In this document: positions 1 to 48,128 of the stretch, in pieces | How positions within the stretch are numbered: the first letter of the stretch is position 1 | Layout of the letters: every line of letters begins with the position of its first letter | NCBI GenBank assembly: GCA_030390025.1 | Contig: JASTWF010000034.1 | Span: forward strand, 6,076,001-6,124,128 | Reading direction: 5' to 3' | DNA length: 48,128 nt | DNA from: Squalus acanthias | Taxonomy: Eukaryota | Program-made: the position numbers and the translations under genes | Notes under the pieces: generated by a model | Told to the model about the DNA's origin: nothing | The model's database searches: none | What the model saw: the letters and a program-made list of their open reading frames with translations, nothing else

Positions 1-325
1 AAAGTGTCCCTGTCTTCCAACATAGCACAGCAGGAGCACTCCACGCTGCCGAGCTGCCCTGCCATGTCCTACCCATAATTTACTCCCTTTAAATTAAAGA
101 ATATTAAATACACTAGGGACCTTACTTCCCTTTAAACACTACTTGCTCTAAACTCGAGACCTTACTTTTACTTTAACGACTGGATTGTAGAAATACTGAC
201 CGGGTCTTGGAAGCTGACAAAGACATAAAAAGAAAGGAACACATCCCTCCATGAACTCCCTCACTCACCAAACTCGCAGCTTAACACTCGGTTCCAAGCT
301 GCACTCCATGACAAACTGCACTCAA
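1..325 (-). mobile_element. Probable CR1 LINE 5' region fragment
   Basis: Resembles the reverse complement of fish CR1 5' ends (tccctcactcaccaaactc...cacactc); no diagnostic protein motif seen. Confidence 0.4.
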
Positions 326-327
326 GC

Positions 328-1180
328 CAGTACTGAGGGAGTGCTGCATTGTTGGAGGGGCAGTACTGAGGGAGTGCATCTCTGTCAGAGGGGCAGTACT
401 GAGGGAGCACTGCACTGTCAGAGGGGCAGTACTGAGGGAGCGCATCACTGTCAGAGGGTCAGTACTGAGTGAGCGCATCTCTGTCAGAGGGGCAGTACTG
501 AGGGAGCACTGCACTGTCAGAGGGGCAGTACTGAGGGAGCGCATCACTGTCAGAGGGTCAGTACTGAGTGAGCGCATCTCTGTCAGAGGGGCAGTACTGA
601 GGGAGCACTGCACTGTCGGAGGGGCAGTACTGAGGGAGCGCATCACTGTCAGAGGGTCAGTACTGAGGGAGCGCATCACTGTCAGAGGGGCAGTACTGAG
701 GGAGTGCTGCATTGTTGGAGGGGCAGTACTGAGGGAGTGCATCTCTGTCAGAGGGGCAGTACTAAGGGAGCGCCGCACTGTCAGAGGGGCAGTACTGAGG
801 GAGCACATCTCTCTCAGAGGGTCAGTACTGAGGGAGCGCATCACTGTCAGAGGGTCAGTACAGAGGGAGCGCATCACTGTCAGAGGGGCAGTACTGAGGG
901 AGCACTGCACTGTCAGAGGGGCAGTACTGAGGGAGCACTGCACTGTCAGAGGGGCAGTACTGAGGGAGCACTGCACTGTCAGAGGGGCAGTACTGAGGGA
1001 GCACTGCACTGTCAGAGGGGCAGTACTGAGGGATCACTGCACTGTCGGAGGGGCAGTACTGAGTGAGCACTGCACTGTCGGAGGGGCAGTACTGAGGGAG
1101 CACTGCACTGTCAGAGGGGCAGTGCTGAGGGAGCACTGCACTGTCAGAGGGGCAGTACTGAGGTAGCACTGCACTGTCAG
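328..1180 (+). repeat. 33-bp minisatellite (cagtactgagggagcactgcactgtcagagggg), about 26 units, derived from a SINE internal segment
   Basis: Direct tandem periodicity (11-aa repeats in the ORF track); unit matches cagtactgagggagtgctgcactgttggagg inside the SINE at about 3312-3342. Confidence 0.95.
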
Positions 1181-1184
1181 ATAG

Positions 1185-1660
1185 GTAGGTTGGTGAGGAC
1201 GTGGTCAAGCAGCCTAATCTCTCATCTTGGGTCTCCCACCACCTGCCGCAATCCCAGTCTGGCAGCTGTGTTCTTCAGGGCTCGGTTAATGATGGTACTT
1301 CCGAGCCACTCTTGGTGATGGACATTGAAGTTTCCCCCTCCCGACCCAGAGTATAATTTGCGCTTTTTCTGCTCTCGGTGCTCCCATCAACTGGTGTTCA
1401 ACATGAAGATGTGCCGATTCATCAGCTGAGGGAGGGCGGTAGGTGGTAATCGGCAGGAAGTTACCTTGCCCATGTCTGACTGGAAGCCATCAGACTTCAT
1501 TATATCCTCAGGCAATGTTGAGGACTCACAGGGTTTCTCCCTCCCGATTGTATACCCCTGTGTCCCCACCTCTGGTGGGTCTGTGCAGACCCTGGAATGG
1601 TGATGGAGGGTTTGAGAATGTTGACTGACAGGTATGGTTCTGTGAGTATGATTATGCGAG
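1185..1660 (-). mobile_element. Degenerate LINE APE-endonuclease fragment
   Basis: Minus strand at about 1280-1337 reads GNFNVHHQEWLGSTI, resembling the GDFN motif of CR1-group endonucleases. Confidence 0.7.
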
Positions 1661-1881
1661 AATTTAATGTTTCCAGAGAGTTTCATGGAGTATTGAGGTG
1701 CTTACAGCGTATTTATCTCATTGGTTAATATTTTAAGTGTTTTCCTTTGATCCCTTCGTTTTAATCCTTTGCTCCTTTTAATTATTCTTCCCCTCGGTCA
1801 AACACGATGACATGTTTGTCTGGGTAAGGTCACTCTTCTTCTTCTTCTTCTTCCATTTTCAGGCAAAAGAGAAATGAACTG

Positions 1882-2892
1882 AGAATGAAATTCCTGGATT
1901 GAGGTGGGAGCAGTGTAATCTAGGCGGCCCTGGGAATGAAATTCCTGGATTGAGGCAGGAGCAGTGTAATCTAGGCTGTGCCTGGGAATGAAATTCCTGG
2001 ACTGAGGCGGGAGCAGTGTAATCTAGGCAGCCCTGGGAATGAAATTCCTGGATTGAGGCAGGAGCAGTGTAATCTAGGCTGTCCTGGGAATGAAATTCCT
2101 GGACTGAGGTGGGAGCAGTGTAATCTAGGCAGCCCTGGGAATGAAATTCCTGGACTGAGGTGGGAGCAGTGTAATCTAGGCAGCCCTGGGAATGAAATTC
2201 CTGGATTGAGGTGGGAGCAGTGTAATTTAGTCTGTCCCGGGAATGAAATTCCTGGACTGAGGCGGGAGCAGTGTAATCTAGTCTGTCCTGGGAATGAAAT
2301 TCCTGGACAGAGGCGGGAGCAGTGTAAACTAGTCTGTCCCGGGGATGAAATTCCTGGACTGAGGCGGGAGCAGTGTAATCTAGTCTGTCCTGGGAATGAA
2401 ATTCCTGGACTGCGGCGGGAGCAGTGTAATCTAGGCTGTCCCTGGGAATGAAATTCCTGGATTGAGGTGAGAGCAGTGTAATCTTGGCAGCCCTGGGAAT
2501 GAAATCCCTGGACTGAGGCGGGAGCAGTGTAATCTCGGCTGTCCTGGGAATGAAATTCCTGGATTGAGGTGGGAGCAGTGTAATCTAGGCTGTGCCTGGG
2601 AATTAAATTCCTGGACTGAGGTGGGAGCAGTGTAATCTAGGCGGCACTGGGAATGAAATTCCTGGACTGAGGTGGGAGCAGTGTAATCTAGGCTGTGCCT
2701 GGGAATGAAATTCCTGGATTGAGGTGGGAGCAGTGTAATCTAGGCTGTCACTGGGAATGAAATTCCCGGATTGAGGTGGGAGCAGTGTAATCTAGGCTGT
2801 CCTGGGAATGAAATTCCTTTACTGAGGCGGGAGCAGTGTAATCTAGGCAGCACTGGGAATCACATTCCTGGATTGAGGTGGGAGCAGTGTAG
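1882..2892 (+). repeat. 51-bp minisatellite (gggaatgaaattcctggattgaggtgggagcagtgtaatctaggcagccct), about 20 units
   Basis: Direct tandem periodicity; 17-aa repeat in ORF 1978..2451. Confidence 0.95.
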
Positions 2893-2894
2893 TG

Positions 2895-3198
2895 GTACCT
2901 CTATTGTTTCTTAACTCTAACCAAATAGATTCTGTCCTTGACCCCTCGAAGACATCCTCTTTCTCCGGCACTAATATTCTCCTTAATCAATATTGCTAAT
3001 CCACCTCCTTTCTTTCCTCCCCTATCTTTCCCGAACATCTTATATCCAGGTATATTTAGTACCCAATCCTACCCTTTTTGACCCAGGTCTCTATTATCGC
3101 CACAACATCATTTTCCTATGTGGCTATTTGCTCCTGCAGCTCACCTACTTATTGACCACGCTTCGTGCGTTTGCACACATGCACTGTAAACCCATCTG
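2895..3198 (-). mobile_element. CR1 LINE ORF2 endonuclease N-terminal fragment
   Basis: Minus strand reads LQCMCANARSVVNK, the same motif as LKCVYFNARSIRNK in the CR1 at 45 kb. Confidence 0.8.
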
Positions 3199-3201
3199 AC
3201 A

Positions 3202-3675
3202 GTGTCAGCTGTGGCTCAGTAGGTAGCACACTAACCTCTCAGTCAGAGGTTGTGGGTTGAAGTCCCACTCCAGAGACTAGAGCACCATAAATCTAGGCTG
3301 ACTCTCCAGTGCAGTACTGAGGGAGTGCTGCACTGTTGGAGGTGCCGTCTTTCGGATGAGATATTAACCCGAGGCCCCGTCTGCTCTCTCAGGTGGACGT
3401 AAAAGATCCCGTTGCACTAGTTCGATGAAGAGTGGTGAAGTTATCCCTGGTGTCCTGGACAATAATTATCGCTCAATCAACATAACAAAAACTATTAATC
3501 TGGTCATTTTCACATTGCTGCTTTTGGGAGCTTGCTGTGCGCAAATTGGCTGCGGTGTTTCTCACCTTACAACAGTGACTACACTCCAAATGTATTCATT
3601 GGCTGTAAAACGCTTCGAGACGTCCGGAGGTCGTGAAAGGCGATATATAAATGGAAGTCTTTCTTTCTCTTTTAT
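3202..3675 (+). mobile_element. tRNA-derived SINE with Deu-like central domain (SacSINE1/DeuSINE type)
   Basis: A box (tggctcagtagg), degenerate B box (ggttgaagtccc), Deu-like core (gccgtctttcggatgag...ctctctcaggtggacgtaaaagatccc), L2-like tail (atataaatggaagtctttctttc). Confidence 0.85.
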
Positions 3676-3689
3676 TTAGACCTTACAAT

Positions 3690-3930
3690 AGCAAAATACT
3701 GCGGATGTGGAAATCTGAAATAACAACAGAAAATGCTGGAAACACTCAGCAGGTCAGGCAGCATCCGTGGAGAGAAACAGAGTTAGCGTTTCTGTTCTGT
3801 GACCCTTCGACATAACTGGAAAAAGTTAGAAATGTAACAGATTGTAAGCAGGTGTAGGGGCAGGGTAAGGCGGGGGGAGGAATGAACAAAAGAGATGGTC
3901 TGTGATAGGGTGGAAGGCAGGAGAGGTTAA
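3690..3930 (-). mobile_element. Penelope-like element terminal fragment
   Basis: Inverted counterpart of 8790-8930; degenerate hammerhead-like core at about 3780-3820. Confidence 0.65.
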
Positions 3931-3969
3931 ATGTTCCCCAATGGGAATGGCAGAATCATTGGCTGTAAA

Positions 3970-4912
3970 ACGCTTCTATAGGCCACCAACTAGTGGGAAG
4001 GAAATAGAGGAGCAAATTTGCAGGGAAATTGCAGAGAGGTGGAAGAAATATAGAGTGGTAATAATAGGGGACTTCAGTTATCCTAATATAGACTGAGATA
4101 GTAATTGTATAAAGGGAAGAGAGGGGGAAGAATTTCCTTAGTGAGTTCAAGAGAACTTTCTTAATTGGTGCATTTCTGGCCCAAAGAGGAAGGAGGCATT
4201 GCTGGATCTGGTTCTGGGGAATGAGGTAGGTGAAGTGGAGAAGATTTCAGTAAGGGAGCATTCAGAGAACGGTGATCGTAGTATCATGAGGTTTATATTA
4301 GCTATGGAAAAGGACAAGGAGCAATCTAGTGTAAAAATACTTAATTGAGGGAGGGCCAATTTCAGTGGGTTGAGAACGGAGCTGGCTTGGGTAAAAGGAA
4401 TCAAAGATTGGCAGGCAAAACTGTCATTGAAGAATGTGCTGCCTTTAAAGAAGAGATGATTCAGGTACAATCGAGGTACATTCCCACGAGGGGGAAAGGT
4501 AGGGCAACCAAAGCCAGAGCTCCCTGGATGACGAAAGAGATAGTGGAAGATAGAGAGTAAGAGGAAGCAGAGAAATGGGGCGTATGACAGATGTCAAGTT
4601 CAGAATACAAGTGAGAACCAGGCTGAATATAGAAAGTTCAGAGAGGAAGTGAAAAAGGAAATACGAGGGGCAAAGAGAGAGTATTAGAATAGATTGGCAG
4701 CTAACATAAAATGGAATCCAAAAGTCTTCTTTTGGCATATAAATATTAAACGGGCAGTAAGAGGTGGGGTGGGGCTGATTAAGGGCCAAAAAGGAGACAT
4801 ACGAATGGAGGCAGAGGGCATGGCTGAGATAGTAAATGAATACTTTGCATCTGTCTTTAGCAAGAAAGAAGCTGCTGCCAAAGTCATAGTGAAAGAGGAG
4901 GTAGTTGAGTAA
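3970..4912 (+). mobile_element. CR1 LINE ORF2 fragment (endonuclease C-terminus and linker), disrupted
   Basis: YRPP, GDFSYPNID, LDLVL, APW, NEYFASVF motifs with stops and frameshifts. Confidence 0.9.
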
Positions 4913-4939
4913 AGTGTTGTGATGACAATGGTTCAATGA

Positions 4940-5030
4940 GTCTGATTGTTCAATGACTGTAATTAATGCCAGTTACAGTGAGGCCTAATGATGTCACTCG
5001 GGGATTTCCCTCTGCTCTAAATAAGGAGAT
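4940..5030 (+). promoter_or_regulatory. Putative GPCR proximal promoter: reverse CCAAT-like ctgattg, TAATTA, CRE-like TGATGTCA (4989-4996), NF-kB consensus GGGATTTCCC (5001-5010), TATA-like TAAATAA (5018-5024)
   Basis: Motif cluster 85-170 bp upstream of the predicted first coding exon; motif matches only. Confidence 0.45.
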
Positions 5031-5108
5031 CCCTTCACTGTGTCACCTCACACAGTCAGCGCGCTGCCCCCAGCACAAAGACCACCAGACACTCACAGAA
5101 GGGAAGGC

Positions 5109-5199
5109 ATAGATTGGGGTGAAGTGTTTAGGATATTAGGAATATGTTATGATATACAAAATATGTACTATCCCCTCCTCACTGCTGTCGGCGTTCCTA
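5109..5199 (+). CDS. GPR139/GPR142-like GPCR, coding exon 1 (N-terminus and first half of TM1: (I)DWGEVFRILGICYDIQNMYYPLLTAVGVP)
   Basis: YYPxLxxxGVP followed by N is the TM1 signature of this family; phase-1 donor A|GTAAGG at 5199/5200 matches the phase-1 acceptor at 10240/10241; first in-frame ATG is 5163, with ATA at 5109. Confidence 0.8.
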
Positions 5200-5233
5200 G
5201 TAAGGATCTATGTCCAGTTATTAATTCAAAATA

Positions 5234-5470
5234 ATGGAGAGGCCCAGAGAAAGAGCTAGGGGCTTGAGCGACGAGGCTTTGGTGGCTCTGGTTGGCGCTG
5301 TGGAACGGCGATGGGCAGTGTTGTTCCCTGTGAGGTGCAGGAGGCCATTGCCCCGGGAGTTTAGAAGGGTGTGGAGGGAGGTGGCTCAGCACATCTCCCC
5401 GAGGGGCCTGGTGCCGAGGACCCACACCCAATGTCAGAAGAAGTTCAACGAGCTCACTCGGGTGGTCAGG
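5234..5470 (+). mobile_element. Harbinger/PIF Myb/SANT-like DNA-binding protein, first exon
   Basis: LSDEALVALVGAVERRWAVLFP...WREVAQHI...RTHTQCQKKFNEL trihelix/Myb pattern ending at donor AGG|GTGAGT; convergent with the transposase remnant. Confidence 0.85.
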
Positions 5471-5689
5471 GTGAGTACCTGCTTTTCCAAACCTCTACAT
5501 CCCTCCATCTCAACTTCACTCTGTGCCCAGAGGGTTTACAAACCCAAATGCCCAACACTCATTCAAACCTATGGCCATTTCATAAAACACACATCCACAT
5601 CCCACACCTTGCACACATTAACCGCTATTCAACAAGATACACTACAGCAACTCACCAAGGCTTCTTCGGCAGCACCTCCCAAACCCGCG

Positions 5690-5980
5690 ACCTCTTCCAC
5701 CTAGAAGGACAAGGGCAGGCGCATGGGAACACCACCACCTCCAAGCTCCCCTCCAAGTCACACACCATCCTGACTTAGAAGTATATCGCCGATCCTTCAT
5801 CATCGCTGGGTCAAAATCCTGTAACTCCCTACTTAACAGCAATGTGGGAGTACCTTCACCACACGGACTGCAGCGGTTCAAGAAGGCAGCTCACCACCAC
5901 CTTCTCAAGGGCAACTAGGGATGGGCAATAAATGCTGGCCATGCCAGCGAAGCCCACATCCCATAAACGAATAAAAATAT
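5690..5980 (+). mobile_element. Non-LTR retroelement 3' end (further copies at about 12795-12960 and 34555-34765 on +, partial at 12205-12280 on -)
   Basis: Shared block tatatcgccg..ccttcatcgtcgctgggtcaaaatcc...gactgcagcggttcaagaagg...gcaataaatgctggcc with A-rich end. Confidence 0.75.
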
Positions 5981-5981
5981 A

Positions 5982-7172
5982 CTATGGGAGGCACATCTGC
6001 CAAACACATGGCTGCACATAATAACGGCTATTCAGCTGTGGTAGGCACATCTGCCAAACACATGTCTGCACATAATAACGGCTATTCAACTATGATAGGC
6101 ACCTCTGCCAAACACATGTCTGCACACAGTAATGGCTCTTCAACAATGTAAGGCACCTCTGCCAAACACATGTCTGCACACAGTAATGGCTATTCAACTA
6201 TGGTAGGCACCTCTGCCAAACACAGGTCTGCATAGAGTAATGGATATTCAACTATGATAGGCACATCTGGCAAATGCATGGCTGCACACAGTAATGGCTA
6301 TTCAACTATGATAGGCACCTCTGCCAAACACATGTCTGCACACAGTAATGGCTATTCAACTATGATAGGCCCCTCTGCCAAACACATGTCTGCACACAGT
6401 AATGGCTATTCAACTATGAAAGGCACCTCTGCCAAACACATGTCTGCACACAGTAATGGCTATTCAACTATAATAGGCACATCTGCCAAACAATGGCTGC
6501 ACACAGTAATGGCTATTCAACTATGGGAGGCAAATCTGCCAAACACAAAGATTGCACACAGTAATGGCTATTCAACTATAGTAGGCACATCTGCCAAACA
6601 CATGGTTGCACACAGTAATGGTTATTCAACTATGATAGGCACATCTGACAAACACATGGCTGCACACAGTAATGGCTATTGAACTGTGATAGGCACATCT
6701 GCCAAACACATGGTTGCACACAGTAATGGCTATTCAACTATGATAGGCACATCTGCCAAACACATGTCTGCACACAGTAATGGCTATTCAACTGTGATAG
6801 GCACATCTGCCAAACACATGTCTGCACACAGTAATGGCTATTCAACTGTGGTAGGCACCTCTGCCAAGCACATGTCTGCACACAGTAATGGCTATTCAAC
6901 TATGGTAGGCACCTCTGCCAAACACATGGCTGCACATAGTAATGGCTACTCAACTTAGATAGGCACCTCTGCCAAACACATGGCTGCACACAGTAATGGC
7001 TATTCAACTATGGTAGGCACCTCTGCCAAACACGTGTCTGCAAACAGTAATGGCTATTCAACTATGGTAGGCACCTCTGCCAAACACATGTCTGCACACA
7101 GTAATGGCTATTCAACTATGGTAGGCACCTCTGCCAAACACATGGCTGCACACAGTAATGGCTATTCAACTA
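5982..7172 (+). repeat. 54-bp minisatellite (ggcacctctgccaaacacatgtctgcacacagtaatggctattcaactatgata), about 22 units
   Basis: Direct tandem periodicity; 18-aa repeats in the ORF track. Confidence 0.95.
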
Positions 7173-7422
7173 TTTGTTGACAGTTTTCCCGCTCATCTCC
7201 ATGTTGTGAGAACGAGTTTTGTTAGTTCATGAATTGTTGTGTTTGTTTCAACTTGTTTGTCCTGAATAAATGACACAGAGTTGGTAACACAACTAATTTT
7301 TTTAATTCTAACTTTACATCTTTTCTGATTTGACTCATTGCAGCTTTGTCCAGCAATAGGGGGTGCGGGATGCTTTCAATGATGTGCTTCTTCATCACAG
7401 AAGCCATCTTCTCAATAAGGGG

Positions 7423-8082
7423 TTAGAATCGGTGTCTTATGAGCCGTTCACGGACGGCCCTTTCAGTGGCAACATTGTGCACCTCCCTCCCACGTTGGTG
7501 CTGCTGATTCTCCTCTTCATCCTCCTGCTACTCATCCTCCTCCTCCTCTCCCTCTTGCTCCTCCTCCTCAGGTGGTGCACCAATCCCTGGTGGCAATGGC
7601 TGGGTCCTCATGATTGCAATGTTATAAAGCATGCAGCACACAACAATCAAGAGGGAGACTCGCTCGGGAGAGTATTGCAGGGCTCCTCCTGAGTGATCTA
7701 GAAAGCGGAACCGTTGTTTCAAGACGCCGAACGCCTGCTCTATCATGTTCCTGGTGGCGCTATGGCTCTCATTGTATTGCAGTTCGACAGGGGTGTTGGG
7801 GTTATGGATCGGTGTCATCAGCCAGGTGCAGAGTGGATAACCCTTGTCTCCGAGGAGCCATCCACTAGGTTGACACGGTGGTTGGAAGATGTGTGCAACA
7901 CCGGTCTGGCGCAGAATAAAAGCATTGTGGCTGCTGCCAGGATAGCGGGCATTAACGGCGAGTATGAGCTGTCTGTGGTCACACACCCGCTGGTCGCGTT
8001 TGCCACTCTCTCTCTCTCTGCGCCTCTGCTGCCTCCGAAGGTGAAGCTGGACGATGACGCCCCAAGTTAGTGCAGCCCCCAT
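7423..8082 (-). mobile_element. Harbinger/PIF (HARBI1-like) DDE transposase remnant with internal deletion
   Basis: VCDHRQLILAVNARYPGSSHNAFIL, WLLGDKGYPL, YNESHSATRNMIEQAFGVLKQRFRFLD, IVVCCMLYNIA, acidic tail, frameshifted end RERLIRHRF*; first catalytic Asp region (GxIDGTH) absent. Confidence 0.9.
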
Positions 8083-8568
8083 CGAAGCTTCTTAATATCG
8101 TTAGAAGGAAGGTGAAATAAAAATGAACCTCCAAATTGGTGCTCAGGACCCAAAACTCCTTCGGTGAGCGTCGTATCTCTCCAGACGTCTCTCAACCTGC
8201 ATCTAACAAAAATTTCGCCGACAAGAAACGGCAGGAGGCAACCGCCTTTAAATAGCGCTCCCCCAGCCCCTTCCCGACTTGAAAACATTCCCCATCTACG
8301 TGTCGTTCCTAGCGGCAGGGGCTGAGGCAGGGGACACGACTCAATTTTCAGTCCGGGGTGCTACCAGGGCATTGCACGCTCGACTGATGTCACGATCTGC
8401 AGGCGCAGGAGATCGTGGCGGCAGTGTTTAGTGCCAGCGCAAAACGACTGGTCAATTTTGTGAGCGTACTAAAATAGCCGCGCTCGGGCGCTAAGCTCCT
8501 ATCGCCCCGTTACCCCTCCCCCCCCGAAGGTGCTCAGGGCAGGTGCAAACCAACCGACTTTTCCCCCC
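8083..8568 (-). mobile_element. Probable Harbinger 5' non-coding and terminal region
   Basis: CpG-containing segment upstream of the transposase start with TTTAAA and TGACATCA on the minus strand, ending at ccgacttttcccccc; partner TIR not found. Confidence 0.45.
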
Positions 8569-8789
8569 ATGATTATCTGTGTTTCTCTCTCTGTCGTTCC
8601 CCATCCCATCCGCGCTGCTGTCAGCTATTGATTCTGAAGGTGATTTCGTGTTACCAAGATTCAAATGTTCAACTCAAGTAAATTTATTGGAGGTGACTCT
8701 TTATTTAACGAATTTCAATCTGCTACCGACACTGAACATTTGTATCAGGTCAGAAGAATGCTGTCTTGGTTTAGGAGACTTTTCACCTA

Positions 8790-8930
8790 ATGGCGAAAGG
8801 CCATCGACCTGAAACGTTAACTCTGTTTCTCTCTCTCTCCACAGATGCTGTCTGACCCGCTGAGTATTTCCATCATTTTCTGTTTTCATTTCAGATTTCC
8901 AGTATCCGCAGTATTTTGCTTTTGATTTCA
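8790..8930 (+). mobile_element. Penelope-like element terminal fragment with degenerate hammerhead core
   Basis: tggcgaaaggccatcgacctgaaacgttaact followed by the block that is inverted at 3690-3790. Confidence 0.65.
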
Positions 8931-10240
8931 CCTAATGCTCGGTATGGTTACTTACAGAGTCACAGGAACAAATCCTGGCAGATCACATCCACATCTTTAA
9001 ATGTCTGAAATATCCGCTAATCATTCAGTTCCAGTCAGTGTCTCCTTTCCCACCCTCTCCAGTTCTGCATTATTGGCACTGCTTCTGATGGTTAAAGTAG
9101 GATTACAAGGATAATTTACATTCTCACAAAACGTTCATTCAGCCAGATTTCAATACATTTCTTTCTGATCATTGTTTTGAGTTTACAATTGGATCCCATG
9201 CCCGTCTGTCACAGTACAGTGGATCTGTCAGTGAGACCCAGAGTGATTCTCTATTGCCTCCTGCTGTACTTCAGGATAAACAATCCCAGCTGATTGTAAC
9301 TGAAGTACTGAGGATAAGAAAATCCTTTGATATCTTCTCGTCTAATATTCTCTGCACAAGTTGGAAACAACAGGTGAAAAAGTACAAGGATAAATCTCTT
9401 CCATTTGTGTTCAGATACTTTACAACAGCATTCGGCGGCACTTTGCCTGTGGGCTAAGTCGTCTGATTTCGATGCTGATAAATGCATTTAGTGGGACATT
9501 ACCTGGTCAATCATCACTATTTACTTTAATTCAGAGTCCATTATTTGCAATGTTACTTGGCAAATCTTCCTTTCAATGAGCTAGAATTTGTGTATTTCAA
9601 CAAAAATGCAGTAAACTCAATCTTCAAAACATATCTGATAGCCCAGTTATCTTTATAACTGCAGTGCACTTGTATTTATTATCTTAGCATTGTCGTATTA
9701 CATCCGTACATTTTACATACAATTGCCTGTAATTATTGCATGCCAAGGTTGCAGTTTCTGTATTTTGCTGTTGCATTCATTTTCAGTTCTAAATAGAATG
9801 GATATTCTGACCAAGAGCAGGAATCCAAGCGGGATTTCCCCCTCCCTAACACAGGGGCACAGAAGCGAACTGCACCGCTCCAAATGCTGACTGATCCCGG
9901 GACACGAAGGCTTCCTGAGAGGGTCTGGTCCTTTGTGTCCCTGGTACCTCGGGCGGTGCTTTTGTCTGCTGGGCTAAATTTAGATCGATCATTTAATCTC
10001 TCCTTGATCAAACATCTGTTACTTTCATATTGTATTTATTCCCATTTCAGTTATTGATTCCACAATGTATTCCCGATTATTCTTACAATAAGCCCTGTAT
10101 TCAGCTCCACAGGTAATAGGATTAGATTATATCATTCAATGTCGGTAATGAGTTGCAGATTTCACCCCGAATTCCCTCAAACTGCTGCTTTTGCTCCCAG
10201 CCTGATGAATAATTTCCCTGTTTATTTCCCTTCCTCACAG

Positions 10241-11139
10241 TGAACTTAGTGACGATTGTGATCCTGTCTCGGGGAAAGTGTGGTCTCTCCAAATGTGTCA
10301 CTCGCTACCTGGTGGCCATGGCAGCGGCGGATCTACTGGTCGTTATCCTCGACCTGATATTGAGGCACATTCCGATTGTTTATAGGGAACAGTTTGATTT
10401 CGTGCGGTCCATCCCCGTGTGTAATATCCACGCCGTCCTGCTGTTCGCAGCCACAGACTGTTCTGTCTGGTTCACCGTCACTTTCACCTTTGATCGATTT
10501 GTGGCCATTTGTTGCCAGAAGCTGAAAACTAAACATTGCACCGAGAAAACGGCGGCTGTGGTTCTGGGAACAGTGACTGTGCTGAGCGGTTTAAAGAACA
10601 TCACCTGGTATTTTATGTTCACAGGTCGGTATTGGCTTCAGAACGACCCCTGGTTTTGTGATGTCACAATGGATTTTCAGAATTCACGGGTCTGGGGAAT
10701 AGTCGAGTTCCTTCATTATATTCTCACCCCGTGTGTCCCATTTGTGGTGATTCTGCTGCTCAATGCTGTCACCGTCAGACACATTTTAGTGGCCAGCAGA
10801 GCCCGCAGGAGACTCCGGGGTCCCAGCAGTGGGGAGAGTCCCAGAGACCCAGAGATGGAGAGCCGCAGGAAATCCATCATTTTACTGCTTGTTATCTCCG
10901 GCAATTTCATCCTGTTATGGGCAGTGTTTATGGTGTATTCTATATGGAACCGGATGTGGTATTTGGGGTATTATTCTGTACTTCCACCGTATTATGTTAT
11001 GGAACTGGGATTCATGCTGCAGCTGCTGAGTTGCTGCACAAACACTGGGATTTACGCCGTGACCCAGACTAAGTTCAGAGAGCAGTTGAAGAATGTGGGG
11101 AAATATCCCTTTACTCTGATTGTAAAATTCATTAAATGA
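10241..11139 (+). CDS. GPR139/GPR142-like class A GPCR, coding exon 2 (end of TM1 to TM7 and C-tail), open frame
   Basis: Acceptor ttccttcctcacag; YLVAMAAADLLV (TM2), Cys at TM3 start, FTFDRFVAIC (DRY-like), TM5 PCVPF, TM7 SCCTNTGIYAVTQTKFREQL; no stops. Confidence 0.93.
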
Positions 11140-11196
11140 TGAGAAGAAACTGAGACTTTGCAGCCTGAGAGTTGACAGTTCCCTGGGCCTGATATT

Positions 11197-11900
11197 GTGG
11201 GGCCCCGCACAGAGATGGCGGCTCCGGGGCCCAGCACAAAGATGGCAGCTCTGGGGCTCCGCACAAAGATGGCGGCTCTGGGGCCCTGCAAAAAGATGGC
11301 GGCTCTGCAGCCCAGCACAAAGATGGCGGCTCTGGGACCCCGCCCAAAGATGGCGGCTCTGGAGTTCCGCACAAAGATGGTGGCTCCGGGTCCACGAATG
11401 GAAATGGGAGCACTGGGGACCCGCACAAAGATGGTGGCTCCGGGTCCACGCACAAAAATGGGGGCTCCGGGTCCACGCACAAAAATGGGGGCACTGGGGA
11501 CCCGCACAAAGATGGCAGCTCTGGGGCCCCGCACAAAGATGGTGGCTCCGGGTCCACGCACAAAAATGGGGGCACTGGCGCTCCGCACAAAGATGGCTCC
11601 TCTGGCGCTCAGCAAAAAGATGGTGGCTCTGGAACCCCGCTCAAAGATGGCGGTACCCGCGCCCTGCACAAAGATGGCGTCTCTGGGGACCAGCACAAAA
11701 AGTAGTCTCTGGGGCACAGCACAAAGATGGCAGCACCCGCGTCCTGCACAAATATGGCGGCTCCGGCGCCCGACAGAAAGATGGCGGCACTGGGGTCACG
11801 CACAAAGATCGCGGCTCTGGGGCCGCGCACAAGGATTGCGGCTCAGGAGCCCCGTACAAAGATGGCGGCTCAGGAGCCCCGCACAAGGATTGCGGCAGTC
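11197..11900 (+). repeat. 27-bp CpG-rich tandem repeat (ctggggccccgcacaaagatggcggct), about 26 units, carrying YY1-type motifs
   Basis: 9-aa periodicity in the ORF track; AAGATGGCGGC exact in 6 units by manual count, near-matches in most others. Confidence 0.92.
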
Positions 11901-12065
11901 ACTCGGTGTCTTTCCCTGGCGGCGGGCGGAGAGTGTCTGGATGGCGGGAGCAGTTGGAGTCCCGGTTACTGTGAGAGCGGGCGGCGAGGCGGAGCAGCCT
12001 GGCCCGGCACGGCCCACAGGACCCCGAGCAGGCCAGCCCGGGGAGGAGATGGCCCGGCACCAGGA
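11900..12065. promoter_or_regulatory. GC/CpG-rich unique segment next to the YY1-motif array (promoter-like or first-exon-like)
   Basis: High CpG density and GGGCGG boxes in an otherwise CpG-poor region. Confidence 0.4.
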
Positions 12066-12436
12066 CTTTATTAGTCATTATAACATTTAAAATCATTACA
12101 ACACTTTACAGATCTTTTATAACCCTTTATAAATCATTATGACCATTAATAAAACATTATAACGCTTTTTCAATCATTATGACACTTAATAAATCATTTT
12201 TATAACTGATTCTTGGGATGTGGGCACCGCTGACAAGGCCAGCATTTATTTCCCATCAGCAGGTGGTGGGGAGCCGCCTGAGACAAGTGAATGTCTTGCT
12301 GGGCCATTTCAGAGTCAACCACATTGCAGTGGTCTGGATTTACATTTCAGCCAGACCAGGTAAGGACAGCAGATTTCTCTCCCGATAGGCCATTAGTGAA
12401 CCAGGTGGAACTTTACGACAATCCGGTACGTTCATG

Positions 12437-12622
12437 ATGTGGAGATGCCGGTGTTGGACTGGGGTGGACAAATGTGAGAAGTCGCACAACACCAGGTTAT
12501 AGTCCAACAGATTTATTTGAAATCACAAGCTTTCGGAGCGCTGCTCCTTCGTCAGGTTTAGAGAAGACATGCATATATAGTCAGAGAACACTGCCAGATG
12601 ACTACAGTTAATCTTATCTTGT
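12437..12622 (-). mobile_element. Penelope-like element terminal fragment
   Basis: 12481-12556 is the reverse complement of 17704-17785 in the GIY-YIG-bearing Penelope fragment. Confidence 0.8.
12523..12558 (-). ncRNA. Minimal hammerhead ribozyme core (Penelope-associated), stem I damaged
   Basis: Minus strand: CTGACGA-a-GGAGC-agc-GCTCC-GAAA-gctt-gtga. Confidence 0.65.
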
Positions 12623-13237
12623 CTGCTTTCATGGTCACCCTTATTGACATAAGCTTTTCATTCCAGATTTGTTTAATTAATTGAATTTAAATTCCCCCAG
12701 CTTTTGGGATTTGAACACATGTCTCTGGATCATTTGTCCAGTCATCTGGTTTACTATTCCAGCAACATAACCACTATGCTACCGTACCCTTCAAATATAT
12801 CGCCGTTCTTTCATCGTCACTGGGTCAAAAGCTTGAAAATCCTTCAGTAACAGTATTGTGGGAGCACCTTCACCACACGGACTGCAGCGGCTCAAGATGA
12901 AGGCCCACCATTTTCTCATGGGTAACTAGGAATGGGCAAGTGATACCAACCTTGACAGAGTCACGCCAAGCCTGATAACAAATACATAGAAATAATAAAA
13001 TAGGATTAAAATCAATGATTTTATAATTCATTGATTGAAACCAGATGAGGCCTGTGACCAGAGCGGGGCGTCAAGTACGCTAAACAAATTGTCAACACCA
13101 CTTGGATCACCAATTCTATCGTTGTATGATTGATACTACTCACACTTTCCCAATTTCCCAATCATTACAAAAGGTGCTTAATAAAGGATCACATATTACC
13201 AAAATTGAAGCCCATGGGAATAAAGTGGCAGTGACAA

Positions 13238-15905
13238 CAGTGAGTGGTGTGGGGTATATCAGTATGTAAGAGAGAATTACATTGAGGGGTTTATCAGAGT
13301 ATAACAATGAGGTTTGGGGTATATCAGAGTGTAACAGTGCAGGGGTTGGGGTATATCAGAGTATTACAGTGAGGGGTGTGGGGTATATCAGAGTTACAGT
13401 GAGGTGTGGATATATCTGAGTATTACAGTGAGGGGTGTGGGGTTTATCAGCGTGTTGCAGTGAGGGGTGTGGGGTTTATCAGAGTGTTACAGTGAGGGGT
13501 GTGGGGTTTATCAGCATGTTGCGGTGAGGGGTGTGGGAAATATCATAGTGTTACCGTGAGGGGTGTGGGGTATATTAGCATGTGCAGTGAGGTGTGTGGG
13601 GTATATCAGAGAGTTACAGTGAGTCATGTGGGGTATATCAGAGTGTTAATGTGAAGGATGTGGGATACATCAGAGTGTTACAGCAAGATATGTGCGGTAT
13701 ATCAGAGCATTACAGTGAGGCATGTGGGATATATCAGAGTGTTAAAGTGAGGTCAGTGGGGTATTTCGGTCTGTTACAGTGAGAGGTTTGTAATATATAA
13801 GAGGATTAAATTAAGGGGTATATCAGAGTGGTACAGAGAGGTGTGTGAGGTATATCAGTGTTACTGTAAGGGATGTGTGGGGTATATCAGAGTGCTATAG
13901 TCAGGGGCGTGGGTTTATATCAGTGTTACAGTAAGGGGTGTTGGGAATATAGATATTTACAGTGAGGGGTGTGTGGGGTATATCAGAGTGTTGTAGTCAG
14001 GGGAGTGGGTTTACATCAAAGTGCTACAGTGAGGGGTGTGGGGTACATCAGAGTAATACAATGAGCGGTGTTGTGTATGTCAGAGTTTTACAGTGAGAGG
14101 TGTTGGGTATATCAGAGTGTTACAGTGAGGGGTGTGGGGTACATCACAGTAATACAATGAGCAGTGTTGGGTTAATTAACACAGTGTTACAGTGAGAGGT
14201 GTGGTGTATAACAGAGTGTTACAATCAGGGCTGTGGGTTTATATGAGTGTTTTACATTGAAGGGTGTCGGGTATATCAGAGTGTTTCAGCGAGGGGTATG
14301 GCGTATATCAGAGTGTTACAGTGAGGGGTGTGGGGTATATCAGAGTGTTACAGCGAGGGGTAAGGAGTATATCAGAAAGTGTTACAGTGAGGGGGGTGGG
14401 GTAAAATGTTATGTTACAGTGAGAGGTTTAAGAACATAAGAACTAGGAGCAGGAGTCGGCCATTCGGCCCCTTGCGTCTGCTCCACCATTCAATGACATC
14501 ATGGCTGATTTTCTGCCTCAATTCCATTCACCTGCCTTATCTCGATATCCCTTGATGCCCTTACTAGTCAGAAATCTATCGACTTCTGTTTTGAATATAT
14601 TCAATGACTGAGCCTCCACAACCCTCTGGGGTAGAGAATTCCAAAGATTCACCACCCTCTGTGTGAAGAAATGTCTTTATTAGAGTTAGATATATTTCTT
14701 AAGGCTAAGGGGATCAAGGGATATGGGGAGAAAGCAGCGACAGGGTACTGAATTTGGATGATCAGCCATGATCGCATTGAATGGTGGAGCAGGCTCGATG
14801 GGCCGAATGGCCTACTCCTGCTCCTATCTTCTATGTTTCTATGATTCTCATCTCAGTCCTGAAATGCCTACCCTTTATCATGAGGATGTGCCCCTGTTTC
14901 TAGACTCCCCAGCCAAGAGAAACATTCTCACAGCATCCAAACTATCAAGCCCTGTAATAATTGTTTATGCTTCAATGAGATCCCCTCTCATTCTTCTGAA
15001 TTCAAGAGAATACAGGCCTAGTTTACTCAATCTCTTCTCATACGACAGTCCCGCCTTCCCAGGAATTAATCTCGTGAACCTTCGTTGCACTCCCTCTATG
15101 GCAAGTATTTCTTTAATAAGGTAAGGAGACCAAAATTGTTAACAGTACTCCAGGTGCGGTCTCACCAAGGTCCTCTATCAAGGGATTAAGACCTGTTTAC
15201 TCCTGTACTCAAATCCTCTTGTAATGAAGGCCAGCATACCATTTGCCTTCCTTGGGGTATGTAAGAGAGTGTTATAATCAGGAGTGTGGGGTATATCAGA
15301 GTGTTACAGTGAGGGGTGTGGTTTATATCAGAGTGTTATAGTGAGGGGTGTGGGGTATATCAGATTATTATAGTGATGGGTGTGGGGTATATCAAATTGT
15401 TACAGTGAGGGTTGTGGGGTATATCAGAGTGTTAAAGGGAGGTGAGTTGGGTATATCGGTCTGTTGCAGTGAGAGGTTTGGGATATGTAAGAGAGGATTA
15501 AATTATGGGGTATATCAGAGTGTTAATGAGGTGTGTGAGGTATATCAGAGTGTTAAATTGAGGGGAGCGGCGTATATCAGAGTGTTACCATAAGGGGTGT
15601 GGGGTATATCGGTGTGTTACACGAAGGCATGTGTGGGGTATATCAGAGTGTTGTAGTCAGGGGAGTGGGTTTGCATCAGAGTGCTACAGTTACGGGTGTG
15701 GGGTACATCAGAGTAATGCAATGACCAGTGTTGGGCATATCAGGGTGTTACAGTGAGGGGTGTGGTGTATAACAGAGTGTTACAGTCAGGAGTCTGGGGT
15801 TATATCAGTGTGTTACATTGAGGGGTGTCGGGTATATCAGAGTGTTACAGCGAGGGAAATGCAGTATATCACAAAGTGTTACAGTGAGGGGAGTGGGGTA
15901 TTTCC
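13238..15905 (+). repeat. Degenerate 32-bp G/T-rich satellite (gtgttacagtgaggggtgtggggtatatcaga), interrupted by CR1 at about 14430-15252
   Basis: Direct tandem periodicity on both sides of the insertion. Confidence 0.9.
14430..15252 (-). mobile_element. CR1 3' fragment (-) containing an oppositely oriented CR1 3' end at about 14680-14845 (+)
   Basis: CR1 terminal hairpin ggccgaatggcc with cttatgtt/ctatgtt tails in both orientations. Confidence 0.85.
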
Positions 15906-16525
15906 AGAGGGATAGAATTGCAAAGCAGGGAGGTTATGTTAAACTTGTACTGACCATGGGTTATATCATACTTGGAGTACTGTGAAAAGCTCCGGTCTCC
16001 ATATTATTACGAGAGGCCCAATGGCCTACTCCTGCTCTTATTTCTTATGTTCTTAATATAGAGGCACTGGAGAAGGAGATTTGTAAGGATGATCCTAGAA
16101 CTGAGAGGATATACTTATCAGGAAAGGCTGAACAGGCTGGGTCTCTTTTCTCTTGAAGAAAGAGAATGCTGATGGATGACCGGATAGAGGTCTTTAAGAT
16201 TATGAGAAGGTTATAAAGGGTGGTCGTGGAGAAAATGTTTCCACTTGTGGGAGTCCAAAACTGGAGATCATCAATATAAGATAGTCACTAATAAATCAAA
16301 TGGAGAATTCAGGAGAAATTCTTCACCCAAAGAGAGGTGAGAATGTGGAACTCGCTACCACAGGGAGTAGTGGAGGCGGATAGTACAGATGCATTTAAGG
16401 AGAAGCTCGATAAACACATGAGGGAGAAAGGAATATAAGGTTATGCTAATAGAATTAGATGAAGAGGGGCGAGAGGAGGCTTGTGTGGGGAATAAACACC
16501 GGCACAAACCAATTGGGCAGAATAG
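15905..16525 (+). mobile_element. CR1 3' fragment, degenerate
   Basis: LEYC, GLFSL, FFT.R..RMWNSLP-like sequence. Confidence 0.8.
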
Positions 16526-17176
16526 GTCAGAGGCAGAGTAAATGTACCCCAACACTGCCCCATCAAACTCTCCCAGGACAGGCACAACACGACTTAGACA
16601 CAGTGTAAATCTCCCTCAGCACTGCCCCATCAAACACTCCCAGGGCAGTTTCAGCAAAGGTTAGATACAGAGTAAAGGTCCCTCTACACTGTCCCATCAA
16701 ACTCTCTCAGGGCAGGTACAGCACAGGTTAGATACAGAGTAAAGCTCCCTTTACACTGTCCCATCAAACACTCCCAGGGCAGGTACAGCACGGGTTAGAT
16801 ACAGAGTAAAGGTCCCTCTACACTGGCCCAACAAACTCTCACAGGGCAGGTACAGCACAGGTTAGATACAGAGTAAAGCTCCCTCTACACTGTCCCATCA
16901 AACACTCCCAGTGCAGGTACAGCACGGTTTAGATACAGAGTTAAGTTCCCTCTACACTGTCCCATGAAACAACACTCACAGGACAGGTTAAGACCATGTT
17001 TGATACTGGGAAAGCTGACTCTAGACTTTCCCCTCAAACTCTCCCAGGACAGGCACAACACGATTTAGCTACAGAGTTAAGCGCCCTCTTCAATGTCCCA
17101 TCAAACCCACCCAGGGCTGTTTCAGCACAGGTTAGATACAGAGTAAATCTCACTCTACGCTTTCTCATCAAACACT

Positions 17177-17794
17177 TTTGTTACCTCCCAGTCGGGGAAC
17201 ACTTCAGCAGTCAAGGACATTCAGCCTCGGATCTGCGGGTAAGCGTTCTCCAAGGCAACCTTAGGAACACACGACAGCGCAAAATCATCGAGCAGAAACT
17301 GATAGCCAAGTTCCGCACTCATGAAGACGGTCTCAACCGGGATCTTGGGTTTATGTCACGATACATGACGTGATCCGGACTCGAGTAGTCGTTGGCTTGT
17401 TCACAGATGTGATTCCCAGTAAAAAAGTAAAAAATTTTCCAGGTAAAAAAGTAAAAATTTTACAGCTTATCGTTTTACATAGACGGCAGCATTTGACACG
17501 TTAGACCCCCTGCGACTCCACCTCATTGTCTCAGTTGTATCTTGCTATGTCTTTGATGTGGTACCTTCCTGGCTGACCTGATTAACTTTATCACACCTCG
17601 GCAGATAGTCACGATGATTTAATTTAGTTGTCTGCAATTGTAAGGTACACATGCATTGTTCTCTATCTATATATGCTTTGTCGAGTCTGTATTTCTCCAC
17701 TTCACCTGAGGAAGGGGCGATCGATAGCTCCGAAAGCTTGTGATTTCAAATAAAACTGTTGGACTACAACCTGGTGTTGTGCGACCTCTCAATT
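17177..17794 (+). mobile_element. 5'-truncated Penelope-like element: GIY-YIG endonuclease C-terminus and 3' region, with 12-bp flanking duplication TCATCAAACACT
   Basis: LPVGEHFSSQGHSASDLRVSVLQG...RKIIEQKLIAKFRTHEDGLNRDLGF; duplication at 17165-17176 and 17795-17806. Confidence 0.9.
17702..17743 (+). ncRNA. Minimal hammerhead ribozyme (Penelope-associated)
   Basis: tcac-CTGAGGA-a-GGGGC-gatcgata-GCTCC-GAAA-gctt-gtga: core boxes, stem II, stem I tcac/gtga, palindromic AAGCTT in place of stem III. Confidence 0.7.
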
Positions 17795-18653
17795 TCATCA
17801 AACACTCCCACAGGAGGTTCAGAATATGTTTGACACAGAGTAAAGTTCCCTCTACAGTGTCCCATTAAACTCTCACAGGACAGGTACAGCACAGGTTAGA
17901 TACAGCGTAAAGTTCATCTCTGCATTGTCCCATCAAACACTCCCCTGGCAGGTTCAGACCATGTTTGATACAGTTTAGAGCTCCCTCTACACTGTCCCAT
18001 GAAACCCGTCCAGGGCAGGTACAGCACTGGTTAGATACAGAGTAAATCTCCCTCTACATTGTCCCATCCAACACTCCCAGGGCAGGTTCAAACAATGATT
18101 GGTAAAGAGTAAAGCTCTCACTACACTGTCCCATCAAACACTCCCAGGGCAGGAACAGCATGGGTTAGATACAGAGTAAAGCTCCCTCTACAATGTCCCA
18201 TCAAACATTTAAAGGGCATGTACAGCAGGGGTTAGAAACAGAGTAAAGCTCCCTCGACACTGTCCCATCAAACTCCCCCATGGCAGGTACAGCACGGTTA
18301 AGATACAGAGTAAAACTCCCTTTACACTGTCCCATCAAACCCGTCCAGGACAGGCAGAACACGAGTTAGACAGAGAGAGTAAAGCTGCATCAACACTGTC
18401 CAATTTAACACTCCCAGGGCTGGTACAGCATGTGTTAGAAACAGAGTAAAACACCCTCTAAACTGTCCCATCAAACACCCCCAGTGCATGTACAGCATGG
18501 GTTAGATACAGAGTAAAGCTGCCTCTACACTGTCCCATCAAACAACCCCAGGGCATGTACAGCATGGGTTAGATACAGAGTAAAGCTGCCTCTACACTGT
18601 CCCATCAAACAACCCCAGGGTAGGGACAGCACCGGTTAGATACAGAGTAAAGA

Positions 18654-18950
18654 GGAAGCTACTTCATTAAATAAATTTAAAACAGAAATAGATCGTTTCC
18701 TAGAAGTCAAGGGAATCAGGGGTTACGGGGAGCGGGCTGGAAATTGGACATGAGTTTGAGTTCGGATCGGTCAAGGCCCTGTGGGTGGCGGAGCGGGCCC
18801 AGGGGCTGCGTGGCCGGGTCCTGCTCCTGCTTCTTGTGTTCTTTAGAGTTGAGGTTGGATTAGATCAGCCATGATCTCATTGAATGGCGGAGCAGGCTCG
18901 AGGGGCCGATTGGTCTACTCCTGCTCCTATTTCTTATGTTCTGATGTTCT
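18654..18950 (+). mobile_element. CR1 3' end inserted in the satellite
   Basis: FKTEIDRFL coding end, 3' hairpin, ttcttatgttctgatgttct tail. Confidence 0.85.
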
Positions 18951-19621
18951 TAAAGATCCCTCTACACTGTCCCATGAAACACTCTCATGGCAGGTTCAGA
19001 CCACGTTTGATACAGAGTAAAGATCCCTCTACACTGTCCCATCAAACACTGCCTGGGCAGGTTCAGAACAGGTTAGATAGAGTAAATCTCCCTCTGAACT
19101 GTCCCAGCAAACCACTCCCAGGGCAGGTTCAGACCACGTTTGATAGAGTAAAGCTCTCTCTACACTGTCCCATTAAACCCATCCAGGACATGCAGAACAC
19201 GAGTAAGACAGATTAAAACTCCCTCGACACTATCCCATCAAACTCTCCCAGAGCAGGTACAGCATGTGTTAGATACAGACTAAAGCTGCCTCTACAGTGT
19301 CCCATCAAACCCTTCCAAGACAGGCACAACACGAGTTAGACACAAAGTAAAGTTACATCAACACAGGCCCATCAAACACTCCCAAAGCAGGTGCAGCATG
19401 GATTAGATACAGATTAAAGACCCGTTTACACTGTCCAATTAAACTCTCCCAGGGCAGGTAAAGCACAGGGTAGATACAGAGTGAACCTCCCTCTACAATG
19501 TAACATCAAACACTCTCAGGGCAGGTACAGCACGGGTTAGATACAGAGAAAAACTCTCTACACTGTCCCATCAAAAAATCCCAGGGCAGGTTCAGACAAT
19601 GTTTGGTCCAGAGTCAAGCTC

Positions 19622-21170
19622 GGAAATGAATATTTTGCATCTGTGTTCACTGTGGAGAAGGACGATGGAGGCATAGAAATCAGGCAGGGGGATTGTGACA
19701 TACTTGAACAAATTAGTATTGAGAGGGAGGAGGTACTAGCGGTTTTAGCGGGATTAAAAGTGGATAAATCCCCAGGCCCTGACGGGATGTGTCCCAGGCT
19801 GCTGTGTGAGGCAAGGGAGGAGACTGCAGGGGCTCGGACACAAATTTGCAGAACCTCTCTGACCACAGGGGAGGTGCCAGAGGACTGGAGAACAGCTAAC
19901 GTAGTACCATTGTTCAAGAAGGGTAGTAGGGATAAACCAGGGAATTACAGGCCAGTGAGCCTCACATCAGTGATAGGGAAATTATTGGAAAAAATTCTGA
20001 GGGACAGAATTAGTCTCAACTTGGAGAGGCAAGGATTAATGAGGGACAGTCAGCATGGCTTTGTCAGGGGGAGATCATATCTAACCAATTTGATTGAATT
20101 TTTTGAGGGGGTGACTAGGTGTGTGGATGAGGATAGTGCAGTTGATGTCGTCTACATGGTCTTCAGTAAGGCTTTTGATAAAGTCCCACATGGGAGACTG
20201 GTCAAGAAGGTAAGAGGCCATGGGATCCAAGGCAATTTGGCACATTGGATTCAAAATTGGCTTAGTGGCAGGAGGCAGATGGTGATGGTCGAAGGTTGTT
20301 TTTTGTGAATGGAAACCAGTGTCCAGTGGTGCACCGCAGGGATCGGTGCTGGGTCCTTTGCTGTTTGTAGTGTACATTAATGATTTAGATATGAATGTAA
20401 GTTCACAGATGACACGAAAATTGGTGGAGTGGTAAATAGCGAGAAGGGAAGCCTCAGACTACAGGACGATATAGACGGGTTGGTCAGATGGGCAGAACAG
20501 TGGCAAATGGAATTTAACCCTGAAAAGTGTGAGGTGATGCATTTTGGGAGGACAAACAAGGCAAGGGAATACACAATGAATGGTAGGACCCTAGGAAGGA
20601 CAGAGGATCAGAGGGACCTTGGCGTGCATGTACATAGATCCCTGAAGGCAGCAGGACAGGTAGATAAGGTGGTTAAAAAGGCATATTGGATACTTGCCTT
20701 CATTAGCCGAGGCATAGAATATAAGAGCAGGGAGGTTTTTGACGCAGCTGCACAAAACGCTAGTTAGGCCACAGCTGGAATACTGTGTGCAGTTCTGGTC
20801 ACCACACTATAGGAGGGATGTGATTGCATTGGAGAGGGTGCAGAGGAAATTCACCAGGATGTTACCTGGGCTGGAGCGTTTCAGCTGTGAAGAGAGACTG
20901 GACAGGATGGGGTTGTTTTCCTTAGAGCAGAGAAGGCTGAGGGGGGACCTGATTGAGGTATACAATATTATGAGGGGCATAGCAAGGGTGGATAAAAAGA
21001 AAATTCTTCCCTTCGTAGAGGGGTCAATAACCAGGGGGCCTAGTTTCAAGGTAAGGGGCAGGAGGTTTAGAGGGGATTTGAGGCAAAACTTTTTCACCCA
21101 GAGGGTGGTTGAAATCTGGAGCTCACTCCCTTAAAGGGTGGGAGAGGCAGGAACGCTCACAACATTCAAA
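19622..21170 (+). mobile_element. CR1 ORF2 reverse-transcriptase fragment, disrupted
   Basis: [51 protein letters not shown]. Confidence 0.95.
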
Positions 21171-21856
21171 TCACTCCCAGGACAGGTACAGCACGGGTTA
21201 GATACAGAGTAAAGCTCTCTCTACAATGTCCCATCAAACACTCCCAGGGCAGGTACAGCACGGGTTAGATACAGAGTAAAGCTCCCTCCACAATATCCCA
21301 TCAAACCCTCTCAGGGCAGGTACAGCACGGGTTAGATACAGATTAAAGCTCCCTCCACAATATCCCATCAAACACTCCCAGGGCAGGTACAGCACGGGTT
21401 AGATACAGAGTAAAGCTCCCTCTACAATGTCCCATCAAACACTCCCAGGGCAGGTACAGCACGGGTTAGATACAGAGTAAAGCTCCCTCTACACTGTCGC
21501 ATCAAACCCTCTCAGGACAGGTACAGCACGGGTTAGATACAGATTAAAGCTCCCTCTACAATGTCCCATCAAACACTCTCAGGGCAGGTGCAGCACGGGT
21601 TAGATAGAGTAAAGCTCTCTCTACACTGTCGCATCAAACACTCCCACTGCAGGTACAGCACAGGTTAGACACAGAGTAAATAACCCTCTACAATGTCCCA
21701 TCAAATGCTCCCAGGGCAAGTACAGCTTCTATTAGATGCAGAGTAAAGCTGCCTCTACACTGTCCCATCAAACACTCGCAGGGCAGGTTCAGACCACGTT
21801 TGATAGTGTAAAGCTGCTTCTACACTGTCCCATCAAACATTCCAAGGGCAGGTAGA

Positions 21857-22562
21857 TCAGTAGTTGGGAAAATGCTGGAATCTATTATAAAGGATGCAAT
21901 AACTGGGCACTTAGAAACTAATAGTAAGATTGGGCAGAGTCAACATGGATTTATGAAAGGGAAATCCTGTTTGACAAACATATTGGAGTTCTTTGAGGAT
22001 GTAACTAGTGGAGTAGACAAAGGGGAACCGGTAGATGTGGTGTATCTGGATTTTCATAAGACCTTCGATAAGGTCCCACACAAGAGGTTGGTGAACAAAA
22101 TGAGGGCACATTGAATTGGGGGTAATATACTATCATGGTTTGGGAATTGGTTAACAGACAGAAAACAAAGAGTAGGGAAAAACGGGTCTTTTTCAGAATG
22201 GCAGGCTGCGACTAGTGGGGTACCGCAAGGATCGGTGCTTGGGCCCCAGCTATCCACAATCTATACGAAGGATTTGGATGAGGGGACTAAATGTAACATG
22301 TCCAAATTTGCTGATGATACAAAGCTAGGTGGCAGTGTCAGTTGTGAAGAAGATGCGAAGAGACTTCAAGGGATCTCAAAGGGCTCAGTGAGGGGCGTGA
22401 ACATGGCAGATGGAATATAATGTCGTTAAATGTGAAGTTATCCAGTTTGGTAGACAAAACAGAAAGGCAGAGTATTTCCTAAATGGTGAAAGATTGGGGA
22501 ACGCAGATGCACAAAGGGGCCTGGGTATCCTTGTACATGAGTCATTGAAAGTGAATGTGCAG
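21857..22562 (+). mobile_element. CR1 RT fragment
   Basis: [33 protein letters not shown]. Confidence 0.92.
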
Positions 22563-23183
22563 AGTAAAGCTTCCTCTAAACTGTCCCATCAAACACTCCC
22601 AGGGCAGGTTCAGACCACGTCTGATACAGAGTAATGCTCCCTCTACACTGTCCCATCAAACTTTCCCAGGGCAGGTATAGCGGGAGTTAGAAACAGAGCA
22701 CAGCTCCCTCTACACTATCCCATCAAACACTTCCAGGACACATTCAGACCATGTGTGATACAGAGTAAAGCTCCCTTTACACTGTCCCATCAAACCCGTC
22801 CAGGACAGGGAGAACAGGAGTTCGAAAGAGTAAAGCTCCCTCTATACTGTCCAATCAAACACTCCCAGGGCAGGTGCAGCACGGATTAGATACAGATTAA
22901 AGCTCCCTCTAATCTGTCCCAATAAACGCTCCAAGGGCAGGTGCAGCACGGATTAGATACAGATGAAAGCTGCCTCTACACTGTTCCATCAAATCACTCC
23001 CAGCACACGTATAATACGGGTTAAATGCAGAATAAAGCTGCCTGTATACTGTCCCATCAAACCCTTCCAGGACAGGCACAACAAGAGTTAGAGACAGAGT
23101 TAAGCTCCCTCTACGGCGTCCCATTAACACTCGCAGGGCAGGTACAGTACATGTTAGATACAGCATAAAGCTCCCTCACTAAA

Positions 23184-24968
23184 AGGAGACACACCGCGGG
23201 CCACACTCAATGGAAGGAGACACCGCGGGACACACTCACTGGAAGTAGGCACACCGCGGGACACACTCACTGGACGGAGACACACCGCGGGACAGAATCA
23301 CTGGAAGGAGAAACACCGCGGGACAGATTCACTGGAAGGAGACACACCGCGGGACACACTCACTGGAAGGAGACACACCGCGGGACACACTCACTGGAAG
23401 GAGACACACCGCGGGACACACTCACTGGAAGGAGACACACCGCGGGACACACTCACTGGAAGGAGACACACCGCGGGACACACTCACTGGAAGGAGACAC
23501 ACCGCGGGACACACTCACTGGAAGGAGAAACCACGGGACACACTCACTGGAAGGAGGCACACCGCGGGACACTCTCACTGGAAGGAGACACACCGCGGGA
23601 CACTCTCACTGGAAGGAGACACACCGCGGGACACACTCACTGGAAGGATACACACCGCGGGACACACTCACTGGAAGGAGACACACCGCGGGACACACTC
23701 ACTGGAAGGAGGCACACCGCGGGACACACTCACTGGAAGGAGGCACACCGCGGGATACACTCACTGGAAGGAGACACACCTCGGGACACACTCACTGGAA
23801 GGAGACACACCTCGGGACACACTCACTGGAATGAGACACACCTCGGGACACACTCACTGGAAGGAGACACACCGCGGGACACTCACTGGAAGGAGACACA
23901 CCGCGGGACACACTCACTGGAAGGAGACACACCGCGGGACAGACTCACTGGAAGGAGACACACCGCGGGACACACTCACTGGAAGGAGACACACCGCGGG
24001 ACACACTCACTGGAAGGAGACACACCGCGGGACACACTCACTGGAAGGAGACACACCGCGGGACACACTCACTAGAAGTAGACACACCGCGGGACACACT
24101 CACTAGAAGGAGACACCCCGCGGGCCACACGCACTGGAAGTAGACACACCGCGGGACACACTCACTGGAAGGAGACACACCTCGGTACACACTCACTGGA
24201 AGGAGACACACCGCGGGACACACTCACTGGAAGGAGACACACCGCGGGACACACTCACTGGAAGGAGACACACCGCGGGACACACTCACTAGAAGTAGAC
24301 ACACCGCGGGACACACTCACTGGAAGGAGACACCCCGCGGGCCACACGCACTGGAAGTAGACACACCGCGGGACACACTCACTGGAAGGAGACACACCGC
24401 GGGACACACTCACTGGAAGGAGACACACCTCGGGACACACTCACTGGAAGGAGACACACCTCGGTACACACTCACTGGAAGGAGACACACCGCGGGACAC
24501 AGTCACTGGAAGGAGACACACCGCGGGACACAGTCACTGGAAGGAGACACACCGCGGGACACACTCACTGGAAGGAGACACACCGCGGGACAGACTCACT
24601 GGAAGGAGACACACCGCGGGACAGACACACTGGAAGGAGACACACCGCGGGACACACTCACTGGAAGGAGACACACCGCAGGACAGACTCACTGGAAGGA
24701 GACACACCGCGGGACAGACTCACTGGAAGGAGACACACCGCGGGACAGACTCACTGGAAGGAGACACACCGCGGGACAGACACACTGGAAGGAGTCACAC
24801 CGCGGGACACACTCACTGGAAGGAGACACACCGCGGGACAGACACACTGGAAGGAGACACACTGCCGGACACACTCACTGGAAGGAGACGCACCGCCGGA
24901 CACACTCACTGGAAGGGCACACCCCGCGGGCCACACTCACTGGAAATAGACACACCGCGGGACACACG
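23184..24968 (+). repeat. 31-bp CpG-containing minisatellite (ggaaggagacacaccgcgggacacactcact), about 57 units
   Basis: Highly homogeneous tandem periodicity. Confidence 0.97.
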
Positions 24969-24969
24969 A

Positions 24970-27900
24970 TGAGAAGAGCGGGGCCCAGGGGCGAGGGAGG
25001 GGCCCGGGGGCGAGGTCGATGCCCAGGAATGGCGCAGCGGGGTCGGGAGGACCACACTGCAGCCTATAAAGCCCAGGCAGAGAGGACCTGCGGGAAGAGG
25101 GAGGAGGACAGTAGGAGTGGGTTTGTGTGTGTGTGCTCGGCCGATGTAGCAGAGCCGGGTCTCCAATCGTCTTGGATCCCCTTGCCATTGGACCAAGACC
25201 TTGCTCTGTCAAGCCTGCGTGGTAGCTGGTGTGCAACGGCCACCCCACGTTAAAAGAATTAACGCACAGGCATCTTCCACCCTTTAAAATGAATCTCGGG
25301 ACCTGGAACATCAGGACACTCATGGACACGCCCAACAGCGACAGACTGGAACGCCATTGTGCTAACGTTGCCCGGGAGCTCAGACGTTTCGACATAGACA
25401 TCACCGCCCTAAGCGAGACCCAGTGGCCAGAGGAAGGCCAGCTCAAGGAGCAAGGCTGTGGTTACACCTTCTTCTGGAAAGGCAAACCTGAAGAAGAACG
25501 CCGCCTCCATGGGGTAGGTGTCGCCATAAAAAATGAGCTAGTTAAACGTCTCAGAGACTCCACTTGTGGAATAAACGAACGCCTCATCACTCATGGCTCA
25601 ACCTAGCCCGGAACCAGTGCGCTACGGTCATCAGTGCATCCGCCACAACACTGGAAGCCACAGACAAGACCAAAGAGGAATTCTACTCCAGCCTCGAACA
25701 ATCCCTGTCCCGAGTCCCAATGGGCGACAAGCTGATCCCCCTTGGCGACTTCAACACCAGAGGTGGAAAGGACACAGACCTCTGTGGAAGTGTGATCGGC
25801 AGAGAGGGGGTAGGGAAAGCCAACTCCAATGGTAGCCTCCTCCTGACGAAATGCTAAGAACATGGCCTTGTCATAACCAACACCTTGTTCCGTCAGAGAG
25901 ACAAGTACAAGGCTTCATGGCAACACCCTCGCTCCAAGCACTGGTATCTGTTGGACTACGTCATCGCCCGAGCGAGGGACCGCAAGGACGTCCGCATCAC
26001 CTGTGCCATGACAGGAGCTGACGACTGCTGGACAGCGCACTGCCTAATCAGCTCTGTCATCTCCATCAACGTAGCCCCAAAACAGCGGCGGCAACAGATG
26101 CAATGCCGCAGGAAAATCAACGCTGGAGCACTCAAAGACCCTGCTAAGAAAGCCCTATTCAGCCTGCGCCTCACAACCAACCTGACGACTCCCAGTGATT
26201 CAGAGACACAGAGTGTCCACGGCGCCTGGTCTGCACTCAAGGCCTCCATAATCAGCACCTGCGAAGAGACGCTCGGTCACTCGACCAGGAAAAATCAAGA
26301 CTGGTTCAACAAGAACGACCAGGAGATCCAGGAGCTAATAAGTCGCAAGGGCAAGGCATTGCTGATCTGGAAACAGTAACAGAACTCGAGAGCCAGAAAG
26401 CAGCTCTACAGACATTGAAGGCCGAGGTCCAACAAAAAACTCGCGACCTAAGAACAGATGGTGGGTGGAGAAAGCGCAGGAGATCCAGCAGCTGGCCGAC
26501 AACCACGACGTGCGTGGATTCTTTAGCGCATTCAAGACCACCTACTGCCCAAGCACCCATGGTCCTACCCCACTGCGGGCTAAGAATGGAGAGGTACTCA
26601 TCAAGGACAGAGAGGCAGACAGTGCCCGCTGGAAGGAGCACTTCGAAGATCTCCTTAACCGAAACTCTGTCTTCGATGCGAGTGTCCTCAACTCCATCCC
26701 GCAGCATGCTACCCGCAACCACCTCAGCACAACCTCAGTCCGGCATGAGGTTGAAAAGGCCATCCGACAACTGAAGAACTACAAGGCCTCAGGAGCAGAT
26801 GGAATCCCCGCCGAGGCGCTAAAACATGGTGAAGAAGTACTATTGGTGCGAATACATGAACTAATTTCTCTTATTTGGAAGGAGGAGAGCATGCCAGGGG
26901 ATCTCAGAGACGCCGTAATCGTGACCATCTTCAAGAAAGGTGACAAGTCTGATTGTGGTAATTACAGAGCAGTCTCCCTGCTGTCTGCCACAGGGAAAGT
27001 CAGCGGAAGAATCCTCCTCAATCGCCTTCTCCCAGTGGCTGAAGAGCTCCACCCAGAGTCGCAATGCAGATTACGCCCACTAAGGGGCACAATGAACATG
27101 ATCTTCACCGCGCGTCAACTACAAGAGAAATGCAGGGAACAGCACCAACCGCTGTACATGGTCTTCTTTGACCTCATAAAGGCCTTCGACACCATCAACC
27201 ATGAGGGATTATGGAGTATCCTCCTCAAATTCAGCTGCCCTCAAAAGTTTGTCACCATCCTCCGCCTGCTTCACGACAACATTCAAGCTGTAATCCTGAC
27301 AAACAGATCCACCAGAGACCCAATTCATGTACGGACCGGGGTCAAGCAAGGCTGTGTCATCGCAACAACGCTCTTCTCGTTCTTCCTGGCTGCAATGCTC
27401 CATCTCACCCTCAGTAAGCTCCCCGCCGGAGTGGAGCTAATCTACAGAACAAATGGGAAACTGTTCAAACTCCATCGCCTCCAGTCCAGATCCAAGGTCG
27501 TTCCATCCTCTGTCATCGAATTACAGTATGCAGACGACGCTTGCATCTGTGCTCACTCAGCAGTCGAACTCTAAACCATCGTCAACATCTTCACCGAAGC
27601 GTACGAGAGCATGGGCCTTACGCTAAACATCCGTAAGACAAAGGTCCTCCACCAACCCGCCACAAGTACTGCTCCCCCATTATCAAAATCCATGACGAGG
27701 CCTTGGACAACGTGGACCACTTTCCATATCTTGGGAGCCTACCGTCAACAAGGGGAGACGTCGATGACAAAGTCCAACACCGCCTTCAGTTTGCCAGTGC
27801 AGCCTTCGGTCGCCTGAGGAAGAGAATGTTTAAAGACCAGGACCTCAAACCCAGCCCCAAGCTCATGGTCTACAGAGCAGTAGTGATACCCAACCTCCTG

Positions 27901-28518
27901 TAGGCTTCAGAGACATGCACCACGTACAGCAGGTACCTCAAAGCACTGGAGAGGTACCACCAATGCTGCCTCCGCAAGATCCTGCAAAACCATTGGCAAG
28001 ATAGGCGCACCAACTTCAGCGTTCTCACTCAGGCCAACATCCCCAGCATCGAAGCTTTGACCACGCTCGATCATCTCCGATGGCCGGGCCACATCGTCCG
28101 CATGCCCGATAAGAGACTTCCAAAATTAGCGCTCTACTCGGAGCTCCGGCACGGCAAGAGAGCCACAGGTGGGCAGAGGAAACGCTTCAAGGACACTCTC
28201 AAAGCCTTCTTGAAAAAGTGCAATATCCCCAGCGATACCTGGGAATCCCCGGCCGAAGACCGCACAAAGTGGAGGAAAAGCATCCGGGAAGGCGCCGAAT
28301 ACTTCGAGTCTCTTCGCCGGGAGCAAGCGGAAGCCAAGCGCAAACAGCGTAAGGAGCGCACGTCAACCCAAGCACCCCACACACCCGCCCCTTCAACCAC
28401 CGTATGCCCCACCTGTAACAGAGACTGTAGGTCCCGCATTGGACTCATCAGTCACCTGAGAACTCATTTTTAGTGTGGAAGCAAGTCATCCTCATTTCCG
28501 AGGGACTGCCTAAGAAGA
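24970..28518 (+). mobile_element. Near full-length RTE-clade LINE (APE endonuclease, RT, C-terminal C2H2 finger), inactivated
   Basis: MNLGTWNIRTL, ALSET, LGDFN, WQHPRSKHWYLLDY, GVKQGCV, YADD, CPTCNRDCRSRIGLISHLRTH, tail gagggactgcctaagaag; several stops and frameshifts. Confidence 0.95.
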
Positions 28519-28520
28519 CG

Positions 28521-28660
28521 ACTCTGTGACTCCATCTGTGGAGTCCCTAAGTATAGACCCACTCTGTGACTCCCCCTGTGGAGTCCCTAAGTATAGACAT
28601 ACTCTGTGACTCCATCCGTGGAGTCCCGAAGTATAGACCCACTCTGTGACACCCTCTGTG
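28521..28660 (+). repeat. 40-bp tandem repeat, about 3.5 units
   Basis: actctgtgac recurs at 28521, 28561, 28601 and 28641. Confidence 0.9.
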
Positions 28661-29049
28661 TGAGTGTGCGATTCATTCTGTTTATGTCAGTCTCTGGTGC
28701 GGTGTATGAGTGTGCGATTCCTTCTGTATCTGACAATCTCGGATACTGTGGGATCCCTTGCCTTGTCAGCCCTTCCGAAACGCATAACCTCACAATTCTC
28801 CAGAATGAATTCCATTTGCCCCTTTTCTGCACAACTGACCAGTCCAGTGATTTCTTCCTGCATATATCATGCGTTATACACAGACTAAAGCTTCCATTAG
28901 ACTGCCCAATCAGACAGTCAAAGGGCAGGTAAAGCAGGGGTAAGATAGAGAGATGCAAAGTAAAGCTTCCTCTACAATGGAAACCCAAAACACTCTCTGG
29001 GCAGGCACGGAATGGGTGGCGTACAGAGTAAAGCTCCCACTAATTTGGT

Positions 29050-29585
29050 TCAGCCGAGCCTGATGCGAGATGTTGACCAGCTCCCAGTATCTGGTTAGAC
29101 TCTCACATTGGAAAAATCCTGGACTGATGGGATTCTCAGTAAAGTTCCTCACCTTTCCAATCATTGTTGAAGCTTCCTGTTTTTACCCTTTTCCGAAAAT
29201 GGGGATCTCGGTCCCGCCGGATATGCTCTGTGAACCTAGCAACATTTCTCCAGTCCCAGTCAGTGAGGCGATGATTCGACTTCTCTCTCTCTCCACCTTC
29301 CTGAGATATTGCTCACTCCCAGAGACTGTCAATAGAAACATGATTCATATTAATCCCAGAATCTGTAACTGGAATACAGTGGGACTGTTTTTGTGACTGA
29401 TTATATTTAATTTGACTAAACTCACTGCCAGTGTCAGCTGTCACTCCAGCTCCTCCCAAACCGACATCCCACTGATGGGCCGTAACCAGGGGCGGAAACC
29501 TGACTCCAGGTGACATCACAAAGGAACCGGGAGCCAATCACACAGCAGCCGGGAATAATGACACAGAGCGGCCATAGCCCCTCCA
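29050..29585 (-). other. Copy 1 of a triplicated promoter plus 5' exon cassette of an unidentified gene
   Basis: Near-identical to 35968-36590 and 43450-44060; acceptor ctattgacag, donors AAG|GTGAGG and GTGAGA, upstream donor GCA|GTGAGT. Confidence 0.7.
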
Positions 29586-30882
29586 AAGTCAACATGGATT
29601 TACAAAAGGTAAATCGTGCTTGACGAATCGACTGGAATTTTTTGAGGATGTAACTGGTAAAATAGATATGGGAGAACCAGTGGATGTGATGTATTTGGAC
29701 TTTCAAAAGGCTTTTGATAAGGTCCCGCATAAGAGATTAGCGTGTAAAGTTAAGGCACATGGGATTGGGGGGCAAGGTATTGACTTGGATAGAGAACTGG
29801 TTGGCAGACAGAAAGCAAAGCGTTGGAATAAACTAGTCTTTTTCCGAGTGGCAGGCAGTGACTAGTGGGGTACCGCAGGGATCGGTCCTTGGACCCCAGC
29901 TATTCACAATATATATTGAATGATCTAGACAAGGGAACTAGATGTAATATCTCCAAGTTTGCAGACGACACAAAGCTGGGTGGGCGTGTGTGCTGTGAGG
30001 AGGATGCCGAGAAAGTCCAGGATGATTTGGACAGGTTGGGTGATTGGGCAGAAGCACGGCAGATGCACTATAACGTGGATAAATGCGAGGTTATCCACTT
30101 TGGTGTCAAAAACAGGAAGGCAGATTATTATCTGAATGGCAATGGATTGGGAGAAGGTGAAGTGTAACGAGAACTGGGTGTCCTTGTGCACCAGTCGCTG
30201 AAGGTAAGCATGCAGGTGCAGCAGGCGGTTAAGAAGGCAAATGGATGTTGGCCTTCGGAGCGAGAGGGTTTGAGTGCAGGAACAAGGATATCTTGCTGCA
30301 GTTGTACAGGGCCTTGGTAAGACCACATCTTGAGTATTGTGTGCAGTTTTGGTCGCCTTATCTGAGGAAGGAGGTTCTTGCCATGGAAGGAGTTCAGCGA
30401 AGATTCACCACGCGGATACCTGGGATGGCAGGAATGACGTATGAGGAGAGATTGGGTCGATTGGGATTATACTCGCTGGAGTTTATAAGAATGAGAGGGG
30501 ATCTCATTGAAACTTATAAAATTCTGACAGGACTGGACAGACTAGATGCAGGAAGGATGTTCCCGATGGTCGGGGAGTCCAGAATCAGGGGTCACAGTCT
30601 AAGGATAAGGGGTAAGACATTTAGGACAGAAATTAGGAGGAATTTCTTCACCCAGAGAGTGGTGAACCTGTGGAATTCTCTACCACAGAAGGCAGTAGAG
30701 GCCAATTCATTAAATATATTCAAGAAGGAGTTGGATGTATTTCATAAGGCTAAAGGGATCAAGCGATATGGGGAGAAAGCAGAGACAGGGTTCTGAATTT
30801 GGATGATCAGCCATGATCGCGTTAAATGGTGGAGCAGGCTCGAGGGGCCGAATGGCCTGCTCCTGCTCCTATCTTCCATGTT
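29586..30882 (+). mobile_element. CR1 RT to 3' end fragment
   Basis: [33 protein letters not shown], 3' hairpin ggccgaatggcc. Confidence 0.95.
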
Positions 30883-30883
30883 T

Positions 30884-31352
30884 CCCCCACTCTACAATAC
30901 AGAGCTCCCTCTACATTACTCCGAAAGTGTACCCCCACTTTATACCCAGTGTGAGCATCGAATGCTCCCAGGGCAGATACAATACAGAGCTCCCTCTACA
31001 TTACCCTGACAGTGTACCCCCACTTTATACCCAGTGACAGCATCGTGCACTCCCAGGGCAGATACAATGTAGAGCTCCCTCTACATTACCCTGAGAGTGT
31101 ACCCCCACTTTACACCCAGTTTCAGCATCGAGCACACCCTGGGCAGTTATAATACAGAGCTCCCTTTACATTACCCTGACAGTGTACCCCCACTTTATAC
31201 CCAGTGTCAGCATCGTGCACTCCCAGGGCAGGTACAATACAGAGCTCCCTCTACATTACCCTGAGAGTGTACCCCCACTTTATACCCAGTGTCAGCATCG
31301 AGTGCTCCCAGGGTTGGTACAGTACAGAGCTCCCTCTACATTACCCTGACAT
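30884..31352 (+). repeat. 85-bp tandem repeat related to the 67-bp satellite, about 5.5 units
   Basis: agagctccct at 30901, 30986, 31071; shares ctccctctaca and ctcccagggcaggtaca with the 67-mer. Confidence 0.88.
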
Positions 31353-31571
31353 TACCACTGTTGCTCCCTCCCGCTCCATACCATTTCTGTTCCTGACTCT
31401 GCTCCAGCTTGGGTTCCCCAGCCACAGTTCCTCTGCCGTTTGTTCCAGGTAGTCCAGGGTCCACTTTGCTGGACAGGTCACAGCGGAGTCTAAGAGTAGA
31501 GGAAGGTTCAGAGGTCAAACACCATTTAAAGTCAAACAATCAGAGCGGCCGTAATCACCCTCAGGACCTTA

Positions 31572-33288
31572 ACCACAATGTCCAGTATCAGTGACCTGTA
31601 CCCACAATGCCCAGTGTCAGTGGTCCTGTACCCACAATGCCCAGGGTCAGTGGCCCTGTACCCACAATGTCCAGTGTCAGTGACCCTGTACCCACAATGC
31701 CCAGGGTCAGTGACCCTGTACCCACAACGCCCAGTGTCAGTGGCCCTGTACCCACAATGCCCAGTGTCAGTGACCTGTACCCACAATGCCCAGGGCGAGT
31801 AACTCTGTACCCACAATGCCCAGTGTCAGTGAGTCTGTACCCACAATGCCCAGTGTCAATGACCCTGTACCCACAATGCCCAGTGTCAATGATCCTGTGC
31901 CCACTATGCCCGGGCTCAGTGACTCGGTACCCACAATGCCCAGTGTCAATGATTCTGTACCCACAATGTCCAGTGTCAGTGACCCTGTACCCACAAAGCC
32001 CGGGGTCAGTGACTCTGTATCTACAATGCCCAGTGTCAATGACCCTGTACCCACAATGCCCAGTGTCAGTGACTCTGTACCCACAATGCCCGGGGTCATT
32101 GACTCTGTATCTACAATGCCCAGTGTCAGTGACCCTGTACCCACAATGTCCAGTGTCAGTGACCCTGTAGCCACAATGCCCGGGGTCAGTGACTCTGTAT
32201 CTACAATGCCCAGTGTCAATGACCCTGTACCCACAATGCCCAGTGTCAATGGCTCTGTACCCACAATGTCCAGTGTCAGTGACCCTGTAGCCACAATGCC
32301 CGGGCTCAGTGACGCTGTATCCACAATGCCCAGTGTTAGTGACTCTGTACCCACAATGCCCGGGGTCAGTGGCCCTGTACCCACAATGCCCAGTGTCAAT
32401 TATCCTGTGCCCACAATGCCCGGGGTCAGTGACTCTGTACCCACAATGCCCAGTGTCAATGACCCTGTACCCAAATTGCCCGGGGTCAGTGGCCCTGTAC
32501 CCACAATGTCCAGTGTCAGTGGCCCTGTACCCACAATGCCCAGTGTCAGTGACCCTGTACCCACAATGCCCAGGGTCAGTGACCCTGTACCCACAATGCC
32601 CAGTGTCAGTGGCCCTGTACCCACAATGCCCAGTGTCAGTGACCTGTACCCACAATGCCCAGTGTCAGTGACTCTGTACCCACAATGCCCGGGGTCATTG
32701 ACTCTGTATCTACAATGCCCAGTGTCAGTGACCCTGTACCCACAATGTCCAGTGTCAGTGACCCTGTAGCCACAATGCCCGGGGTCAGTGACTCTGTATC
32801 TACAATGCCCAGTGTCAATGACCCTGTACCCACAATGCCCAGTGTCAATGGCTCTGTACCCACAATGTCCAGTGTCAGTGACCCTGTAGCCACAATGCCC
32901 GGGCTCAGTGACGCTGTATCCACAATGCCCAGTGTTAGTGACTCTGTACCCACAATGCCCGGGGTCAGTGGCCCTGTACCCACAATGCCCATTGTCAATT
33001 ATCCTGTGCCCACAATGCCCGGGGTCAGTGACTCTGTACCCACAATGCCCAGTGTCAATGACCCTGTACCCAAATTGCCCGGGGTCAGTGGCCCTGTACC
33101 CACAATGTCCAGTGTCAGTGGCCCTGTACCCACAATGCCCAGTGTCAGTGACCCTGTACCCACAATGCCCAGGGTCAGTGACCCTGTACCCACAATGCCC
33201 AGTGTCAGTGGCCCTGTACCCACAATGCCCAGTGTCAGTGACCTGTACCCACAATGCCCAGGGCGAGTGACTCTGTACCCACAATGCT
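31572..33288 (+). repeat. 30-bp minisatellite (ccctgtacccacaatgcccagtgtcagtga), about 57 units, with a roughly 599-bp higher-order duplication; intronic to the PEX5 pseudogene
   Basis: 10-aa periodicity; ORFs at 32309 and 32908 are almost identical. Confidence 0.95.
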
Positions 33289-33756
33289 GAGTGGCCCGTC
33301 CACATACCGGTCACCTGGGCGATGAACTCCATTGACCAATCGGCTTCACTGTCGGCCTGCGATGTGTCTGCCGTCGGCTCGGTGGCCAGAAACTCCTCGA
33401 CCCAGGTCGCCGAAATCGCCAGGTCTGCCACAACGGGGGCTTGTGGTGTGAAAACAGGGCCCGAATCCGGGAAGGAAACACCCAGGCTCCATCTCCGGCC
33501 TGTGCTGATTTGACCCTCTGCACCCAGGGGTGATCTTACCTCACTGCTAAGCCTGTCAAAGCCTTCAGTTCTCAACCTCCTGCATCTCCGCCAGCAGGTC
33601 GTCCATCTTGAACGTGTGGGGTGCGCGGGGCAGCAGCGGGCCATTCTGCTCAGTCACGAACTCCGAGACTAACTGCAAGAGAGAGAGGCGGCAATTAGAC
33701 CCACACAATGATGGGTGCCCACCCCTGAAATATCCCCATCCGGAGTGGGTACTGAG

Positions 33757-33920
33757 ATCCCCCCACACACAGAGCAGGAAAGGCCCAGGCTCCATCCCCG
33801 GCCTGTGCTGAGTTAGCCTGATCTCCCCCGGTGAGGGACTGTGACCCCCACACACAGAGCAGGAAAGGCCCAGGCTCCATCCCGGCCTGTGCTGAGTTAG
33901 CCTGATTCTCCCCGGTGAAT
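33757..33920 (+). repeat. Roughly 86-bp direct duplication within a PEX5 intron (partial third copy at about 33480-33510)
   Basis: cccccacacacagagcaggaaaggcccaggctccatccc...gtga occurs twice. Confidence 0.8.
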
Positions 33921-34164
33921 GGAGCCTGGATTACAGGCTGACACAATAACCATCTTTGTCCTCTCAGGCAGATCCCAGTGGCTTGGAGACCTGGAATATG
34001 GCATGGACTGGTTGGGCCGAATGGCCTGTTATCGTCAAAGAGACATTTTATAATTCTGAGCGAGAGGGATTGAGAGAGAGAGGCATAGGAGGCGTAAATA
34101 TTATAGTTATAGTCATAGATTTGCATTACTGATTGATATTATTTATTATCTATTTCTAATAGCT

Positions 34165-35215
34165 CTTTAATGGGCATATAATTGGCAAATGAAATTTAAC
34201 ACAGATGAATCTGAGGTGTTACATTTTGGTAAGAAATGTAGAGACGTCACATATTACTTGGAAAATAAGAATCTAAATGGGGTAGAGGAGCAAAGGAATC
34301 TCGGAGTACAAATACACAAATCACTGAAAGTAGCGACACAGGTTAATAAGGCCATAAAAAGCAAACCAATCACTCGGGTTTATATCTGGAAAGGTAGAAT
34401 TGAAAAGTAGTGAATTTATGCTAAACTTGTATCGAACCTTGTTTAGACCACACTTGGAAAACTGTGTACAGTTCTGGTCGCTGTATTCTAAAAAGGATAG
34501 AGGCACTGGAGAGGGTGCAGAGAAGATTTACATGGATAATACCAGAAAAGCTAGGGTGACTTAGAAGTATATCGCCGATCCTTCATCGTCGCTGGGTTAA
34601 AATCCTGGAACTCCCTACCTAACAGCACTGTGGGAGTACCATCACCACACGGACTGCAGCGGTTCAAGAAGGCGGCTCACCACCACCTTCTCAAGGGCAA
34701 CTCGGAATGGGCAATAAATGCTGGCCTTGCCAGCGGCGCCCAGATCCCTTAAACGAATAAAACAAAATACATATCAGGAACGGATGAAAACGTTGGGTCT
34801 CCTTTCTCTTGAAGGCTGAGGGGTGACCTGATAAAGCTCTTTAAAATGAGGAAAGGTTTTGATGGAGTGGATACAGAGAGAATGTTTCCACTTGTGGGGA
34901 ACAGCAAAATTAGAGGCCATCAATATAAGGTAGTCACCAAGAAATCAAATAGGGAATTCAGAAGAAACCTCTTTACCCAGAGAGTGGTGAGAATGTGGAA
35001 CTCGCTACCACAGGGAGTGGTTGAAGCGAATAGTATTGATGCATTTAAGGGGCAGTTAGAAAGGCATATGTGGGAGAAGGGAATAGAGGGTTACGCTGAT
35101 AGAATTAGATGAGGTAAGACGTGAGGAGGCTCGAGTGGAGCATAAACGCTGGCCTGGACTGGTTGGGCCGAATGGCCTGGTTCTGTGCTTTATACCCCAT
35201 GTAATCCTCTGTTAC
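34165..35215 (+). mobile_element. CR1 3' fragment split by another retroelement 3' end (34555-34765)
   Basis: MKFNTDESEVLHFG, FTQRVVRMWNSLPQ, ggccgaatggcc hairpin. Confidence 0.88.
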
Positions 35216-35965
35216 AGAGTAAAGCTCTCATCAAATACCTCCAGGGCAGGTACAGTGGGTTAGATAAAAAGTAAAGCTCCCTCTGCACTGTCCCATCAAA
35301 CACTCCCAGGGCAGGTACAGCACGGGTTAGATACAAAGTATAGCTCCCTCTATACTGCCCACCAAACAGGCCCAGCGCAGGTACAGCACGGGTTAGATAC
35401 AAAGTAAAGCTCCCTCTACACTGCCCCACCAAACAGTCCCAGGCCAGGTACACCACGGGTTAGATACAAAGTAAACCTACCTCTACACTGTCCCACCAAA
35501 TACTCCCAGGGCAGGTACACCATCGGTTAGATACAGAGTAAAGCTCCCTCTACACTGTCCCATCAAACACTCCCAGGGCAGGTACAGCACGGGTTAGATA
35601 CAGAGTAAAGCTCCCTCTACACTGTCCCATCAAACACTCCCAGGGCAGGTACAGCACGGGTTAGATACAGAGTAAAGCTCCCTCTACACTGTCCCATCAA
35701 ACACTCCCAGGGCAGGGACAGCACGGATTAGCTACAGAGTAAAGTTCCCTCCAATTTGGTTCATCAACACAACCAACTCTGATATATCATGTGTTCAATG
35801 CAGCGTACAGCTCCCTTGACACTACCCAATGAAGCACAACCAGCTCGGGTACAGCATGGGGTCAATACAGAATAAAGATCCCTCTACATGTAAGTGTCAA
35901 ACACTCCCGGGTGAGGTACGGGCAAGGTTTATCTCCGAGTTAAGCTCCGCTCAACTTGCCACATC
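35212..35965 (+). repeat. 67-bp satellite array, degenerate toward the right
   Basis: Same unit as 16530-23178. Confidence 0.9.
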
Positions 35966-35967
35966 AA

Positions 35968-36590
35968 AGGCCGAGCCTGATGGCAGATGTTGAACAGCTC
36001 CCAGTATCTGGTTAGACTCTCACCTCGGCAGAATCCTGGACTGGTGGAATTCTCAGTAAAGTTCCTCACCTTTCCAATCATTGTTGAAGCTTCCCGTTTT
36101 ATCCCGTCTCCGACACGGGGGTCTCGATCCCACCAGATCTGCTCTGTGAAACCAGAGACATTTCTCCAGTCCCAGTCAGTGAGGCGATGATTCGACTTCT
36201 CTCTCTCCACCTTCCTGAGATATTGCTCACTCCCAGAGACTGTCAATAGAAAAATGATTCATATTAATCCCAGATCCTGTACCTGGAATACAGTGGGGCT
36301 GTTTTTGTGACTGGGATTGTATCTAATTTCATTATATTTGCAATTAATGTGTATTTGAATTACTTACATTAATATTAAATTGTTCCTTTCAGCCCTTTGC
36401 CCTGTTTATTGGGACTAAACTCACTGCCAGTGTCAGCTGTCACTCCAGCTCCTCCCACACTGACATCCCACTGATGGGCCGTAACCAGGGGCGGGGCCCT
36501 GTTTCCAAGTGACATCACACAGGAGCAGGGAGCCAATCAATCAAAGAGCAGCCTGGAAAAATGTTAAAGCGGCCAAGCCCCTCCCAATCC
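35968..36590 (-). other. Copy 2 of the triplicated cassette (candidate exon 36239-36024; promoter motifs about 36485-36545)
   Basis: Acceptor tttttctattgacag, donor GAG|GTGAGA, GC box GGGGCGGGGC, TGACATCA, AGCCAATCA. Confidence 0.7.
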
Positions 36591-36604
36591 CCCCGGGGCA
36601 GGTA

Positions 36605-39600
36605 CATAACGAACATACGAATTAGGAGCAGGAGTCGGCCATTCGGCCCCTCAAGCCTGTTCCGCCATTCAATAAGATCATGGCTGATCTGATTACTCCA
36701 CATTCCCATCCAACCCCCGATAACCTTTCACCCCCTTGCTTATCAAGAATCTATCTACGTCCGCCTTAAAAATATTCAAAGACTCTGCTTCCACCGCCCT
36801 CTGAGGAAGAGAGTTCCAAAGACTCACGACCCTCTGAGAAAAAACATTCTCCTCATCTCTGTCTAAAATGGGCGCTCCATTATTTTTAAACAGTGACCCC
36901 TAGTTCTAGATTCTCCCACAAGAGGAAACATCCTCTCCACATCCACCCTGTCAAGACCCCTCAGGATCTTATAGGTTTCAATCAAGTCACCTCTTACTCT
37001 TCTAAACTCCAGTGGATACAAGCCTAGCCTGCCCAACCTTTCCTCATCAGACAACCCGCCCATTCCAGGTATTAGTCTAGTAAACCTTCTCTGAACTGCT
37101 TCCAACGCATTTACATCCTTCCTTAAATAAGGAGACTAATACTGTACTCAGTACTCCAGATGTGGTCTCACCAATGCCCTCTATAACTGAAGCATAAACT
37201 CCCTACTTTTGTATTCAATTCCCCTCGCAATAAACGTTAACATTCTATTAGCTGTCCTAATTACTTGCTGTACCTGCATACTAACCTTTTGCGATTCATG
37301 CACTAGGACACCCAGAACCCTCTGCATCTCAAAGCTCTGCAATCTCTCACCATTTAGATAATATGCTTATTTTTTATTTTTCCTGCCAAAATGCACAATT
37401 GCACATTTTCACACATTATACTCTATTTGCCAGATCTTTGCCCACTCACTTAACCTATTTATATACCTTTGTAGCCTCCATATGTCCTCTTCACAATTTA
37501 CTTTCCTACCTATCTTTTTGTCATCAGCAAATTTAGCAACCATACCTTCGGTCCCTTCATCCAAGTCATTTATATAAATTGTAAAAAGTTGAGGCCCCAG
37601 CATTATCCCTGTGGCACACTACACATTACATTTGCTAAGCAGAAAATGACCCATTTATGCCTACACTCTGTTTCCGGTTAGCTAGCCAATCTTCTATCCA
37701 TGCCAATATGTTACCCCCTACACCATGAGCTTTTATTTTCCGAAATAACCTTTGATGTGGCACCTTATCAAATGCCTTCTGGAAATCTAAGTACAGTACA
37801 TCCACCGGTTCCCCTTTATCCACAGCACATGTTACTTCCTCAAAGAACTCCAATAAATTGGTTAAACATGATTTCCCTTTCACAAAACCATGCTGACTCT
37901 GCCTGATTACCTTGAACTTTTACAAGTGCCCTGCTATAACGTCTTTAATAATAGTTTCTAGCATCTTCCCTAAGACAGGTGTTAAGCTAACTGGCCTGTA
38001 GTTTCCTGCTTTCTGTCTCCCTCCCTTTTTGAATAAAGGAGTTACAATCGCTATTTTCTAATCTAATGGAACCTTCCCCGAATCTAGGGAATTTTGGAAA
38101 ATTAAAACCAACGCATCAACTATCTCACTAGCTACTTCTTTTAAGACCCTAGGATGAAGTCCATCAGGACCCGGGGACTTGTCAGCCCGCATCTCCAACA
38201 ATTTCCTCAGTACTACTTCCCTGGTGATTGTAATTTTCTTGACTTCCTCCCTCCCTTCCATTTCCTGATTTACAGCTGTTTCTGGGATGTTACTTGTATC
38301 CTCTATAGTGAAGACCGATGCAAAATACCTGTTCAATTCAACTGCCATCTCCTTATTTTCCATTATTAATTCCCCAGACTCACTTTTTATAGGACCAACG
38401 CTCCCTTTGTTAACTCTTTTCTTTTTAGAATATCTATAGAAACTCTTACTATCTGTTTTTATATTTCTAGCTAGCTTTCTCTCGTACTCTAATTTTTCTC
38501 TCCTTATTAATCTTTTAGTAATTCTTTGCTGTTTGTTTATATTCTGTCCAATCTTCTGACCTGCCACCCATCTTTTCACAATTATATGCTTTTTCTTTAA
38601 GTTTGATACTATCTTTAACTTTTTTAGTTAACCACGGATGGTGGGTCCTCCCCTTGGAATTTTTCTTTCTCGTTGGAATGGATCTATTCTGTGTATTCTG
38701 AAATATCCCATTAAATGTCTGCCACTGCAGCTCTATTGACCTATCGCTTACTCTAGTTTGCCAGTTCACTTTAGCTAGCTCTGCTATCATGCCCTCATAA
38801 TTGCCCTTATTTAAGTTAAAAAAACTAGTCTTGGACCAAATCTTCTCTCCCTCAAACTGAATGTAAAATTCAATCATATTATGATCGCTGCGACCTAGGG
38901 GCACCTTCACTATGTGGTCATTAATTAATCTTATCTTGTTTCACAATACCAGGTCTACTATAGCCTGCTCTCTGGTTGGCTCCAGAACGTGCTGTTCTAA
39001 GAAACTGTCCCAAAAACATTCTATGAACTCCTCATCTAGGCTACCTTTGCCCATCTGATTTTTCCATCTATATGTAGATTAAAATCCCCCATGATTATTG
39101 CCGTACCTTTCTGACAAGCTCCCATTATTTCTTCCTTTATACTCCATCCTAACGTGTGGTTACTGTTAGGGGGCCTGTACACCACTTCCACAAGTGACTT
39201 CTTGCCTTCATCATTTCTCATCTCTACCCAAACCGCTTCTACATCCTGGTTTCCTGAACTTAAGTCATCCCTCTATTGCGCTAATACCATTATTAATTTA
39301 CAGAGCCACCCCTCCACTTTTTCCTAAATATCATGTACCCTTCAATATTCAGGTCCCAATGTTTGTCATCCTGCAGCCATGTCTCTGTAATGGCTATCAG
39401 ATTGTACTTATTTAATTCTATTTGTGCCATCAGTTCATCTGTTTTGTTTCGAATGCTTCGTGCATTCAGATACAGAGTCTTTAGTTTTGTCCTTTTATTA
39501 TTTTTGTAACCTTTAGCCTTATCTGTTGATTTACTCTTAGATTTGTACTCTCTATCCCTTCCCGTCACGGTCTGTTTATCATTTCCCATATTAATACCTT

Positions 39601-39858
39601 TCTCTCTTGTCTTGTTTCTACTCTTTGAATGACCACATCTTCCCAGATTTGATCCCTGGCCCCCAATATTTAGTTGAAAGCCCTCTCTACCGCCCTAGTT
39701 ATATGACTCGACAGAACACTGGTCCCAGCACGGTTCAGGTGAAGACCAACCCAACGGTACAGATCCCACTTTCCCCAGTACTGGTGCTAGTGCCCCAGGA
39801 AGCGAAACCAATTTCTCCCTTACCAGTCTTTGAGCTACGCATTCATCTCTCTAATTTG
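36605..39858 (-). mobile_element. CR1 LINE: ORF1 C-terminus, nearly complete ORF2 and 3' end, inactivated
   Basis: ORF1 end GLHLNRAGT; YLNARSIRNK, ITETWL, YRPP, GDFN, SDHN, KSPGPDG, DFQKAFDKVPH, FADD, 3' hairpin and tail at 36605-36650. Confidence 0.96.
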
Positions 39859-42428
39859 ATGGAACAGGGTAGAGGGAGCTTTACTCCGTATCTAACCCGT
39901 GCTGTATCTGCCCTGGGAGTGTTTGATGGGTCTTTGTAGAGGGAGCTTTACTCTGTATCTAAACCGTGCTGTATCTGCCCTGGGAGTGTTTGATGGGTAT
40001 TTGTTGAGGGAGCTTTACTCTGTACCTAACCCGTGCTGTACCTGCCTTGGAAAAATTTGAAGGGTCTTTGTACAGGGAGCTTTACTCTGTATCTAACCCG
40101 GGCTGTATCCTCCTGGGAATATTTGAAGGGACAGTGTAGATGAAGCTTTACTTTGCATCAATCCCTGTGCTGTACCTACCCTGGGAGTGATTGATGGGAC
40201 AGTGTAGAGGTTGCTTTACTCTTTATCTAACCCGTGCTGTACCTGCCATGGGGCTGTTTGATGGGACAGGGTAGAGGGAGCTTTAGTCTGTATCTAATCC
40301 GTGCTGTACCTGCCCTGGCAGTTTTTGATTGGACAGTGTAAAGGGAGCTTTACGCTGTACCTAACGCATGCACTACTGGCCCTGCGAGTGTTTGATGGGA
40401 CAGTGAAGAGGGAGCTTTGCTCTGTATCTAATCAGTGCTGTACTTGCCCTGAGAGTGTTTGATGGGACAGTGTAGAGGGAGCTTTATTCGTTATCTAACG
40501 CTGGCTGTACCTGCCTGAGAAAATTGATGGGTCAGTGTAGAGGAAGCTTTACTCTGTATCTTACCTGAGCTGTAGCTGACCTGGGAGTGTTTGATGGGAC
40601 AGTGCAGAGGGAGCTTTACTCTGTATCTAAACCGTGCTGCATCTGCCCTTGGAGTGTTTGATGGGACAGTGTAGAGGGAGCTTTAATCTGTATCTAACCC
40701 CGTGCACTACCTGCCCTGCGAGTGTTTGATGGGACAGTGTAGAGGGAGCTTTACTCTGTATCTAAACCGTGCTGTACCTGCGCTGCGAGTGTTTGATGGG
40801 GCAGTGTAGAGGGAGCTTTACTCTGTACGTAACCCGTGCACTACCTGCCCTGCGAGTGTTTGATGGGGCAGTGCAGAGGGAGCTTTCCTCTGCATCTAAC
40901 CTGTGCTGTACCTGCCCTGGGAGTGTTTGATGCGACAGTGCAGAGGGAACTTTACTCTGCATCTAACCTGTGCTGCACCTGCCCTGGGAGTATTTGATGC
41001 GACAGTGGAGATGGAACTTTACTCTGTAACTAACCCATGCACTAACTGCCCAGCGAGTGTTTGATGGGACAGTGCCGAGGGAGCTTTACTCTGCATCTAA
41101 CCCATGCTGTACCTGCCCTGGGAGTGTGTGACGGGACAGTGTAGAGGGAGCTTTACTCTGCATCATACCCCTGCTTTTCCTGCACTGGGAGTGTTTTGAT
41201 GGGACAGTGCAGAGGGAGCTTTGCTCTGTATCTAACCCGTGCAGTACCTGCCCTGGGAGTGTGTGACGGGACAGTGTAGAGGGAGCTTTACTCTGCATCT
41301 AACCTGTGCTGCACGTGCCCTGGGAGTATTTGATGCGACAGTGGAGATGGAACTTTACTCTGTAACTAACCCATGCACTAACTGCCCAGCGAGTGTTTGA
41401 TGGGACAGTGTAGAGGGAGCTTTATTCTATATCTAACCATTGCAGTACCTGCCCTGGGAGTGTTTGATGGGACAGTGTACAGGAAGCTTTACTCTGCATC
41501 TTACCTGTGCTGTACCGAAACTGGGAGTGTTTGATGGGACAGTGTAGAGGGAGCTCTACTCTGTATCTAACCCGTGCTGTACCTGCCCTGGGAATGTTTG
41601 ATGGGACAGTGTAGAGGGAGATTTACTCTGTATCTAACCCGTGCTGTACCTGCCCTGGGAGAGTTTGATGGGACAGTGCCGAGGGAGCTTTACTCTGCAT
41701 CTAACCCATGCTGTACCTGCCCTGGGAGTGTGTGACGGGACAGTGTAGAGGGAGCTTTACTCTGCATCATACCCCTGCTTTTCCTGCACTGGGAGTGTTT
41801 TGATGGGACAGTGCAGAGGGAGCTTTACTCTGTATCTAACCCGTGCAGTACCTGTCCTGGGAGTGTATGACGGGACAGTGTACAGGGAACTTTACTCTGT
41901 ATCCAACCCGTGCTGTTCCAGACCTGGGAGTGTTTGATGGGACAGTGTAGAGGGAGATTTACTCTGTATCTTACCCATGCTGTACCTACCCTGGGAGTGT
42001 TTGATGGTACAGTGTAGAGGGAGCTTTACTCAGTATCAAATCCGTGCTGTACCTGGCCTGGGAGTGTTTGATGTGATAGTATACAGGGAGCTATAGTCAG
42101 TATCTAACACAGGCTGTACATGCCTGGGAGTGTTTGATGGGACAGTGTAGCGGGAGCTTCACTCTGTACCTAACCCATGCACTAACTGCCCTGCCAGTGT
42201 TTGATGGGACAGTGTAGAGGGAGCTTTACTCTGTATCTAACCCGTGCTGCAACTGGCCTGAGAGTGTTTGATGCAACAGTGTATAGGCAACCTTACTCTG
42301 TATCTTACCTGTGCTGTACATGACCTGGGAGTGTTTGATGGGACAGTGTAGAGGGATCTTTACTAAGAATCTAACAAATGCTGTACCTGCACTGGGACTG
42401 TTTGATGGGACAGTGTAGTGGGAGCCTT
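39856..42428 (-). repeat. 67-bp satellite array in inverted orientation
   Basis: gggagctttactctgtatctaacccgtgctgtacctgccctgggagtgtttgatgggacagtgtaga is the reverse complement of the unit. Confidence 0.95.
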
Positions 42429-42474
42429 ATAACTCTTTATAACGTTAGAATCCTTAATAATCATTTACAAAATG

Positions 42475-42856
42475 TGTAGTGGTGATCTGAGCGAAGTTTT
42501 CAGGATATTAAGGGGAACAGTAGAGTAGATAGCGAGAAACTATTTCCATTGGTGGGGATTCTAGGTCTGGGGCACAGTCTAAGAATTAGAGGCAGTCCTT
42601 TCAGGAGTGAAATTAGGAAACACTTCGACACACAAAGTGGTAGAAATTTGGAACTCTCTTCCACAAACGGCAATTGATGCTAGATAAATTGTTAATTTTA
42701 AATCGGAGATTTATTGCTTTTTGTTAAACAAAGGTATGAAGGGATATGGGCCAAAGGTGGGTTTATGGAGTTAGATCGCAGATCAGTCAATGATCGCAAT
42801 GAATGGGGCAACAGGCTCGAGGGGCTGAATGGCCAACTCCTCTTCCTATGTTCCTC
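42475..42856 (+). mobile_element. CR1 3' end, degenerate
   Basis: VVEIWNSLP-like end, ggctgaatggcc hairpin, cctatgttcc tail. Confidence 0.8.
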
Positions 42857-42944
42857 AGTGTAGGAGCCGTTGACTTGTTAGCCCTCCCCAAATGCATTAC
42901 CTCACACTTCTCCGGATTGAATTCCATTTGCCACAATCTCCCTG

Positions 42945-43445
42945 CATGTAGCACAAGTTATACACAGAGTAAAGCTTCCTTTACACTGCCCAATCAAATA
43001 GTCCAAGGGCAGGTATAGCATCGGTTAGATCGAGAGATACAGAGTAAAGCTCCCTTTACACTGTGCAATCAAACAGTCCAAGGGCAGGTATAGCACAGGT
43101 TAGATCGAGAGATACAGAGTAAAGCTCTCTTTACACTGTCCAATCAAACAGTCCAAGGGCACGAACAGCACGGGTTGGATAGAGAGATACAGAATAAACC
43201 TTCCTCTGCACTGCCCAATCAAACACTCGCAGGGCAGGTACAGCGCGGGTGACATGCAAAGCTCCCTCTAATACAGCATGTGCAGCGTACAGCTCCCTTG
43301 ACACTAGCCAATGAAACACAACCAGCTCGGGTACAGCATGGGATGAATACAGAATAAAGATCTCACTACATGCAATTGTCAAACACTCCCGGGTGAGGTA
43401 CGGGCAAGGTTTATCTCCGAGTTAAGCTCCGCTCAACTTGTCACA
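42945..43445 (+). repeat. Degenerate 67-bp satellite units
   Basis: agagtaaagctccc..acactg..caatcaaaca..cagggcaggta motifs. Confidence 0.8.
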
Positions 43446-43449
43446 TCAA

Positions 43450-44060
43450 AGGCCGAGCCTGATGGCAGATGTTGAACAGCTCCCAGTATCTGGTTAGACT
43501 CTCACCTCAGCAAAATCCTGGACTGATGGGATTCTCAGTAAACTTCCTCACCTTTCCAATCATTGTTGAAGCTTCCCGTTTTATCCCGTCTCCGACACGG
43601 GGGTCTCGATCCCACCAGATCTGCTCTGTGAAACCAGAGACATTTCTCTAGTCCCAGTGAGTGTGGCGATGATTCAACTTCTCTCTCTCCACCTTCCTGA
43701 GATATTGCTCACTCCCAGAGACTGTCAATAGAAAAATGATTCATATTAATCCCAAAATACAGGGGGAGCATTTTTGTGATCATAAATATATTCAATTTGA
43801 TTATTTTTGCAATTAATCAGTGTGTTTGAATTACTTACTTTAATATTAAATTGTTATTTTCTGTCCATTGCCCTGTTTATTGGAACTAAACAGACTCCCA
43901 ATGTCAGCTGTCTCTCCAGCTCCTCCCACACTGACATCCCACTGATGGGCCATAACCAGGGGCGGGGCCCTGTCTCCAGGTGACATCATACAGGAGCCAG
44001 GAGCCAATCACACAGCAGCCAGGAGTGATGTCACAAAGCGGCCAGAGCCCCTCCCACTCG
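43450..44060 (-). other. Copy 3 of the triplicated cassette
   Basis: Near-identical to copy 2; carries TGACATCA, CCAAT, TGATGTCA and GC box; upstream GTGAGT donor lost. Confidence 0.7.
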
Positions 44061-44384
44061 AGGTGTCACAGGGTCACATTGACCAGGCTCTGCTCCTGGT
44101 GTGCAGTCTCACTGGGCATGAACACAGGGTGCACAATCAGCCCCGTCTCCGGGAATGAACCGGGATCCTGCCCTACATCTCTCCCGAGTTTTATTTCCAT
44201 CGGTGTAAAATGGATGCCTGATTCACAGTCACCCGGGTTGTGCTATAGCACCTACTATCAGTCGAACTCTACCCCAGTGTTTCTTTCCCTCTCTACGTAT
44301 CTGCTCCCTCACTGCCTCTCTCTCTCTGCAGTGAAGGATACGTCTGTGGCTGGGATCATACTGTGCAGAGAGGATCAGAATATC

Positions 44385-45015
44385 AGTCAGCCTCTCTTCC
44401 CGCTCCCACATCGTTACCTCTGGTGTCCCCCAAGGATCTCTCCTTGCCCCCCTCCTATTTCCCTTCTACATGTTGCCCCTTGGTGACATCATCCAGAAAC
44501 ACAGTCAGTTTCCACATGTACGCTGACGACACCCAGCTCTACCTCACTACCTCTTCTCTCGACCCCTCCACAGTGTCTAAATTGTCAGACTGCTTGACCG
44601 ACATGAGCAAAAGTTTCTCCAAGTAAATATTGGGAAGACCGAAGCCATTGTTTTCGGACCCTGCCACCAACACCATTCCCTAGCCACAGACTCAATCCCT
44701 CTCCCTAACATCTGTCTGAGGCTGAACCTCACTGTTCACAACATTGGTGTCATATTTGACCCTGAAATGAGCCTCCGACCACATATCCGCAGCATAACAA
44801 AGGCCGCCTACTTCCACCTCCGTAACATCGCCTGTCTCCGCCCTTGCCTCATCTCATCCGCTGCTGAAACCCTCATCCATGCCTTTGTTACTTCTAGACT
44901 TGACTATTCCAACGCACTCCTGGCCGGCCTTCCACATTCCACCCTATATAAACTTGAGGCCATCCAAAACTCGGCTGCCCGTGTCCTAACTCGTACCAAG
45001 TGCCGTTCGCCCATC
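44385..45015 (+). mobile_element. L2-clade LINE RT fragment
   Basis: SGVPQGS, FHMYADDTQLYL, AAETLIHAFVTSRLDYSNALLAGLP, IQNSAARVL. Confidence 0.92.
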
Positions 45016-47892
45016 CAGGAGCCAGTGGTGAGTGTAGGGAGGTACTGAGGAGGGTATCAAGGTCGCAGGAATGTACCGGCAGTCAGGAAGGTGGCTTGAA
45101 GTGTGTCTACTTCAATGCAAGGAGCATCCGGAATAAGGTAGGAGAACTTGGAGCGTGGATTGGTATTTGGGATTATGATGTGGTGGCCATTACGGAGACA
45201 TGGTTAGAACAGGGACAGGAATGGTTGTTGGAAGTTCCGGGGTATAGATGTTTCAGTAAGAGTAGGGAAGGTGGTAAGAAAGGTGGAGGAGTAGCATTGT
45301 TAATCAAGGATAGTTTAACTGCGGCAGAAAGGCAGTTCGAGGGGGATCTGCCGTCTGAGGTAATATGGGCTGAGGTTAGAAATAGGAAAGGAGCGGTCAC
45401 GTTGTTAGGAGTTTTCTACAGGCCCCCAAATAGTAATAGAGATGTGGAGGAAGAAATTGCAAAGTAGATTATGAATAGGTGTGGAGGTCACAGAGTAGTT
45501 GTCATGGGTGACTTCAACTTTCCAAATATTGATTGGTCAAACAGTTCGGATGGTATAGTGTTTGCACAGTGTGTGCAGGAGGGTTTCCTGACACAATATG
45601 TGGATAGGCCGACAAGAGGTGGGGCCACATTGGATTTGGTACTGGGTAATGATCCGGGCCAAGTGTTTGATTTGTATGTGGGAGAGCACTTTGGAGATAG
45701 CGACCACAATTCGGTGACTTTCACTATTGCAATGGAGTGGGATAGGGCCATACGGCAGGGCAGGGTTTATAATTGGGGGAGTGGTAATTATGATGCGATT
45801 AGACAAGAATTAGGGAGCATAAGATGGGAACAGAAACTATCCGTGAAAGGCACAAACGAAAAGTGGAGCTTTTTCATGGAGCAATTACTGCGTGTCCTTG
45901 ATAGGTATGTCCCTGTCAGACAGGGAGGAAATGACCGAGTGAGAGAACCATGGTTCACAAAAGAGGTTGAATGTCTAGTCAAGATGAAAAAGGAAGCGTA
46001 TGTAAGGATGAGAAAACAAGGTTCAGTTGGGTCGATTGAGGGGTACAAGGTAGCAAGGAATGAGCTAAAAAAAGAGCTTAGGAGAGCTAGGAGGGGGTAT
46101 GAGAAGTCCTTGGCGGGTCGGGTCAAGGAAAACCCCAAGGCTTTTTACTCTTATGTGAGAAATAAAAGAATGACCGGGGTGAGGGTAGGGCCGGTCAAGG
46201 ACAGTAGTGGGAAGTTGTGCATGGAGTCAGAAGAGATAGGATAGGTGATGAATGAATACTTTTCGTCAGTGTTCACCGAGGAGAGGGGCCATGTTTTTGA
46301 GGATGAGAGTGTGATAAAGGTGGATAGGCTGGAGGAGGTAGATGTTCTGAGGGAAGATGTTTTAGCAACTTTGAAGAACCTGAGGGTCGATAAGTCCCCT
46401 GGGCCAGATGGGATATATCCTAGGATTCTTTGGGAGGCAAGGGAGGAGATTGCAGAGCCTTTGGCTTTGATCTTTGGGTCCTCACTGTCCACGGGAATGG
46501 TGCCAGAGGACTGGAGAGTGGCGAATGTTGTTCCTCTCTTCAAGAAAGGAAATAGGAATGACCCTGGTAATTATAGGCCGGTTAGTCTTACTTCGGTGGT
46601 TGGTAAGATAATGGAAAAGGTCCTGAGGGATAGGATTTATGAGCATTTGGAAAGATGCAACTTAATCCGGGATAGTCAACACGGATTCGTGAAGGGTAAG
46701 TCTTGCCTAACAAATTTGATTGAATTCTTTGAGGAGGTAACTAAGTGTGTAGATGAAGGTAGAGCAGTTGATGTCGTATACATGGATTTTAGTAAGGCGA
46801 TTGATAAGGTTCCCCATGGTCGGCTCATGAAGAAAGTAAGGAGTTGTGGGATAGAGGGAAATTTGGCCGATTGGATAAGTAACTGGCTATCTCATAGAAG
46901 GCAGAGGGTGGTGGTGGATGGAACATTTTCGGACTGGAGACCAGTTACCAGCGGTGTGCCACAGGGGTCGGTGCTGGGTCCTCTGCTGTTTGTGATTTTT
47001 ATCAATGACTTGGAGGAGGGGACTGAAGCGTGGATCAGTAAATTTGCTGATGACACCAAGATTGGTGGAGCAGTGGATGAGGTGGAGGGCAGTTGTAGGC
47101 TGCAAAGAGACATTGATAGGATGCAGAGCTGGGCCGAAAAATGGCAGATGGAATTTAACCCTGATAAGTGCGAGGTGATTCATTTTGGTAGGGCAAATTT
47201 GAATAAGGATTACAGGGTCAACGGCAGGGTTCTGAGGAACGTGGAGGAACAGAGGGATCGGGGGTTTATATCCACAGATCTCTGAAGGTTGCCACTCAAG
47301 TGGATAGAGCAGTAAAGAAGGCCTATAGAGTGTTAGCGTTTATTAACAAGGGGTTTGAGTTTAAGAACCGTGAGGTTATGCTGCAACTGTACAGGACCTT
47401 GGTGAGACCACATTTGGAATATTGTGTGCAGTTCTGGTCACCTCACTATAGGAAGGACGTGGAAGCATTGGAAAGAGTGCAAAGGAGATTTACCAGGATG
47501 CTGCCTGGTTTGTGGGGGAGGTCTTATGAGGAAAGATTGAGGGAGCTAGGGCTTTTCTCTTTAGAGCGGAGGAGGATGTGAGGCGACTTAATAGAGGTTT
47601 ATAAGATGATGAGGGGGATAGATGGAGTGGATGTTCAGAGACTATTTCCTCAGGTGGACGTAGCTGTTACAAGGGGGCATAACTATAAGGTGCATGGGGG
47701 GAGATATAGAAGGGATGTCCGAGGTAGATTCTTTACTCAGAGAGTGGTTGGGGTGTGGAATGGACTGCCTGCTGTGATAGTGGAGTGGAACACTTTAGGA
47801 ACTTTCAAGCGGTTATTGGATAAGCACATGGAGCACACCAGAGTGATAGGGAGTGGGATAACTTGCTCTTCGTTTCGGACAATGCTCGGCAG
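45016..47892 (+). mobile_element. CR1 LINE, essentially complete ORF2, inactivated by a few stops and a frameshift
   Basis: [67 protein letters not shown]. Confidence 0.97.
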
Positions 47893-47894
47893 AA

Positions 47895-48058
47895 GTGTGT
47901 GAGTGTGAGTGTGAGAGTGAGAGTGAGAGTGAGAGTGTGAGTGTGAGTGTGTGTGAGAGAGAAAGTGTGTGTGTGAAAGTGTGTGAGAGAGAGAGATAAA
48001 AAGTGTGTGAGAGAGAGAGAGAGAAAAAGTGTGTGTGTCTGTGTGAGAGAGAGAGAGG

Positions 48059-48120
<62 letters not shown>

Positions 48121-48128
48121 AAGTGTGT
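47895..48128 (+). repeat. Compound (GT)n/(GA)n microsatellite
   Basis: Direct reading. Confidence 0.98.

What the first reader, a model, noticed from the sequence alone, without database searches (positions are those of the whole stretch)
11197..12065. Tandem array of about 26 YY1-type sites forming a CpG island directly behind the GPCR
Seen: 27-bp units start about 58 bp after the stop codon, each centred on AAGATGGCGGC or a variant (AAGATGGCAG, AAGATGGTGG, AAAATGGGGG), all in one orientation, and run into a unique GC-box-rich segment. Established: AAGATGGCGGC is the YY1 consensus, binding is CpG-methylation sensitive, and unidirectional tandem YY1 arrays mark mammalian control regions such as Peg3, Nespas and Xist. 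Inference: a methylation-switchable promoter, boundary or looping element in a shark-like genome. CG-to-TG/CA variants point to some germline methylation, and candidate AATAAA signals at about 12148 and 12188 could place the array in the receptor 3' UTR.
Basis: partly seen in the sequence, partly recalled or inferred. Interest (0 to 1): 0.72.

Follow-up and report, generated by a model that had tools for sequence, protein, structure and literature searches.

The report
Multicopy YY1-motif minisatellite behind shark receptor
A 27-base repeat carrying about two dozen same-direction binding motifs for the gene regulator YY1 really does sit just behind a shark receptor gene, but it is one copy of a repeat family present at many places in this and related genomes, so it looks more like a spreading promoter-derived repeat than a special switch for this gene.

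Summary
Observation confirmed: 26 head-to-tail 27-bp units at 11198-11896, 58 bp behind the stop of a GPR139-like shark receptor. All YY1-type cores are on +; 6 are perfect AAGATGGCGGC and 12 have one mismatch. Array plus GC segment just meets CpG-island thresholds (65% GC, o/e 0.67).

The locus-specific reading is weakened. The 'unique' GC segment is not unique: contigs of four public runs (three coded organisms, four studies) show about 100 array-unit variants in the deepest run and up to 21 GC-segment variants. Diverged contigs bridge array to GC segment and GC segment to the AT-rich 20-bp repeat. The core is not significantly better conserved than the spacer (p=0.11), and a degenerate unit was itself duplicated. 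Both AATAAA signals lie inside the AT repeat. Minisatellites fill 35% of the window.

Best reading: a dispersed composite repeat (YY1 minisatellite + GC block + AT block) grown from a real YY1 promoter site and spread by duplication. YY1 binding is plausible; an imprinting-type switch is not shown. The scan had not noted this array; it noted a 26-bp array upstream of this receptor family in this genome (e1-7939187, unchecked).

The parts
11198..11896 (+). 27-bp minisatellite, 26 units, consensus TGGGGCCCCGCACAAAGATGGCGGCTC; YY1-type core at unit positions 15-25, all in one orientation; member of a high-copy family
   Evidence: multicopy
11897..12066 (.). Non-tandem GC-rich block (GC 0.72, CpG o/e 0.72 over 11897-12065) with GC-box-like words on + (GGGCGG at 11924 and 11979); multicopy and joined to the array in diverged copies
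   Evidence: tables 3 and 8
12067..12198 (.). AT-rich 20-bp tandem repeat (6.2 copies at 12075-12198, GC 0.21) holding AATAAA at 12148 and 12188 (+) and 12072 (-), and TATA-like words on both strands; joined to the GC block in diverged copies
   Evidence: table 8
12199..12257 (-). Tail end of a very abundant retroposon-like interspersed repeat (other copies in the window at about 5920-5963 and 34707-34748); the label SINE/LINE tail is my inference
   Evidence: tables 2 and 7
10241..11139 (+). Exon 2 of a GPR139-like rhodopsin-family receptor of a family hugely expanded in sharks (7tm_1; 2623 relatives at E<=0.001)
5109..5199 (+). Probable exon 1 coding part of the same receptor; splices in frame to exon 2; the codon where the start is expected reads ATA

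Best explanation
The feature is one copy of a dispersed composite repeat: [27-bp YY1-motif minisatellite]-[GC-rich block]-[AT-rich 20-bp tandem block]. Shown: the anatomy, the unidirectional cores, and that all three parts recur as diverged, mutually linked copies in at least three related organisms. Inferred: the founder unit was a genuine promoter-type YY1 site beside a GC-box-rich segment. It was amplified head-to-tail by slippage or unequal exchange, which fully explains the single orientation and even spacing. The composite was then carried to many loci by segmental duplication, plausibly together with the expanding GPR139-like receptor genes. YY1 can probably load on unmethylated copies, but this copy is mostly a passenger and not a selected switch for this receptor.
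For: Of the 32 listed records, 6 bridge array-to-GC (five with 9-37 differences), 4 bridge GC-to-AT and 4 bridge AT-to-retroposon tail (three with 13-22 differences); 14 of 20 rows hold at least 0.22 of the words (5 coded organisms plus one unnamed row, 5 studies); no significant core-over-spacer conservation; a 47-bp block duplicated at 46/47 identity and two identical degenerate units; 19 arrays cover 35% of the window. Shark small chromosomes are rich in simple tandem repeats (bioRxiv 10.1101/2022.10.17.512540, passages).
Against: The founder match to YY1 is not chance (about 2e-5). The family consensus keeps the perfect site. The half of the unit that holds the ATGG core is the best conserved (GCACAAAGATG 8.4% mismatch vs 23.5% for TGGGGCCCC). 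CpG survives in a 75%-diverged array, while 16 of the other 18 arrays have o/e at most 0.5. These fit function at family level. The AT-to-tail bridges could reflect independent AT repeats beside retroposon tails. No listed contig spans the whole laid stretch.
Confidence: 0.48

Rival explanations
1. Functional Peg3-like promoter unit repeated at many loci: the AT block and GC block form a CpG-island promoter firing on the minus strand, and the YY1 array lies just downstream (first intron or 5' leader) of a non-coding transcript running antisense into the receptor, with activity gated by CpG methylation.
For: On the minus strand the order is AT/TATA-like block, GC block, then GCCGCCATCTT repeats. 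This is the layout described for Peg3: promoter and first exon, then a tandem-repeat intron with GGCGCCATCTT sites (PMC4196374, passages). The minus strand has 0 ATG over 11198-12075 against 25 on +. TATAAAA lies on minus at 12121. Run X7 (RNA only by guess) has near-identical contigs covering 11826-11960 (0 differences, bridging array and GC block) and 11931-12058.
Against: Contigs show no strand, start or level, and X7 may be DNA. CpG-island predictions overlap poorly with unmethylated DNA in cold-blooded vertebrates (PMC3583005, section 6). CpG transitions are enriched about twofold. Only a weak donor-like word lies at 11903. The absence of minus-strand ATG is partly just the repeated unit.
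Confidence: 0.2
2. Relic or non-autonomous mobile element: either a LINE-type 5' UTR (tandem YY1 monomers plus a GC-rich tether, as in mouse L1 Tf) whose coding body is gone, or a MITE/Helentron-like element with internal tandem repeats.
For: Monomers-then-tether order and YY1-driven monomers are described for mouse L1 Tf (PMC11602158, passages). High copy number with parts diverging stepwise. In this window a CpG-rich 31-bp array also sits directly 5' of a LINE with endonuclease and RT hits.
Against: No RT, endonuclease or transposase frame follows on + (next RVT_1 hit at 19541). No inverted repeat joins the candidate ends. Diverged copies share the junction with the downstream retroposon tail, which points to duplication of flanks.
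Confidence: 0.17
3. 3' UTR VNTR of the receptor mRNA, ending at AATAAA 12148 or 12188; the YY1 look is incidental or acts at RNA level.
For: It starts 58 bp behind the stop; two AATAAA on +. In X7 the array:distal-GC depth ratio is 6.5 against 54-221 in the three DNA runs, near the roughly 6 expected when 26 units pile on the 4 laid units of a molecule holding both parts (weak: RNA is a guess and depth is no copy number).
Against: The AATAAA words are by-products of an AT-rich tandem unit. The same ratio fits a minus-strand transcript. The receptor may have lost its normal start codon.
Confidence: 0.1
4. Locus-specific, allele-specific methylation switch (imprinting-control-like element) for this receptor.
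For: A unidirectional tandem YY1 cluster in CpG-rich DNA; YY1 binding is reduced by CpG methylation (PMC11602158, passages).
Against: Multicopy. Spacers are conserved along with cores, unlike the Peg3 cluster, where sites persist without sequence conservation (PMC2665242, passages). Parent-of-origin imprinting is not established in sharks (own knowledge).
Confidence: 0.05

Closest known systems
Clustered YY1 sites of the mammalian Peg3-DMR first intron (PMC4196374 and PMC2665242, passages seen; Xist/Nespas/Tsix as mentioned in PMC11602158, passages)
   Same: YY1 motif embedded in a tandem repeat, many sites in one small CpG-rich region beside a GC-rich non-repeat block.
   Different: Here 26 units in 0.7 kb against about 10 sites in 2.5 kb; multicopy in the genome; spacer conserved with the core; 3' of a gene; no binding, methylation or allelic data.
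Mouse LINE-1 Tf 5' UTR monomer arrays (PMC11602158, passages)
   Same: Dispersed, multicopy tandem monomers each with a YY1 site, followed by a non-monomeric segment.
   Different: Units are 27 bp and far more numerous (Tf averages 3-3.5 monomers); no ORF1/ORF2 follows; no element ends found.
Dispersed minisatellite families of shark genomes (e.g. the 67-bp and 32-bp arrays repeated in this window; tandem-repeat-rich small chromosomes, bioRxiv 10.1101/2022.10.17.512540, passages)
   Same: Short-period arrays of 0.5-2.5 kb recurring at many loci.
   Different: This one keeps CpG, carries a consensus transcription-factor site and travels with two other blocks.

Membership tests
Peg3/Xist-type clustered-YY1 control region | Three or more YY1 motifs in 500 bp, as part of a tandem repeat | tested here: met
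   21 of 25 full-length units pass the ECMFinder rule (rule from PMC2665242)
Peg3/Xist-type clustered-YY1 control region | Lies in a CpG-rich region next to a promoter or first exon | tested here: inconclusive
   GC 0.65, o/e 0.67; no transcription start shown; contigs cannot show one
Peg3/Xist-type clustered-YY1 control region | Locus-specific element; sites persist while surrounding sequence diverges | tested here: not met
   Many diverged linked copies; core vs spacer p=0.11
Peg3/Xist-type clustered-YY1 control region | Allele-specific methylation and in vivo YY1 binding | not testable with these tools
   No methylation or ChIP data available
LINE 5' UTR with YY1 monomers (mouse L1 Tf type) | Tandem monomers with a YY1 motif followed by a non-monomeric tether | tested here: met
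   Array then GC block on +; formal resemblance only
LINE 5' UTR with YY1 monomers (mouse L1 Tf type) | ORF1/ORF2 downstream on the same strand | tested here: not met
   No Pfam hit in stop-to-stop frames of 75 aa or more between the GPCR and 19541
MITE/Helentron-like element with internal tandem repeats | Terminal or subterminal inverted repeats, target-site duplication, unrelated flanks between copies | tested here: inconclusive
Dispersed minisatellite family | Head-to-tail 10-100-bp units with internal duplications | tested here: met
Dispersed minisatellite family | Same unit at many loci or in large amount in the genome | tested here: met
   tables 1-3 and 7; the number of loci itself was not measured

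The most novel reading that the evidence does not exclude
Many members of the shark GPR139-like receptor expansion (or another gene set) each carry a 3' YY1-array/CpG-island cassette that acts as a methylation-gated antisense promoter or YY1 looping hub. That would be a family-wide cis element for choosing or silencing receptors among hundreds of paralogs, and a non-mammalian, multicopy counterpart of the Peg3 YY1 intron.
Probability: 0.1. Interest if true: 0.72.

Novelty: new member of a known kind. Interest (0 to 1): 0.3.

Why it matters
If the best reading holds, this is an apparently undescribed but ordinary kind of repeat. Its one notable trait is that it places very many consensus YY1 sites across shark genomes, which matters for repeat annotation and for reading YY1 or methylation data. 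If the novel case held, it would give a testable handle on how hundreds of orphan receptor paralogs are regulated and would show tandem YY1 control arrays outside mammals.

Tried and rejected
No whole genome is held, so loci could not be counted and the flanks of other copies could not be read.

No RNA holder is listed as on record; X7, X9, X11, X13, X17 and X19 are RNA by guess only. X7 has no cover at 12098-12185 while the DNA runs do; this is one study and a guessed RNA run, so it is not used as evidence. One X7 contig (record 29, 381 letters) fits only 11921-12084 with 22 differences; whether its unlike part is a spliced exon cannot be told. Only 11790-12420 was laid, so the left end of the array and its link to receptor 3' ends in other copies are untested.

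Protein-coding reading: the 291-aa ORF 11215-12090 (9-aa repeats, frame shift near 11700) has no Pfam hit and no relative at E<=0.01 among 8000 candidates of 160-510 aa. It gave 57 phmmer hits, of which I read 15: 14 look like unrelated repeat proteins and one (P0146) has a similar unit. None of the 120 listed receptor relatives (of 2623) carries more than one match to my array-peptide patterns. Rejected as a gene.

Structured RNA: z=0.36 for 11880-12210; no Rfam or tRNA match in the window. CTCF reading: rejected by eye against a recalled consensus.

Viral contigs: tandem pattern 0 hits; single 16-mer 17 loci, not read and taken as chance-level. Metagenomes: 2 loci with an unrelated spacer.

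Literature: none of nine searches listed a paper that by title or abstract start describes this shark repeat; one search returned 0. The library lacks most subscription papers, and no repeat database (Repbase/Dfam) could be searched, so the family may already be in a repeat library. No supplements were read. Earlier-finding look-ups by sequence and place found no look-alike.

Full report
Observation. Tandem Repeats Finder gives an array at 11198-11896 with period 27, 25.9 copies and 75% matches. I resolved 26 units, one a base short at 11684. It starts 58 bp behind the stop codon (11137-11139) of a 7tm_1 receptor. AAGATGGCGGC with up to one mismatch occurs 19 times in the window (0.39 expected); 18 are in the array, all on +, and 6 are perfect. 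By the published ECMFinder rule for YY1 (PMC2665242, passages), 21 of 25 full-length units pass. The 26 sites descend from one founder, so the fair statistic is the chance that one 27-bp unit holds the 11-mer: about 2e-5. The founder was therefore very probably a real YY1-type site (inference). Array plus GC block has GC 0.65 and CpG o/e 0.67, but receptor exon 2 has o/e 0.66 as well, against 0.42 for the window.

Context. The receptor belongs to the shark-expanded family that NCBI/UniRef call 'probable G-protein coupled receptor 139' (2623 relatives; the 120 listed are all from sharks, 74-84% identical but for one at 56%). It has two exons: about 5109-5199 and 10241-11139, which splice in frame. 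Its intron holds Harbinger-type transposon remnants (Myb/SANT and DDE_Tnp_4 hits; the name Harbinger is recalled). I scanned 104 of the 109 stop-to-stop frames of 75 aa or more outside arrays, leaving out five alternative frames overlapping the receptor. They show only this receptor and transposon proteins. Nineteen tandem arrays cover 35% of the window, so an array beside a gene is ordinary here; shark small chromosomes are known to be rich in simple tandem repeats (bioRxiv 10.1101/2022.10.17.512540, passages). Behind the array come a 170-bp GC block, an AT-rich 20-bp repeat (12075-12198) that contains both AATAAA words, and the tail of an abundant interspersed repeat.

Is the core selected? 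Mismatch to the consensus is 11.5% in the 11 core columns and 17.5% in the 16 spacer columns (column permutation p=0.11). The best-conserved 11-column block is GCACAAAGATG (8.4%), which overlaps the core but reaches into the spacer; the CGGC end of the core is as variable as the spacer (17.3%). Units are related by recent duplication: a 47-bp block recurs at 46/47 identity, and two degenerate AAAATGGGG units are identical. So weak sites were amplified, not purged. Against a purely neutral reading, CpG o/e is 0.65 here, while 16 of the other 18 arrays are at or below 0.5; the two exceptions are a young 31-bp array and the AT repeat with one CpG. CpG-island predictions match unmethylated DNA poorly in cold-blooded vertebrates (PMC3583005, abstract and section 6), so the island label says little about methylation.

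Is it unique? No genome was available, so I used public runs. Of 20 listed rows, 14 hold at least 0.22 of the sampled words of 11140-12210; they come from five coded organisms plus one unnamed row, in five studies. I laid four runs (X3, X7, X4, X12; three organisms, four studies) on 11790-12420, which holds only the last four array units. In the GC block 5-21 contigs of X3 share other letters. Summed depth over array bins in X3 is of the same order as over the abundant interspersed repeat next door and tens to hundreds of times above the GC block; the tool warns that this is no copy number, so I use it only as a sign of abundance. Of 32 listed records, 6 bridge array and GC block (five with 9-37 differences), 4 bridge GC block and AT repeat, and 4 bridge AT repeat and retroposon tail (three with 13-22 differences). 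One X4 contig is 98% identical over 11961-12327 and looks like the same locus. No listed record spans the whole stretch. The composite is therefore a multicopy family shared by related organisms, with array units in excess over GC blocks.

Transcription. No holder is on record as RNA. Run X7, RNA by guess, has near-identical contigs over 11826-11960 and 11931-12058, and its array:GC depth ratio (6.5) differs from the DNA runs (54-221). This fits a transcript holding both parts on either strand, but contigs give no strand or start, so it is a weak hint only. The + strand ORF is not a gene by any test I ran.

Mechanism. Best supported (0.48): a promoter-derived YY1 site was amplified by slippage and then spread with its neighbours by segmental duplication, probably with the receptor expansion. 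Anatomy and multicopy linkage are shown; origin, mode of spread and passenger status are inferred. Rivals: a Peg3-like minus-strand promoter with a downstream YY1 array, antisense to the receptor (0.20); a mobile-element relic such as an L1-Tf-like 5' UTR or a non-autonomous element (0.17); a receptor 3' UTR VNTR (0.10); an allele-specific switch (0.05). The first two can coexist.

Comparison and novelty. It would work like the Peg3 or L1-Tf YY1 clusters if it binds YY1, but it fails membership in both: it is not locus-specific, and no LINE ORFs follow. It meets the definition of a dispersed minisatellite family. My nine literature searches listed no paper on this repeat, but repeat libraries could not be searched. 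Verdict: real, new member of a known kind, interest 0.30. The boldest reading not excluded is a family-wide YY1/CpG cassette regulating receptor paralogs (probability 0.10, interest 0.72).

Noticed in passing
window 5109-5199: Receptor exon 1 reads ATA-GAT-TGG (I-D-W) where several relatives start M-D-W, with an in-frame stop upstream; the first ATG is at 5163, just before TM1. The gene may have lost its normal start codon.
   Followed up: partly
window 11137-11700: The receptor reading frame is the same as the array's K-M-A-A peptide frame, separated by three TGA stops; probably coincidence.
   Followed up: no
P0146 and its cluster P0178-P0187: Unnamed predicted proteins from public assemblies begin with a 9-aa repeat K-M-A-A-L-G-P-Q-H, 7 of 9 residues like this array's peptide, implying a similar 27-bp YY1-type repeat in an unidentified organism; no named relative found.
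   Followed up: partly
L001 2000-2165; L002 70-200: Metagenome contigs with 3 and 2 tandem 27-bp units sharing CACAAAGATGGCGGC but an unrelated AT-rich spacer, followed by an inverted repeat built from the same motif; independent origin likely, period partly forced by my pattern.
   Followed up: partly
window 23175-28470: A young CpG-rich 31-bp array (58 copies, 93% matches, o/e 0.68) runs into a GC-rich segment directly 5' of a LINE with endonuclease and RT hits: a second array-plus-GC-block arrangement.
   Followed up: no
window 35799-36589 and 43281-44059: Two paralogous 0.8-kb non-TE-looking cassettes (89% identical) ending in GC-box and CCAAT-like words, each behind a 67-bp-type array; possible duplicated promoter or first exon on the minus strand.
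   Followed up: partly
window 5234-8570: Harbinger-like transposon remnant (Myb/SANT on +, DDE_Tnp_4 on -) inside the receptor intron, itself holding a 54-bp array at 5981-7173.
   Followed up: no
window 42427-42480: An AT-rich TTATAAC-type stretch like the 12075-12198 repeat sits at the end of the long 67-bp array.
   Followed up: no
window 328-1181 and 3370-3400: The 33-bp array unit resembles a piece of an interspersed repeat seen at about 3370-3400, suggesting that local arrays grow out of mobile-element fragments (by eye).
   Followed up: no
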